64,000 nt of DNA from an uncultured Bacteroidota bacterium (GTDB taxonomy: Bacteria > Bacteroidota > Bacteroidia > Bacteroidales > GCA-2748055), in NCBI GenBank assembly GCA_963735755.1, contig CAVTME010000005.1, positions 150,973-214,972 of the forward strand, read 5' to 3'. The notes below the pieces were generated by a model. The model ran no database searches and was not told where the DNA came from. It saw nothing but the letters and a program-made list of their open reading frames with translations. Numbering within the stretch: position 1 is the stretch's first letter; each line of letters starts with the position of its first letter. Positions 1-64,000 of this stretch are shown here, in pieces. The position numbers and the translations under genes are program-made.

Positions 1-1
1 T

Positions 2-361
2 GATCCGGTTTTGGGGGAGAGTGGGACACTCAACCCACTGGTAGTGAACCTGAATGGTTTATACAGTGTGGAGACCATCAGTGAGGAGGATTGCCGGAAT
101 CCAGGAAGTGATGCAGCCCAGGTGAAAATAGACCAGGACAAATATGATTTCCTGGCATACCGCATCGATGAAACCACAATCATTATTGAGAATACCACCC
201 GAAGCACGGTGGATTTCACCATTGTTTCTGTGGGGGGACAGGTAGTGATGGTTGGTGAGGCCGGACCGGGCCAGAATGAGATCGCTTTTATCGGCAATGG
301 CATCTACCTGCTCAGGTTCTCAAAAAATTCTATGGATCAGAAATACAAGGCGCTTTTCTAA
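2..361 (+). CDS. 3' fragment of a secreted protein ending in a probable T9SS (Por) C-terminal sorting domain; the 5' end lies outside the window
   Basis: The ORF is open to the left edge. The last ~80 aa (TVDFTIVSVGGQVVMVGEAGPGQNEIAFIGNGIYLLRFSKNSMDQKYKALF) follow the usual pattern of Bacteroidota T9SS CTDs. Confidence 0.5.
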   Translation, partial: DPVLGESGTLNPLVVNLNGLYSVETISEEDCRNPGSDAAQVKIDQDKYDFLAYRIDETTIIIENTTRSTVDFTIVSVGGQVVMVGEAGPGQNEIAFIGNGIYLLRFSKNSMDQKYKALF

Positions 362-367
362 AGCCGC

Positions 368-1066
368 TTAGCGGATGCTGTCATAATAGGCGCATAAACT
401 GACGATTTCCCCCACTTTTTTCAGTTTCAGTTTCTCCTCCTTTGCATGGTCAACAAGCGCTTCATGGTGTTCGGGAAAGATCTCTTCCAGGGATTTTTTT
501 CCTCTGAACTCCATGGCAGGCCGGTTCCCGGCCTGGATGAAAATGATATCGCCCCGTTTTTCAAAACGGGCAGGCCTGGCCTCTTCATATCCTTTGGCCG
601 GCTCGGACTGGATCAGAAAAACCTGGCTGAAGATCAGGACCCGGGTGGATCCCCTGTTCACCAATCTCATATAATCCTTCTTCAAAGTTTTACCCGACCT
701 GTAAGGGACAAAAATGAACACCTCCTTGTCCAGCCATACCGTGTCAACAGGAGTAAGGCTTGGATCAAAGAATTTGATACCTTCATCGGTTTGGAATTCG
801 AAGTAGCCTTCATAGGCATTGTGCCTCAATTTTAAGCCCATGTACTTTTTCCGATTGAAAGAGATCGATCCTTCAATAAAAGCTTCATCCAGGTAGGCCG
901 AACCTTCGATTTTGGCATAGCGCTCCTTCTGGTTGTTAATATAATTCAGGTCCGAATTCATGAAGGTGATCATTTCGGTCCCCGAAGAGATCATGCCGGT
1001 CTGCCCCGAAAGCCCGGAGACAGCTGCCAGCATGGCAGCACAAAGTAGGTGAGGGAGATGTTTCAT
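368..1066 (-). CDS. Exported hypothetical protein, a distant third member of the 'A family' seen at 14686-15435 and 17196-17942
   Basis: It has an N-terminal signal peptide (MKHLPHLLCAAMLAAVSGLSGQ). The layout is shared with the A paralogues (GSAYLDEAFIEG vs GSPYLYKEFRDG; C-terminal KEEKLKLKKVGEIVSLCAYYDS vs KEKKLSVKKAKDLQAIASYYSS). The ATG at 1066 shares one base with the TGA stop of the upstream gene (TGATG). Confidence 0.6.
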   Translation of the reverse strand: MKHLPHLLCAAMLAAVSGLSGQTGMISSGTEMITFMNSDLNYINNQKERYAKIEGSAYLDEAFIEGSISFNRKKYMGLKLRHNAYEGYFEFQTDEGIKFFDPSLTPVDTVWLDKEVFIFVPYRSGKTLKKDYMRLVNRGSTRVLIFSQVFLIQSEPAKGYEEARPARFEKRGDIIFIQAGNRPAMEFRGKKSLEEIFPEHHEALVDHAKEEKLKLKKVGEIVSLCAYYDSIR

Positions 1067-1863
1067 CAATCTTTCACGAACTGGATGAGTGCTTGTTCGA
1101 AGTAGCCATCGGCCACATAAATCTGGTAGCGGATGATCAGCTCATGTTCACAGGTCAATACCACACCGGGCCCCTGGTCAGATATCCTGGTCTCGCCATA
1201 TCCCCCAAGATCGGCGAGCAGAAACTGATCAGGAATGTTCCAGGTATAATTGGTCGGATCCTCTGAAGAGAAAACCACCTTAAAGGGTTCGCCGGGCCAC
1301 ATGCCTGTAACAATAAGCGTATCGCCCCCATTGGGATTTTCCGCGAAATTCACCGGATAAGGATCATAGGGTGACTCCTCATAATCGGATTGCTCATACG
1401 CCGTATAGTCTCCGATGAACTCTTCAAGCACAAATTCACAGGGAGGTTGCATGTAAATGGTATATTCATTGGCGAAAGTGGCTGCATCTTCGTGTACAAT
1501 CCCAATCACCAGGGTGTCTTTTCTGTCCGTCATGCTCTCAGCATGACCGTATACATAGAAGTCGGCCGTTACCTGGCCCTTGCGGATGGTGACCGAGGAG
1601 GGGAGATCAAAATGAACCCCTTCGGTCCCTGTGGCATAGATTACATTCAGTCCCACATTCAGGTCCTGTTCCACAGGAAAGGGGATCCCTATCTGCATAG
1701 AATAAGGGACATTCTGACCCAGAACCACATACCGGCCTTCGGTTCCTTGTGTATAGCTGATGAAAAGATCGCCATCATAGATGGTTGGCTCCACCTCTCC
1801 GCAGCTGCTGACCAGGAATGCCAGGATAAACAGGAACAATATAGTATAGAATCTACTTTTCAT
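1066..1863 (-). CDS. Hypothetical lipoprotein, third gene of the SusC/SusD locus (position typical of a surface glycan-binding accessory protein)
   Basis: Lipoprotein signal peptide with lipobox (LAFLVSSCGE). It lies directly downstream of the SusD homologue on the same strand. I recognised no family. Confidence 0.6.
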   Translation of the reverse strand: MKSRFYTILFLFILAFLVSSCGEVEPTIYDGDLFISYTQGTEGRYVVLGQNVPYSMQIGIPFPVEQDLNVGLNVIYATGTEGVHFDLPSSVTIRKGQVTADFYVYGHAESMTDRKDTLVIGIVHEDAATFANEYTIYMQPPCEFVLEEFIGDYTAYEQSDYEESPYDPYPVNFAENPNGGDTLIVTGMWPGEPFKVVFSSEDPTNYTWNIPDQFLLADLGGYGETRISDQGPGVVLTCEHELIIRYQIYVADGYFEQALIQFVKD

Positions 1864-1881
1864 GGTGAAAACGTTTTAAAA

Positions 1882-3357
1882 TTAGTACCCCGGATTGGGA
1901 GTGATGTTCTCGTTGGCTCTCAGTTCGGCATCGGGAATGGGCCACAACCATTTGTTATGATCCGGATTCACAGATAATTCGTTTTGATTGGCCCCCGGGT
2001 TGGTAATTAATCCCTGGTCGGGATGATTAATGGGTTTTCTGGTGAAACCAAGGCCCTTTCTTTTCAAGTCAAAAAAGTGATGGCCTTCAAAACAGAGTTC
2101 CCGCTGCCGCTCCATCCATATGGCCTCTTTGAGTGCTTCGCCCGTGAGTGCTTCGTCAGCGTATCCGGATATCCTGGTTTTCCTCAGAAAATTGTAATCA
2201 AAGATGGCCAGGTTGTCTTTGTTCAGCTCGGCATTGGCCTCAGCCCTGATCAGGTACATTTCCGGCAGCCTGAACATTTTGTACATGTTTGCATTGGTGG
2301 TGGTCCCTGACTGGCCGTAGAACTGTGGATTTCCCGGGTATTTCCAGACAAGCGGCCAGTCCCAGCCATGGGTGGTGCTGTCATTTTTAAAATTCACCTG
2401 CAGTCGGTAGTCTGCCGTATCATACATATTCAGCACCCACTGGGCAGGAATATAGTCCGGATTCGGTTTGCTTTGGGGCTTGTTGTAATAATTGTACCCG
2501 ATGTACCTGCCGTTGTAGTCGGAGGAGGTGAGTCCCACCCTGAAAATCACCTCCGTTCCCTGGTCATTGAGAAACATATCTGCATAGGATGCCGAATCTT
2601 CAGCCAGGCTAAAGTAGTCCCGGTCAATGACCCGGGTGGCGTAGTTCACTGCATCTTCCCAGTTGCCCATGTAGAGGTTCACCCGAGCCAGGAAGGCATC
2701 GGCTGCAGCCACGGTAAGGAATACGCTGGAGTTGTCCTCACTTCCATTTTCTGTGATCAGCGATCTTGCCATTTCAGCTTCATCCAGGATAAAATCGTAA
2801 ACCTCCTGGATGGTGTTCCGTTCCGGCTGACCGATTTCAAAGTGCTCCACAATGGGAACGCCCAGGTCGGTGTCGGGATTGGAAAGTGTGTATGATTTGG
2901 CGAAGGATTTGACCAGGTCGAAGTGGGCAATGGCCCTTGCCAGCCTGGCCTCACCTTCGATCTGTTGCAGTTCATTGACTGAACCCTCCAGTCCGGGCAG
3001 TTTGTCGATGATGTTGCTTGCCCGGACGGCCGCAGCATACATGGCACTCCATGCACCGGTTATCTCACCGTTGTCTGATACATAGGACCATTTGTACAAC
3101 TCTCCCAACTGGTTTGAGTAGCCGATGACTGACTGCAACTGATCGGTCAGTACATCTGCATGGGCCACAAAATACCTTCCGTAATAGGCCGTGGCTTTAA
3201 AAGTGGCATATACCCCGTGGAGTGCAACCTGCGCATCCTCGACGGATTCGATGGCATCTTCAGCGATGACCGAATCAGCAGGGTTTTTTACAAGGAAATC
3301 CTCACAGGCGGTCAGCACACTGAGGATCAGGACGGATAATATGATTGGTTTCTTCAT
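1882..3357 (-). CDS. SusD/RagB family nutrient-binding outer-membrane lipoprotein
   Basis: Lipoprotein signal followed by CEDFLVKNP, a typical SusD N-terminus. It is 491 aa, has TPR-like helical content, and sits immediately downstream of SusC. Confidence 0.9.
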   Translation of the reverse strand: MKKPIILSVLILSVLTACEDFLVKNPADSVIAEDAIESVEDAQVALHGVYATFKATAYYGRYFVAHADVLTDQLQSVIGYSNQLGELYKWSYVSDNGEITGAWSAMYAAAVRASNIIDKLPGLEGSVNELQQIEGEARLARAIAHFDLVKSFAKSYTLSNPDTDLGVPIVEHFEIGQPERNTIQEVYDFILDEAEMARSLITENGSEDNSSVFLTVAAADAFLARVNLYMGNWEDAVNYATRVIDRDYFSLAEDSASYADMFLNDQGTEVIFRVGLTSSDYNGRYIGYNYYNKPQSKPNPDYIPAQWVLNMYDTADYRLQVNFKNDSTTHGWDWPLVWKYPGNPQFYGQSGTTTNANMYKMFRLPEMYLIRAEANAELNKDNLAIFDYNFLRKTRISGYADEALTGEALKEAIWMERQRELCFEGHHFFDLKRKGLGFTRKPINHPDQGLITNPGANQNELSVNPDHNKWLWPIPDAELRANENITPNPGY

Positions 3358-3379
3358 GTTGCCTACGAATTAGAATAAG

Positions 3380-6295
3380 TTAAAAGCCAGCATCAATGCC
3401 AAAGGTGATGGTCTTCACATGCGGATAGAGGCCTACCTCATAGGGTGAATCAGTTTCCGGATCGAATCCCTGATATTTTGTCCAGGTTACCAGGTTTTGT
3501 CCCTGTGCGTAGATCCTGATTGATTTAAAGACCCTGGAGGCTTCAGCCCATTGTTGTGGGATCGTATAAGAGATGGTCAGGTTTTTCAAGCGTCCGAATG
3601 AAGCATCTTCCAGGTACTGGGTGGTAAAGTAATTCACTCCATCAGCCCTGGGAATATCTGTGATGTCCCCTGGTTCTTTCCAGGCCCTCAGCATGGCAGT
3701 GGATTGGTTCGCAAATGCAAACTGGCCGTTGGATTCGGTGAAGTACCTGGTGTTATTGACCATGTATTTTCCGTATACCCAGGTGAAGAATGCAGATGCA
3801 CTCAGCCCCTTATAGGACACAGATGCTGTGAAACCACCCTGCCAGGGAGCAATCCAGCTCCTGTCCACATACCGTTTGTTGCTGATCAGGAATTCATTGG
3901 TTGGATTCCCGTCTGCATCCAGGAAGAGGCGTTCCCCGTTGGCTGCATTTACCCCGGCGTATTCAACCATCTTCCATGATCCATAGGGTTTGCCCACAGC
4001 ATGGATCCAGTCCGAATCCGGACTGGGCGGCACCTCATCGGTCACTCCATAAAGCTCAATGATCTCATTGTGGTTGTATGCAAAATTCGTGGAGATGTTC
4101 ACCAAGAGGTCGGTGGTTTGGATGAGGTTCATGTCAGCGCTAACCTCAATTCCCTTGTTCACCATCTTACCGATGTTGTCCCATCCTCCTGAGAATCCTG
4201 AAGTATAGGAGTAGGGTACCTGGGAGAGCATGTCGGAAGTCAGTTTGTGATAAACCTCCACAATGAAACCAAGCTTGCGGATCAGTTGGAAGTCAAGGGC
4301 TACACTGGTCAGCAGGACTTTCTCCCAGGTAAGTCCGGGATTGCCGGGAACATCCGGGTAGCTGGCATTGCGATCATAATAAATGGCATCCAGTGCATAG
4401 GTTTGCTGGTGGTTGTAATTCCCGATGTTGTAATTTCCGGCCGTACCGGTACTTCCCCTCAGCTTCATGCGGGTCAGGAAATTTACATTATCAAGGAATC
4501 CTTCCTTCTTCATGTCCCACTGTGCACCCACCGACCAGAAGTTTGCCCAGCGGTTGTCCGGCCCAAATCTGGATGAACCATCCCTCCGGTAGCTCAGGTC
4601 CACAAAATATTTCCGGTCGAAATCGTAACTGGCATTACCGAAGAACGAGAGTACAGCGTATTCTGAGATTCCACCACTCCAGCTGTCTCCCGGAACGGCG
4701 GTTGTACTCAGTACTTTCACAATGTTATTGGGCAGCCCGAAACCTTCGGATTCAAAGTTTTCGTTTGTATAACTGATGGATTCCTGGCCCACATAGGCGG
4801 TCAGCCCGTGACTTCCGAAGCTTTTATTGTAGGAAAAGAGGTTGGTATTGGTCATCCGGAAGCTCCGGTTGAAAAGCCTGTAGACCTCTCCTCCATTTTC
4901 GGCACCCCATACAGATTCAGGGTGGAGGTATCCTTTATTGACGAAATCGGAGAAGTCACCTCCAAGTGTGGACCGGAAACTGAGGCCCGGCATGATCTTG
5001 TAATCCAGGTAGATTTTTCCTACCATTTTCAGATCGTAATTCTCTTGATCGTTCAGATCCAATTGCTGAATGGGATTCTCCCATAACAAACCATCCTCCA
5101 GGGTAGTGTAGGACCCATCATCGTTATAGGGCCCCACGTAGGGATTTTCAAGGTAAGACCTGAAGGTGAGGTTGTATACATTTGTTGCGTCGGTGACAGG
5201 GTTCTGTACCTTTTCATAACCGGCAGTAAGATAGGCTCCTACCTGTAGTTTATCAGAGGCCTTGTGATCAATGTTGATGCGGGCCGTGTACCTTTTCAGG
5301 TCGGAGCGGTACTGGATACCGTCCTGGTAAAAATAGCCGCCTGCAATGTAAACGGCTGTTTTTTCGTTTCCTCCCCGTACCGAAAGCTCATGTGAACTCA
5401 TGGGGGCATTTTGGAAGACCTCGTCCCTCCAATCGGTATTTACCCGGCGCAGCTCATCGTTTTCGGGATCATTTGGATTCCTGATACCCAATTCGATCTC
5501 GTAATCGATTTTCTGATCCGAATCCATCATATCAAAGCGATCGGAAGCGAGCACAGACCTTCCAAATTGCATTCTGTAATTGATGGCGGTGGCCTGGTTG
5601 TTTTTTCCTCTTTTTGTGGTTATGATGATCACCCCGTTGGCCCCTTTCGATCCGTATATGGAGGTGGCGGAGGCATCCTTCAATACACTGATGTTCTCAA
5701 TGTCATTGGGATTCAATGCCGAAAAGTCACCTGCGGTGATCTGAACTCCGTCCATGATGTACAGGGGCTGTGTTCCGGCATTCAGAGAACTGACTCCCCT
5801 GATCCGAATGGAGGAGCTGGAGCCTGGTGCTCCCGAGTTGGAAATAACCTGCATTCCTGCCACCTGACCCTGAAGCATGGCATCAAAACTTGCCACCGGG
5901 ATTTGTTCTATTTGGTCAGCACTTATCGTACCTACTGATCCTGTGATACTTCCTTTTCTTTTGGAGCCATATCCCACCACAACCACTTCGTCAAGCGCCT
6001 CGGTACCGGCTACCATGGCCACATCAATAATGCGCCTGGACCCTATGGTGATCTCTTCTGTGCGAAGACCCACGAAAGTGAATCTCAGGATCTCGACAGT
6101 TTCTGAGACCGTGATAGCGTAATTGCCATCAAAGTCTGTGATTGTACCGACGGTTGTCCCGGTAGCTACCACACTAACCCCTGGCAGGGGCGTGTTATCC
6201 TCGGCCAGGGTGACTTTACCTTTGATGGTTGTATTCTGTGCATACACCCCCAGGTTGAGCAAGCAGAACGAGAAAATAACCAATAATCTTTTCAT
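3380..6295 (-). CDS. SusC/RagA family TonB-linked outer-membrane protein
   Basis: Signal peptide MKRLLVIFSFCLLNLGVYAQ (the ATG at 6295 is preferred over the ORF-track start at 6337). It has a CarboxypepD_reg-like N-domain (KGKVTLAEDNTPLPGVSVV...TDFDGNY), a plug motif (LDEVVVVGYGSKRKGSITGSV, NISVLKDASATSIYGSKGANGVIIITTK) and a C-terminal beta-signal ending in F. Confidence 0.92.
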   Translation of the reverse strand: MKRLLVIFSFCLLNLGVYAQNTTIKGKVTLAEDNTPLPGVSVVATGTTVGTITDFDGNYAITVSETVEILRFTFVGLRTEEITIGSRRIIDVAMVAGTEALDEVVVVGYGSKRKGSITGSVGTISADQIEQIPVASFDAMLQGQVAGMQVISNSGAPGSSSSIRIRGVSSLNAGTQPLYIMDGVQITAGDFSALNPNDIENISVLKDASATSIYGSKGANGVIIITTKRGKNNQATAINYRMQFGRSVLASDRFDMMDSDQKIDYEIELGIRNPNDPENDELRRVNTDWRDEVFQNAPMSSHELSVRGGNEKTAVYIAGGYFYQDGIQYRSDLKRYTARINIDHKASDKLQVGAYLTAGYEKVQNPVTDATNVYNLTFRSYLENPYVGPYNDDGSYTTLEDGLLWENPIQQLDLNDQENYDLKMVGKIYLDYKIMPGLSFRSTLGGDFSDFVNKGYLHPESVWGAENGGEVYRLFNRSFRMTNTNLFSYNKSFGSHGLTAYVGQESISYTNENFESEGFGLPNNIVKVLSTTAVPGDSWSGGISEYAVLSFFGNASYDFDRKYFVDLSYRRDGSSRFGPDNRWANFWSVGAQWDMKKEGFLDNVNFLTRMKLRGSTGTAGNYNIGNYNHQQTYALDAIYYDRNASYPDVPGNPGLTWEKVLLTSVALDFQLIRKLGFIVEVYHKLTSDMLSQVPYSYTSGFSGGWDNIGKMVNKGIEVSADMNLIQTTDLLVNISTNFAYNHNEIIELYGVTDEVPPSPDSDWIHAVGKPYGSWKMVEYAGVNAANGERLFLDADGNPTNEFLISNKRYVDRSWIAPWQGGFTASVSYKGLSASAFFTWVYGKYMVNNTRYFTESNGQFAFANQSTAMLRAWKEPGDITDIPRADGVNYFTTQYLEDASFGRLKNLTISYTIPQQWAEASRVFKSIRIYAQGQNLVTWTKYQGFDPETDSPYEVGLYPHVKTITFGIDAGF

Positions 6296-6680
6296 AGAAG
6301 ATAGATTAATGTATAAACGACGTATAGATTTTAGCAAATAGCTGTTGGGATCTTTGCTTTAAAAATCCCAAAAATAGACCTTATTTGGAAAATTATGCTG
6401 TTGTAGCCTCTTTTTATTGGTATGGAAGAATGGAGACGTATTAAGAATTAAACCAAATACTGCTTTACAACTTATATTTCGGGACCGAATAAGCTACTTG
6501 TTCTAAAATATCAGGGCTTTAATATAGTTATTTAATAAATTGTAAATCAGTCTAATAAGTTAAAAATATTGTAAACATTTGTTAAATTCTGTTAAAGGCG
6601 GTCGAGTTTTTTTAGCCTTATTCATCTGCACCGCCCGTCAATATTGAGATGAGGATAATTTTGTGTTTGGTTTTTTTTTT

Positions 6681-6688
6681 TAGTTTTG
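6681..6688 (+). promoter_or_regulatory. Candidate Bacteroidota sigma-A -7 box (TAGTTTTG) for the right-hand SusC locus
   Basis: It matches TAnnTTTG, sits 52 nt upstream of the ATG at 6740, and lies in a 400-bp AT-rich divergent intergenic region preceded by a T10 run. Confidence 0.3.
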
Positions 6689-6739
6689 GCACCAATAGAG
6701 TCTTTTGCTAATTACTTATTAAACCTAAAACTTTAATCT

Positions 6740-9700
6740 ATGAAGCGATTTGTTTTCGTATTGTCACTCCTGTTGGTTGTAGGAATTAATCTTATGCAGG
6801 CGCAGGGTGTACAAGTTACGGGTAATGTGACCAGTGCCGAGGACGGCTCTGCACTTCCCGGTGTATCGGTTGTTGTGCAAGGCACGACAATTGGTGCCGT
6901 AACAGATTTTGAAGGAAACTATTCAATTACCGTTCCTGATGCATCAGCCACACTGATGTTCAGTTTCGTGGGTATGAATACCCAGACGGTAGCCCTCGCA
7001 GGGCAATCGGTAGTTGATGTGGTCCTTGAACCTTCTTCTACGGCGCTCGACGAAGTGGTGGTTACCGCCCTGGGTATGACCCGGAGTGAGAAATCACTTG
7101 GATATAGCGTTCAATCCGTTGAATCGGAAGAGCTTTCAAAGGCCAACACTTCTGACATTGTGAATGCGATCTCCGGCCGTACTGCCGGTGTATCCATCAC
7201 CAGTTCATCAGGTTCACCTGGTGCTTCCACTTACATGACCATTCGTGGTGCAGCTTCCATTACTGGAAACAACCAGCCCCTGTTCGTTATCGACGGGATG
7301 CCGATTGTAACCGGCCGTGGTGGATACAGCTGAAACCAACAGATACTGGTACCAGTGTGGGTGGAACAACCGCCTCCAGCAGGAGTATTGACCTGAACCC
7401 CGAGGACATCGCTTCCATGACTGTTCTGAAGGGTGGTGCTGCTACCGCGCTGTACGGACTTCGTGCTGCCAACGGTGCCATCATCATTACCACCAAAAGT
7501 GGTGTGAAGGGTGCTCAGAAAATGAAGGTTGATTTCCACACATCTGTTGGATTTGACAGGGTATCACAGCTTCCCGAAATGCAAAAGCAGTTTGTTCAGG
7601 GAAACAATGGCGAATGGATCGGTGGTCACCAGCGTTCATGGGGTCCCAATGTGGATACCATGTCTTATGACGGTGATACTGATTACAAATGGGATGAGAA
7701 CGGAAGGCTTGTTGGACAAAGCGATCCAAGTGCTACCGGCGAGCAGGCAAAAATGTATGATGCCTATGATTTCTTCCAGACAGGGGTTACTTTTAACAAC
7801 AGGTTGGGTATTACTGCCGGAAACGACAATGCCAGCTACTATTTCTCAGTGGCTGACATGGAGCAATCCGGTATCGTTCCCAATTCCAAGTATGGCAGGA
7901 CCAACGTCAGGTTGAATTCATCAGCCAGGCTTACCGATTGGGTGAAGGTTTCCACAAACATGACCTACTCCAATTCAAGGTCCAATGCCATTCAGCAGGG
8001 TTCCAACGTATCCGGTGTGATGCTTGGTCTTGTCAGGACTCCCCCATCATTCGATAACAGTGCAGGTTATGAGTTCCCTGATGGAACCCAGCGTACTTAC
8101 AGGAACGGTGGAGGTTATGACAACCCTTACTGGACGGCCAATAAGAACTACCTGGATGACAGAACCAACCGTTTTATCGGTAATGCCATCTTGAACTTCA
8201 CCTTTACAGACTGGTTCAGTGCTTCCTACAACATAGGTATTGATACCTATACCAGGGAGCGGAAAGACGTGATTGCCATTAATTCCAGGGCCAAGCCCCA
8301 GGGTGCCATTGAAGAAGGAACCTATACTTCACGTCAGTTCAACTCCGACCTCTTGCTGAACTTCCATAAGAGTTTCGGCGACCTGGATGCCAGCCTGACT
8401 GTTGGACACAACCTGTTTGAAACAGGTACCAGGATTTGTTTGGTGATGCCATCGGACTTGAGATTCCTGGATTCTATCAGTTGAGTAACTCAGCCGACAA
8501 CCAGACGGGTGTTGGCAGATGGGGATACCGCACCATGGCTGTATTTGGTGATCTTCAACTGGCATACAAAGACATGCTTTTCCTGGGCGCAACGGCCCGT
8601 AACGACTGGTCTACCACCATGCCCGAAGCAAATCTTTCAGCTTTCTATCCTTCAGTAAGTCTTGGTTTTGTATTCACAGAACTGGGTGCTTTGAAGGGCA
8701 ACAGCGTTCTTTCCTTTGGTAAGATCCGTGCATCTTATGCCAATACTGCCAACATCGCCACTCCTTATAATACCACCAGCTACTTCTATGCTGCTGGAGC
8801 TGGAGACGGATGGACAGACGGTGTTTCTTTCCCCTACATGGGTACCACCGGTTTCGAAGTGGGTTATGGACTTGGAAACCCGGACCTGAGGCATGAGTCC
8901 ATGGGTTCATTTGAGGTAGGTGCTGATTTACGCTTCCTGAATAACAGGATCGGTCTTGATGTATCTTATTTCAATAACAACAATACAGACCTCTTGCTGA
9001 GCGTGCCGATTCCTGAGTCATCAGGATACGGATCAGTGTATCTGAACGCTGCAACCATGGAATCCAAAGGTATCGAGATCAGTGCCAATGCGGCCAGTCT
9101 TCAGGGTGATTTCACCTGGGATATTTATGGCAAACTTACCAAGATGACCAACACGGTTATTTCTCTTGCTGAAGGTGTTGAAAGTATCTGCACTGGGTGG
9201 ATTCACCATTCCCCAGACCAGGGCAGTTGCCGGCAGTGAATACGGAAGTATTTACGGTAACGACTGGTACAGGGATCCCGATTCAGGAAAGGTTCTGATC
9301 AATGACGATCCTTCTGATGCTTACAGGGATGGTTATCCCATGACGGATACCAGGCAGATGGTGCCTGTTGGGGATGTAAATCCTGACTGGACTGCCAACA
9401 TCACCAATACCTTTGGTTATAAGGGCGTTCGTTTGTCCTTCCTGATTGACATCAAGAGGGGTGGATGGATGTACAACGGAACTGGTTTTGCCATGAACTA
9501 TTTCGGTACCCATGAAAGGACTGCAAACCGTGAAGTATATTACACTCCTGAAGGAACCATTGATTTCGATCGGACTCCCGAAGAGAACCTGGTTGTATTT
9601 GATGGTGTTTACGGAAGTGTTGATGCAGACGGAAATCCTGTTGGCTCCAGGTGTAGAGAATGTTTCTCCTGTTGTACTGGATGAGGACTGGTATGAAGGA

Positions 9701-9994
9701 TTTGGTAGTAACTTCGGTGGTGGAGCGCAGACTGCTTCCATGGAACCTGCCGACTGGGTAAGACTGCGTGAAATCACACTGTCTTACACCATTCCCGTTC
9801 AGAAGAAGGTTTTCCAGCATGCTGAAGTTTATTTCACAGGAAGAAACCTCTGGTTAAGCACACCTTATACAGGAATTGATCCTGAGACCAACCTGCAGGG
9901 TGCTATCAACGGACAGGGTATGGATTATTTCAACATGCCCGGAACCAAGACTTATACCATTGGTCTGAAGTTACTTTCTAGAGGAATAATGTAA
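6740..9994 (+). pseudogene. SusC/RagA family TonB-linked outer-membrane protein with its reading frame interrupted at least 4-5 times (true pseudogene or assembly indels)
   Basis: Five consecutive fragments in shifting frames (6740-7333, 7357-8484, 8436-9239, 9166-9684, 9512-9994) read straight through as one SusC: CarboxypepD_reg domain, plug (MTVLKGGAATALYGLRAANGAIIITTK) and barrel. A canonical C-terminus (I-G-L-x-V-T-F-stop, TAG at 9979-9981) appears only after one more 1-nt shift. Confidence 0.85.
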
Positions 9995-10015
9995 GATAAA
10001 AAAAAACAAGAACAT

Positions 10016-11410
10016 ATGAAAAAGAGAAATTTCAAAACTCACAGGATTCTAAAGCCTGGATTGATGATTGCATTGGTCGCTTTTATCTCCTCCTGTGAAA
10101 TGGATTGATCCCGAGATGAACGTGGATCCTGATGCTCCGGGAGATGTGCCCATGTCACTTGCTGGTCCCGGGCATTCAACAGATCATGGGTTATATTCCA
10201 TTATGGGTAACGATAGGAGCAGGCCCAGTCAATATCTGGATGCAGATGTATGACGGCGTTGCACGTCAGTCCACACCCAGGCCAGATATCAGCTGACCGC
10301 TGCCGATGTCAATAATCTACTGGGGATCAGTTTATACTGATGCGCTGATGAATGCCAAGATCCTGTTGGATAAGGCCGTGGCTGAGGAATCTCCTCACAA
10401 CGAAGGTGTGGCCAAGGTTTTACTGGCTTATACCCTGGGTATTGCCACCGACCTTTTTGGCGACATTCCTTACTGTGAGGCCTTAAAAGGCACGGAGAAT
10501 ATACTGGAACCTGCCTATGACTCACAGCAGGATGTATATGCTTCCATCGTTACCTTGCTTGATGAGGCCTTACTGCCCTTGCTAAGGTGATGAAGTAGGT
10601 GTTAGGCGATGATGTGATCTATGATGGCGATGCTGATGCATGGACCATGGCAGCTTATGCCCTGATCGCCCGTGCCGAGCTTCAGCTTTCAGAAGTGAAT
10701 GGAGCCGCAGCTTATACTGCAGCTCTTGCCGCTGTGGGTATGCTTTTGGATCCAATGCAGACGACATGCTGGTTCCTTTCGAGGCTGCCAATCCCAATCC
10801 TCTGAACCAGTTTATGGTTGAAAGAGGTGATATCAGGATGTGTGAAACCTTCCTGAATGAGCTGAATGCCACTTCTGACCCAAGGATTTCTCCCTATTTT
10901 GCTGACGATGCAGATGGTGGAATCAGTGGTAGCCCGCCAGCTGGTGAAATTGAAGCAGCTTCTCCTCCGGGAGCATACCTGGCTTCTCAGACTACACCCA
11001 TTGTATTGATGTCTTATGCTGAGCTGAAGTTCATCGAAGCTGAAGCTGCCCTGTCGACAGATGCTGCACGTGCAGCCACTGCTTACCAGGAAGGTGTTAC
11101 AGCTTCTCTGGCGCAGATAGCCCCGGGTGTGGATGCTACCGATTGGCTTGCCGCCAACATCGACAATGAGAGTGCCGGAACCATTACCCTGGAGAAGATC
11201 ATCATGCAGAAGCGTATTGCTCTGGTGGGTCAGATTCAGCCTTTCAGCGATTGGAGAAGGACTGGTATTCCAGCCATGTCTCTGGCAACAGGTGCAACCA
11301 AGACGGAGATTCCGAAGAGGTTCCCTTATGCTCAGGGTGAGATCATCTACAATGCGGACAATGTTCCTGCAGTAGGATCAATCATTGTTCCAGTATGGTG
11401 GGACCAATAG
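10016..11410 (+). pseudogene. SusD/RagB-like (SusD-like_2 type) outer-membrane lipoprotein with its reading frame interrupted at least 4 times
   Basis: The ATG at 10016 gives a lipoprotein signal (MKKRNFKTHRILKPGLMIALVAFISSCE). The sequence continues through fragments 10068-10253, 10306-10590, 10599-10805 and 10640-11410. The C-terminal part (FSDWRRTGIPAM...PYAQGEIIYN) and the position after SusC fit this family. Confidence 0.7.
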
Positions 11411-11444
11411 ACATGATACAATAAAAATTTAATAGAAAGCAATT

Positions 11445-12315
11445 ATGAAAAATATCATTAAATACGTTTTGATCTTTGTCATAGGAGGTTTGGTACTGTC
11501 ATCATGTGAGGAAAAAGTTTCCAACCAGGAGAGCGCAGTCAATGACTATGATAAGAACAATACTACATACTATATCCAGTATCTCAATGCTTCGGCAAGT
11601 TATGCTACTGCGATTGATGCAGATGGACAACCCACTAACATCACGACCACTGTAGGTGTGGCTCTGCTGGGTGCTCCTCAATCCTCAGATGTTACAGTCG
11701 ACCTGGTGGTTGCTCCGGAATCCACCATGCCAGCTGATGCATATACACTGTCTTCAAATTCCATTGTTATTCCTGCCGGCGCTACCTCGGGTTCAGTGAA
11801 CCTGACAGCTCTTGCAGATAAGATGACTGAAGATGAAACTGTAAACCTGTATCCTGAACATGGATGCCGGTGGAGCTGAGGCCAATTCTGCGACCACGCT
11901 CAACTACGCCATGAAAAGGATCAAATTCTGCCCGCTCGAAGACCTGAATGACCTGGTTGGAGAATGGGAAGGATATGATGACTGGGGTTATGCGACAGAA
12001 GTTGTTACTTTCCTGGATGGAGAGAACTTCATGGCCGACGGTTTCACGGTAGGTTGGATGACTGACTATTGGGGTGAAGTTGTTACCGAGCAGATTCCGC
12101 TTGTTGTAACCATGAATCCTGACGGAACACTGGTCATCGACAACCAGTACTACATGTCAACCACCTGGAACGGTGATCCACAGCCAAGCTATGGTATCTC
12201 CGGTGTAGGAGTATGGGACAACTGCAAGAAGACCCTCGTTATTGATTATAACCTGCATCAGCCGTCTGACGGAGATGTTCTGACTACATTCCAGGAAGTT
12301 ATTTCTCTGAAATAG
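11445..12315 (+). pseudogene. Hypothetical lipoprotein of the SusC/D locus with one frameshift near 11870
   Basis: Lipobox (GGLVLSSCEE). Two ORFs (11445-11879 and 11860-12315) overlap in different frames and read as one protein. Confidence 0.5.
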
Positions 12316-12343
12316 ACCTGTCAGAATTAGGTTTTTAATACAC

Positions 12344-12383
12344 GGGGCTGCCTCTTTCCAAAGGGGGCAGCCCCATTTTTTTT
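12344..12383 (+). terminator. Rho-independent terminator after the SusC/D locus
   Basis: A perfect 9-bp GC-rich stem (GGGGCTGCC 12344-12352 with GGCAGCCCC 12366-12374) is followed by A + T8. Confidence 0.65.
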
Positions 12384-12412
12384 GCTATCTTTGACGATAA
12401 TTTTTTTTGCTT

Positions 12413-13319
12413 ATGAGCGATTACTCCATCACCCATTTGAGAGAACTTGAGGCCGAAGCGATCTACGTGATCAGGGAGGTAGGGGCCCAGTTTGAAAAAC
12501 CGACTTTGCTCTTTTCCGGGGGCAAAGATTCCATTGTGATGTATCACCTGGCCAGGAAAGCATTCTGGCCACAGCTTGTTCCTTTTCCCTGCCTGCATAT
12601 TGATACCGGCCACAATTTCGAGGAAACCCTTCGGTTTCGCGATGAGCTGATGGAATCAACAGGAGGCAGGGTGATTGTCCGCTACGTGCAGGATGCCATT
12701 GATTCCGGTAAGGCTGTAGAGGAAACGGGAGTGAATGCCAGCCGCAACCTGCTTCAGACCGTAACGCTGCTGGATGCCATCGAGGAGTTTAAATTTGATG
12801 CAGCGTTGGGTGGAGGAAGGCGTGATGAAGAAAAAGCCAGGGCCAAAGAGCGCTTCTTTTCCCACAGGGATGATTTCGGTCAGTGGGATCCCAAAGAACC
12901 AACGTCCCGAACTCTGGAATATATTCAACGGTAAGAAGCACATGGGGGAGCACTTCAGGGTATTCCCGTTCAGCAACTGGACCGAGATGGATGTCTGGCA
13001 ATATATATACCTGGAAGAGATAGCGATCCCCAATCTTTATTTTACCCATAAGAGAGAAGTATTTTACCGCGATGGCGTATGGCTTGCGAAAGCTCCTTTT
13101 ATGCAGCTGAAAGAGGGAGAATCCTATGAAAGCAAGGACGTGAGGTGCCGAACCATTGGTGATATTACTTGCACAGGACTGACCCTCTCTTCAGCCAATT
13201 CACTGGAAGATATTATCCAGGAAGTGGCAGCAGCCCGGTCTACGGAAAGGGGGGGCAGATACGATGATAAGCGATCGGAAGCTGCCATGGAGGACAGGAA
13301 GAAAGAGGGGTACTTCTAG
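12413..13319 (+). pseudogene. cysD: Sulfate adenylyltransferase subunit 2 (CysD) with one frameshift near 12895
   Basis: PAPS-reductase-like N-terminus (LLFSGGKDSIVMYHLARKAF...HIDTGHNFEE), and the second ORF continues with RPELWNIF...GEHFRVFPFSNWTEMDVWQYI...RCRTIGDITCTG. The junction reads WDPK|NQRPELW once a single extra base is removed. Confidence 0.88.
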
Positions 13320-13398
13320 TTCGCAGCAAAGCTGCTCACGTTAATAAGTTAGTATGTTATTCTGCTTGCTTAGCAAGCGTTAATAAAATCGATAATAA

Positions 13399-14679
13399 AT
13401 GAGTAACAAAGAGAATCCGGCTCCCGGTTATCTGGACATGGAACTGATGCGGTTTACTACTGCAGGAAGTGTGGATGATGGCAAAAGCACGCTCATCGGG
13501 CGTCTCCTTTATGATTCAAAAGCAATCTTCGAGGACCAGATGGAGCAGCTGGAGATGGCCAGTGAGCGCAGGGGTGAGGAACAGGTGAACCTGGCGCTTC
13601 TGACGGACGGACTGAGGGCCGAAAGAGAACAGGGTATTACCATCGATGTGGCTTACCGCTATTTTGCCACACCAAAGCGCAAGTTTATTATCGCAGATAC
13701 ACCCGGGCATGTTCAGTATACCCGGAACATGGTTACCGGAGCGTCCACAGCCAACCTGGCCATTATCCTGGTGGATGCAAGGCATGGTGTGCTGGAACAG
13801 ACCATCCGGCATTCATTCATTGCTTCCCTTCTTGGAATCCCACATATCCTGATCTGTGTGAACAAGATGGACCTGGTGGAATATAAGCAGGAGACATTTG
13901 AGACGATCAAAAAGCAGTTTGAGCCCTTCAGGGAGACCCTGAATATTCATGATGTCAGATTTACCCCCATCTCTGCACTGAATGGTGACAACGTGGTGGA
14001 CCGCAGTGAGAAAATGGACTGGTACCAGGGAGAGACCCTCCTCGAAATGCTGGAAACCATTGATATCAGAAGCGATTCGGATCTCAAAAACCGACGTTTT
14101 CCGGTACAGTATGTCATCAGACCCATGAGGGAGGAGTTTCACGATTACAGAAGCTATGCAGGCCGGGTAGCCGGTGGGGTCTGGAAAAAGGGCGAAAAGG
14201 TCGCTGTCTTACCCGGTGGTCAGGAAAGCACTTTGGAGGCCATCGATACCATGACCGGAGAGGTAGAGGAAGCCTTTCCACCGCAGTCTGTGGCTTTTCG
14301 TCTGAGTGATGACATTGATATCAGCCGGGGAGATATGATTGTTCCGGTAGAGCATAAACCCAGGATTGGGCAGGAAATAGACCTGATGGTTTGCTGGCTG
14401 AATGAGAAACCCATGGTGCTGGGGGGGAAATATGTAATCCGTCACACCACCTCCGAGTTAAGGGGGATTATAAGGGAAGTGGCCTACAAGGTCAATATCA
14501 ACAATCTGGAGCAGAATCTGGAAGACAAAGGAGTGGGTCTCAATGAGATTGCCCGCATCCGGATCAAGACTTCCAAGCCCGTCTTTTACGACAGCTACAA
14601 AGAAAACCGCATCACAGGCAGCATCATCATCATTGATGAGGCTAGCAACAACACGGTTGGGGCAGGAATGATCCTGTAA
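13399..14679 (+). CDS. cysN: Sulfate adenylyltransferase subunit 1 (CysN GTPase, no fused APS kinase)
   Basis: G1 GSVDDGKST, G3 DTPGH and G4 NKMD motifs. It is 426 aa and lies immediately downstream of cysD. Confidence 0.9.
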   Translation: MSNKENPAPGYLDMELMRFTTAGSVDDGKSTLIGRLLYDSKAIFEDQMEQLEMASERRGEEQVNLALLTDGLRAEREQGITIDVAYRYFATPKRKFIIADTPGHVQYTRNMVTGASTANLAIILVDARHGVLEQTIRHSFIASLLGIPHILICVNKMDLVEYKQETFETIKKQFEPFRETLNIHDVRFTPISALNGDNVVDRSEKMDWYQGETLLEMLETIDIRSDSDLKNRRFPVQYVIRPMREEFHDYRSYAGRVAGGVWKKGEKVAVLPGGQESTLEAIDTMTGEVEEAFPPQSVAFRLSDDIDISRGDMIVPVEHKPRIGQEIDLMVCWLNEKPMVLGGKYVIRHTTSELRGIIREVAYKVNINNLEQNLEDKGVGLNEIARIRIKTSKPVFYDSYKENRITGSIIIIDEASNNTVGAGMIL

Positions 14680-14685
14680 GCGTCT

Positions 14686-15435
14686 TTAAGAACCTGATTC
14701 CAGTAAACTGCTGTAGTAGCTGGCAATGGCCTGAAGATCCTTCGCTTTCTTGACGGATAGTTTTTTCTCTTTCATGTACTGCCTGACCTGGTCCTGGTGA
14801 TCGTCAATCACTTCAAGAAAATCCCTCTTATTGTTGATCTTCAGCGCGGCTGAACCTTGGTTTTTGATATAGTAGCTGTTTACCTGTTTCATCTTGAACT
14901 CCTTGGTTCCGCCTCCGCCACCATAGTTGGAAACATAGATGTCCTGCTCCAGTTCAATCTCTCTTTTGAAGAGAACCGTCATGTGTTCATTCTCCTCAAT
15001 CACCTCGAAGTAGCCGGTTGCCACCCGGTCGGCTTCAAGCATGAATACCTCGTATACGAATTTCTGATTCCCTAATTTTATAGAGCTAAGAGCCAGCGGC
15101 TTGAAGATGGTAGCAGTATCGCCATTCAGAATAAACTGCATCTTATCTCCATAGATATCATACCTGTATTTTAATCCGGGCACCACCGTCCCATCAAGGG
15201 CTGTCATGGTTCCATCTCTGAATTCCTTATAGAGGTAGGGTGATCCATGAAGTGAGGCAGCTGAATTCTCATAGCGCATGGTGGCAACACCATCAATTAC
15301 ATCCACCTGGTTCGGCTCCATATTCACTGTGCTCAGACTAAAGGAGCCCTGACCTTCATTAAAACTAACCTGGGCAGAAAGAGATCCTGCTAAGAGTAGG
15401 GCCAAAACTGTAAGGGTAATTCGATTGATTTTCAT
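14686..15435 (-). CDS. Exported hypothetical protein, A family, copy A2
   Basis: The ATG at 15435 gives signal peptide MKINRITLTVLALLLAGSLSAQ. The longer ORF-track N-terminus overlaps the upstream gene and is the alternate frame of duplicated DNA. Well over half of its positions are identical to A1 (17196-17942) by eye. Confidence 0.7.
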   Translation of the reverse strand: MKINRITLTVLALLLAGSLSAQVSFNEGQGSFSLSTVNMEPNQVDVIDGVATMRYENSAASLHGSPYLYKEFRDGTMTALDGTVVPGLKYRYDIYGDKMQFILNGDTATIFKPLALSSIKLGNQKFVYEVFMLEADRVATGYFEVIEENEHMTVLFKREIELEQDIYVSNYGGGGGTKEFKMKQVNSYYIKNQGSAALKINNKRDFLEVIDDHQDQVRQYMKEKKLSVKKAKDLQAIASYYSSLLESGS

Positions 15436-15455
15436 TTGATTTTTCAATAATGGGG

Positions 15456-16271
15456 TTAAAATTGAACGCTGTAACTTAGCGCGAGACCTTCTTTTACCGG
15501 AATCAGGCCAACATGCCCTTTGACGCTGTTGTATATACGGTTGTTGACGACACCTTTCCTGGCCACCCATATTACATCAAAGAGCCATGATGCGATTCCT
15601 ATTCCCAGGATTATTTCCGCATCTTTATGGAAAAGCCAGTATTCTGTACTGGCAGGTTCAACCAGATAGCCGTCTGGAAAATATTTATACTTTTCTCCCG
15701 GAGGTGCATCTGCGGACAGGTAATATCCCGGAGGTGCTATTACGGCAGGGACATCCATCCGGTTCTTGTAGGCTGCCCAGGAGAGTCCCAGGATTCCGGC
15801 TGTTAAAGCAGTTTTATAATAGGGTTTGATTCTCAATTGTCTTGCATCGGTCACAAAATAATCCCCAAGTCCGGGCAGCAGTAAGGAGAGTGCTGCGTAC
15901 TCAGGTCCACGGGCATGTTTCCTGTGATCGCCTGCATCGATGATTACCCTGGGCTTGAAGTCCCCGTATACCACATCAAATTCCCTGTAGATGTCCCACA
16001 CAATCTTTTTATCCTTTCCTACCGCAATAAGGGGGCCAAAATCTCCCGATACCGAATCAGGGTAGATGGCATTGCCTTTGTTATCCACCACCACCAAATC
16101 GATGTGGTGATAGGATTCTGAAGACGGGCTTATGATATCATACCTAACTACCAGTGATTTACCGGTCATCTGGGTGCGGACGTTCTCCACCCGGGCACTT
16201 GAATTCTGAGCATTAACCATCGTCAATACGACAAAGATGCAGATGAAAGCGATTGTGAGTTTTTTCATCAT
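15456..16271 (-). CDS. Hypothetical exported/membrane protein, B family, copy B2
   Basis: Signal peptide, a beta-rich N-domain, three hydrophobic segments and a C-terminal LALSYSVQF. About four fifths of positions are identical to B1 by eye. Confidence 0.7.
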   Translation of the reverse strand: MMKKLTIAFICIFVVLTMVNAQNSSARVENVRTQMTGKSLVVRYDIISPSSESYHHIDLVVVDNKGNAIYPDSVSGDFGPLIAVGKDKKIVWDIYREFDVVYGDFKPRVIIDAGDHRKHARGPEYAALSLLLPGLGDYFVTDARQLRIKPYYKTALTAGILGLSWAAYKNRMDVPAVIAPPGYYLSADAPPGEKYKYFPDGYLVEPASTEYWLFHKDAEIILGIGIASWLFDVIWVARKGVVNNRIYNSVKGHVGLIPVKEGLALSYSVQF

Positions 16272-16356
16272 CTTCGGTTTTATTCAAATTTACATAAAAC
16301 AAAGGAATTTGGACCAAAGCTGTTTATCGGATTTAGCTCTATTGGGTCGAACCGGT

Positions 16357-17163
16357 TTAGAATTGCACGCTGTAGCCAAGCATTAGTCCTTCTCTTGCCG
16401 GAAGCAGGGCAACATGCCCTTTTACACTGTTGTATATGCGGTTGTTGACGACACCTTTCCTGGTCACCCAGATCACATCGAAGAGCCACGAAGCGATTCC
16501 TATTCCAAGGATGATCTCAGCATCTTTCGGGAAGAGCCAATAATCTATGCTGGCTGGTTTAATCATGTAACCGTCTGGAAAGTATACATAGTCGACGGAT
16601 CCTGCTGACAGGTACCAGCCTGGCGGGGCCATTACTGCCGGGATATCAACCCGCTCTCTGTAGGCTGCCCAGGAGAGTCCGAGGATTCCTGCTGTTACTG
16701 CAGTTTTATAATAGGGTTTGATCTTTAATTGTTTCACATCGGCCACAAAATAATCCCCAAGTCCGGGTAGCAACAGGGAGAGCGCTGCGTATTCAGGACC
16801 ATGGGTATGTTTCCTGTGTTCACCTGCATCGATGATTATCCGGGGGGTGAAATTTCCGTAAACCACATCAAACTCCCTGTAAATATCCCATACAATCTTC
16901 TTGTCTCTTCCGGCAGCAATGAGGGGGCCAAAATCTCCTGATACCGAATCAGGATAGATGGCATTGCCCTTGTTATCCACCACCACAAAATCGATGTTGT
17001 GATAGGATTCTGAAGACGGACCAAGGATATCATAACTGACTACCAGTGATTTACCGGTCATCTGTGTGCGTACGTTCTCTACCCGGGTTGTTGCATTCTG
17101 GGCCTGGAGCATTGTTAATCCGGCAAAGATGCTGATGAGAGCGATTGTGGGTTTTTTCATCAT
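16357..17163 (-). CDS. Hypothetical exported/membrane protein, B family, copy B1
   Basis: Collinear paralogue of 15456-16271, with one 3-aa indel. Confidence 0.7.
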   Translation of the reverse strand: MMKKPTIALISIFAGLTMLQAQNATTRVENVRTQMTGKSLVVSYDILGPSSESYHNIDFVVVDNKGNAIYPDSVSGDFGPLIAAGRDKKIVWDIYREFDVVYGNFTPRIIIDAGEHRKHTHGPEYAALSLLLPGLGDYFVADVKQLKIKPYYKTAVTAGILGLSWAAYRERVDIPAVMAPPGWYLSAGSVDYVYFPDGYMIKPASIDYWLFPKDAEIILGIGIASWLFDVIWVTRKGVVNNRIYNSVKGHVALLPAREGLMLGYSVQF

Positions 17164-17195
17164 CTTCGAAGTTTACTCTTATTCACATCAATCAT

Positions 17196-17942
17196 CTAAG
17201 AACCAGATTCCTGAATGCTGTTGTAGTACCTGGCGATGTCCTGGATATCCTCAGCTCTTTTTATGGAAAGTTCTTTCTCTTTCATAAATTCCTTGACCTG
17301 GCCCCTGTGATCCGGGATTGCTTCCAGAAGATCCCTTTTGTTACCGATCTTCAGTGCTGCTGATTCGCCATGCTTTACATAGACGCTGTGAACCTGCTTC
17401 AGATTGAATGCTTTTGTTCCACCACCACCTCCGTAATTGGCCATGTAGATGTCCTGTTCAAATTCAACCTCCCTTTTGAGCAGGACCGACAGGTATTCAC
17501 TATCCTGGAGTAATTCAAAATAGCCGGTAGCCACACTGTTGTCATTCAGCAAGTATACTTCATAAACGAATTTCCGTTCTCCCAGTTCAACCGAGCGCAG
17601 GGCCAGGGGTTTTCTGATGGTAGCCGTATCGCCGTCTAAAATAAAATCCATTTTGTCACCATATATATCATACCTGTATTTTAATCCCGGTATGATGGTC
17701 CCATCCAGGGTAGTCATGGTTCCATCCAAAAATTCATCGTTGAAATAGGGGGATCCGCTGAGACCTGCAGGATCGTTGGTATAACGCGCAGTAGCCACTC
17801 CATCAATGACATCCACCTTGTATGTATCCATGTTCGCTGTGCTCAGGATGAAGAAGTGTTGATGGGCCCGAATACTCACCTGGGCGGTCACATATCCTGA
17901 GACTAAGATGGTCATGAAACCAAATGTGAGCTTTCTAAACAT
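17196..17942 (-). CDS. Exported hypothetical protein, A family, copy A1
   Basis: Signal peptide. Shared blocks with A2: VDVIDGVAT.RY, GSPY, PGLKYRYDIYGDKM.FIL.GDTATI.KPLAL, NYGGGGGTK. Confidence 0.7.
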   Translation of the reverse strand: MFRKLTFGFMTILVSGYVTAQVSIRAHQHFFILSTANMDTYKVDVIDGVATARYTNDPAGLSGSPYFNDEFLDGTMTTLDGTIIPGLKYRYDIYGDKMDFILDGDTATIRKPLALRSVELGERKFVYEVYLLNDNSVATGYFELLQDSEYLSVLLKREVEFEQDIYMANYGGGGGTKAFNLKQVHSVYVKHGESAALKIGNKRDLLEAIPDHRGQVKEFMKEKELSIKRAEDIQDIARYYNSIQESGS

Positions 17943-17970
17943 CTTGATTTATTCAATTAAAGATAGAAAA

Positions 17971-19431
17971 ATGTCTCGTAGGGTATTTATATTCTATAGC
18001 ATCTTATATGTGATGTGTACTTCAGATAAATACACGATTTGTGTCTTGCGATACCTCCTTACGATCTTCATGGTACTGCTATGGCATGACCTGCTTTTAA
18101 CTGGTCAGATTCCAGCTGATTCGGACGAATGCGATGGCCTAAAAAATGGGATTGTTATTGATACAGTAATATGCAAAGAGGATCATCAACAGTCCTACGC
18201 TTTGTATCTCCCTTCATATTACAACGCTGATAATAAGTGGCCTGTGGTATTTATTTTCGAACCGGCAGCCAGGGGGCAAATGGCTGTAGACACTTTCCGG
18301 CAGGCAGGTGAAAGATTTGGAATGATCCTGATCTGTTCCAACAACTCCTCGAATGCATCATATGCGGGTTCTGAAAATGCTGCGGAGGCCATAATCAGAG
18401 ATGCATTGATCAGGTTCTCTGTCGATACTTCTATGCTGTTTGTTTCAGGATTTTCTGGTGGCTCAAGGTTCGCATCGGATCTGGCCATTAGAGATTCAAG
18501 GATCAAAGGAGTCCTCGCATGTGGTGCAGGCCTCTCACAGAATAATATAACGCGACTACAAATTCCGTGGACATTCAGTTATTATGGGATCATTGGGTAC
18601 AGGGACATCAATCTTCCCGATATGAATGAAACAGGGGAGCGTCTATCTTCGAAGGGGGTCAGGTACCATATCCAGTACAATGATATAAAGCATGTTTGGC
18701 CTCTGGCAGAGGAGATTGCTGCTGGCGTGTCCTGGCTCAGGTTCATAAACGATAGTAGCAACAGTGTTGCAAGGAAGTATTATCAGGATTATCAGCTGGG
18801 TAAAATTGAATCCATGGAGGAAACTGGAGACTATCTGGATGCTGCTGTGAGGCTGGAGTCTGTGAAGGACGATTTCCCGGATCCCGGACTCACCTCACAT
18901 CTGGAAGAACTGATGAAAAAGAAAGGTTATGTCAAGCAGGCCAGAAAAAGAAGAACAGCATACCTGGAGGAGCCCGGGATGAAGTCAAAGTATATTGATG
19001 TACTTGACTACTATGAATTAACAACACCCCTGCGGCCCGATACTATTCATACTTCCCAATGGTGGGACCTTGAGATTGACAAACTGAAACGCTGGGAGCG
19101 TTCAAATCATCTGGAAACTTCCAGACTGGCTTCAAGGTTGCTCTATCTGCTGGAAATGAATTTCCAAAAGGATATTCAACTGTATCTGTCAGAAAAACAA
19201 TGGGATAAGGCGGTATTTATTGCGGACCGTTGGCTTCGAATAGCCCCAGACCAATTTTGGACACTCTGGAATGTGGCACATGTATATACCAAGAGTGGAG
19301 ATCACAGTAAGGCAATCAGCATCATCGAAAGGATGATCCAGTCGGGGGATGCCAGGCTGGAGTGGTTTCAGGATGCAAAAGAATTTGAAACCCTGAGGAG
19401 TGCCCTGGAATTTATCACCCCAGTCTTTTAA
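17971..19431 (+). CDS. Alpha/beta hydrolase (esterase/peptidase-like) with a C-terminal helical, TPR-like region
   Basis: GxSxG nucleophile elbow (VSGFSGGSRFA) after YALYLPSYYNADNKWPVVFIFEP, a pattern typical of secreted esterases. The ATG at 17971 is preferred over the ORF-track start. Confidence 0.6.
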   Translation: MSRRVFIFYSILYVMCTSDKYTICVLRYLLTIFMVLLWHDLLLTGQIPADSDECDGLKNGIVIDTVICKEDHQQSYALYLPSYYNADNKWPVVFIFEPAARGQMAVDTFRQAGERFGMILICSNNSSNASYAGSENAAEAIIRDALIRFSVDTSMLFVSGFSGGSRFASDLAIRDSRIKGVLACGAGLSQNNITRLQIPWTFSYYGIIGYRDINLPDMNETGERLSSKGVRYHIQYNDIKHVWPLAEEIAAGVSWLRFINDSSNSVARKYYQDYQLGKIESMEETGDYLDAAVRLESVKDDFPDPGLTSHLEELMKKKGYVKQARKRRTAYLEEPGMKSKYIDVLDYYELTTPLRPDTIHTSQWWDLEIDKLKRWERSNHLETSRLASRLLYLLEMNFQKDIQLYLSEKQWDKAVFIADRWLRIAPDQFWTLWNVAHVYTKSGDHSKAISIIERMIQSGDARLEWFQDAKEFETLRSALEFITPVF

Positions 19432-20182
19432 TGATCCTGAGCCGGTGGGTGTATCCTTCAGTATCTGCGTTGAATATACCCTGGTGATCCAGTGTATCGA
19501 TCCTCACCTGGTCATAGGCATGGATAATCCTTCCCTGGCCAAGCGCCATCCCCACATGGTTGATCTCTCCAGCCTGATTATCAAAAAATGCCAGGTCTCC
19601 TTTTTCAACTTCATGAATGAAGCTCAAAGAGGAGCCTGATTCGGCCTGGGCACTGCAATCCCTGGGCATGGAAACTCCCATGATTCTGCAAAGCAATTGT
19701 ATGAAGCCTGGAGCGTCAAAGCCAAAACCACATCGCCCACCGTACAGGCCCGGGACAGATAGCAGCTGTTTGCCGATCTCTTCAGGGTCATTGTGCATAC
19801 CGGGGTCCGTCCATCCCTTTTCAGAAAGAAGCTCAAAACTTCTTCTCCCGGCCGTCCATGTTTTTCCTGCAGTCGCATTCCATATGGATCCTGCTGGCAG
19901 GATCATGGGCATGGCGCGGTCCAGGTCCTTTATGGATACGACTGGCTTAACGGCAATTTTAAATACCCGCCTGTCTCCCTCCTCTTCCTCCAGAGCTTGA
20001 ATGGACGCATTGTCTGCCCACCCTTCCGTACCATCGAATTCGAGCTTTACATGGTGCCAGGATCCACTGGTTTTCATGATGTGAAATATTTCTCCAAACA
20101 GGATCTGGGAGATCATTTCAGATGTATGAGATGGATCCTGCCTGAGGGGTATAAATCCCTGTATTGCGATGCCTTTTGTCAT
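19415..20182 (-). CDS. SH3b + NlpC/P60 (C40) family protein; the canonical catalytic Cys position reads Ala
   Basis: C-terminal NlpC/P60 pattern: YGGRCGFGFDAPGFIQLLCRIMGVSMPRDCSAQ...GDLAFF......INHVGMALGQGRIIHA. The N-terminal half resembles bacterial SH3 domains. Confidence 0.7.
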   Translation of the reverse strand: MTKGIAIQGFIPLRQDPSHTSEMISQILFGEIFHIMKTSGSWHHVKLEFDGTEGWADNASIQALEEEEGDRRVFKIAVKPVVSIKDLDRAMPMILPAGSIWNATAGKTWTAGRRSFELLSEKGWTDPGMHNDPEEIGKQLLSVPGLYGGRCGFGFDAPGFIQLLCRIMGVSMPRDCSAQAESGSSLSFIHEVEKGDLAFFDNQAGEINHVGMALGQGRIIHAYDQVRIDTLDHQGIFNADTEGYTHRLRIIKRLG

Positions 20183-20283
20183 TGGGTTCGATCTTCAGAT
20201 GTTGACCCATGCAATTTGGCAAAGGTCGAACAAAAATGCAAGGTAAGGGTTTAAAAGTGAAAAAGAACTCCTATTTTCACCCC

Positions 20284-22369
20284 ATGAACTGGATTAAAGG
20301 CATTGTCAGGTTCTGGAAGACAATCCAGATCATTCTCATTTACCTGATCAGCATCCTCCTTGTATACTTCATGTTTCCCCGTGAAGGAAAATTCAAATAT
20401 GAATATTCCAAGAACAAGCCGTGGATGCATGAAACCCTTGTAGCACCATTCGATATACCCATTTACAAGCCTGATTTACAGATCCAGAGAGAGCGGGACA
20501 GCCTTCAGCAGAATGCAAAACTCTACTTCTACAGTGATTCACTTGTGGGAAGCAGCATGGTATCCACCTTCAGCAGTGATTTCAACAACCTGGTATCATC
20601 CATGGGGATTGATGTTTATGTCTCCGAAACCTGGCTGGTCACGGGTACTGTGATTACTGATGTACTGGGAGAAATATATTCTGCAGGAATCATCGGACGT
20701 CACCCAGTCCTGGATGGCCTGGATCTGGACCAGCTTTCTGTGATGGTGGTCAGGAACACCATGGTTGAGGAGCAGCGTCACCGGGAGTTCTATACGGAAA
20801 GAAGTGCCTACGAATACCTTATCGCTGCAGTAGAGAAAGCGAATCCAGCCTCCGTTGATATATTAAATCGTTTGACGCTTAATGACTACCTGAGGCCCAA
20901 TCTGTTTTATGATGAGGAGATGACCTCCATGGTTCGTCAGGCCAGCCTTGAAGATCTGACGCTTACCCAGGGTATGGTTCAGGCTGGTCAGCGGATCATT
21001 TCACGTGGAGAACTGGTATCCAATGTCAATTTTCAGATCATTGAATCGCTGCGAAAAGAGTATGAATCCAATCCCAATGTAGGTAAAAATTACCTGGTGG
21101 TCTATACCGGACAGTTTCTGCTGATCACCCTGGTCTTCCTGGCCCTTTTCTGGTTTATCTATTATTTCAGGAAGGATATACTCATCAGTAGGATACAGAC
21201 CTTATTTACCCTTGGGCTGATCGTGGTCATGGTAGGGCTTACCATGGCCGCTTCTACAAATGATGCGGTTAGCGTATACGTTATCCCCTTTGTGGTGGTC
21301 CCCATCTTCCTGAAAACGTTTTTTGATATCAGGTATGCCCTTTTCGTACACATGATTACCCTGCTGCTGGCCGGATTCTGGGTTCCCAACTCCTACCAGT
21401 TTGTGATGATGAATTTTCTTGCGGGTCTGGTGGGCCTGTTCAGTATGCGTTCCTATTACAAACGCGGAATTCTCTTTTATACGGCCCTATTCATCTTTGC
21501 TACCTATGCCATGGTCTATATTCTGCTATCCGTGATGCAGGAAGGAGACCTTTCCCAGGTAAACTGGATCAATGTTTTGTGGCTGGCAGGTAACGGATTG
21601 CTGGTCTTAACCATTTACCCCCTTGTTTTTCTTATTTGAGCGGATCTTTGGATTCCTGTCGGATGCCACCCTCTTCGAGTTGTCTGATACCAACCAGCCG
21701 CTATTAAGAAAGCTGGCTGAAAAGGCTCCTGGTACATTCCAGCATTCCATGCAGGTGGCAAGTCTGGCCGAGGAAGCCATCCTGAAGGTTGGGGGCAACT
21801 CCTTGCTTGTAAGAGCAGGCGCCATGTATCATGACATTGGTAAGATGGAAGCTCCCGAGTATTTCATAGAGAACCAGCAAGACGGAATCAATCCACACGA
21901 TTCGATGGATTTCAAGTCCAGTGCAAAGTTGATTATCGATCATGTCATCAGGGGGGAGGAGATCGGGAGAAAGCACAAATTGCCTGCCCGGATACTTGAC
22001 TTTATCAGGACCCATCACGGTACCAGTACAGTTCAGTATTTTTATCGTTCCTTTCTCAATTCCAACCCTGAGGAAGAGGTGGACATCTCAGAATTTACCT
22101 ATCCGGGACCCAAGCCCTTCTCCAAGGAGACCTCAGTGATGATGATGGCCGATTCAGTAGAGGCTGCATCCAGGACGTTAAAATCCTATAGTCCGGAGTC
22201 CATTCACGAACTTGTGGAGGGGATCGTGGAGCACCAGACCAAAGAGGGTCAGTTTTCAGAAACCAACCTGACTTACGGGGACGTATCGGCTGTGAAGGAA
22301 ATTTTCAAGAACAGGCTTCAGAATATCTATCACTCCAGGATTGAATATCCCGAAGTAACTCGAAGCTAA
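20284..22369 (+). pseudogene. 7TM-receptor / HD-GYP-type HDIG phosphohydrolase (PgpH/YqfF-like) with one frameshift near 21625
   Basis: An extracellular domain plus 7 TM helices (20284-21639) continues in another frame with the HD domain (FQHSMQVASLAEEA...GAMYHDIGK...IRTHHG). The junction reads IYPL|FLFERIFGFLSD. Confidence 0.75.
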
Positions 22370-23028
22370 TCAAGCAATTCAATCACTTCTGTATTGGGGA
22401 ATTCTTCCTGCTTAAACCGGAAAGCGTCCTCTGAAAGCTTCTGTTTACCGGTCACAGAAGAGAGGATCATGGTATAATTGATTCCCTCTTTGTGCTTCAG
22501 GACAAAAGCCTCAAGCTTCAATGTTTGTGGATGGATATACATCTTCAGCATGGAGTAGGGTCCTGTCAGGTCCTTTGGGTAAAGCTGGATTTCAACCCGC
22601 TGTTTGCCCTGGAACCTTGTTTCACCCATGAACTGGTATTTGAAATCCTGCTCATACGATTTAATGATCTTCAGGGGAACTGCTTGCAGATATCCGGGAT
22701 CATCGGGATCCGGTATGCTCACATAAACCTCCTCTGAATCGGTATTTTGCGAATAAAGCTTTTCACCATCAAAATAGACAATATACTCATCCACCACGAT
22801 CTTATATTGAAAGCCCTTCATCCAGATCGTTCCCTCTCCTTCGCGCATGGGTTTCCCTCATGATATCGTCGCGGAAGTAATCCATTTCAATCAGGTATCC
22901 TTCATCCATCTTAAATTGATCGGAGACTCCCTGAAGGTAGGGATGAACCCTTGCGTCCTGCGAATACGTTAGTCTGCAGTGGTAAGAAGGCCCAGAAAAA
23001 TGAGCGTATATATTCTGAATCGATGCAT
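22366..23028 (-). pseudogene. lolA: LolA-like outer-membrane lipoprotein carrier protein with at least 2 frameshifts in the 5' third
   Basis: The ATG at 23028 gives signal peptide MHRFRIYTLIFLGLLTTA. A second frame gives ...QDARVHPYLQGVSDQFKMDEGYLIEMDYFRDDIMRE, and a third frame is the 160-aa ORF 22366-22848. The position directly after ftsK is the usual Bacteroidota arrangement. Confidence 0.6.
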
Positions 23029-23041
23029 GGCAAGTTGTGTT

Positions 23042-25456
23042 TTAGGATAGTTCTTTCAAAATCTGTTCCAAACTGAATTCATCCTGGACCAATACCTGTC
23101 TGGCCTTGCTTCCTTCAAAAGGTCCAAGGATACCTGCAGCCTCCAGCTGGTCAACAATTCTGCCGGCCCGGTTATAGCCAAGGGAGAGTTTTCGCTGGAT
23201 CAGGGAGGTGGATCCCTGCTGGTGCTGCACCACCAGATGAGCAGCTTCTTCAAATTTGTCATCCCTTTTGTCCAGGTCCACATCGCAGAGCTCCACCACC
23301 TTCTTCTTCTACCGGGGTAAGCATCATGGCGCTGGGATATCCCCTTTGTTCGCCAATGAAGTCGGTGATCTCCTCAATTTCGGGACCATCAATAAAGGCA
23401 CATTGCAGCCTGATGGGTTCATTTCCGCTCAGGAACAGCATGTCTCCGCGCCCGATCAGCTGGTCTGCTCCGGATCCGTCCAGAATGGTTCTGGAGTCGA
23501 TTCCGGAAGTTACCCGGAAAGCAATACGGGCAGGGAAATTGGCTTTGATCACACCGGTAATGATGTTGGTGGTCGGTCGCTGGGTGGCAATGACCAGGTG
23601 GATCCCAATGGCTCTGGCCAGTTGGGCCAGTCTGGAGATAGGATGTTCGATCTCCCTTCCTGCTGTCATGATCAGGTCAGCAAACTCATCGATGACCACC
23701 ACCATAAATGGCAGGTAGCGGTGTCCCTTGTTCGGATTCAGTTTGCGGCTGATGAATTTGGCATTGTATTCCTTGATGTTTCGCACCTGGGCTGCCTTCA
23801 AAAGGTTATAGCGCTCATCCATTTCACCGCAAAGGCTGTTCAGCGTATGGATTACCTGTTGCGTATCGGTAATGATGGCTTCCTCGGATTCGGGCAATTT
23901 GGCCAGGTAGTGCCTCTCAATCTTGGTATAGAGGGAGAGTTCCACCTTTTTAGGATCAATCATTACAAATTTGAGCTGGGCAGGATGCTTTTTATACAAC
24001 AGGGAAGCGATGATGGCATTTAATCCAACCGATTTCCCCTGTCCGGTAGCACCGGCCACCAGCAGGTGGGGCATTTTGGCCAGGTCAAATACGAAGGTTT
24101 CATTGGAAATGGTCTTGCCAAGGGCAATGGCCAGGTCCATTTCAGAATCCTGGAACTTTTTGGATGCCAGGATCGATTTCATGGAGACGATCCGCGGATT
24201 CTGGTTGGGAACTTCAATTCCGATGGTTCCTTTGCCGGGGATGGGGGCAATGATCCTGATGCCCAGTGCAGAAAGACTCAGGGCAATGTCATCTTCCAGG
24301 TTTTTGATTTTTGAGATCCGAATGCCCGGTGCCGGAACAATTTCATACAGGGTTACAGTTGGACCAATGGTGGCTTTGATCTTGTCAATCTTGATGTTGT
24401 AGTTGCCCAGGGTTTCAACAATGCGGTTTTTATTGGAGATAAGCTCCTCATTGGTAACTGTGGTATCTCCCTGGTCATAATCCTTCAGCAGGCTCAGTGG
24501 CGGGAACCTGAATTTGGCCAGGTCAAGCGTGGGATCATATTCACCCAGTGCCCCTTCATCCGGATTGAAATCATCCGCATTAATCCCGGAAACATCCTCC
24601 ACCATCATCTCCACATCATTCTTTTCTGCATTCTTTTCTTCGCATTCCCGGCCTGCTTTTCATCAGCCTTATCCTGGTAGTTGTCTGCTTCTCCCTGGTG
24701 GTGGAAACCACAAAGGCTTCCTCTTCGGCTTGAACAATCTCTTCAGATACCTGCTCTTCTGTAATGATCAATTCTTCCGTAGTCATCAGGAATCATGTCT
24801 TCCCCGGTGAATCTCCGTTTTCGTTTCCTTCAGCCACTCTAATGGGAACTGAATAGTGCCGCTTGCGAACCCATTCCAGAAATCCAGTTGAGAACAGGAG
24901 CAGGCCGTATAGCCTATCAGCAGGAGGAATGCGGTTCCCACAGTATCCGATACTGGCCAGCAACCACCTGCTGATAAAAAATCCATGCTGTCCTCCGGGT
25001 CCGCTGCCCAGCAATCCCGTTCCCGTCCTTAAACAACAATCCCAGGCGTTACCGAGAGCAGGATGATCAGGATCAGGCTGTTCTTCACAGCTGTCCATGT
25101 TTTCAGAAGCCGTATTTTATACAGGGCCATGGCCCAGATGACCAGGATGCCCGGGAACAGAAAACTGGCCAGGCCAAACCACTTATTGATAAACAGGTTC
25201 GATAGCCAGGCCCCCATTTTGCCCCCTTGATTCTTCACCTCAATCTCGGGTCCGGAAAAAACCTTGGCCCATTCAAAATCCTGGTCGGTTTTCCAGTGGA
25301 TCAGGTAGGAGATGAAGGAGAGCAGTATAAAGATGGCGGCAAGCAGCAGCACAATTCCCATGGCGTACCTGAAGCGGTCGTCTCTGAAAAAAGGCCACCA
25401 GCGGAACTCAATAAACTTACAAAACGATTGCTTTTTTTCTTCTTCTTCTTAGCCAT
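23042..25456 (-). pseudogene. ftsK: DNA translocase FtsK with its reading frame interrupted at least 5-6 times
   Basis: N-terminus MAKKKKKKSNRF (ATG at 25456). TM region in 25029-25361 plus pieces of 24786-25098. Acidic linker 24615-24790 in shifting frames. Motor domain 23259-24614 (Walker A GATGQGKS, VVVIDEFADL, ATQRP). Gamma wHTH 23042-23299 (SLIQRKLSLGYNRAGRIVDQLE). Confidence 0.9.
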
Positions 25457-25651
25457 TAATCAAGGGTTAACTGACCTCCTAAGGTAATAATAACGGAAAT
25501 TTTAGTGGCTAATCATTTGTAAACAGGCTGTTGATAATCTCTTCCATGGTGGCCTTGTTGACTGCCTTATACCTTCAGGGACTGCTAAATATCTCGGATT
25601 CAATGGCTTTGAACTCCATGGAAGAGCATGTAAGATGCATTTTCAGGAGGC

Positions 25652-26263
25652 TTAACTGGATCCGGAAGTCGTCAAAGGATCATCCACCATGTGATAGGGA
25701 GTACTGATATTGGGTCGTCGCACGGAGAAATCTTTTGTGAAGTAAATGCTGTATTGTTCCTGGGCAGTTTCCACATCCAATCGTTCCGAATCTAAACCGC
25801 CAATGACTGTTGTTTCATCCGTGGAACTTATCTTCAGATCTGGCAATTCCAATATACCTGCTGGCAGTTCGCCAGTTTCCCCCACATAATAGACTTTGTT
25901 GCCAAAGAAATTTAATAAGGTAGTTACCCGTCTGCGCTTCAGGTCAGCAATCTGGGTCAGGGTGAACTGGTTGAAGAATCCTTCAATTTCTGTGAGTACA
26001 TAATACTTCGTATAATAGGCATCCATGGTGCGCGGAAGGATTTTAGTGGGAATATCCCCCGCCTTATCCTCCAGGTATTCGATCTCATATTCAATATAAT
26101 AGGCATCAATGGTTTCGGGAAGTTCTTTAACGCGACGGCATCCAACAAGGAGGATCACAAGCAAAAATGGACAGATGAATAGGTTTTTCCGGTTCACAAT
26201 CAAGGGATCAGTTTTCCAAAAGTAGGAAAATCTATTTACTTCCCCCGATGAAAAATTAGTCAA
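25652..26263 (-). CDS. Hypothetical lipoprotein (TTG start in the ORF track); the C-terminus may continue to about 25513 after frameshifts
   Basis: Lipobox LLVGC. The downstream 140 nt keeps ORF-like segments in the other two frames (..MEFKAIESEIFSSP / YKAVNKATMEEIINSLFTND*). Confidence 0.45.
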   Translation of the reverse strand: MTNFSSGEVNRFSYFWKTDPLIVNRKNLFICPFLLVILLVGCRRVKELPETIDAYYIEYEIEYLEDKAGDIPTKILPRTMDAYYTKYYVLTEIEGFFNQFTLTQIADLKRRRVTTLLNFFGNKVYYVGETGELPAGILELPDLKISSTDETTVIGGLDSERLDVETAQEQYSIYFTKDFSVRRPNISTPYHMVDDPLTTSGSS

Positions 26264-26343
26264 TCATGTTTAAGAGCTTGTTTATTCCCGAAAGGGCAGT
26301 TCTGGAAATATATAGTTTTGTAAAAGAACCAAAAATTGAACAA

Positions 26344-27299
26344 ATGAATAAACTGGCAGTTGTAGCCCTTGGCGGGAATGCATTGCTGAGAGACAATCAG
26401 CTGGGCACCATAGATGAACAGGAACAGAATACAACCGATACCCTGGAAAACCTGGTTTTTCTGATCAGGGAGGGATATGATCTGGTGATCACCCATGGCA
26501 ATGGTCCCCAGGTCGGGAACATCCTGATGCGCAATGATGCCGGGGAGAGTATTTATCAATCCCCCAGATGCCACTGGATATATGTGTAGCCGATTCCCAG
26601 GGTGGCATAGGTTACATGATCGAACGCATGCTGAGAAATGTATTGCATAAGCATGGGATTGATAAGGAGGTAATTACCCTGGTTACCATGGTTCTTGTGG
26701 AGGAAAAGGACCCTGCTTTCGGAAAGCCCTCCAAACAGGTTGGGAAAATATATGATCAGAATGAAGCAAACAGGATCGCCGGTGAAAAGGGTTGGATCTT
26801 CAAGGAGTCAAAGAAACGGGCGGGAGGATACAGAAGGGTAGTCCCTTCACCGGCACCCATTGGAATTTTCAATGAGAAAGCGGTGGAGTCACTGGCCAGG
26901 CAGGGAAATATTGTGGTAGCTTCGGGCGGGGGTGGGATTCCTGTTTACAGAGATAAGCAGGGCCGTATACGGCCTTCAGAATCGGTGATTGACAAGGACC
27001 TGGCATCAGCATTGCTGGGAGCCCGGATCAAGGCCGATGAGTTCTATATCCTCACCGATGTACCCTATGTATATATCAATTTTAATACGCCGCAACAGGA
27101 GGTGAGAGAGTTCCTAAACTACAAGGATACCATGGATCTGCTGGAAAAAGGGATGTTTGGAGAAGGGGATATGGCTCCCAAGATCAGGGCCTGTCTTCAG
27201 TTTATAGAACAGGGAGGAGAGAAGAGCGTGATCACCGAAGCCTTTAAGCTGGAAGACAGGAAGTATGGTACAAAAATTACCATGGAATACGATAAATAA
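26344..27299 (+). pseudogene. arcC: Carbamate kinase with one frameshift near 26565
   Basis: MNKLAVVALGGNALL...ITHGNGPQVGN, then in the next frame MPLDICVADSQGGIGYMIE...VVASGGGGIPV. The ATG at 26344 is preferred. Confidence 0.85.
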
Positions 27300-27344
27300 G
27301 ATAATCGATTAACTTTGTCTGACCCATTAAAATCTGATACGAAT

Positions 27345-28349
27345 ATGGCATACAATCTGCGCAACCGTCATTTCCTGACCCTACTTGATTATACCCCCGG
27401 AGAAATACGTTTTTTACTGGATCTGAGCTCAACCCTGAAAAAGGCAAAATATGCCGGGACCGAGGTCCAGAACCTGAAAGGCAAGAATATTGCCCTGATT
27501 TTTGAAAAAACTTCCACCCGCACCAGGTGTGCCTTCGAGGTGGCTGCCCTGGACCAGGGAGCTGGTGTTACCTACCTGGGGCCATCAGGGACCCAGATAG
27601 GGCATAAAGAATCCATGAAGGATACTGCCAGGGTACTGGGAAGGATGTATGATGGGATCGAATACAGTGGGTTTCGGGCAGTCCATCGTGGAAGAGCTTG
27701 CAGAATATTCAGGGGTTCCGGTGTGGAACGGACTTACCGATGAATTTCATCCCACCCAGGTGCTGGCCGATTTTATGACCATGATGGAACATTCAGAGAA
27801 ACCTCTGAATGAAATGAAATTCTGCTACCTGGGTGATGCCCGGAACAATGTGGGCAATTCACTGATGGTGGGTGCTGCCAAGGTAGGAATGGATTTTCGG
27901 GCAGCGGCTCCCCTCTCTGTCCAGCCCGAACCGGCACTGGTGGAGAAGTGCCGTGAAATAGCTTGCAGCCAAACAGGGGGAAGATTACCATTACAGAAGA
28001 TGTAAAAAGCGCTGTGAAGGATGCGGATTTCCTCTATACAGATGTTTGGGTCTCCATGGGTGAACCCAAGGAGGTATGGGCAGAACGAATCAAACTTGCT
28101 GAACCCTACCAGGTAAACCAGGAAGTAATCAATCTCACGGGCAATCCCAATGTGAAATTTCTCCACTGCCTTCCTGCTTTTCACAACAGGGAAACCAGGG
28201 TGGGTGAGGAGATCTTTCAGAAATTCGGACTGGAAGCCCTGGAGGTGACCGAGGAGGTTTTTGAATCAGAGCACTCCATAGTATTTGATGAAGCAGAGAA
28301 CCGCTTGCATACCATCAAGGCCATATTGGTAGCTACCCTTGGTAAGTAG
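27345..28349 (+). pseudogene. argF: Ornithine carbamoyltransferase with two frameshifts (about 27660-27740 and about 27965-28000)
   Basis: STRTRCAFE carbamoyl-phosphate motif, then [10 protein letters not shown], then DVWVSMGE and HCLPAFHN in the third fragment. Adjacency to carbamate kinase suggests a catabolic role (arcB-like), but that cannot be decided from the sequence. Confidence 0.85.
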
Positions 28350-28383
28350 TAAGTGAGCAAGTAGGTAGCATTTACCATTTACC
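28341..28383. terminator. Imperfect 15-bp hairpin built from two inverted copies of the GTAA/GTAG-rich repeat, between convergent genes
   Basis: GGTAAGTAGTAAGTG (28341-28355) pairs with CATTTACCATTTACC (28369-28383): 12 Watson-Crick pairs, 2 G.U and 1 mismatch. It overlaps the OTC stop codon (TAG 28347-28349). Confidence 0.4.
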
Positions 28384-28385
28384 TT

Positions 28386-28898
28386 TTACCCCTGGGATGT
28401 GAGAATTATACAAACCAGAGCTGTCGTATGTAAAAGAAGAAAATGGCCCCACAGGTCATCAGTTTCATCCCCACTCCCAGCATGAAATCCCACAAATGAA
28501 CCCCATGCTGCCTTCAGGGCTTCGCGCTCTTTCTTTCCGGTGGTGATCTCGCCTATATAGGCTCCCAGGAAAGGGCCTATGATGATTCCCAGGGGGCCGA
28601 AAAAAAGTCCCACAACCACTCCGATGGTGGCTCCCCAGACGCCCCGCTTGGATCCACCGTATTTTTTGGTTCCCCATATGGGTACCACATAATCCATGAT
28701 GGTCACAGCGATCACGAAAAAGAGAAGTATCCAAAGGGTTTGGTCATAACCTTCCAGGTTCATATCAATGTGCGCTGTCCATTTTAGCAACAGGAATCCG
28801 GCCCAGCTTATGGGTGGTCCGGGGAGAACCGGCAGGAAACTTCCGAAAAATCCAATGAGTACCAGTATGATTCCAAGAATAGCAAGTGTGATGTCCAT
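28386..28898 (-). CDS. DUF456-family small membrane protein; a probable frameshift near 28490 alters the last ~30 aa
   Basis: MDITLAILGIILVLIGFFGSFLPVLPGPPISWAGFLLL is typical of DUF456. The tail turns non-hydrophobic, while the +1 frame reads a TM-like MLGVGMKLMTCGAIFFFYIRQLWFV*. Confidence 0.55.
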   Translation of the reverse strand: MDITLAILGIILVLIGFFGSFLPVLPGPPISWAGFLLLKWTAHIDMNLEGYDQTLWILLFFVIAVTIMDYVVPIWGTKKYGGSKRGVWGATIGVVVGLFFGPLGIIIGPFLGAYIGEITTGKKEREALKAAWGSFVGFHAGSGDETDDLWGHFLLLHTTALVCIILTSQG

Positions 28899-28908
28899 GG
28901 TCTAAAGA

Positions 28909-29514
28909 TTAGGGGATACCTATAATGTCATCGAAAACAGCATAAATCACGCAGGCGGAAAATGGAATGGTGACCAGCAGGCCAACGCCGAATGCCAATA
29001 CTCCCAACATATTAATCCCCGCCAGTATCATGCACAGCCAGAAGATCTGCATGAAATTTCCAGATACCATTTTTCTGCTCATTCTGATGGCCTCTGATGG
29101 TTCAACATCATAGAACCAGACAAAAAAATGGGAAAACAGATAGCTAATGGACAGATAGATACCTGGAATAATCAGGAGCAGGAAGCCCAGGAAAATGAGG
29201 AGTGACATAAGCAGGTTCAGAATCAGCAGTGGCACAAATTTGTCAAAACCTCTGAAGAAATCTCCCACTTCAGCAGCTTGCTGCTGCCTTAATTGGCGGA
29301 TAACAATATAGTATCCGGCAATGACCGGTCCGCCCAGAAGCAATCCGCTGACAGGATTGGATAGGGCAAGCGCTCCAAGGATGCTGTAGAGGATGAAGAT
29401 TCCGGGAGCCTTCCTGAAATGGTTAAAGCCAACCTGGAGAATGTTCTCAATGGATATATTAAATCCGCTAGAGGCTACATCCACTTTATTCCATATGTCA
29501 TGAATTCTTTCCAA
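28909..29514 (-). CDS. Hypothetical polytopic membrane protein (TTG start in the ORF track; no in-frame ATG nearby)
   Basis: It has 4-5 hydrophobic helices. I could not assign a family with confidence. Confidence 0.45.
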   Translation of the reverse strand: MERIHDIWNKVDVASSGFNISIENILQVGFNHFRKAPGIFILYSILGALALSNPVSGLLLGGPVIAGYYIVIRQLRQQQAAEVGDFFRGFDKFVPLLILNLLMSLLIFLGFLLLIIPGIYLSISYLFSHFFVWFYDVEPSEAIRMSRKMVSGNFMQIFWLCMILAGINMLGVLAFGVGLLVTIPFSACVIYAVFDDIIGIP

Positions 29515-29574
29515 GATTGGACTTTTCCGAAAATTAATAAAAAATCGTACATTTAATTGAAATGATGCGCTTCA

Positions 29575-30300
29575 ATGGAGGAACATGAGAACCTGTATGA
29601 GAAGATTCAGGAGATTCTGGGAGGAAGTCCGGGAAGCTTGAAAATTCTGGAACAGCAGATCGATATGGATCTTCAGGTGGAGTACTATGAATGCTCCAAA
29701 AAGCTGCGAATTGAGGTTGATGAATCATGGGCAGAGGATCAGGCCAAATACCTGGATGAACCCGGGTATTCGGACCAGGTTAAAAAGGAGATTCTTGCCA
29801 GGCTGGCAAGCATTGACAGGGTAGAGTGTTACAGGATTATTGAGGCATTTGGCAAAACATCATCCGGTGCTCTGAGGGACTGGGCCCTGCTTGCCCTCAA
29901 TGAAAACAGGATGCTGCTAGAAAGCAGCTTGCTTGAAGAAAACCAGGTGTTTATCTCAACAGGGTTGGGAGGCAAAGAGGAGAAGCTGAGGTATTTTGTT
30001 GTCCTGGTTTCAAGAGCTGAACTGGAGTTAGATGCTACCCAGAGAAAGGTTATATCTAATGAATTTGAATATATCCTGGGGAAATATGATGCTGAAGTGG
30101 AGGAGATCAATTATTCGGAATATATGGCAACGCTCCTGCTGTTGCTACCCATGAACCACTCTTTGAAAGTGGTGTTCCAGGAGGCCATAAACGAATGCAA
30201 TAAATATGGTGATTTTTTGAAGGATGATTTTATTGTCACCAATGTAAAGACACTCTCCTTTCAGGAGATTAAGGATTTTCTGGAACGTAAATTGAAATAA
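29575..30300 (+). CDS. Hypothetical cytoplasmic protein
   Basis: A 241-aa ORF with ordinary amino-acid composition. I recognised no motifs. Confidence 0.45.
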   Translation: MEEHENLYEKIQEILGGSPGSLKILEQQIDMDLQVEYYECSKKLRIEVDESWAEDQAKYLDEPGYSDQVKKEILARLASIDRVECYRIIEAFGKTSSGALRDWALLALNENRMLLESSLLEENQVFISTGLGGKEEKLRYFVVLVSRAELELDATQRKVISNEFEYILGKYDAEVEEINYSEYMATLLLLLPMNHSLKVVFQEAINECNKYGDFLKDDFIVTNVKTLSFQEIKDFLERKLK

Positions 30301-30302
30301 GA

Positions 30303-30725
30303 TCAGGCTGATTCTTCGCCAAGATCTTCAAATTCCACATTGGTAAAGTCCTTCTCCGCTTCCACTGGTTTCTCGGATGGGGGCCTTTTGTTATTTCCAG
30401 GTTCAGATGTGGTTATATCATCTATTTCAATGGGTTGCGGATTGGCTTCCCTGATGAACTCAATGATCTCAGTCAGGCTGTCTGCAAATTTATCGAAGTC
30501 TTCCTTATAGAGAAACAATTTGTGTTTTTCATAGAAGAATTTCCCATCACGATTGAAACGTTTTTTGCTTTCAGTGATGGTGAGATAATAGTCATTGCGC
30601 CGCGTAGCCTTGACATCAAAAAAATAGGTTCTTTTCCCGGCCCTAACAGCTTTAGAATGGATCTCCTCCCGTCCCGCTGCTTCCGTTACAAGCTCCTCAG
30701 TTTTGACATTTCCTTCTTCATTCAT
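30303..30725 (-). CDS. PUR-alpha-like nucleic-acid-binding protein (DUF3276 family)
   Basis: VRAGKRTYFFDVKATRRNDYYLTITESKKR....GKFFYEKHKLFLYKEDFDKF matches my memory of the Bacteroidota DUF3276/PUR repeat. Confidence 0.55.
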   Translation of the reverse strand: MNEEGNVKTEELVTEAAGREEIHSKAVRAGKRTYFFDVKATRRNDYYLTITESKKRFNRDGKFFYEKHKLFLYKEDFDKFADSLTEIIEFIREANPQPIEIDDITTSEPGNNKRPPSEKPVEAEKDFTNVEFEDLGEESA

Positions 30726-30862
30726 TACTTCAGTTTTAGTTAGGGTTACCTGTGTACATCATCAAAAGTGTAAAATATTTTAAACATATTCAAATTTTCG
30801 CCCATTTTAGTCCGAAGCGAAACTTGCTGGTGAACAGATGTTTCATAGATGAAAATTTAGTG

Positions 30863-30870
30863 TAAATTTG
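30863..30870 (+). promoter_or_regulatory. Candidate -7 box (TAAATTTG) for nusB
   Basis: It matches TAnnTTTG and sits 37 nt upstream of the ATG at 30907. Confidence 0.3.
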
Positions 30871-30906
30871 CAGGGTTTAAACTTATAGTGACCGGTTCTT
30901 TAACAC

Positions 30907-31860
30907 ATGATCAGCAGGAGACAATTACGTATAAAAGCACTGCAGACGCTGTATGCTTATTATAAGACGGGCAGAGAAGAGATGAGCCGTTCTGAAAAGG
31001 AGCTGCATTTCAATATTGAGAAGGCATTCGAGCTTTATCACTACCTGCTTTTACTGGTAATTGACGTGGTCCTTTATTCCGAATCAAGGATAGAGCTTGC
31101 CCGCAACAAGCGCATTCCCACCGAAGAGGACCTTCACCCCAATACGCGTTTTCTTAACAACCGCGTGATTGATCAGCTGAGAAACAACGATCAGTTGCTC
31201 AGGTACATCGATCAGCATAAGCTGAACTGGGCCAACTATCCGGAACTGGTAAAGGAGATCTATGCCCGGATGCTGGAGAGTGAAGAATTTGCCTCCTATA
31301 TGGGTGCGGAAGAGAGCACATATGCTGAAGATAAGAAGATGGTTGCCCTGCTGTACACCCATATTATCTTTCCCAGTGAATTGCTAACATCCATACTGGA
31401 GGAGCAGAGTATATACTGGAACGATGACCTGGAGTTTATCACCAGCATGATCGTCAAGACCATCAAGAAGTTCAAGGAGACCGATGGTCCGGAGAAGCGC
31501 CTGATGGAGCTCTACAAGAACGAGGAGGACAGGGAATATGTGGTTAAATTGTTCAGGCAGACCATTCTTCACCGGGATGAATATGTGGAGTATGTGAAAC
31601 AGAATACCAGGAATTGGGACCTCGAGAGGATCGCTTTTATGGATATTCTGATTATGCAGATGGCCCTGGCTGAGCTTGTGGCCTTCCCATCCATCCCTAC
31701 CAAAGTAACTCTCAATGAATATCTTGAGATATCGAAGTTTTACAGTACATCCAAAAGTAATGTCTTTATCAACGGTGTACTTGACAAAGTGGTTATTCAG
31801 TTGAAGGAGGAGAAAAAGATCCAGAAAAAGGGAAGAGGCCTCATTGGTGAGGGTGAGTAG
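30907..31860 (+). CDS. nusB: Transcription antitermination factor NusB (long Bacteroidota form)
   Basis: MISRRQLRIKALQTLYAY N-terminus, and a C-terminal NusB fold region (RNWDLERIAFMDILIMQMALAEL...INEYLEISKFYST.KS..FINGVLD). Confidence 0.85.
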   Translation: MISRRQLRIKALQTLYAYYKTGREEMSRSEKELHFNIEKAFELYHYLLLLVIDVVLYSESRIELARNKRIPTEEDLHPNTRFLNNRVIDQLRNNDQLLRYIDQHKLNWANYPELVKEIYARMLESEEFASYMGAEESTYAEDKKMVALLYTHIIFPSELLTSILEEQSIYWNDDLEFITSMIVKTIKKFKETDGPEKRLMELYKNEEDREYVVKLFRQTILHRDEYVEYVKQNTRNWDLERIAFMDILIMQMALAELVAFPSIPTKVTLNEYLEISKFYSTSKSNVFINGVLDKVVIQLKEEKKIQKKGRGLIGEGE

Positions 31861-31907
31861 AATGGACAAAATGTCAGACATTCGGCTTTGGAACAATGAT
31901 TGATAAT

Positions 31908-31985
31908 GGTAAGAGGTAAATAGTAAGTAGTAAATAGTAAGTAGTAAATATAAGTAAATGTAAGTAAGTAGTAAATGGTAAGTAG
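31908..31985. repeat. GTAA/GTAG-rich degenerate tandem repeat (unit about AGTAAGTAGTAAAT)
   Basis: GGTAAGAGGTAAAT AGTAAGTAGTAAAT AGTAAGTAGTAAAT ATAAGTAAATGTAAGTAAGTAGTAAATGGTAAGTAG. It has two perfect 14-mers plus degenerate copies, and lies between nusB and yajC. Confidence 0.8.
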
Positions 31986-32012
31986 ATATAAACTAATTTA
32001 ATTTTTTTAAGC

Positions 32013-32348
32013 ATGAGTTTCTTATTTCAAGTGTTAACTGCAACTGGGGCAGCTTCAGGCCCCGGTGGAGCTGGTATGCAATCCCTGATCTTTTTACTTT
32101 TGATCATCGTTGTTTTCTATTTTTTTATGATACGCCCCCAGGTAAAGAAGCAAAAGGAAGCAACCAACTTCAGGAACGCACTAAAAAAGGGTGATAAGGT
32201 GGCCACCACGGGTGGTATTTATGGTAAGATTACTGATGTAAAGGACAGGACTGTTACCCTGGAGATTGCTGACAATGTGCTTGTCAAAGTAGACAAGGCT
32301 GCAGTAACGGCTGATCCTGGTGACCAGCCTGCACCTGCGAAAAAATAG
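32013..32348 (+). CDS. yajC: Preprotein translocase subunit YajC
   Basis: A single TM helix, then FFMIRPQVKKQKE...LKKGDKV.TTGGIYGKI..V.D..V.LEIA. Confidence 0.85.
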   Translation: MSFLFQVLTATGAASGPGGAGMQSLIFLLLIIVVFYFFMIRPQVKKQKEATNFRNALKKGDKVATTGGIYGKITDVKDRTVTLEIADNVLVKVDKAAVTADPGDQPAPAKK

Positions 32349-32363
32349 ATCCAAACCACTGTT

Positions 32364-33359
32364 GTGGAAAACGGTTTCCTCCAGAATTGGCCCAGGGTGT
32401 CAGAGGGACAGAAACTGCAATTCAGGAAAAAGGTCCTGTTGTTTTCTGTCTTTCTGATGATATCTGTGTTTATCTGGTTGCTCAATGCGCTGAGCAAGAA
32501 TTATAGCTCCGTCATTGAATATCCCCTGGTCTATACTGATCTCCCCGTGGAGAGGGTTTTTGTAGGGGAATTGCCCGGTCATCTTGATCTCAGCATCAAT
32601 GCTTCCGGGTATGCCATACTGAGGTACAAAACATTCAGGAAACCGGTTCCCATCAGTTTCAATGTATCGGCTTTTACCCTGAACAGGCCTGGCCAGGACA
32701 GCAGCAGGGCTTATATTCAGACACGGTACCTGAAAGACCAGGTGTCGAGGCAACTGCCCTCTGATTTGCAATTGCTGGAGATCAAGCCTGATACCCTTCA
32801 TTTCCAGTTTGCCAGGAGCTTGACCAGGGTGTTGCCGGTCAGACCGGTATTTGGTTTTGAGACGGATAAACAGTTTACCACAAAGGATGGTATTCAACTG
32901 GAACCCGATTCTGTTTCAGTTACCGGACCCGATGTGATTCTCGATACAATGACCCATGTGCCGACCATTCAAACCGACCTGGGATTACTTTCAAAGAATT
33001 ATAGCGATAAGGTGAAACTTCAGATGCTGCATGATCTGGAATATGAAGTTTCAAAGGTTCATTGTTCCATTGAACTGGAGCGATACACAGAGGTGCAGCT
33101 TTCCATTCCCATTGAAGTGGTGAATCTGCCCGACAGCCTTTCCATCCGGACTTTTCCTGATGAGATAAAGCTTACCTGTACAGTGGGCCTCAGTAAATAT
33201 GACCGGATGGACAACAACATGTTTCGTGCGGTGGTAGATTATGCAAGTGTGAAGGATCGGATAAATGAACTTGATGTGAGCCTTAGCAATATACCGGCTT
33301 ACTTGCTTGGATATGAGTACTATCCAAAGTCTGTGGAGTTCCTTATTTCAAGGCGGTGA
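32364..33359 (+). CDS. YbbR-like domain-containing protein (GTG start in the ORF track; ATG at 32457 is an alternative)
   Basis: N-terminal TM helix followed by repeated beta-rich modules. The position between yajC and coaE is the conserved one. Confidence 0.6.
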   Translation: MENGFLQNWPRVSEGQKLQFRKKVLLFSVFLMISVFIWLLNALSKNYSSVIEYPLVYTDLPVERVFVGELPGHLDLSINASGYAILRYKTFRKPVPISFNVSAFTLNRPGQDSSRAYIQTRYLKDQVSRQLPSDLQLLEIKPDTLHFQFARSLTRVLPVRPVFGFETDKQFTTKDGIQLEPDSVSVTGPDVILDTMTHVPTIQTDLGLLSKNYSDKVKLQMLHDLEYEVSKVHCSIELERYTEVQLSIPIEVVNLPDSLSIRTFPDEIKLTCTVGLSKYDRMDNNMFRAVVDYASVKDRINELDVSLSNIPAYLLGYEYYPKSVEFLISRR

Positions 33360-33949
33360 TGTACCAGGTAGGTATAACAGGTGGAATAGGAAGCGGTAAA
33401 ACGCTTGTTTGCCATATGCTAAAGGTGCTTGGTATTCCGGTGTACAATGCAGACAGTGAGGCCAGGAGAATGATGAACGATCATCCTGTGTTAAGAGAGC
33501 AGATAGAAGATCTCCTTGGGAAGGAAGCTTATAAGGAAGGTATACTGGATCGAAGGCACGTGGGCAACATGGTATTTGGAAACAGGGAGTTGCTTGATAA
33601 GCTGAATCATCTTGTACATCCCGCTGTACGGGAAGATTATGGCCAATGGGTAGCACAATGGTCTGATGTTCCCTATGTGGTGGAGGAAGCTGCCATATTG
33701 TTTGAGAGCGGGGCGCATCTACTTCTTGACAAAACAGTACTGGTATATGCACCAAGCGAGTTGCGGATCAACCGGGTCATGAAGCGAGATGGCGTTGCAT
33801 TGGAAGATGTTAAAAAACGCATGATGCACCAGATGGATGAGGATCAGAAGCGGATCCTGGCCGACGAGATCATAGTGAATGATGAAAGTCAGTTGTTGAC
33901 TCCGCAGGTAGTTTCATTGCATGAAAGAATAATCAATAGGAAAGTATAA
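33359..33949 (+). CDS. coaE: Dephospho-CoA kinase
   Basis: P-loop VGITGGIGSGKT plus ...VVEEAAILFESG. The ATG at 33359 shares a base with the upstream TGA. Confidence 0.88.
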   Translation: MYQVGITGGIGSGKTLVCHMLKVLGIPVYNADSEARRMMNDHPVLREQIEDLLGKEAYKEGILDRRHVGNMVFGNRELLDKLNHLVHPAVREDYGQWVAQWSDVPYVVEEAAILFESGAHLLLDKTVLVYAPSELRINRVMKRDGVALEDVKKRMMHQMDEDQKRILADEIIVNDESQLLTPQVVSLHERIINRKV

Positions 33950-33951
33950 TT

Positions 33952-34683
33952 ATGGCAAAATTTGGAAAATGGGTTGGACTGGGTCTGGGCTGGGCACTTG
34001 GAGGTCCCATTGGAGGTATTCTGGGACTGGCCGTTGGTTCAATTTTCGATTCAGGAGCCAACGCAGCACCAGGGCAGGCCAGGGATGTGAGAACCCGAAC
34101 ATTGAGAGGAGATTACGCTGCCTCATTGCTGGTATTAATTGCAGCGGTTATGAAGGCCGACGGCAGGGTGATGAAAAGTGAACTGGACTATGTAAAACGC
34201 TATTTTACCACCCGGTTCGGAGAGGATACTGCCTCGGAAGCGGTGGTTATGCTCAGGGATATTTTAAAACAGGAGATCCCGCTCCGGGATGTGACCCACC
34301 AGTTGTCTCAGAAACTTGACTATTCCTATCGGCTGGAAATGCTTCATTTCCTGTTTGGTATAGCATCAGCAGACGGAACGGTTAGTGATTCCGAGAACAA
34401 TGTGATTCAGCGTATCTCAGGTTATATGAGCATTACCGACTCCGATTTTCAGAGCATCCGGGCCATGTTTGTTAGCCAGACCGATGCTTCCTATAAAATC
34501 CTTGAAATTGAACCTACAGTGTCAGATGAAGATGTGAAGAAAGCGTTCCGTCGGATGGCCATGAAATACCATCCGGATAAGGTAAGCCACCTTGGAGAGG
34601 ATTTCAAAAAGGTGGCGCACGAAAAATTCCGCAAAGTCCAGGAAGCATATGATCAGATTAAGAAGCAGCGTGGAATCAACTAG
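33952..34683 (+). CDS. TerB-like domain + C-terminal J-domain protein (DjlA-like co-chaperone)
   Basis: Gly-rich membrane-anchor-like N-terminus, a TerB-like middle region (AAVMKADGRVMKSELDYV...ASADGTVSDSENNVI), and a J domain with the HPD motif (AFRRMAMKYHPDKV). Confidence 0.7.
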   Translation: MAKFGKWVGLGLGWALGGPIGGILGLAVGSIFDSGANAAPGQARDVRTRTLRGDYAASLLVLIAAVMKADGRVMKSELDYVKRYFTTRFGEDTASEAVVMLRDILKQEIPLRDVTHQLSQKLDYSYRLEMLHFLFGIASADGTVSDSENNVIQRISGYMSITDSDFQSIRAMFVSQTDASYKILEIEPTVSDEDVKKAFRRMAMKYHPDKVSHLGEDFKKVAHEKFRKVQEAYDQIKKQRGIN

Positions 34684-34716
34684 AAGTGCTATATTTGCTT
34701 CACTTTTTATAATTAT

Positions 34717-35235
34717 ATGAAGACGATCAAACTAAAAGACATTTTATCCATCTCTGGAAAAGGGGGATTGTTCAAATTTATCGCCCAGGCCCGCAACGGG
34801 ATTGTTGTGGAATCCATTGATGATGATAAACGGCATGTAGCTCCATCCACTGCGCGGGTAAGCTCACTTGAAGATATAGCAATCTTCACCCGGGAAGAAG
34901 AGGTTGCTCTGGCAGATATTTTTATGATAATTCATGACAGGAGTGAGGGCAAAGAGACCATTTCACATAAGGCATCTTCGGATGAACTGAAGAAGTTTTT
35001 CGAGGAACTCGTACCAGATTACGACGATGAGAGGGTCTATGTATCCGATATCAAAAAAGTATTCCAGTGGTACAACCAGCTCCATGCACATGGATTGCTG
35101 GAGGTGATTGATAAGGAAGAGGAAGGAGAGGAAGCATCTTCTGAGGAAGATACGCCTGCGAAGGATACGCCTGCGAAGGATAACGCCTGCGAAGGAAACA
35201 CCGGAGAAAGATCTGCCGGAATAGAAATCCGGTGA
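34717..35235 (+). CDS. Hypothetical protein (probably DUF5606 family) with an acidic repetitive tail
   Basis: LKDILSISGKGGLFKFIAQARNGIVVESI resembles my memory of DUF5606. The tail contains a PAKDT direct repeat. Confidence 0.45.
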   Translation: MKTIKLKDILSISGKGGLFKFIAQARNGIVVESIDDDKRHVAPSTARVSSLEDIAIFTREEEVALADIFMIIHDRSEGKETISHKASSDELKKFFEELVPDYDDERVYVSDIKKVFQWYNQLHAHGLLEVIDKEEEGEEASSEEDTPAKDTPAKDNACEGNTGERSAGIEIR

Positions 35236-35240
35236 GACCC

Positions 35241-36017
35241 CTACATAGACTTGGCCTCCTGCCAGATGGCTTCCATCTCCTGGAGGCTCATCTCTTTCAG
35301 TGACTTACCCGATTCGAGGGCCTTTTTCTCCAGGTATTTGAAACGCTTGATGAATTTTCGGTTTGTTCGTTCCAGGGCAGTTTCGGGTTCAATGTCGTAA
35401 AGCCTGGCGGCGTTTACAATGGAGAAGAGAAGGTCTCCGAATTCATCCTCCATTTTTGAATGATCCTGGCCATTGATCACTTCATGTTTTACTTCATTCA
35501 TCTCCTCAGCCACCTTATCCCAAACCTGTTCGCGATGATCCCAGTCAAATCCGACTGCACGCACCTTATCCTGGATCCTGTGGGACTTGATCATGGCCGG
35601 CAAAGATATGGGTACCCCTGCCAGAACCGAGCGGTTGCCCTCCTTCATCTTCAGCTCTTCCCAGTTCTCAATCACTTCGACAGAATCTTTTACTTTTCTG
35701 TCTCCAAATACATGCGGATGCCTGAAAATCAGCTTTTTATTAATTCCATTTATCACGTCGGCGATATCAAAAGCACCCTTCTCTGATCCAATTTTGGAGT
35801 AGAAAACAATATGTAGCAGCAGGTCCCCCAGTTCCTTTCTGATTTCCTCCAGATCCTGATCCATGATGGCGTCGGCAAGTTCATAGGTCTCTTCGATGGT
35901 CAGGTTTCTCAGGCTGTCCAGGCTTTGTTCCCGGTCCCATGGACACTTTTCTCTCAATTCGTCCATGATTTCCAGAAGCTGTTCAAAGGCTTTAAGTTTC
36001 TCTTCTGTGCTATGCAT
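35241..36017 (-). CDS. mazG: Nucleoside triphosphate pyrophosphohydrolase MazG
   Basis: LREKCPWDREQSLDSLRNLTIEETYELADAI plus a second MazG repeat (EEMNEV...EDEFGDLLFSIVN). The ATG at 36017 is preferred over the TTG at 36038. Confidence 0.85.
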   Translation of the reverse strand: MHSTEEKLKAFEQLLEIMDELREKCPWDREQSLDSLRNLTIEETYELADAIMDQDLEEIRKELGDLLLHIVFYSKIGSEKGAFDIADVINGINKKLIFRHPHVFGDRKVKDSVEVIENWEELKMKEGNRSVLAGVPISLPAMIKSHRIQDKVRAVGFDWDHREQVWDKVAEEMNEVKHEVINGQDHSKMEDEFGDLLFSIVNAARLYDIEPETALERTNRKFIKRFKYLEKKALESGKSLKEMSLQEMEAIWQEAKSM

Positions 36018-36018
36018 C

Positions 36019-36804
36019 TTATCCTTCTTTAAATTCAACCCTGATGGTTGAGCTGGTCGTTAGCTTTAATAGCCCTGCTGCATTCCCATTCCTTATGGCT
36101 ATCTCAAGGAGGTCTACAGCATTAAATATGGCAAGCAGGTCGCCAGGTTGTGATTCATTGTACCTTTCATTGATACCGTCCAGTACATAGTGTTTGCTCT
36201 GTACATAAATCCGGAATGGTCTGCCTTTTCCTACCCGGTCAAAAAACTCCCTGGAAATGTTGGTAATGGCATTCCGATAAGAATCAATATGGATCACCCT
36301 TCCGGTAATGGTATGATCCTCAATGGTGGGGCGGAGAGGCACCTGCCTGTCATAGGAATCGGTGGAACTCCCCAATTTCTCCAATGGCGTTCCGCCAGCC
36401 AGTTTGCAGGCCACATCGGCAAAAATGGACATGGAGATAAAACTGGATGAACTGTGCTCCGGATTCTCCTCGATACGAATGACCTGATCCGGTTCAGGCC
36501 CACCCAGTAAACCAAGTATGCCATTGTCTGCGCACAGAAAATACTGACCTGCCATCCGGGCTGCAAGCAACTGGCCACCCTCAGCCGGTTCCGAGTTTAC
36601 AGCAATGATATGGATGGTGCCTTCAGGAAAACTGGGATAACTGTTTCGAACCAGGAATGCTGCCTGGGCCGAATTGAAAGGAATAACTTTGTGGCTGATA
36701 TCCACTACCCTGATTTCTGCACAGTTGGTAAGAAGTTTCCCTTTTAGTGATGCCACATAATAGTCATCATCATTCCAGTCGGACGTAAGGGTGATAATGT
36801 GCAT
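36019..36804 (-). CDS. SAM hydroxide adenosyltransferase / SAM-dependent chlorinase-fluorinase family (DUF62) protein
   Basis: The N-terminus IITLTSDW.DDDYYVASLKG and the length of ~260 aa match the family as I remember it. Confidence 0.6.
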   Translation of the reverse strand: MHIITLTSDWNDDDYYVASLKGKLLTNCAEIRVVDISHKVIPFNSAQAAFLVRNSYPSFPEGTIHIIAVNSEPAEGGQLLAARMAGQYFLCADNGILGLLGGPEPDQVIRIEENPEHSSSSFISMSIFADVACKLAGGTPLEKLGSSTDSYDRQVPLRPTIEDHTITGRVIHIDSYRNAITNISREFFDRVGKGRPFRIYVQSKHYVLDGINERYNESQPGDLLAIFNAVDLLEIAIRNGNAAGLLKLTTSSTIRVEFKEG

Positions 36805-36890
36805 GGGATTTCGGCAGGGATTTTCTTATTGGAATGTTGAAAAAAACAGCTTAATTTGTGGTTCCAAAATTAGTGATTATAATTTGATTT

Positions 36891-37871
36891 ATGGCTGAAA
36901 AGCTGATCTATTTGGATGGTATTGATCCGGTTGATTTCTATGGTGTCAACAACGTTCGCTTCAATAAATTCATTGAAATTTTCGACGATCTGAAGATTGT
37001 TTCCCGGGGTAATGAGATAAGGGCTACAGGAGATGAAAAGAGGCTCGGGGAATTTGAGGAAAAGGTTGAGCTTATTATCAGGTACCTGCGCAAATTTAAT
37101 GTGGTGAACCTGGCTGATCTGGAGGAATTGATCAATGGAAAGGCTGATCACAAAATGGAAGCGCCCGGACCCGATGGTGAGGTACTTTTACATGGTGAAC
37201 GGGGCAGGAGGATCATGGCCATCACCGTGAACCAAAAACGGCTTGTGGATGAAGGGGAAGTGAACGATCTGCTTATTGCGGTGGGACCTGCCGGTACCGG
37301 TAAAACCTATACGGCTATTGCCATGGCAGTTCGGTCACTGAAGGAGAAAGAGGTGAAGCGGATCATTCTCACAAGACCAGCCGTAGAAGCTGGTGAAAAA
37401 CTGGGATTTCTACCCGGGGATTTTAAAGAGAAACTGGATCCTTATCTGCAGCCCCTGTACGATGCGCTGAGGGACATGATACCTGCCAAAAAACTGATTC
37501 AGTTTATTGAAGAGGGAACCATCCAGATCGCACCTTTGGCATACATGCGGGGCCGGACCCTTGATCACGCTTTTGTGATCCTGGACGAAGCACAGAACGC
37601 TACATCCAGCCAGTTTAAAATGTTTCTGACCAGGATGGGTCCCGATGCCAGGTTTATTGTCACAGGCGACGATACACAGATCGATCTGCCCAGGCATGTA
37701 GACTCCGGACTGATACAGGCCATGAGGATTCTGAAAGGAATAAAGGGGATCTCTGTTATAAGGTTTGACGAGCGCGACATCATCAGGCACCGCCTCGTAA
37801 AATCCATTGTAAAGGCCTACAATGGGGAGGAGAAAGTGGCAAAGGAAAAGGCAAAGGAGAAAGAAAAGTAA
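36891..37871 (+). CDS. PhoH family ATPase
   Basis: Walker A GPAGTGKTYTAIAMAV, ILTRPAVEAGEKLGFLPGD, and FVILDEAQN. Confidence 0.88.
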   Translation: MAEKLIYLDGIDPVDFYGVNNVRFNKFIEIFDDLKIVSRGNEIRATGDEKRLGEFEEKVELIIRYLRKFNVVNLADLEELINGKADHKMEAPGPDGEVLLHGERGRRIMAITVNQKRLVDEGEVNDLLIAVGPAGTGKTYTAIAMAVRSLKEKEVKRIILTRPAVEAGEKLGFLPGDFKEKLDPYLQPLYDALRDMIPAKKLIQFIEEGTIQIAPLAYMRGRTLDHAFVILDEAQNATSSQFKMFLTRMGPDARFIVTGDDTQIDLPRHVDSGLIQAMRILKGIKGISVIRFDERDIIRHRLVKSIVKAYNGEEKVAKEKAKEKEK

Positions 37872-37880
37872 AAAGTAATT

Positions 37881-37900
37881 GGTAAGTTGTAAATAGTAAG
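37881..37900. repeat. Single copy of the GTAA/GTAG-rich repeat family
   Basis: GGTAAGTTGTAAATAGTAAG sits 10 nt after the phoH stop. The core is the same as at 28341 and 31908. Confidence 0.55.
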
Positions 37901-37914
37901 AAAAAACTCATGTT

Positions 37915-38859
37915 ATGGCCAATGCATTAAAGGGTACCCGGTTTAATCTGAAAGGACAAAAAAATCTCTATACAGGGAAAGTCAGGGACGTGTATAACAT
38001 CAACGATGACTATCTGATCATGGTGGTGTCGGACAGGATCTCGGCTTTTGATGTGGTACTGCCAAAGGGTATTCCCTACAAGGGACAGGTGTTGAATCAG
38101 ATTGCTTCCAAATTCCTGGATGCTACTGCAGACATTGTACCCAACTGGAAAATTGAATCTCCCGATCCCAATGTGACGGTTGGACACCTGGCTGATCCAT
38201 ATAAAGTTGAAATGGTGATCCGGGGCTATCTGACCGGTCACGCATGGAGAGAGTACCGGGAAGGAAAGCGGATGTTGTGCGGCGTGCCCATGCCGGAGGG
38301 GATGAAAGAGCATGACAGGTTCCCTGAACCAATTATCACGCCAACCACAAAGGCGGATGAGGGTCATGATGAGGATATCTCCAGGGAGGAGATCCTGGCC
38401 TCTGGGCTGGTGCCGGAGGAAGAGTATCTCAAACTGGAAGATTACACCAGGAAGCTTTTCCAGCGGGGAACGGAGATGGCTGGGCAGATGGGCCTGATTC
38501 TTGTAGATACGAAATATGAATTTGGAATGAAGGAGGGAGAGATTTTGTTGATTGACGAGATCCATACGCCTGATTCATCCCGCTATTTTTATGCTGAGGG
38601 TTATCAGGAACGGCAGGAAAGGGGAGTGCAGCAAAAGCAGCTTTCCAAGGAGTTTGTGAGGCAGTGGTTGATCAGCAATGGATTCCAGGGAAAAGAAGGA
38701 CAGCTTGTCCCAGAAATGCCCGAGGCGTTTGTGAAGGAGGTGAGTGAGCGATATATTGAATTATTCGAGAACATCACAGGAGAGACCTTCGTTAAAGCTG
38801 ATACAAGTAGTATAGAAGAGCGGATTCTTAAGAACCTCAATGATTTTATTGCTAAATAG
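37915..38859 (+). CDS. purC: Phosphoribosylaminoimidazole-succinocarboxamide synthase (long form)
   Basis: [10 protein letters not shown]......[23 protein letters not shown], and [10 protein letters not shown]. Confidence 0.88.
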
Positions 38860-40867
38860 AAGGCTATGGAGCCTGCTGCTGGGGCTGCTGCTGACCATGG
38901 CGGCTATCTCACAGGAACCTGTTGAGGTGGAGCGATCTGCCAACAAGGTCATCCTGGAAGGAAAGGTATACTATATCCATGTGGTTGAACCTGGCCAGAC
39001 GCTTTTTGCCATTGCACAGGCCTATCACATTTCTCAAAAGGAGATCGCTGTTGAAAATCCCGGTGTAATATCCGGAATCCAGATTGGACAGGCGCTGAAA
39101 ATCCCTGTGGAGCCTACCATTGAGGAGGAGATTGATACCTCGGAGGTGGAGTTGAGTTCACCTGGCAGAAACACACACAAAGTGAAGGCTGGTGAAACCT
39201 TTTACAGCATCTCCAGGCAGCATGGAATTACAGAGCTGGCTTTGAGAGAGGCCAATCCTTCCGTTCGTCCTGAAGGGTTGAAACCGGGCCAGCGGCTGGT
39301 TTTACCACAGCCAGTGAAGAAGGTAGAAGGACTGGAACAGGAACCGGCATACAATGAAGAGGGATTCGCCTATCACAAGGTGAAAAAACGGGAAACCCTC
39401 TATTCCATAGCCAGGTTTTATGAAGTGGATGTGGAGGATATTCGAGCGGCCAATCCTGAACTGGGATGGGGAGGACCCAAAACAGGCCAGGTGATCAGGA
39501 TACCCCAATCCCGGGAAATGAGTGCTTCTGAATCCGTTCAGGACTCTATATTCACCGGGGAGGTTCAGGAGACCTACTACTATGACGAACTTATGGCCAG
39601 TCATGACAACCGGAGACGCACCTACCGAATTGCATATTTTATACCTTTCGATTTTCAGGAACCAGAACCGCTGGATTCGCTGATCAAAGATGTGGCATCG
39701 GCTACCAGGCGGAACAGGATCATAGAGCGGTACCGGATGGAGCAGAAGACTCCCCAGTCGGTCCAGTTTCTGGAGTTCTTTCAGGGTTCTTTGCTGGCCC
39801 TTGATTCAATGAGGCAGACCGGGATGAAACTGGATGTCCGTTTTTTTGATACCAGAAAGAGCATTGACCAGACACTGTTATTACTGGAGAATCCCGAAAT
39901 GGAGGACATGGACCTGATCATTGGTCCTTTTTATGCTTTCAACCTGGAGATAGTGGCTGAATTTGCAAAAAGGGAAAAGATCCCCGTGGTCACCCCCTTC
40001 TTCAACGAAATGACCTATGCATGGGACAATCCATATCTTTTCCAGTTAAGTCCTTCCATGGAACTTGGATACCGGGAAGTGGCAAAACTTGTTGCGAGCA
40101 AACATACATACAACATTGTTTATGTGAGGGAAGAGGATTCTGTTGATGTGGAGCGGCATGGCCTGTTGCGGGAGATGATCTATGACGGGTTTGATGATTA
40201 CAGGCCAGAAGAACCGGTTATCTTTAAAGAGCTTGTCCTGACCCTGGAGCATACAGACGAGATCATACATTCACTTTCATCCGATCGGAAAAACCTGGTG
40301 ATTGTACCCACCAGGAACGAAGCCCTGGCCAGTCGTGTGGTTTCTTCACTTTATTACAGATTGAAGGACTTTGAAATTGAAATTGTGGGAACTCCCGACT
40401 GGACTGAGTTTTCGAGCATTGATTACAGATACTACCATGAGCTCAGTCTCATGTTTTACAATCCCTTCTGGATGGATTACCTGGATCCCGGGGTGGATGC
40501 GTATTTGCGCAAATTCAGGGATCATTTTTATGCCGAGCCCAGGGCCATGACCAGGAAAGGGATCAATTACGGGGTTGTCAGCTATGACATGACCCTATAC
40601 TTCGTCAATGCCCTGAAGATATTCGGCCCCCGTTTTATCCTTTCCCTTAGCGAATATCATCCCGAACTGGTGTTTGAACCCTATGTGTTTTCGAGGGTGT
40701 CGTCTGCAGGAGGATATGAGAATTCCACAATCCCTTTCTACCAGTTTCTTCCTGATATGACCATTCGCAAATTTGAGGTTCCGGAACTGCCCCGGCAGAA
40801 CTATTTTTTCCGTCCCTCGGATGATGAGAGACATAAATACCTGAATTACGATCCCGATCGAAAATAA
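38840..40867 (+). CDS. Exported protein with three LysM domains fused to a type-1 periplasmic-binding-protein-like domain
   Basis: Three LysM repeats ([59 protein letters not shown]), then ~430 aa with an alternating alpha/beta pattern (YRIAYFIPF...DLIIGPF...IPVVTPF). Confidence 0.65.
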
Positions 40868-40875
40868 ATTTCCAC

Positions 40876-42114
40876 ATGCGAATAATTAATTTCGGATTGC
40901 TGTTTTTGCTGTTTTTGAGTGCTGTTTCCTGTAACCATAAAGAAAAAGCCAGGGGCGGTGAGACTGAGATTATTGAAAGTTATGTCATCCTGGTCTCCTT
41001 TGATGCCTTTCGGTGGGATTATACGGACTTGTATCATACACCAAACTTCGAGGCATTGATTGAGAGCGGGGTGAAGGCTGAGAAGTTGATCCCCTCGTTT
41101 CCCACCAAAACCTTTCCCAACCACTACACCCTGGCCACCGGGCTCTACCCGGATCACCACGGGATCATCAACAACAGCTTCTATGCCAATGACCTGGGGA
41201 AGTTATACCGGATCGGAGACAGGGATATGGTACAGAACGGAGACGCTTACTTCGGTGAACCCATATGGGTAACGGCTGAACAACAGGGGATACGAACAGC
41301 TTCATTTTACTGGGTTGGCACTGAGGCACCCATCATGGGGATACATCCTACCTACTGGAAGAAATACGATGAAAGTGTGTCCTATGAAGACAGGGTGGAC
41401 CAGGTGATTGATTGGTTGGAGGAACCCATGGAGAAACGACCTGGACTGATTACCCTCTATTTTGATGAGCCCGACGGAGTCGGACACCAGTATGGTCCGG
41501 AGCATGCCGAAACCCGTGAGGTGGTCACCTACCTTGACTCTGTATTGGGTTATCTTCGCACAGAAATTGCTAAACTTGAATACAGTGAAAGGATGAACCT
41601 GATCGTGGTGTCTGATCATGGAATGGGGCCCATTTCTTCAGACAGGTATGTGAATCTGAATGATCACCTGAAGGAAGGATGGACCGATCATGTGATTGGA
41701 GGAAACCCTGTCTACCTGATTGATCCGGCTGACGGCTTTGGGGATTCAGTGTGCATCAGCCTGAACAGGACTGAAGGCGTTTCTGCCTGGCAGGCTGAGG
41801 ATATGCCGCCCCATTTACACTATGGCACCAGCCCCCGTTTCCCCGGGATAGTGGCAGTGGCCGACAGTTTTTGGAGCATCGGTACAAAACCTGTATCATC
41901 GGGATACGCAGGTGGTACCCACGGATACGATAATGCCTTTACTGATATGCACGCCATCTTCATGGCCGAAGGCCCTGCCTTTCGGAACGGATATACCCGC
42001 CCGCCCTTCTCCAACGTGGAAGTGTACGGTATTGTCGCTCACATTCTGGGCCTCTCTCCGGCATCCACTGACGGTATGCTGGAAAACGTTCAGGATATCT
42101 TTGCTGCGGAATAA
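40876..42114 (+). CDS. Ectonucleotide pyrophosphatase/phosphodiesterase (alkaline-phosphatase superfamily) lipoprotein
   Basis: Lipobox LSAVSC. VSFDAFRWDY, FPTKTFPNHYTLATGLYPDHHGII, FDEPDGVGHQYGP, and VSDHGM. Confidence 0.8.
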   Translation: MRIINFGLLFLLFLSAVSCNHKEKARGGETEIIESYVILVSFDAFRWDYTDLYHTPNFEALIESGVKAEKLIPSFPTKTFPNHYTLATGLYPDHHGIINNSFYANDLGKLYRIGDRDMVQNGDAYFGEPIWVTAEQQGIRTASFYWVGTEAPIMGIHPTYWKKYDESVSYEDRVDQVIDWLEEPMEKRPGLITLYFDEPDGVGHQYGPEHAETREVVTYLDSVLGYLRTEIAKLEYSERMNLIVVSDHGMGPISSDRYVNLNDHLKEGWTDHVIGGNPVYLIDPADGFGDSVCISLNRTEGVSAWQAEDMPPHLHYGTSPRFPGIVAVADSFWSIGTKPVSSGYAGGTHGYDNAFTDMHAIFMAEGPAFRNGYTRPPFSNVEVYGIVAHILGLSPASTDGMLENVQDIFAAE

Positions 42115-42145
42115 AGAAAATGCCGCCCCCGGAAGGAGACGGCAT
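42109..42145 (-). terminator. Probable intrinsic terminator for the POT transporter gene
   Basis: Minus-strand RNA AUGCCGUCUCC-UUCC-GGGGGCGGCAU (9 of 11 bp paired, tetraloop) is followed by UUUUCUUUAUU. It lies between convergent genes. Confidence 0.45.
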
Positions 42146-42176
42146 CTTCATATGATTGGGATTAAATTTAAAGCTG

Positions 42177-43958
42177 CTACTGGGTGGCTCGCTCAAGCCG
42201 TTTCAGGATGGAAAAGATGAAGGCTGCCGATAACAGACATGTGATAACAAAGATCGACCACAGCTGCCACAATTCGATTTTTTCCCAGAAAAAGCTTCCG
42301 ATAAAGAGCAGCTTGTTACCTACAGCAGTAGCCAGCAGCCAGCCACCCTGCATCAATCCCTGGAAGCGGGTAGGGGCCACCTTGGAAACGAATGAGAGCC
42401 CCATGGGACTGAGGAACAGTTCTGCAAAGGTGAGGATCAGGTAGGAAGACATGAGCCAGTAGGGCGTAATCCGGGAGGAGTCGGGAACAGGCATTCCATC
42501 GAGTTCAAAAGGAGAGACCAATGACCTTGATCCGATGACCATGATCACAAAACCGAAGGTGGCGATGATCATTCCAATCCCGATCTTTTTGGGTGTGGAT
42601 GGTTCCATCCCTTTTCTGTTTAACATGGCAAAAAAGGCCATAACGGCAAAGGTGAGGGTCACAATAAACAGCGGATTGAAGGCTTGAAATGTTTCGGGTT
42701 CAATGGGATTATCAGCACCTCCCATGCTGAAGCGGACAACAGCCACAACTCCTCCGACAACGGTTAGAACAGCGCCAATAATCTTGGTGTTCCTGGCGAT
42801 GTTTTTTCCGATCAGAATAAAAACACCCACCAGGAAAGCGATTACAGAAAGGATGTTCCATAGATTAAAGAACATATAGGTGATTGGATCCACCCGCTTC
42901 AGTGTGTAGTCCCTGGCAAAAAAGGTATAGGTCAGGCCATTCTGGTGGAATCCCATCCAGAAGAATATGACCACGAAGAATACCAGTAGCAGAGATACAA
43001 CCCGTTGTTTCTCATCCTTGGTGGCAATCATTACAATCCAAGTAACGAAGGAAACAAAAAGCCCAATGGCAGCTCCGGTTGCAAAATCTTTAACGAAACT
43101 GATCAGTACAGCAACAAGAGCACCAGCTACCAGAGCTACGGGAATAGCCAGGGGTTTCTCTGTAATGGAGATGGTTTTTTCTCCGGCGACCTTCGCTTTT
43201 TTGGGAAGATGCTTGTTAAAAACAAGGTAGGCTACAAGGGAGATCACCATGGCAATGGCTGCAATTCCAAAAGCCATATTATATCCCTTGGAGAAGGTGT
43301 CTATGTAAGAATTCGCAAATGCACCAAGATCGGTGACAGGACCATTCAGGCTGACAGCATCGGCCAGTTTCTGGAGTACACCCACATCCTGAAGGGTTCC
43401 ATCCCTGTACTGGTGAGCAATTGCAGGAATACTGCCATCATGCAGGAAGCCGTTGGATTTTAACCACCAGTTCCTGATGCCTTTGGCAGCAAAGGGTGCG
43501 AAAAATGCGCCCACGTTAATTCCCATATAGAAGATCAGGAAGGCATTGTCCCTTACTTTGTCATACTTGGGATCGTCATACAACTGGCCAACAACAGCCT
43601 GAAGGTTTCCTTTGAACAGGCCGTTTCCTATGGCAATGGTAAACAGCCCCACCACGGTGATGGGCAGGGACAGGCCAGGGACTACCAGCAAAGCATATCC
43701 CAAAAACATGATCACCTGACCGAGGGCTATGATGGATGTATATTTTTTTGTGGCATCAGCCAGGATACCGCCCAGCAGCGCCAGGGCATAAATGGCAAAA
43801 TAGAACCAGCTGTAAATATCACCTGCTTTTTCTGCAGCAAGACCAAATTTGGCCTGCAGGAAAAGAACCAGTATCGCCATCATGGTATAGAAGCCAAAGC
43901 GCTCACCCATGTTTGCAAAAAAGGCGACGTATAGTCCTTTGGGATGTCCTTTTAACAT
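42177..43958 (-). CDS. Proton-dependent oligopeptide transporter (POT/PTR2 family, DtpT-like)
   Basis: GHPKGLYVAFFANMGERFGFYTMMAILVLFL (ExxERFxYY motif) and about 14 TM helices. The ATG at 43958 is preferred. Confidence 0.88.
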   Translation of the reverse strand: MLKGHPKGLYVAFFANMGERFGFYTMMAILVLFLQAKFGLAAEKAGDIYSWFYFAIYALALLGGILADATKKYTSIIALGQVIMFLGYALLVVPGLSLPITVVGLFTIAIGNGLFKGNLQAVVGQLYDDPKYDKVRDNAFLIFYMGINVGAFFAPFAAKGIRNWWLKSNGFLHDGSIPAIAHQYRDGTLQDVGVLQKLADAVSLNGPVTDLGAFANSYIDTFSKGYNMAFGIAAIAMVISLVAYLVFNKHLPKKAKVAGEKTISITEKPLAIPVALVAGALVAVLISFVKDFATGAAIGLFVSFVTWIVMIATKDEKQRVVSLLLVFFVVIFFWMGFHQNGLTYTFFARDYTLKRVDPITYMFFNLWNILSVIAFLVGVFILIGKNIARNTKIIGAVLTVVGGVVAVVRFSMGGADNPIEPETFQAFNPLFIVTLTFAVMAFFAMLNRKGMEPSTPKKIGIGMIIATFGFVIMVIGSRSLVSPFELDGMPVPDSSRITPYWLMSSYLILTFAELFLSPMGLSFVSKVAPTRFQGLMQGGWLLATAVGNKLLFIGSFFWEKIELWQLWSIFVITCLLSAAFIFSILKRLERATQ

Positions 43959-44047
43959 AGAATTAAATTTTCGTGAATAATTCGATTTATGGATTGGGCA
44001 CAAATATAGAAATAGTTTTTTCTTAAATTTGATTGGATTAGCATGTT

Positions 44048-45550
44048 ATGAAAATTTTTGAGGCTTCGAACGTTCGCGAAATTGATGCGTATACCATCCT
44101 TCACGAACCCATTGCTTCCATTGATCTGATGGAACGAGCGGCACAGCGCCTGACCGGTTGGTATGTGAGACATTATCATACGGACCGGAAGGTGCTTGTT
44201 TTTGCAGGTTCCGGCAACAACGGCGGAGATGCGCTGGCCATGGCCAGGATGCTGGCAGAGCGGCAGTTCAAGGTATCCTGTTATTTGCTTGTGTTCGGAA
44301 AACTTTCGGAGGATTGCGCAAAGAACCGGAAGCGTTTGATTGAGCAGGGCATGGTTACACTCACAGAGATCACAGAAAAGGACCAGCTTCCTTCCATAGA
44401 CGGCAATGTTGTGGTGGTGGACGGGATATTCGGATCGGGACTTAGCAGAAAGGCAACGGGTTTCCCCGGGGAGGTGATAAGCCATATCAATGCCCATGCT
44501 GATACTGTCATCGCCATCGACATCCCATCCGGACTGTTCGGGGAGGATAACCGGGAGAATGATCATGAAAAGGTGATCATGGCTACCCATACCCTTACAT
44601 TCCAGTTTCCATTCCTCTCCTTTTTCTTCAGCGAGAACGACCCGTTTGTGGGCTCCTGGAAGGTTCATGACATAAAGCTTCACCCTGAAATCATATCCGA
44701 AACAGAGGCAGCGCACCAGACCATTGAAAAGGAGCTGATCGCCAGGATTCTTCCCCGGCGTCCCAGGTTTGCCCACAAGGGAACCTTTGGGCATGCCCTG
44801 ATGATCTCGGGTTGTTATGGCATGATGGGTGCAGCTCTTCTTGCAGGTGAATCCTGCCTGAGGGCAGGGGCCGGGTTGGTCACCCTTCATATTCCCCGTT
44901 TCGGATATTCCATCATTCAGACAGGATTTCCGGAGGCCATTGTGAGCCTGGATCAGTCGGACATCCTTTTCAGTAAACCGCCCGACCTGGCTCCCTATTC
45001 AGCCATTGGAATCGGCCCGGGACTGGGCTGCAAACCCAATTCTGGAAAGGGATTGATAATGGTTCTGGAGCAAGCCTCCGTACCCATGGTTATTGATGCG
45101 GACGGATTGAATCTCCTGGCTTCCTGCCCCGAATGCATGGAATTGCTGCCAAAAGGATGCATCCTGACACCCCATCCCAGGGAGTTTGACCGCTTGGCCG
45201 GTGCGAGTGACAATTCCTATGACAGGTATCTGAAGCAGGTGGAATTTGCAGCCCGGCACAAGGTAGTTGTGGTATTAAAAGGAGCATTTACTGGAATTGC
45301 AGCTCCGGATGGCAATTACTGGTTCAATACCACAGGCAATCCGGGAATGGCTACTGGAGGAAGTGGCGATGTCCTTACCGGCCTGATCACAGGTTTGCTG
45401 GCGCAGGGGATGAAACCGCTGGATGCAGCCATCGCCGGGGTATACCTGCACGGATTGGCCGGAGACCTGGCGGCGGAGGAAAGCAGCCAGGAAGCCATGA
45501 TTGCCGGGGATATGATCCGTTGTCTGGGTAAAGCTTTTCGGAATGTATAA
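44048..45550 (+). CDS. nnr: Bifunctional NAD(P)H-hydrate epimerase / ADP-dependent dehydratase
   Basis: YjeF_N region (VLVFAGSGNNGGDALAMARML) and a carbohydrate-kinase-like C-terminus (RFAHKGTFGHALMISG...TTGNPGMATGGSGDVLTG). Confidence 0.88.
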   Translation: MKIFEASNVREIDAYTILHEPIASIDLMERAAQRLTGWYVRHYHTDRKVLVFAGSGNNGGDALAMARMLAERQFKVSCYLLVFGKLSEDCAKNRKRLIEQGMVTLTEITEKDQLPSIDGNVVVVDGIFGSGLSRKATGFPGEVISHINAHADTVIAIDIPSGLFGEDNRENDHEKVIMATHTLTFQFPFLSFFFSENDPFVGSWKVHDIKLHPEIISETEAAHQTIEKELIARILPRRPRFAHKGTFGHALMISGCYGMMGAALLAGESCLRAGAGLVTLHIPRFGYSIIQTGFPEAIVSLDQSDILFSKPPDLAPYSAIGIGPGLGCKPNSGKGLIMVLEQASVPMVIDADGLNLLASCPECMELLPKGCILTPHPREFDRLAGASDNSYDRYLKQVEFAARHKVVVVLKGAFTGIAAPDGNYWFNTTGNPGMATGGSGDVLTGLITGLLAQGMKPLDAAIAGVYLHGLAGDLAAEESSQEAMIAGDMIRCLGKAFRNV

Positions 45551-46298
45551 GATACTGACCAGTATACTGCTCCGTATGTTACTTACCTGCATGCTGATCA
45601 CTAGCTGCAACAACTTGAGCCGGGATCAGCCGGAACCTGAGATCAGGATGGGCGATGCGAATCACATCTTGGTGAACCACCATGATACTACACTCCATAG
45701 CCGCTACCATGAGGCCCAAACACTTGACCTTGATATCGATAGTGACGGAATCAATGACCTTCAGATTGGCTATGAGATTTGGGGTTCTCCTGGTCTGGGA
45801 CAGCACCCCCGGTCTACCATCGGATGCCTTCATGATGCGATACAACTAGCCGGCGTCTACACCTTTGATACCACATTCCTGAACAGGGGGATCTGGGTGG
45901 AGGATGAACCCGGATCCCAGGTAGAAGTGTGGGAATACTTTAACTATGTCTGCCATCGGATCGATCAGGCAGATTCAATCCTTTCTGTAAAACCTGCTTT
46001 TCATATGAAAACTTTTGAAAGGGATGAGAAGCTTCGGCTAAATGATAGCTTCCTTGCTGATACCCTCACCCTGTATGAAGATTATTTCGCCTACCCTCCC
46101 GTAAGTTGGGAAAGTGGGGATACCATGTACCACAAGAGCGAGGTTTACGGGAATGACTGCTGCGATCTCCCCATGGATGAAACCCACTTCATCGGTATTA
46201 AAATGACCGAAGGCCCGAGGCTTGGGTGGATTCGTTTAGGCGTTTTCGGATATTATAAAATCCTTGTGTTGGAGAGTGCCATTCAGCTTGTTTATTAG
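45543..46298 (+). CDS. Hypothetical lipoprotein
   Basis: Lipobox MLITSCNN. No recognised domains. It overlaps the nnr stop by 8 nt. Confidence 0.5.
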   Translation: MYKILTSILLRMLLTCMLITSCNNLSRDQPEPEIRMGDANHILVNHHDTTLHSRYHEAQTLDLDIDSDGINDLQIGYEIWGSPGLGQHPRSTIGCLHDAIQLAGVYTFDTTFLNRGIWVEDEPGSQVEVWEYFNYVCHRIDQADSILSVKPAFHMKTFERDEKLRLNDSFLADTLTLYEDYFAYPPVSWESGDTMYHKSEVYGNDCCDLPMDETHFIGIKMTEGPRLGWIRLGVFGYYKILVLESAIQLVY

Positions 46299-46358
46299 TT
46301 TTCTTGTTTTCAATGATGTGATATACTAATTTCACCGGTATATCAGTTCTATAAGTCC

Positions 46359-47456
46359 ATGAAAAGGATCATTCTATACAGCGTATTGACCGCATTGGCT
46401 ACCGGTTGTTTTGCTCCTGCTGCGATGCAGGTAAAAGTTGCCCCCCTGGGTGAAGATGTTCTTGAAACCCAGGATCAGTATCTATATGCCCTGCCGCAGA
46501 CTGTTTTAAAGGTAGAGGTAGTGTACCAGGAGATGAAGCATGTGCCTGGTCCATTCAGGGATTATGCAGAGAAGTACCTGGGCATTACGGAGGTGATCAG
46601 GAGCAATTTCAGCCAATGGCAGATCCTCGATGTGGAAGTGGCATCCCATACAGAACTGGATCCTGGGATGGTGTTTCAAGTCAATGTGCTTGAAGGGGAC
46701 TTCAATGAGGCGCTCATGCATCCCCTGCTGGAAAAAGGCTGCATCCTTGACGGAACCGGTCTGGTGCGTGAAGAGATAAAAAGCCCCACGCTGGGATCCT
46801 TGGTGCTAAGGGATTATGTGAGCTATAAAGATCTGGGGATAGAATCCAATTTTGCAGAGCGGACCGAGACCATGTACAAGACCATTGTGACAGATACCTC
46901 TTTTGTAGAGGTTCCGGTGGACCGCACCATTACCGAACAGAAGTCGCCCTCCACCAAAGCAAAGGAGGCTGCGGAATTCATACTGGAGCTTCGGACCAGG
47001 CGCTTTGAGTTGCTTACGGGCGATTACGAGGTATATCCGCAGGGGGTGGCCATGAAAGCGGCCCTGAATAAGCTGGATGAGTTGGAGGCTTCCTACCTGA
47101 CCCTTTTCACTGGGAAAACTTTTGGTAAAACATCCAGAATGGCATGGTTTATTGTTCCCGAATCAGGTGGAGCATCTTCATCATACAATCTGGGGATGTT
47201 CTCCGAACAGCTTGGTTTTGTTCCAGAGGATCTTTTGGAAGGTGCCCCCCTGAAGCTAAGCATACAACCACTTGGGAAAACTGCTGATTTGGGAGCTTAC
47301 CATGCTGGAAGCAAGATCGGAGGCAACAGCAACCTGCTTTATTATCGCTTGCCGGACGTGGTTGATCTCAGAGTAAGTTTTGGTGAACAAGAGCTTTGCC
47401 AGCAGAGGATCTCTATCTACCAGTCAGGCGCCTTGATTGCTTCCCCGCTGAAATAA
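46359..47456 (+). CDS. Hypothetical lipoprotein (possibly DUF4831 family)
   Basis: Lipobox ALATGC. The family assignment is from memory only. Confidence 0.5.
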   Translation: MKRIILYSVLTALATGCFAPAAMQVKVAPLGEDVLETQDQYLYALPQTVLKVEVVYQEMKHVPGPFRDYAEKYLGITEVIRSNFSQWQILDVEVASHTELDPGMVFQVNVLEGDFNEALMHPLLEKGCILDGTGLVREEIKSPTLGSLVLRDYVSYKDLGIESNFAERTETMYKTIVTDTSFVEVPVDRTITEQKSPSTKAKEAAEFILELRTRRFELLTGDYEVYPQGVAMKAALNKLDELEASYLTLFTGKTFGKTSRMAWFIVPESGGASSSYNLGMFSEQLGFVPEDLLEGAPLKLSIQPLGKTADLGAYHAGSKIGGNSNLLYYRLPDVVDLRVSFGEQELCQQRISIYQSGALIASPLK

Positions 47457-47460
47457 ATAT

Positions 47461-47964
47461 CTAAAGCTTCCTGAGACTCGTTACCTGAACCTGTTGACGA
47501 TCTGGCGTAAGGACTTTAAGGAAATAGACACCAACAGTATAATTTGATGTATTCAACAGGATGATGTCTCCAGGGTTCACTAGCTTGTGCTGTTGTTGGC
47601 TGATCAGACGCCCGGTCACATCCTGAACTTCGATGAAATAGTCCCCGGTAGTCTCTATATCAAAGCGGATCCTGAGCTGATCTCCCACCGGGTTCGGATA
47701 GGCTGAAATACCCCAGTTCACCTGGTTTTCCTCCATCCCCACATCAATATCAAAGGGTTGCTGGAATCCCTGGGTCAGTACCAGGTCGGTTCCGGCCAGT
47801 GTGGAAACAGCCAGTTCACCCAATGTCCAGGAGATGCTGATGTCATTGCCTTCAAAGTAAGCTCCTCCGGATGAAAGGACACTGGGAGTAAGCTGTATCT
47901 GCTGAGCACTCAGGGTTACCGTGCTCGCAATCATTACCAAAAGGAAAGTTATCGGATTTTTCAT
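47461..47964 (-). CDS. Small secreted protein consisting mainly of a T9SS C-terminal sorting domain
   Basis: Signal peptide. The C-terminal ~80 aa (ISAYPNPVGDQLRIRFDIETTGDYFIEVQDVTGRLISQQQHKLVNPGDIILLNTSNYTVGVYFLKVLT) carry the classic YPNP...GxYxxxV CTD pattern. Confidence 0.7.
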   Translation of the reverse strand: MKNPITFLLVMIASTVTLSAQQIQLTPSVLSSGGAYFEGNDISISWTLGELAVSTLAGTDLVLTQGFQQPFDIDVGMEENQVNWGISAYPNPVGDQLRIRFDIETTGDYFIEVQDVTGRLISQQQHKLVNPGDIILLNTSNYTVGVYFLKVLTPDRQQVQVTSLRKL

Positions 47965-48150
47965 GGATCAGCTCTTTGTTCAAATTTCCGAAAAAACTAG
48001 GTTGGAACCAAGTCTTTAACAACAATATAACGTTCATAGGTAAAAAAGTTGAAGGTTTCATGATGGTATAGATGTTGTAATGTATGCCTGTGAGACAGTC
48101 TATAAATTTTTGTGAAGCAAAAATTTGAAGCAACGAACAGGTATATATAA

Positions 48151-48184
48151 CGAGAAAGAGGCCGTATCTTTTTGATACAGCCTC
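48151..48184 (-). terminator. Probable intrinsic terminator after pepD
   Basis: Minus-strand RNA GAGGCUGUAUC-AAAAA-GAUACGGCCUC (11 bp including one G.U) is followed by UUUCUCG. It starts 23 nt after the pepD stop. Confidence 0.5.
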
Positions 48185-48206
48185 CCTGGTATTGTATTGG
48201 AAAAGA

Positions 48207-49664
48207 CTACTTTGCAGGTATGGCTTCCAGGATGGCCACAAGAAAATCCCAGAATTTCTTCACAGTACCGATCGCAACCTTCTCATCAGGAGAGTGGGGA
48301 AAACGAATGGTGGGGCCAAAGGAGATCATATCCAGGTTGGGATATACACCTCCCAGCAAACCGCACTCGAGGCCGGCATGAATGGCTTTGATCTCAGGGA
48401 TCTTCCCGAAATTCTTGTTATAAACATCCTGGCATACTTTCAGAATGGGTGATTCCATGTCTGGTTTCCAGCCCGGATAAGCTCCGCTTAACTCCACTTC
48501 AGCATCCATCAGGTGAAATACTGCTGCAATTTTCCATGCGGTAGCATCTTTGGCGCTGTCCACAGACGACCGGGTCAGGTTCAGGGCCAGGAACCGGCCA
48601 TCCTTTACCCGGGCAATGGCCAGGTTGTTTGAAGTCTCCACAAGTCCTTTCATGGACTGGCTCATGCGTTGCACTCCGTTGGGACAGGCGAATAGGGCCC
48701 GGATAAATTTCCTCTGCTCATCTGCCGGAACCACTTTGGCCGGCGCACTGATTTTTTCACAGGTGAAGGAGAGATCGGGTTCGGTCTCGGCAAATTCATT
48801 CCTGTAGATGCTTTGGTAATCAGCCACCAGTGTTTCAAATTTAATGGCAGATTCTTCAGGAACCAAAACAACACCGGTTGATTCCCTGGGAATGGCATTT
48901 CTCAGGTCTCCGCCTTCGGCTCTGGATAACCTCACATTCAGGTCTGCTTCGGCCTGCATAAGGAAGCGGAACAGGATCTTATTGGCATTGGCCCTGCCCA
49001 GGGGGATGTCCATGCCCGAGTGTCCGCCTTTTAATCCTTTTGCATGGATCAGATATGCCACATGACCTGAGGGAGCATCCTCTTCGGTGTAGGATTTGGA
49101 GGCCGATACATCAATACCACCGGCACAACCCACGTAAAGTTCTCCTTCATCTTCCGAATCCATGTTGATCAAAATGTCTGCATCCAGCAGTCCGGGTTTG
49201 AGCCCGAACGCTCCTGTCATTCCGGTCTCTTCATCGATGGTGAAAAGCGCCTCCACCGGTCCGTGGACCAGGCTGCTTGATTCCAGTACAGCCATGGCTG
49301 CTGCCACGCCTATTCCGTTGTCACTACCAAGGGTTGTCCCGTCGGCAGTGACCCAGTCACCATCAATAATGGTTTCGATGGGATCCTTCTCAAAATCAAA
49401 ATCCTTGTCGCTGTTCTTCTGGGGTACCATATCCAGGTGTCCCTGTAAAACAACTGTTTTCCGGTTTTCCATTCCGGGTGTGGCCGGTTTCTTGATGATC
49501 ACATTGCCAACCTCATCCACGATGGTCTCCAGTCCAAGGTTCTCCCCGAACTGTTTCATATACGCGATGATCTCGGCCTCTTTTTTTGAAGGCCTGGGGA
49601 TCTGAGTAAGTGTATGGAAATGTTTCCAAACCTCAACGGGTGCTAAATCTTTAATTGAACTCAT
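48207..49664 (-). CDS. pepD: Aminoacyl-histidine (Xaa-His) dipeptidase PepD, M20 family
   Basis: VWKHFHTLTQIPRPSKKE, VVLQGHLDMVPQKN, TTLGSDNGIG, and EETGMTGA. The ATG at 49664 is preferred. Confidence 0.88.
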   Translation of the reverse strand: MSSIKDLAPVEVWKHFHTLTQIPRPSKKEAEIIAYMKQFGENLGLETIVDEVGNVIIKKPATPGMENRKTVVLQGHLDMVPQKNSDKDFDFEKDPIETIIDGDWVTADGTTLGSDNGIGVAAAMAVLESSSLVHGPVEALFTIDEETGMTGAFGLKPGLLDADILINMDSEDEGELYVGCAGGIDVSASKSYTEEDAPSGHVAYLIHAKGLKGGHSGMDIPLGRANANKILFRFLMQAEADLNVRLSRAEGGDLRNAIPRESTGVVLVPEESAIKFETLVADYQSIYRNEFAETEPDLSFTCEKISAPAKVVPADEQRKFIRALFACPNGVQRMSQSMKGLVETSNNLAIARVKDGRFLALNLTRSSVDSAKDATAWKIAAVFHLMDAEVELSGAYPGWKPDMESPILKVCQDVYNKNFGKIPEIKAIHAGLECGLLGGVYPNLDMISFGPTIRFPHSPDEKVAIGTVKKFWDFLVAILEAIPAK

Positions 49665-49749
49665 GCTGTTTTCTTTTACATATTTATAGGCACACGGCTT
49701 CATTGACATGATCATCGATGAGGAGACGGTTTGCCTTTTTCTTTTCATG

Positions 49750-51324
49750 TTATTCCGCTTTTACTCCACTGGGAAGTTCAAGACCGAATTTCTGTTTTGC
49801 ATCGGCTCGTTTCAGCTGCAATGCCAGGAAAATGGAAACCACCCCAAGGATCACAAGCATAAAGATGGGTACGGTATAATTGTAGCTCATCTCACCGGCA
49901 CGGATGGCCTCCAGGTCTTTTTTGTTGGCCAGGTCCAGTACAGCGCCTATGCCCCAGAAGAAGAAGAGCAATCCATAGTTCTGAATGGTGAACATGGTTG
50001 CGTAGGCGGTTCCCAGCCGGCTCTCTTTCACAATCTTAGCCACCGAGGGCCACATGGCCGCCGGGATCAGTGAAAATGCAATTCCCAGGCTGAGTAATCC
50101 AAAATATCCCAGCACTTCGCTATTGAATAGCGACAGGGATATATGTGCGAAAATAAGCAGGACAGAACCCACAATCATGAGTGAGGCAGCCCTGCCTTTT
50201 TTATCCACATAGTTACCAAAGATGGGTGTGAACAGGATGGTCCCCATGGGGATCAGACTGGCGGTTTTTGGTCCGTTTTGAAGCCAGACAGAGAGGGTGC
50301 TTCCCCATAGTCCCTTGATGAACAGAAAAAACAGAAGTCCGATGACCACCATGGATGCAATTTTTCCTCCCACATTGTTAATCTTTGAGGGAATCATGGA
50401 GAAACCAAGACCGAAGAAGAAAAGTCCCAGATAAATGGCTACGTTGCCCAATGACTGGCTGCCGAAGAGGCTGAAGTAATTGGCACTTAGCGGCAATTCG
50501 TAAGAGAATCCGAATTTGTTCACCAGCAGATCGGGGGCATACTGAATAAAGGGAAATACTGCCGAATAAAAGAAAACACAGAGCAGTGCGATATATACAA
50601 AAGAGCGGTTCTTCATCAAGGTGATCAGGTCTGAAAACTTAAATTCTTCTTCCACTGCTGTTTCACCACTTGCTACCATGGCTGCTTTGTCCTGCTTGTC
50701 CAGGCTGTAATCGAAAATGGTATAAATCAGGAACATAATCAGAGCAATCCCAATCAGGGTGGCAGCAAAAGCCACCGCCGGGGGTACCGAGTTTCCTCCA
50801 ATATCGATGGAGAGTGCCAAGCCCATGGCTGAACCCAGCCGGCCGAAGCCCATATTGATGGCCATGGCCAGCGCCAGCTCATATCCCTTGAACCACTTCA
50901 CTACGGTTCGTGTAGCCACAACACAGGTGACTTCGAGACCAGAGCCGAACAGGACCCGTCCGACGATCATCATGGTCAATTGTGTATTGTGTGCTTCACC
51001 GAAAAAGCCATGTGCCGCCAGTGCGGTAATGGCTGCACCCACAGCTGCCAGGGCGCCAAAGAGTAAGCCGGCCAGGCGAACACCCCACTTGTCCAGGACA
51101 ATCCCGCCTATGATAATCATACCAAAGAGGTTGGCAATGGTGGTGAGTCCGATCAGTCTTCCAAATTCTTCACTGGTAAAACCCATTTCGGTCTCCATCA
51201 AACCCTTCAGTCCACCGAAGAAATCCTGGAACCAGTAGGTGGCCAGTATAAGCATACTGATCAGCACCAGCATCAGCCATCGCATGGGGGCTGAATCTCT
51301 TAGCGTTTTCTTTGTCGCTTCCAT
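49750..51324 (-). CDS. MFS transporter, substrate unknown
   Basis: About 12 TM helices with the MFS loop motif (GGIVLDKWGVR). The ATG at 51324 is preferred. It is on the same strand as pepD and 85 nt upstream of it. Confidence 0.75.
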   Translation of the reverse strand: MEATKKTLRDSAPMRWLMLVLISMLILATYWFQDFFGGLKGLMETEMGFTSEEFGRLIGLTTIANLFGMIIIGGIVLDKWGVRLAGLLFGALAAVGAAITALAAHGFFGEAHNTQLTMMIVGRVLFGSGLEVTCVVATRTVVKWFKGYELALAMAINMGFGRLGSAMGLALSIDIGGNSVPPAVAFAATLIGIALIMFLIYTIFDYSLDKQDKAAMVASGETAVEEEFKFSDLITLMKNRSFVYIALLCVFFYSAVFPFIQYAPDLLVNKFGFSYELPLSANYFSLFGSQSLGNVAIYLGLFFFGLGFSMIPSKINNVGGKIASMVVIGLLFFLFIKGLWGSTLSVWLQNGPKTASLIPMGTILFTPIFGNYVDKKGRAASLMIVGSVLLIFAHISLSLFNSEVLGYFGLLSLGIAFSLIPAAMWPSVAKIVKESRLGTAYATMFTIQNYGLLFFFWGIGAVLDLANKKDLEAIRAGEMSYNYTVPIFMLVILGVVSIFLALQLKRADAKQKFGLELPSGVKAE

Positions 51325-51518
51325 CAAATCAAGTTTTTGTGAATGAAGTTCTAAAAATAGAAAAAATATGGGGGCCGGGAGTGTTTTAAACAACATACTG
51401 AATTAAGATGCTGATCCTGTATGCAGATAATTCTATATTTACATCCCTTGAGAAACTGATTTTGTGTAAGGAAGTGAACCCGATACCGACTATTTGGTTA
51501 TAGTAGAAAGCAGAAATT

Positions 51519-52046
51519 ATGAAAAAGACAATTTGGGTTGCAGCCCTTGTTATTATGGGACTCGGCAGTGTGTCGGCGCAGGAGACAATAAAGTGGTATT
51601 CCATATCAGAGGCGGTTCAACTGGCCAGCCAGGAACCCCGGATCATGGTAATCGATGTCTACACGGATTGGTGCGGTTGGTGCAAGCGTCTTGACGCAAC
51701 CACTTTTGCTGATCCTGAAGTGGCAGCTTTGATGAACAAACATTTCTACCCGGTGAAGCTGGATGCGGAGGGAAAAGATGACATATTGATTGGGGACAAG
51801 GTCTATAAATTTGTTGATAATGGGCGCAGGGGCTACCATGAAGTGGCCGCTGTGGTGACCAACGGTCGCCTGGTTTATCCCACCATTTCTTATTTGAGTG
51901 ACCGTGGAGCGGTGTTGAAAGTGGCACCCGGGTACCAGGATGCTGCATCATTTAAGATTTATCTGGAATACTTTTCAGGTGGAGCCTACAAAGAGCAGGA
52001 TTTTGACGATTACAAAGCTGCCCGGACCCCGGTAGCAGATTTGTAG
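51519..52046 (+). CDS. Exported thioredoxin-fold protein (thioredoxin_7/DUF255-like)
   Basis: Signal peptide and a CxxC motif in the expected context (VIDVYTDWCGWCKRLD). Confidence 0.75.
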   Translation: MKKTIWVAALVIMGLGSVSAQETIKWYSISEAVQLASQEPRIMVIDVYTDWCGWCKRLDATTFADPEVAALMNKHFYPVKLDAEGKDDILIGDKVYKFVDNGRRGYHEVAAVVTNGRLVYPTISYLSDRGAVLKVAPGYQDAASFKIYLEYFSGGAYKEQDFDDYKAARTPVADL

Positions 52047-52706
52047 TTAGCGGTATTTATCCATCATTCTTCCCAGTTCATCCTTTAACTCCTTTCTTAA
52101 ACTTTCCGGTTCAAGGACTTCACCGTCTTTTCCCAGACCAAGGACAAGCGATTTAAATTCATAGGTGGGATGAACCCTGAAACTGAAGACTACCTGGTCT
52201 TCATCCTCCGAATGGATATTCTGGGATTCGTGCCAGGGCTGGGTGATCAGGTACTGGGCCTGGGTTTTCTGAACTGCCAGTTTGATCAGGGGAGGAGCAC
52301 CCGGTGGTGCTATGATTCCAAGGGCATACCTGAAATACTCTCCCGCGCTGAATCCTGGTGCCCTGTATTTCAATCCGGAAACCTCCTTCAGGTCGCGAAT
52401 ACGATCAAGTGAATAGGTGCGCACCTGTCCCTTGAATTCATTCCAGCCTACCAGGTACCATCTGAAGCCATGCTCTTTAAGCAGGTAGGGATGCACCTCG
52501 TTGTAGTAAGGTTTATCCTCATAGAAAGGCAGGTAAGTGATGCGCAGCACCCTTTTGTTTTCGATGGCGCTAATGATGGGTTGCAGGTACTGGGTGCCTT
52601 TAACCTCCGGAGCCTTCCTGAAGTGTATGAATCCTTTGTTGCCGTATTGTTTGTACAATCCAGCGATCATGGATTGAATTTCCAGGTTGTTTTTGGTGTA
52701 TGCCAT
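52047..52706 (-). CDS. WYL-domain protein lacking the usual N-terminal HTH
   Basis: RVLRITYLPFYEDKP..NEVHPYLLKEHGFRWYLVGWNE..GQVRTYSLDRIRDL is a textbook WYL core, followed by a WCX-like C-terminal domain. The protein is only 219 aa, and a divergent gene starts 113 nt upstream. Confidence 0.7.
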   Translation of the reverse strand: MAYTKNNLEIQSMIAGLYKQYGNKGFIHFRKAPEVKGTQYLQPIISAIENKRVLRITYLPFYEDKPYYNEVHPYLLKEHGFRWYLVGWNEFKGQVRTYSLDRIRDLKEVSGLKYRAPGFSAGEYFRYALGIIAPPGAPPLIKLAVQKTQAQYLITQPWHESQNIHSEDEDQVVFSFRVHPTYEFKSLVLGLGKDGEVLEPESLRKELKDELGRMMDKYR

Positions 52707-52819
52707 GCCAGTAATATCCTTGTTTTATTCAAAAGTAGCAAACTCCCGTGATTGGGTCAATTGTTCTAATTATTATTATATTCGACCGTTCTTTTTTCAC
52801 ATCTAAAACCCCAAAACCG

Positions 52820-55800
52820 ATGAAATCAACTGTTTTTTCCGTTGTGCTACTCTGTGTGGCAGTGTCTGTATTTTCCCAGCCCCTCGACATGGAATATGTA
52901 AAGGGTATGGAAGCCAGAAATATAGGGCCTGGAGGTATGAGTGGAAGGGTGACCGCCATTGATGTCCATCCCGAAGATGCTTCCACATTCTACGTGGGCA
53001 CAGCTTCTGGAGGATTGTGGAAGACCACCAATGGAGGAATCAATTTTAAGCCCGTTTTCGACGACCAGGGAGTGTCAAGTGTTGGTGCTGTGGCTGTTGA
53101 TCCAGGTAATCCCGATGTGATCTGGGTTGGTACCGGCGAAGGAAATCCCAGGAACAGCCTGAATGGTGGTTTCGGTATTTATAAAAGTCTGGATGGTGGA
53201 CGAAACTGGACCCTGCTTGGACTTGAGAAGACGCGTCATATCCACAGGATTATTGTACATCCCAACAATCCCGATGTGGTATATGTAGGTGCCATTGGAA
53301 GTCCCTGGGGCCCCCATCCCGAAAGGGGGGTTTATAAGACCACAGATGGCGGAAAGAACTGGAAGCAAATACTTTTTGAAAACGAACTGACCGGTGTGGC
53401 TGAAATGGTCATGGATCCATCCAATCCCGATAAGCTGTTTGTAGCCATGTGGGAGCACCAGCGCTGGCCCTGGTTCTTCAAGTCGGGAGGAGAAGGCTCC
53501 GGACTTCATATGACTGTTGACGGGGGAGCGAACTGGACCAGGCTAACTGACAAAGAGGGGCTTCCCAAAGGTGAGCTTGGAAGGATCGGTCTGGCCATTG
53601 CAGGTGGCAATACAAAGTATGTCTATGCCCTGGTTGAGTCGAAGAAGAATGCCATCTATCGCTCCACCGATGGTGGTTACAGCTGGGAAAAGAGAGGGGA
53701 AAAAAATATTGGAAACAGGCCATTCTACTATGCAGAAATATATGTGGATCCGGCCAATGAGAACAGGGTATACAGTCTCTACAGTCAGGTGAATATTAGC
53801 GAGGACGGTGGGAAATCATTTTCCACCCTCATCGGTTACAACATCCACCTGGACCACCATGCGTGGTGGATCCATCCCACCGATCCCACCTTTATGATTG
53901 ATGGCAATGATGGCGGTCTTGCCATTACCTATGACAGGGGAGAGAACTGGCGCCATGTGACCAATCTGCCCGTTTCACAGTTTTATCACATCAGCGTGGA
54001 TATGGAAACACCTTACAATGTGTATGGTGGTATGCAGGATAATGGTTCCTGGAGAGGACCCGGATATACCTGGAGTGGAGGGGGGATCATTAACACTTAC
54101 TGGGACTTCCTGATGGGTGGCGATGGTTTTGATGTGATCCCGGTTCCGGGGGATCCCACCCATTGTTATGCCATGTCCCAGCAAGGGAATGTGCGCCGAA
54201 TGAATCTGGAAACCGGGGGAGCTGTAGATATCAAACCTGCCAGAACAGGGGAGGAAGAGCTCCGCTTTCACTGGAATGCAGCCATTGCACAGGATCCCTT
54301 TGATGCCTCTGCCATTTACTTTGGCAGTCAGTTTGTTCATAAAAGCCCGGATCGTGGAGATTCATGGAGTATCATCTCTCCTGACCTGACCACCAACGAC
54401 TCCACCAAGCAGAAATTTAATGAAAGCGGTGGACTGACCTACGATGTGACCGGGGCAGAGAACCATACCACCATCCTGACCATCGCTCCCAGTCCTGTAA
54501 AAGAGGGAGTGATCTGGGTGGGAACTGACGATGGCAATGTCCAGGTGACTACCGATGGTGGTTCCAGCTGGTCCAATTGCTCGCCCCGGATCAAGGAGCT
54601 GCCGGCTGGTGCCTGGGTGCCTCAGATTGTGCCCTCCTCCAACAATGAGGGAGAAGCCCATGTGGTAGTAAATAACTACAGGCTGAATGATTATGCACCG
54701 TATCTGTTCCATACAGCAGATTTTGGTAAGAATTGGGAGCGGGTGATTGATGAGACCGACGTTCCGGGCTTTGTGCTTTCCTTTGCCCAGGATCCTGAAG
54801 AGAGCCGTCTCCAGTTTCTGGGAACCGAATACGGTCTCTATGTGACCCTTGATGGAGGTGAGCAGTGGACCAAATGGACCAATGGATTCCCCACTGTGCC
54901 CACCATGGACCTGGTGATTCATCCCCGCGAAAATGACCTGGTGATCGGTACTTTTGGGCGCTCAGCCTTTATCATTGACGACATCAGGCCCCTGAGAGCC
55001 CTTGCAGCCAGTTTTGACGAGATTACCAAAAGCAAGGTCTACGTCGTTGATCCTCCGGAGGCCTACCTGGCCGAAACCCGGAATGCTCCGGGTTATTACT
55101 TTACGGGTGATGCATATTACGAAGGAGACAACAGGGCATCGGGTGCAAGGATCAGCTATTTTGCCAAAGTGGAGGAGAATGAGGGTGAAGGAAAAAAAGA
55201 CAGCGTAAGCATCCAGATTCTTGATCAGGAAATGAATGTCTTACGTACCATGAAGAGCGTGCCGAAAAATGGATTGAACAGGCAGGGTTGGAGATTGGAC
55301 AAAAAGGGTGTCAGGGTCAATTTCAGCGCGACAGCAGGTGGTTCCGGTGGAGGACGTGGAAGACCAGGCGGATCGGGACAGGGAGAGACCGGTGGTGGAG
55401 GTTTTGTGCTACCCGGCCAGTACAATGTGAGGATTGCATTCAAGGGAGATACGGTTCATACAAGCATCCGCGTGGAAGCTGATCCCCGGACAACCTACGA
55501 TATGGAAGGAATGATTGTAAAGGCGGAGAAAACGGATCAGCTTCTGGCGAAATTGAAGGAGCTCAATGCAGGTCTTTCGAAGATCAGGGATTGCAACGAG
55601 CGTTATCAGCTGGTGAATAAGCTGGCAGGGAAAGATAAATCCGAGCCATTGGGAGAGGCATTGGAAAACGTGAAGAAGCACTTGGACAAGCTTTCCGGGC
55701 AATTCTTTACCAATGAAACAGTCCAGGGTATCTACGAGCCTTCCGATGTATTGTCTGTAAAGATGTCGGGTACCTGGTCCATCACCATGTCCAACAAGCC

Positions 55801-55945
55801 ACTGACGGAAAACCAGATGCAGAAACTGGCCCTTTACATGTCAACTGCAGATGAGGCCCTTGAATCCATAGATACGTTTATGGAATCAGAATGGGCTGCA
55901 TTTCGTAAGGTGGTTGAATCGGAGGAAATTTCGCTTTTTAAATAG
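52820..55945 (+). CDS. Large secreted protein with ~10 Asp-box (BNR) repeats, sortilin/VPS10-like tandem beta-propeller
   Basis: Signal peptide (ATG at 52820). Repeated S/T-x-D-x-G-x-x-W motifs: SLDGGRNW, TTDGGKNW, TVDGGANW, STDGGYSW, TYDRGENW, SPDRGDSW, TTDGGSSW, TLDGGEQW and others. Confidence 0.8.
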   Translation: MKSTVFSVVLLCVAVSVFSQPLDMEYVKGMEARNIGPGGMSGRVTAIDVHPEDASTFYVGTASGGLWKTTNGGINFKPVFDDQGVSSVGAVAVDPGNPDVIWVGTGEGNPRNSLNGGFGIYKSLDGGRNWTLLGLEKTRHIHRIIVHPNNPDVVYVGAIGSPWGPHPERGVYKTTDGGKNWKQILFENELTGVAEMVMDPSNPDKLFVAMWEHQRWPWFFKSGGEGSGLHMTVDGGANWTRLTDKEGLPKGELGRIGLAIAGGNTKYVYALVESKKNAIYRSTDGGYSWEKRGEKNIGNRPFYYAEIYVDPANENRVYSLYSQVNISEDGGKSFSTLIGYNIHLDHHAWWIHPTDPTFMIDGNDGGLAITYDRGENWRHVTNLPVSQFYHISVDMETPYNVYGGMQDNGSWRGPGYTWSGGGIINTYWDFLMGGDGFDVIPVPGDPTHCYAMSQQGNVRRMNLETGGAVDIKPARTGEEELRFHWNAAIAQDPFDASAIYFGSQFVHKSPDRGDSWSIISPDLTTNDSTKQKFNESGGLTYDVTGAENHTTILTIAPSPVKEGVIWVGTDDGNVQVTTDGGSSWSNCSPRIKELPAGAWVPQIVPSSNNEGEAHVVVNNYRLNDYAPYLFHTADFGKNWERVIDETDVPGFVLSFAQDPEESRLQFLGTEYGLYVTLDGGEQWTKWTNGFPTVPTMDLVIHPRENDLVIGTFGRSAFIIDDIRPLRALAASFDEITKSKVYVVDPPEAYLAETRNAPGYYFTGDAYYEGDNRASGARISYFAKVEENEGEGKKDSVSIQILDQEMNVLRTMKSVPKNGLNRQGWRLDKKGVRVNFSATAGGSGGGRGRPGGSGQGETGGGGFVLPGQYNVRIAFKGDTVHTSIRVEADPRTTYDMEGMIVKAEKTDQLLAKLKELNAGLSKIRDCNERYQLVNKLAGKDKSEPLGEALENVKKHLDKLSGQFFTNETVQGIYEPSDVLSVKMSGTWSITMSNKPLTENQMQKLALYMSTADEALESIDTFMESEWAAFRKVVESEEISLFK

Positions 55946-56007
55946 TTGTTTAGAGAGCGTACTTCATATTTTATGGTTATCTGTATTTTGCTTAACTTGA
56001 CATTTGA

Positions 56008-56400
56008 ATGGACAAGCAAAAAAGTGGCATAAGCGGAGCTGCTCAAAATCCAGGCCCTTCCAGGGAAGGGAACTGCATCCTGGGTATCAGGAACAGGTCA
56101 GGAAGAAAGCTGAACCTGGTGATCCACGGGACGGAAGTAAATGTGGTACGGGCAATGACCGTCAGGAGGTATAAGCGTTTGAAGCTTGTAAAGGGCACTT
56201 ACGTCGTGGAGGCCTGGTTGTCAGACGGTCGGATAGGGATCAATGCCATCAACATTCCCCACATCAGCATAGAAAAAATCACATCCAGGAAGGACGTCTC
56301 CATCAGGGGCCGGAAGATCGTGGCCGATTTCGTAAATGACCGTGCCAAGCTGGAGATTGACAGGGAACCATCAACAGGTGACCTGGTACAGGATATCTAA
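56008..56400 (+). CDS. Hypothetical basic protein; coding status uncertain
   Basis: A 130-aa ORF that converges on metH and overlaps it by 4 nt. I recognised no motifs. Confidence 0.3.
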
Positions 56401-59400
56401 TAATTAAGATTGGATGCCAGGAGGCTTTCTACCCTCTGCACACTTAATTTTTTACGTTCTGCATAATCTTTCACCTGGTCTTTACCAATTTTCCCAACAA
56501 AGAAATATTTCGATTGGGGATGGGCAAAGACCAATCCGCTCACCGATGCTGCCGGGACCATGGAATAGGTCTCTGTCAGGTTGATTCCATATTTCTCAGC
56601 TTCCAGTAATTCAAAAAGCACCGCTTTCTCCGAGTGTTCGGGACAGGCGGGGTAGCCATGGGCCGGCCTGATCCCGGCGTACTTCTCTTTGAAGAGCTCA
56701 TCCATGCTGAGCGCCTCATCGCTTGCATAGCCCCAGAAGTTTCTTCGGATCTCTTCATGAATCAATTCGGTGAATGCTTCCGCGAGCCTGTCGGTGAGCG
56801 CCTTCAGCATGATGGATGAGTAGTCGTCATGCTGTGCCTCGAACTCCCGGATTTTTTCCTCGATCCCTATGCCGGTAGTAAGTGCAAAAGCCCCAAGATA
56901 ATCGGTGAGCCCCGATTCAAGCGGCGCCACATAGTCTGCCAGGCTCAGGTTGGCCATTCCCTTCTCCTTCTGGGTCTGGTTACGCAGGTTGGTAAACCTG
57001 GAGATCTCCTTTTTACGGGTTTCGTCAGAATAAACCAGCAGGTCATCACCCACTGCATTGGCAGGGTAAATGCCAAAGACTGCATTGGCTGTAAGCCACT
57101 TCTCACTGATAATCCGGTCCAGCATATCCCTGGCATCCTTATAAAGTTTTGTAGCCTCTGTTCCATACTTTGGATCTTCCAAAATATCAGGAAACTTTCC
57201 CCTGAGCTCCCAGGTAACGAAAAAGAACACCCAGTTAATGTATTCGCTGATCTTCTCCATGGGAAAATCCAGAAGTGCATGTACGCCGGGTTTAGCCGGC
57301 TTGATAATGGACCCGGGGGTCCATTTCAGTTTTAGTGCATTTTTCCTGGCGGCTTCCAGACTGAGGTACTTGATGTCCTTTCCTGCACCCGCATAGCTGG
57401 TTCTCAGGGCCTGGTAATCTTTCTTCGCTTCATCGACGAAAGAAGCACGTTGGTCTTTGGAAAGCAGGGCGCTTACTACAGCCACACTCTTTGAGGCATC
57501 CTTCACATGGATGACCGGTCTGCCAAATTTGGGTTCGATCTTTACGGCTGTATGGATCTTGGATGTGGTAGCTCCGCCAATCAACAGATCCTGTGTCATA
57601 TTTCGTCGCTCCATTTCTGCAGCCACAGAGATCATTTCTTCCAGAGAAGGGGTGATCAGTCCCGAAAGACCAACAATATCCACCTGAAGCCGCTGGGCTT
57701 CCTCAAGGATTTTTTCGGTGGGTACCATTACGCCCAGGTCGATGACCTCATAATTGTTACAGGCCAGGACCACCCCCACAATGTTTTTTCCGATGTCGTG
57801 CACATCTCCTTTTACCGTGGCCAGAAGTACTTTTCCGGCTGCGGAACTTCCGCCTGCTTCGGTGCCGGTTTTCTCCTGCTCGATAAAGGGAAGCAGTATG
57901 GCCACAGCCCGCTTCATCACCCGGGCGCTCTTGACCACCTGTGGAAGAAACATCTTGCCGTCTCCGAAAAGATCACCCACTACGTTCATCCCTGCCATCA
58001 GGGGTCCCTCAATTACTTTCAGGCCCAGTCCGATTTTTTTATGCGCTTCCAGAGCATCCTCCTCCACATGGTCTGCGATCCCCTTCACCAGGGCATGCTT
58101 CAGGCGCTCCTCCACTGGCAGATCCCTCCAGGCATCTCTTACAACTTCAGTTTTTACCTCTTCTCCCAGTGTGGCAGCGTATTCAATCAACCTTTCTGTG
58201 GCATCGGCCCTCCTGTTCAATACCAGATCTTCGGTACGTTCAAGCAGTTCAGCGGGGATCTCATCATAGACCTGCAACATGCTGGGATTCACAATCCCCA
58301 TATCGAGACCAGCCTTGATGGCGTGGTAAAGAAATACAGAGTGGATGGCTTCTCTCACCACATTGTTGCCCCGGAACGAAAAGGATAGATTGCTGATGCC
58401 CCCGCTAACCCTGGCATGGGGGAGGTTTTCCTTGATCCAGCGGGCGGTATGAATGAAATCCACGGCATAGTTGTTGTGTTCCTCGATACCGGTGCCGATG
58501 GTCAGTACATTGGGATCAAAAATGATATCATCGGGCGGGTAGTCCAGCTTTTCCCGAAGCAGATTGTAGGCACGTTGGCATATCTCCGTCCTTCGTTCAA
58601 ATGAGTCTGCCTGCCCGCTCTCATCGAAGGCCATGATGATGGCTGCAGCTCCGTAGCTTCTGATTTTTTTCGCCTGCTCAAGGAATATCTCTTCTCCCTC
58701 TTTCAGACTGATGGAGTTGACAACGGCTTTACCCTGGATGCATTTTAATCCGGTCTCTATCACTGAGAATTTGGATGAGTCGATCATCAGCGGTACTTTG
58801 GATATGTCCGGTTCGGCAATCACCAAATTCAGGAAGGTATGCATCTCATGTTCAGCGTCCAGCATGGCATCATCCAGGTTAATGTCGAGGATCTGGGCTC
58901 CATCCTCCACCTGCCTTCTGGCGATCTCCAGGGTCTCATCATATTTCTTCTCCCTGATCAGCCGTGCAAATTTCCGGCTTCCAGCCACATTACATCGTTC
59001 ACCGATATTGATAAAATTGGAGCCTTCGAAAGCGGTAAGGGGTTCCAGTCCGCTTAGTTTTAATCCGGGTGTAGCTGTTATGGGTTCCCTGGCGGCAGCA
59101 TCCTCCAGGAGATTGGAGAAAGCGCCGATGTGTTCCGGTGTTGTACCGCAGCAACCTCCTACAATATTGATAAAGCCAGAATCAAGGAAGTCTTTGATCA
59201 GAACCGACATCTCTTCGGGGGTCTCGTCATATTCTCCAAACTGGTTGGGCAAACCTGCATTGGGGTGAACCGAAACAAAATGAGTCGATTTAGCGGACAG
59301 CTCCTTCAGGTAGGGCCTGATCTCCTTTGCCCCCAGGGAGCAGTTTAGTCCAATGGATAGCAGATCCACATGGTCGAGGGAGTGCATGAAAGCCTCCAGG

Positions 59401-60080
59401 GTTTGCCCTGACAAGGTGCGGCCACTGGCATCGGTGATGGTACCGGAAACCATCACGGGGATGTGAAGCCCTTCTCCTGCAAGGTATTCTTCAATTCCCA
59501 TCAGGGCAGCTTTGGCATTGAGTGTGTCAAATATTGTTTCCACCAGAAGCAAGTCAGCTCCCCCCTCCACAAGTCCCTTCACCTGTTCCCTGTAAGCCAC
59601 TTTCATCTGGTCAAAGGTGATGGCCCGGAATCCAGGGTCATTCACATCAGGTGACATGGAAGCAGTTTTATTGGTGGGCCCAATGGATCCTGCCACGAAC
59701 CTGGGTTTGTCGGGATTTAATGCGCTGTACTTTCTGGCAGCCTCTGCCGCGATACGGGCCGACTGAAAATTGATGTCGTAGACCGCATCCTCGGTATGAT
59801 AATCGGCCTGGGAAATGGATGTTGCATTGAAAGTATTGGTTTCAATAATATCCGATCCGGCTTCCAGGTAGGCTTCGTGTATCTCCCGGATCACATCGGG
59901 CCGTGTAAGAGAAAGTAGGTCGTTGTTTCCTTTCAGGTCACTGGGATGTGACAGGAATCGCTTTCCCCTGTAGTCGGATTCTTCCAGTTGGTAGCGCTGG
60001 ATCATGGTCCCCATGGCACCGTCCAGAAGAAGAACCCGCTGCTTCAGGATCTGTTCTATATTTTTTTTTGATTCGGTCAT
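56397..60080 (-). CDS. metH: Cobalamin-dependent methionine synthase
   Basis: All modules are present: Hcy-binding ([11 protein letters not shown]...GGCCGTTP), pterin-binding, B12-binding ([10 protein letters not shown]), and the AdoMet activation domain ([12 protein letters not shown]). The ATG at 60080 is preferred. Confidence 0.95.
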
Positions 60081-60149
60081 TTGTTGTATATGATAGATCT
60101 CCAAAGATAATCAACTTGGGATCAGTTTCCCATTCAATTGATTCTCGAA

Positions 60150-62598
<2,449 letters not shown>

Positions 62599-62655
62599 AG
62601 AATGTGTTGTGTTGGGGATACGAAACTTCTATGCCGGCCAGAAGGCCAGACACCC

Positions 62656-62766
62656 TTACCGAAGTTCCGGCCAGGGCATGGACATAGGCAACATGGGCAT
62701 AATGAAGTTCCTGAACAATACAGGATCGTATGCCTGTTCCCAGTTACTGATGGTCATTTTTTTCAT
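62656..62766 (-). CDS. Candidate 36-codon Met-rich leader peptide (MKKMTISNWEQAYDPVLFRNFIMPMLPMSMPWPELR)
   Basis: ATG at 62766 in an A-rich context and TAA at 62656-62658. Six of the 36 codons are AUG, four of them within eight codons. It lies between the SAM-I aptamer and metY. It is too short for the ORF track; I translated it by hand. Confidence 0.3.
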   Translation of the reverse strand: MKKMTISNWEQAYDPVLFRNFIMPMLPMSMPWPELR

Positions 62767-62778
62767 TGCTTCTATTCG

Positions 62779-62873
62779 TTATTATCTCCCTTTCGGGTTA
62801 GGTTTTGGCACCTTCGCCTTGTGGCGGGTTGCCAGGGGATCTTTGAGCCTAATCTCTTACCCCTTCTCAATAA
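62779..62873 (-). promoter_or_regulatory. SAM-I (S-box) riboswitch aptamer
   Basis: Minus-strand RNA: UUAUUGAGAAGGGGUAAGAGAUUAGGCUCAAAGAUCCCCUGGCAACCCGCCACAAGGCGAAGGUGCCAAAACCUAACCCGAAAGGGAGAUAAUAA. It has the P1 pairing (UUAUU/AAUAA), the GGGG...CCCC P2, and the conserved GGCAACC, GGUGCCAA and AGAUAA elements, upstream of Met biosynthesis genes. Confidence 0.85.
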
Positions 62874-62905
62874 CATATCACGGCGATGCGTGACTATTGA
62901 TGAAT

Positions 62906-62913
62906 CAAATATA
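62906..62913 (-). promoter_or_regulatory. Candidate -7 box (TATATTTG) for the met-operon leader
   Basis: It matches TAnnTTTG on the minus strand, about 33 nt upstream of the 5' strand of aptamer P1. Confidence 0.35.
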
Positions 62914-63022
62914 TGATACAGAATAGCTATATGCAAATTCTATATAAGATTAACTTGTCTTTTATTTAGAATGGACATGTGTAATATTCAGAAATACAGA
63001 GGTATAGATACTTCGGGTATTT

Positions 63023-63892
63023 TTAGAAGCTGTAGGTTAATCCCAACCCGAACATCTCTTTGAACTGTACCCTGGTTTCATCCAGGTCAGGTCCGAACTT
63101 GATATCATAGTCGTAAATAAGCTGGGTCATCAGGGTAGCCGAAATAAAATCATTCACCTTGAATGTGAGAAGCAAATCCCAATTTATATCCACATATTGG
63201 GGATTATCCAGGTAATTGGAGAACAGATCGATTTTGGTGTCAAGAAGGACATTCTTCAGGATCTCCTTTTTGTAGGCGAATTTTACATAAACTCCAAATT
63301 CTCCCCGAATGTTTTGGTCAGCGCCCAACCCATATGATTCACCAGAGATACTTTCATCCAGGACAAAAGTAATTTTCCCTGAAACGGGGGCGATAAGTAG
63401 TGAAAGGCCTTCGACAGGCTTATAGTCCATACCTAAGGATAGATTCAGGTAAGCGGGAGCCATAAAATTTGAAATTTTCAGGCGATCTGCTTCTCCAGGG
63501 TTGTCATACCCTTCGGCAAACTGGGTCTTGAAACTGATCAAGCCACTGTAGGACCAGTGCTTGGAAGCCTTATACCCTACTTTTGAGGAGATGTTAATCT
63601 GGTCATCACTCTTCCTGGAGGGATCATCACCCTGTTTGAGCAAGCCAAAGCCGAGTGTAAGGTCGTTGTCCCAGCTGAGTGTGTCATTGTCATAGTCGGG
63701 AGAAAGTTTAAACAGGGCATTTCCGGAGAGGCTGTTTTCTCCCCCTGCAGCCCAGTTTGTAATAGAAAGTTGAGAAACATTCAGCGATGCAACTCCCGTT
63801 ACTTTCCAAAGGGTATCTGCGTCTGTGGGGTCCTGAGCAAAAATGGATCCGGAGAGCAGGATGGCAAATAGGGTCAGGCTATACTTTTTCAT
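63023..63892 (-). CDS. DUF3078-family outer-membrane beta-barrel protein
   Basis: Signal peptide, then LNVSQLSITNWAAGGENS as I remember for DUF3078. It has alternating beta-strand periodicity and a C-terminal GLGLTYSF beta-signal. Confidence 0.6.
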   Translation of the reverse strand: MKKYSLTLFAILLSGSIFAQDPTDADTLWKVTGVASLNVSQLSITNWAAGGENSLSGNALFKLSPDYDNDTLSWDNDLTLGFGLLKQGDDPSRKSDDQINISSKVGYKASKHWSYSGLISFKTQFAEGYDNPGEADRLKISNFMAPAYLNLSLGMDYKPVEGLSLLIAPVSGKITFVLDESISGESYGLGADQNIRGEFGVYVKFAYKKEILKNVLLDTKIDLFSNYLDNPQYVDINWDLLLTFKVNDFISATLMTQLIYDYDIKFGPDLDETRVQFKEMFGLGLTYSF

Positions 63893-64000
63893 GGTTGGTT
63901 TTGTTTTATCCCTTGAAGTTAGGATTATTTATTTTTCTCTACAAAGTTTTTGAAGCGCTCCATGTTTAGAAGTGTATTGCCGGTGAATGCAGTTTTCATA

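Follow-up and report, generated by a model that had tools for sequence, protein, structure and literature searches.

A methionine-codon-rich leader ORF stacked on a SAM-I aptamer in Bacteroidota, a probable composite of riboswitch and leader-peptide attenuator

The metY-metX-metH operon of an uncultured Bacteroidota bacterium is preceded by a SAM-I (S-box) aptamer and, a few nucleotides behind it, by a small open reading frame (ORF) rich in Met codons that is conserved in frame in relatives. Judging from sequence, this 5′ leader probably combines a riboswitch with a leader-peptide attenuator in a real, so far undescribed composite, with a function that we predict here. The arrangement we favor, an aptamer followed in series by a translated sensory leader ORF and a Rho-type output, seems to us fairly likely as a whole. 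We are more tentative about a broader claim, which we put slightly short of an even chance: that the leader belongs to an undescribed, phylum-wide Bacteroidota class in which SAM-I P1 gates Shine-Dalgarno-free ribosome loading onto a leader ORF acting as a sensor of sulfur amino acids.

Riboswitch control in Bacteroidia is poorly understood: there is no Shine-Dalgarno recognition and often no obvious terminator after the aptamer. The conserved ORF at the base of P1 points to a general solution, in which the aptamer would gate translation of the leader ORF and the ribosome would relay the signal. If true, this is a natural two-input device, in which RNA would read SAM and the ribosome would read the charging of tRNA with Met (or Cys). 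Met-codon attenuators are, to our knowledge, almost unknown, and the version described here would be the first natural one stacked on a riboswitch. A first-pass annotation of this DNA had regarded the element as new, and its apparent novelty stands: no description was found in the full-text-searchable literature, which excludes subscription-only papers, and it has no model in Rfam, Pfam or NCBIfam. The element is unannotated and lies in frame-conserved Bacteroidota leaders. Its carriers include the cultivable genera Mucilaginibacter, Pedobacter, Marivirga and Cytophaga, which makes it directly testable.

Results

Organization of the leader

We analyzed a stretch of 64,000 nucleotides (the window), and all features given below lie on its minus strand. 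The aptamer (62776..62876) scored 69.6 bits with Rfam model RF00162 (gathering score 44.4), spanning model positions 1-108. The match was full-length, including the P1-P4 four-way junction, as it was in 49 related loci. P1 is formed by strands 62875-62868 and 62784-62777. Searching Rfam across the leader at a permissive E-value returned nothing besides the SAM aptamer. A hairpin scan found a small 5′ hairpin abutting P1 (62877..62894), with compensatory changes in relatives such as CACG/CGUG, CGCA/UGCG and ACAC/GUGU. Farther upstream we read a putative Bacteroidetes-type promoter (62906..62937) composed of TTTG (62937-62934), a 20-nt spacer and TAtaTTTG (62913-62906); this call is based on TTTG/TAnnTTTG, which we take to be the Bacteroidetes promoter consensus, and a generic scan flagged the same site. 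Downstream lie metY (O-acetylhomoserine sulfhydrylase; 61229..62527; TIGR01326, 672.9 bits), metX (homoserine O-acetyltransferase; 60150..61232; NF001209, 338.4 bits with a cut-off of 331) and metH (cobalamin-dependent methionine synthase; NF007024, 2003.9 bits), the coordinates of the last (56397..60104) being the bounds of the listed ORF. The aptamer is therefore placed in the 5′ leader of Met metabolism genes.

The first-pass annotation had pointed to a Met-codon-rich small ORF between the aptamer and the operon, opening at an ATG in an A-rich context about a dozen nucleotides past the 3′ strand of P1. We confirmed the ORF, its coordinates (62656..62766) and its translation (MKKMTISNWEQAYDPVLFRNFIMPMLPMSMPWPELR, 36 codons followed by UAA). 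It begins 11 nt past P1, counted from the last pair (62777) to the start codon (62766-62764), across the A-rich linker AAUAGAAGCA. A recount also returned AUG at six of the 36 codons, four of which (M23, M25, M28 and M30; IMPMLPMSM, 62677..62700) fall within eight codons; there are no Cys codons. Judged inside the window alone, this richness is weak evidence. Among the window's 317 ATG-started ORFs of 25-60 aa, Met made up 1/6 or more of the residues in four, and two had at least four Met in eight residues. With a binomial P of ~6e-4 for the leader ORF, its Met richness is a ~1% tail event that is not significant after multiple testing. It is in-frame conservation, not window statistics, that puts the Met richness far beyond chance.

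In-frame conservation

A Met/Cys-rich small ORF was present at all 49 metY loci bearing a SAM-I aptamer, which came from diverse Bacteroidota. At 48 of these an ATG lay 2-15 nt past the end of the Rfam aptamer, and the proposed stacking on the aptamer thus holds in relatives as a fixed short distance. The remaining locus had a mini-ORF, MRMCMCCCC, farther downstream, which shows that adjacency of the ORF to P1 is not obligatory. When metagenome loci were fetched by an aptamer-only pattern, the ORF was present at about 40 of 42, bringing in-frame conservation to about 90 related Bacteroidota sequences in total. The ORF starts 13-14 nt past P1 in relatives, compared with 11 nt in the window.

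Frame was kept across many lengths. The motif CCTATGNNNATG was in frame and open in 38 of 38 non-identical leaders of the window's clade, at 12, 24, 30, 33 or 78 nt from the ATG, counts that are inflated by kinship because one of these distances is common to 28 of the 38. Over the same span the other two frames held 0.7-2.2 stops. Runs of TGY/ATG codons, found regardless of frame, were in frame with the ATG in 38 of 38 cases at 14 different distances. Altogether, the clade comprises at least five length classes and the wider family 14, and in every one the frame stayed open with mod 3 = 0. The test set beforehand, whether orthologous leaders carry clustered Met codons in frame, was passed clearly.

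The N-terminus and the ORF length varied among relatives, and the sulfur-amino-acid codons were always in frame. The core conserved in the window's clade is [L/P]-P-M-[S/G]-M. Clade-wide Met conservation is limited to the two codons of M-x-M (M28 and M30 in the window), and three or four Met codons are kept only in a long-form subclade that includes the window. Other Bacteroidota carry a Cys/Met run in the core's place, for example MCMCCCC. Across 43 leaders of this wider family, Cys accounted for 44.7% and Met for 15.6% of the last 10 codons, as opposed to 2.1% and 1.1% of the codons before them, and the Cys codons UGU and UGC interchanged. As read from these sequences, the wider family is mainly Cys-rich and the window's leader is a Met-only derivative. 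Leader type also followed operon content. Where the leader is Met-only, the operon includes metH; where it is Cys/Met, metY-metX follow and no metH occurs in the 3 kb examined.

Cys-rich C-termini superficially resemble the precursors of Cys-rich modified peptides, and the ORF might accordingly encode a functional small peptide co-regulated with metY, such as a modified-peptide precursor or a Cys/Met-rich metal-binding peptide. We find this scarcely credible. Searches of Pfam and NCBIfam with the leader peptides gave no match, and exact look-up of eight of them among 15 billion proteins found none present. The peptides share no conserved N-terminus or length, the composition of the ORF body is unlike that of proteins (12-16% G), and the ORF is always placed between the aptamer and the biosynthetic operon. 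No maturase gene was seen in a non-systematic look at the loci inspected, and the window's variant lacks Cys entirely.

Translation initiation region

Shine-Dalgarno sites are unused by this phylum, and Bacteroidia ribosomes instead need upstream adenines (PMC6847099). Position-specific counts over the leader start regions showed A enriched at -3, -6 and -12/-13 and G depleted from -17 to -1, matching the initiation determinants of Bacteroidia (PMC6847099), and the usual second codon was AAA. The start region overlaps or abuts the 3′ strand of P1; in the window, the A-rich initiation region (62767..62785) comprises this strand (AUAAUAACG) and the linker. These counts suggest that the leader ORF has a start region of its own, with A signals and AAA, as leader-peptide attenuators require.

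The same features would suit a simpler device, in which the leader ORF (uORF) is the expression platform of the riboswitch and its Met/Cys codons are not sensors. SAM would control translation of the uORF, and translation would protect the transcript through polarity. Consistent with such a relay, the ATG adjoins P1 within a strong A-rich initiation region, the N-terminal sequence varies freely, and a terminator/antiterminator pair is absent. However, a relay leaves unexplained why Cys and Met make up 60% of the ORF end in 43 leaders and ~3% elsewhere, why M-x-M is retained in every member of the clade, and why leader type tracks the presence of metH in the operon. We consider it unlikely, although it ranks first among the alternatives.

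RNA-level constraint and a hairpin at the stop codon

Comparing the 38 non-identical leaders revealed an invariant nucleotide core, GCCUAUGUCCAUG (62677..62689). CCU was found in 38 of 38 and the preceding wobble base was G in 37 of 38, and where Ser was encoded its codon was UCC (17 of 17). Since GCCUAUG is invariant including its wobble base, an RNA-level constraint overlaps the first Met codon, and part of the clade's apparent Met codon conservation could be an RNA motif. GCCUA could pair with UAGGC in the P2 loop of the aptamer, a pairing beyond covariation testing because neither side varies among the 42 loci. An alternative pairing of CCUAUG with YAUAG is possible, again with both sides invariant.

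An RNAalifold consensus of 12 sequences contained a hairpin enclosing the stop codon (62621..62669). Its outer stem pairs CGGAACUUC (62669-62661) with GAAGUUUCG (62629-62621), an internal loop contains the UAA (62658-62656), and the inner stem-loop varies. The earlier claim, in which the last codons of the ORF form a 5′ helix strand, is thereby supported by covariation in relatives: 97.9% of cells were paired, compared with 33-45% in slid controls, and six pairs were compensatory. An analogous hairpin enclosing the stop was present in 38 of 40 clade leaders, with the first paired nucleotide at a median of +2 past the second AUG, and M-x-M is positioned 1-11 codons before the stop across the clade (six in the window). 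The structure overlaps the end of the ORF, so on this folding model the position of the ribosome should set the fold. A second hairpin, inside the 45-nt insertion of the long form, was weakly supported (eight pairs, one compensatory).

These constraints bear on whether RNA structure is all that is conserved, with the ORF incidental and its ATGs by-products of a structured expression platform. GCCUAUG and UCC are indeed invariant as nucleotides, the covarying stem coincides with the PELR codons, and the first-pass annotation had cautioned that the ATGs stem from CATG palindromes. That caveat fails for the conserved AUGs, which lie outside such palindromes: the first always follows U (CCUAUG), and in half of the clade GGA or GGG stands before the second. 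Structure by itself also does not account for a frame that stays open at mod 3 = 0 through at least five clade and 14 wider-family length classes, for a start context in agreement with Bacteroidia initiation determinants, or for UGU/UGC interchange at Cys codons. We strongly disfavor this explanation and hold it to be very improbable.

The short, fixed motif of the clade, with its invariant Pro, also brings to mind an arrest peptide. Here the [L/P]-P-M-[S/G]-M chain would stall on Met, SAM or homocysteine in the manner of TnaC, SpeFL or plant CGS1, with no role for tRNA shortage, and there are known cases of Rho control by uORF arrest peptides (PMC12360218). Yet the invariance is found at the nucleotide level (CCU only, plus the wobble G) and not at the amino-acid level, and the distance from motif to stop is not fixed (1-11 codons). 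The tails in the wider family differ freely in how many Cys and Met they contain and in how these are ordered (CCCC, MCMCCCC, CCMCM and others), as would be expected of a sensor that counts codons and not of an arrest motif. An arrest peptide is therefore quite improbable in our judgment.

Spacer and output step

The trp/his-type architecture proposed in the first-pass annotation was not borne out. A conserved hairpin with a U-tract was absent from the leaders in both a window scan and a scan of 79 leaders, no 2:3 antiterminator was demonstrable in them, and inspection by eye showed no complement of the P1 3′ strand. Terminator-like sites were found in 11 of 38 clade leaders (5.3 expected) and 18 of 41 broad leaders (8.6 expected). 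They were sparse and inconsistently placed, and many were artefacts of UGU-rich codons, which rules out a canonical intrinsic terminator as the conserved output. Neither form of the usual SAM-I expression platform, terminator/antiterminator or Shine-Dalgarno sequestration, was found in the window's leader. Of the proposed leader-peptide attenuator on an S-box, the input survives as an ORF of sulfur-amino-acid codons in series with the aptamer, and the terminator/antiterminator output does not.

The spacer to metY (62528..62620) has a C-rich, G-poor start (UAUCCCCAACACAACAC...) and contains an (AGUACUG)n tandem repeat (62600-62550); relatives have period-7/8 repeats at this position. Over the 70 nt upstream of metY the clade mean was 7.6% G, compared with 17.9% upstream of other genes, and the ORF body and spacer are both G-poor with C > G. 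From this base composition we infer that a Rho-dependent output step is most likely, and the spacer may be the Rho loading region. Both uORF-controlled Rho attenuation and leaders that join a riboswitch to a uORF are established, as in tnaC, speFL, mgtA/mgtL and corA (PMC12360218). The direct masking known from tnaC does not suit this layout, because a ribosome stalled at M-x-M would be ~65 nt upstream of the C-rich stretch. Consensus folding gave a single conserved hairpin, the one at the stop codon, and the folding and duplex analyses verified no alternative pairing that would expose or hide a Rho loading site. G-poor 5′ regions were also seen upstream of some other genes.

Control at the level of translation, in the style of mycobacterial polycysteine sORFs, would instead require a stalled ribosome to open a structure hiding the metY start. 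Precedent for Cys-run sORFs is established (bioRxiv 10.1101/834739), and the conserved hairpin starts right behind the Met codons. However, partition-function folding with the ribosome footprint masked predicted unchanged accessibility of the metY start, with unpaired probabilities (n=29) of 0.62 with no ribosome, 0.60 with the ribosome at M-x-M and 0.62 at the stop, and unmasking was rejected. Between the end of the hairpin and the metY AUG there are ~95 nt in the window and at least ~40 nt in the relatives examined. We also rejected base pairing between the regulatory codons and either the spacer or its tandem repeats, as duplex energies showed no excess over shuffled spacers (mean z -0.17; p<=0.05 in 3% of leaders). 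We regard translation-level attenuation as improbable.

Scanning from the leader stop to metY after termination was rejected for having the wrong regulatory sign for Met starvation. ATG occurred 20 times in clade spacers compared with 46 expected, making it the rarest of the six A/T/G permutations, and this depletion was absent from the wider family.

Discussion

We propose that the composite leader with Rho-type output would work as follows. When SAM stabilizes P1, its helix would take up the A-rich tract at about -11 to -18. High SAM would thereby prevent ribosomes from loading on the leader ORF, because Bacteroidia ribosomes, having no Shine-Dalgarno recognition, need upstream adenines. At low SAM, ribosomes would load. 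Where Met-tRNA is scarce they would dwell at M-x-M, right before the stop-codon hairpin, raising occupancy of the leader and fixing the fold of the hairpin region. Ribosome occupancy would then decide whether RNA polymerase arrives at metY-metX-metH, the likeliest means being denial of Rho access to an otherwise naked, G-poor, C > G leader. Absence of ribosomes (high SAM) would lead to premature termination, and their presence, especially when slowed, to read-through. The operon would in this way respond jointly to SAM and Met charging. It probably senses both SAM and charged Met-tRNA, the latter as we infer from its codons. A Met-codon sensor is complicated by the fact that Met starvation depletes initiator fMet-tRNA too.

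Firmicutes S-box leaders such as Bacillus subtilis yitJ/metI share with this leader the aptamer class (RF00162) and Met/Cys biosynthesis genes downstream. In those leaders the aptamer is followed directly by a terminator/antiterminator pair and no leader peptide is known, whereas here there is no conserved terminator and an ORF predicted to be translated starts 11-14 nt past P1. The proteobacterial leaders trpL, hisL, leuL, thrL and pheL resemble the leader in clustering codons for the end product near the 3′ end of an ORF and in embedding that end in RNA structure. Only two regulatory codons suffice for trpL. The present leader differs from this type in its regulatory codons (Met in the window, Met and Cys in relatives), in the aptamer that precedes the ORF, in having no U-tract terminator and no demonstrable 2:3 antiterminator, and in a host phylum where initiation is not led by Shine-Dalgarno sites.

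The MCMCCCC tails of the wider Bacteroidota are closely similar to mycobacterial polycysteine leaderless sORFs (Canestrari et al., bioRxiv 10.1101/834739). Cys-codon leaders are also known from Actinobacteria (PMC1262725) and from Rhodobacterales, as uORFC-8-2 of cysS (PMC8632094). In all of these, as here, a run of sulfur-amino-acid codons ends a uORF ahead of Cys/Met genes, but those sORFs are leaderless or standalone with no riboswitch, whereas these are stacked on an aptamer. The mycobacterial mechanism unmasks a downstream ribosome-binding site (bioRxiv 10.1101/834739), whereas metY unmasking is not predicted in silico, and the window's ORF is Met-only with no Cys run.

In tnaC and speFL, as here, a uORF is followed by a long, G-poor, terminator-free spacer before the structural genes. 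Those ribosomes stall at the stop codon through a specific nascent peptide and a metabolite and mask an adjacent Rho loading site; in our leaders the conserved codons precede the stop by 1-11 codons, and a ~50-nt hairpin separates them from the C-rich stretch. The closest architectural analogues are the Salmonella mgtA leader, which combines Mg2+ sensing with the proline-codon uORF mgtL, and corA/corL (PMC12360218). Alternative stem-loops masking a Rho loading site were not identified here by the folding and duplex analyses, and ligand (SAM), codons (Met/Cys) and phylum differ, as does the proposed gating of the uORF start by P1 at a fixed distance. Like the leader described here, mgtA/mgtL and corA/corL place an RNA sensor and a sensory uORF in one leader, and they terminate transcription prematurely without an intrinsic terminator (PMC12360218), as we propose for the present leader.

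A Met-rich leader ORF follows a SAM-I aptamer

The leader ORF begins with ATG and comprises 36 codons (62766-62656, minus strand), encoding MKKMTISNWEQAYDPVLFRNFIMPMLPMSMPWPELR followed by the stop. Rfam places a full-length SAM-I aptamer upstream of it (62876-62776, minus strand; 69.6 bits versus a gathering score of 44.4), the sole Rfam family matched across the whole window. The final pair of P1, the closing helix of the aptamer, is at 62777, after which come the linker AAUAGAAGCA and the leader start codon. Downstream of the ORF are metY, metX and metH, each confirmed against NCBIfam. The ORF translation and both databases bear out all factual statements of the first-pass annotation on the ORF, aptamer and operon. 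The Met richness of the ORF is by itself weak evidence: among the 317 small ORFs that begin with ATG in any of the window's six frames, 4 are equally Met-rich and 2 have at least 4 Met within 8 residues.

A hairpin at 62877-62894 (minus strand), 2-3 nt upstream of P1, is preserved by compensatory changes in relatives and may stabilise the transcript at its 5' end or stack on P1. Further upstream, a promoter-like site of the Bacteroidetes type (62906-62937, minus strand; TTTG, 20 nt, then TATATTTG) would put the transcription start just upstream of this hairpin. The next ORF upstream on the same strand (63023-63892, minus strand; 289 aa) has a start that resembles a signal peptide by eye and had no match in an NCBIfam comparison; its product could be an outer-membrane protein from a family yet to be characterised.

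Conservation within the window's clade

In each of the five nearest genomes (MetY identity 85-91%), the ORF is present and contains the core [L/P]-P-M-[S/G]-M; its frame is preserved across a 45-nt indel among them. To avoid bias toward the ORF, we scanned metagenomes with a pattern drawn from the aptamer only (AAGGTGCCAMAACCTAACCCG) and obtained 42 loci. About 40 of these have an ORF with the same core, its start 13-14 nt beyond the P1 strand ...GAUAAUAAC (e.g., MMSMLPMSMPRPELR, MKIRTSFYLLLPMGMGRKLIL and MKHKDFTLLLLPMGMDCR, each followed by a stop), and the leader of one related locus, L087, is almost identical to that of the window. The nucleotide motif CCTATGNNNATG was open and in frame with the leader ATG in 38 of 38 non-identical leaders, at distances of 12, 24, 30, 33 or 78 nt, the 33-nt spacing accounting for 28 of them. 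A conserved short ORF with clustered, in-frame Met codons is therefore present in orthologous leaders. The exceptions were L093, where a deletion of about 20 nt removed the M-x-M core (the two Met codons conserved in the clade), L086, which belongs to a different lineage and ends in ...SMCCF, and L107, which is truncated by the end of its contig.

Among the Met codons of the window's ORF, M28 and M30 alone are conserved across the clade; three or four are retained in a long-form subclade (the window, L001, L087, L107, L112 and L114). The 45-nt in-frame insertion of the long form encodes W[E/D]..DP....[R/S][N/S]F, and there are weak indications that it may contain a small hairpin (62709-62725, minus strand).

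Cys/Met-rich leaders in the wider family

A MetY search of species-representative genomes yielded 80 Bacteroidota loci, and Rfam detects a SAM-I aptamer upstream of metY in 49. Of these 49, 48 have an ORF of 21-53 codons starting at an ATG 2-15 nt past the aptamer end. In the remaining one, L029, this long P1-adjacent ORF is replaced by a nine-codon mini-ORF (MRMCMCCCC and stop) that lies about 118 nt downstream of the aptamer end. Both L029 and L093 are natural variants useful as tests of the model.

The wider-family peptides have neither N-terminal sequence nor length in common, and almost all have a C-terminal tail rich in Cys and Met (e.g., ...CMCMCCCC, ...MCCCC or ...MCMCYCC before the stop). 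Cys and Met account for 44.7% and 15.6% of their last ten codons, versus 2.1% and 1.1% of the remaining ORF, with both Cys codons in use (135 UGU and 83 UGC). Located without regard to frame, the run of TGY/ATG triplets shared its frame with the ATG behind the aptamer in all 38 leaders, at 14 different distances (78 to 138 nt); the alternative two frames had a mean of 1.5-2.2 stops over an equal span. Intermediates between the clade and the Cys-rich leaders occur at L054 (FRNFIMPLMPMCMC) and L010 (LTMPMCMR), each followed by a stop, and at L037. The proposal of a Met leader peptide in series with an S-box thus stands in its core, namely in-frame conservation behind the aptamer, and is amended in its details: only two Met codons hold clade-wide, and more distant relatives are Cys-rich.

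No SAM-I aptamer was found in the available upstream sequence (up to 3 kb, with several contigs ending about 140 nt from metY) of L007-L009 and L011-L026, which are loci from Prolixibacteraceae and relatives with metY of 74-79% identity. Hence, metY regulation appears from these sequences to differ between neighbouring families. Two Sphingobacteriia loci have Flavo-1 RNA (RF01705) matches downstream of metY (L051, 4321-4398; L078, 7041-7119).

Leader type correlates with operon content across L001-L006, L010, L054, L027-L080 and L081-L122, a correlation confounded by phylogeny. The genes behind Met-only leaders are metY-metX-metH or metY-metH. Those behind Cys/Met leaders are metY-metX, with metH absent within the 3 kb examined, and the loci with intermediate leaders carry metH about 2.3 kb past metY. 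MetY uses sulfide to form homocysteine, so a sensor of Cys and Met would suit operons that produce homocysteine and a Met-only sensor those that end in methionine synthase.

RNA-level constraint and a hairpin at the ORF end

All 38 clade leaders use CCU for the Pro that precedes the first conserved Met, and the codon before this Pro has G as its third base in 37 of 38 regardless of residue (L, P, M, A or S). GCCUAUG (62683-62689, minus strand; all clade loci), including the wobble G, is therefore invariant at the RNA level. Likewise, the core Ser codon is UCC in 17 of 17 cases, in contrast to a variable Gly codon (GGA, GGC or GGG). Candidate partners for GCCUAUG are UAGGC in the P2 loop of the aptamer, which is complementary to GCCUA and invariant in 42 of 42 loci, and YAUAG at the base of the downstream hairpin; both sides are invariant for either pairing. 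CATG palindromes, raised earlier as a possible source of the AUGs, leave the conserved ones unexplained, since the first is preceded by U and the second by GGA or GGG in many members.

A 12-sequence alignment of the ...PMSMP.PELR group, in which the stop follows directly, defines the hairpin at the ORF end. Its outer stem (CGGAGCUUC/GAAGCUUCG) pairs 62669-62661 with 62629-62621 (minus strand), the stop codon is inside a 7-nt internal loop, and the 7-bp inner stem is variable in sequence. Overall, 97.9% of cells are paired, six pairs have compensatory changes, and the covariation score is 0.384 versus 0.226 for shuffles; sliding the 3' partners as a control lowered pairing to 33-45%. In minimum-free-energy folds, at least 4 bp enclose the stop codon in 38 of 40 clade leaders, with a median onset of pairing 2 nt past the start of the second AUG, and 79% of the wider family have the same stop-enclosing pairing. 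Alignment, covariation and folds thus confirm the initial reading of the last ORF codons as 5' strands of helices.

Candidate mechanism

The sequence around the leader AUG is rich in A at -3, -6 and -12/-13 and poor in G between -17 and -1, and most sequences have AAA as their second codon. The same determinants have been measured in Flavobacterium johnsoniae (PMC6847099), a member of the same phylum with ribosomes that disregard Shine-Dalgarno sequences. In the clade, the 3' strand of P1 spans -21 to -14 relative to the AUG; in the window it extends to -11, which places the upstream adenines inside or directly against P1. This geometry suggests that SAM-stabilised P1 would block ribosome loading on the leader ORF.

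The first-pass annotation likened the leader to trp-type attenuators. The Met-codon ORF and its end hairpin fit this logic; we found no conserved hairpin with a U-tract in the leaders. Canonical terminators are present elsewhere in the window, such as downstream of metH. The metY start region was predicted to be equally accessible with no ribosome, with a ribosome footprint masked at M-x-M and with one masked at the stop (0.62, 0.60 and 0.62), and complementarity of the regulatory codons to the spacer showed no excess over chance.

Composition may point to a different output. The leader ORF body is only 12-16% G, with C exceeding G. The 70 nt preceding metY average 7.6% G versus 17.9% for other genes of the same loci, and C minus G is +0.16 versus +0.02. 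Rho loads on G-poor, little-structured RNA in which C exceeds G. As the leader resembles a Rho substrate in these respects, we favour control by ribosome occupancy. At high SAM, ribosomes would be absent and transcription would stop on the naked leader; when present, and above all if slowed at the Met codons ahead of the hairpin, ribosomes would protect it.

The spacer before metY contains a 7-nt tandem repeat, (AGTACTC)x7.3, at 62550-62600. Period-7/8 repeats of unrelated sequence occupy the same site in the related loci L002, L083, L090, L095, L096, L098, L099, L100 and L114, with units including GACTTTT, TTTACTTA, TATCCAC, CCCATTAA and CATCATTT. Clade spacers from the leader stop to metY (62528-62655 in the window) have 20 ATGs versus 46 expected; none of the other five A/T/G permutations is as rare, and 23 of 35 spacers lack ATG altogether. 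No ATG depletion was found in wider-family spacers.

Comparison with known systems

The composite of riboswitch and leader ORF is conserved and real, and on sequence grounds is probably an undescribed regulator. Rfam has no family over the post-aptamer part, no Pfam or NCBIfam model matches the leader peptides, and none of eight leader peptides looked up was present in a collection of 15 billion proteins. A full-text literature search returned no description of the post-aptamer element, in keeping with its apparent novelty; a paper on the B. thetaiotaomicron transcriptome refers to no more than generic sORFs within long 5' UTRs.

The composite is built from two known kinds of regulator. A Met-responsive thrA attenuator was reportedly predicted in Pasteurellales by Vitreschak et al. 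in 2004. The aptamer is an ordinary SAM-I member, and the leader ORF appears to behave like an amino-acid leader peptide, resembling the Cys-codon leaders of Actinobacteria (PMC1262725), mycobacterial polycysteine sORFs and the Cys-codon leader of Rhodobacterales cysS (PMC8632094). Unlike S-box platforms and trp-type attenuators, the window's leader is missing their defining terminator/antiterminator. Architecturally, the leader comes closest to that of Salmonella mgtA, in which an RNA sensor is likewise joined to a uORF (mgtL) and the output is Rho-dependent.
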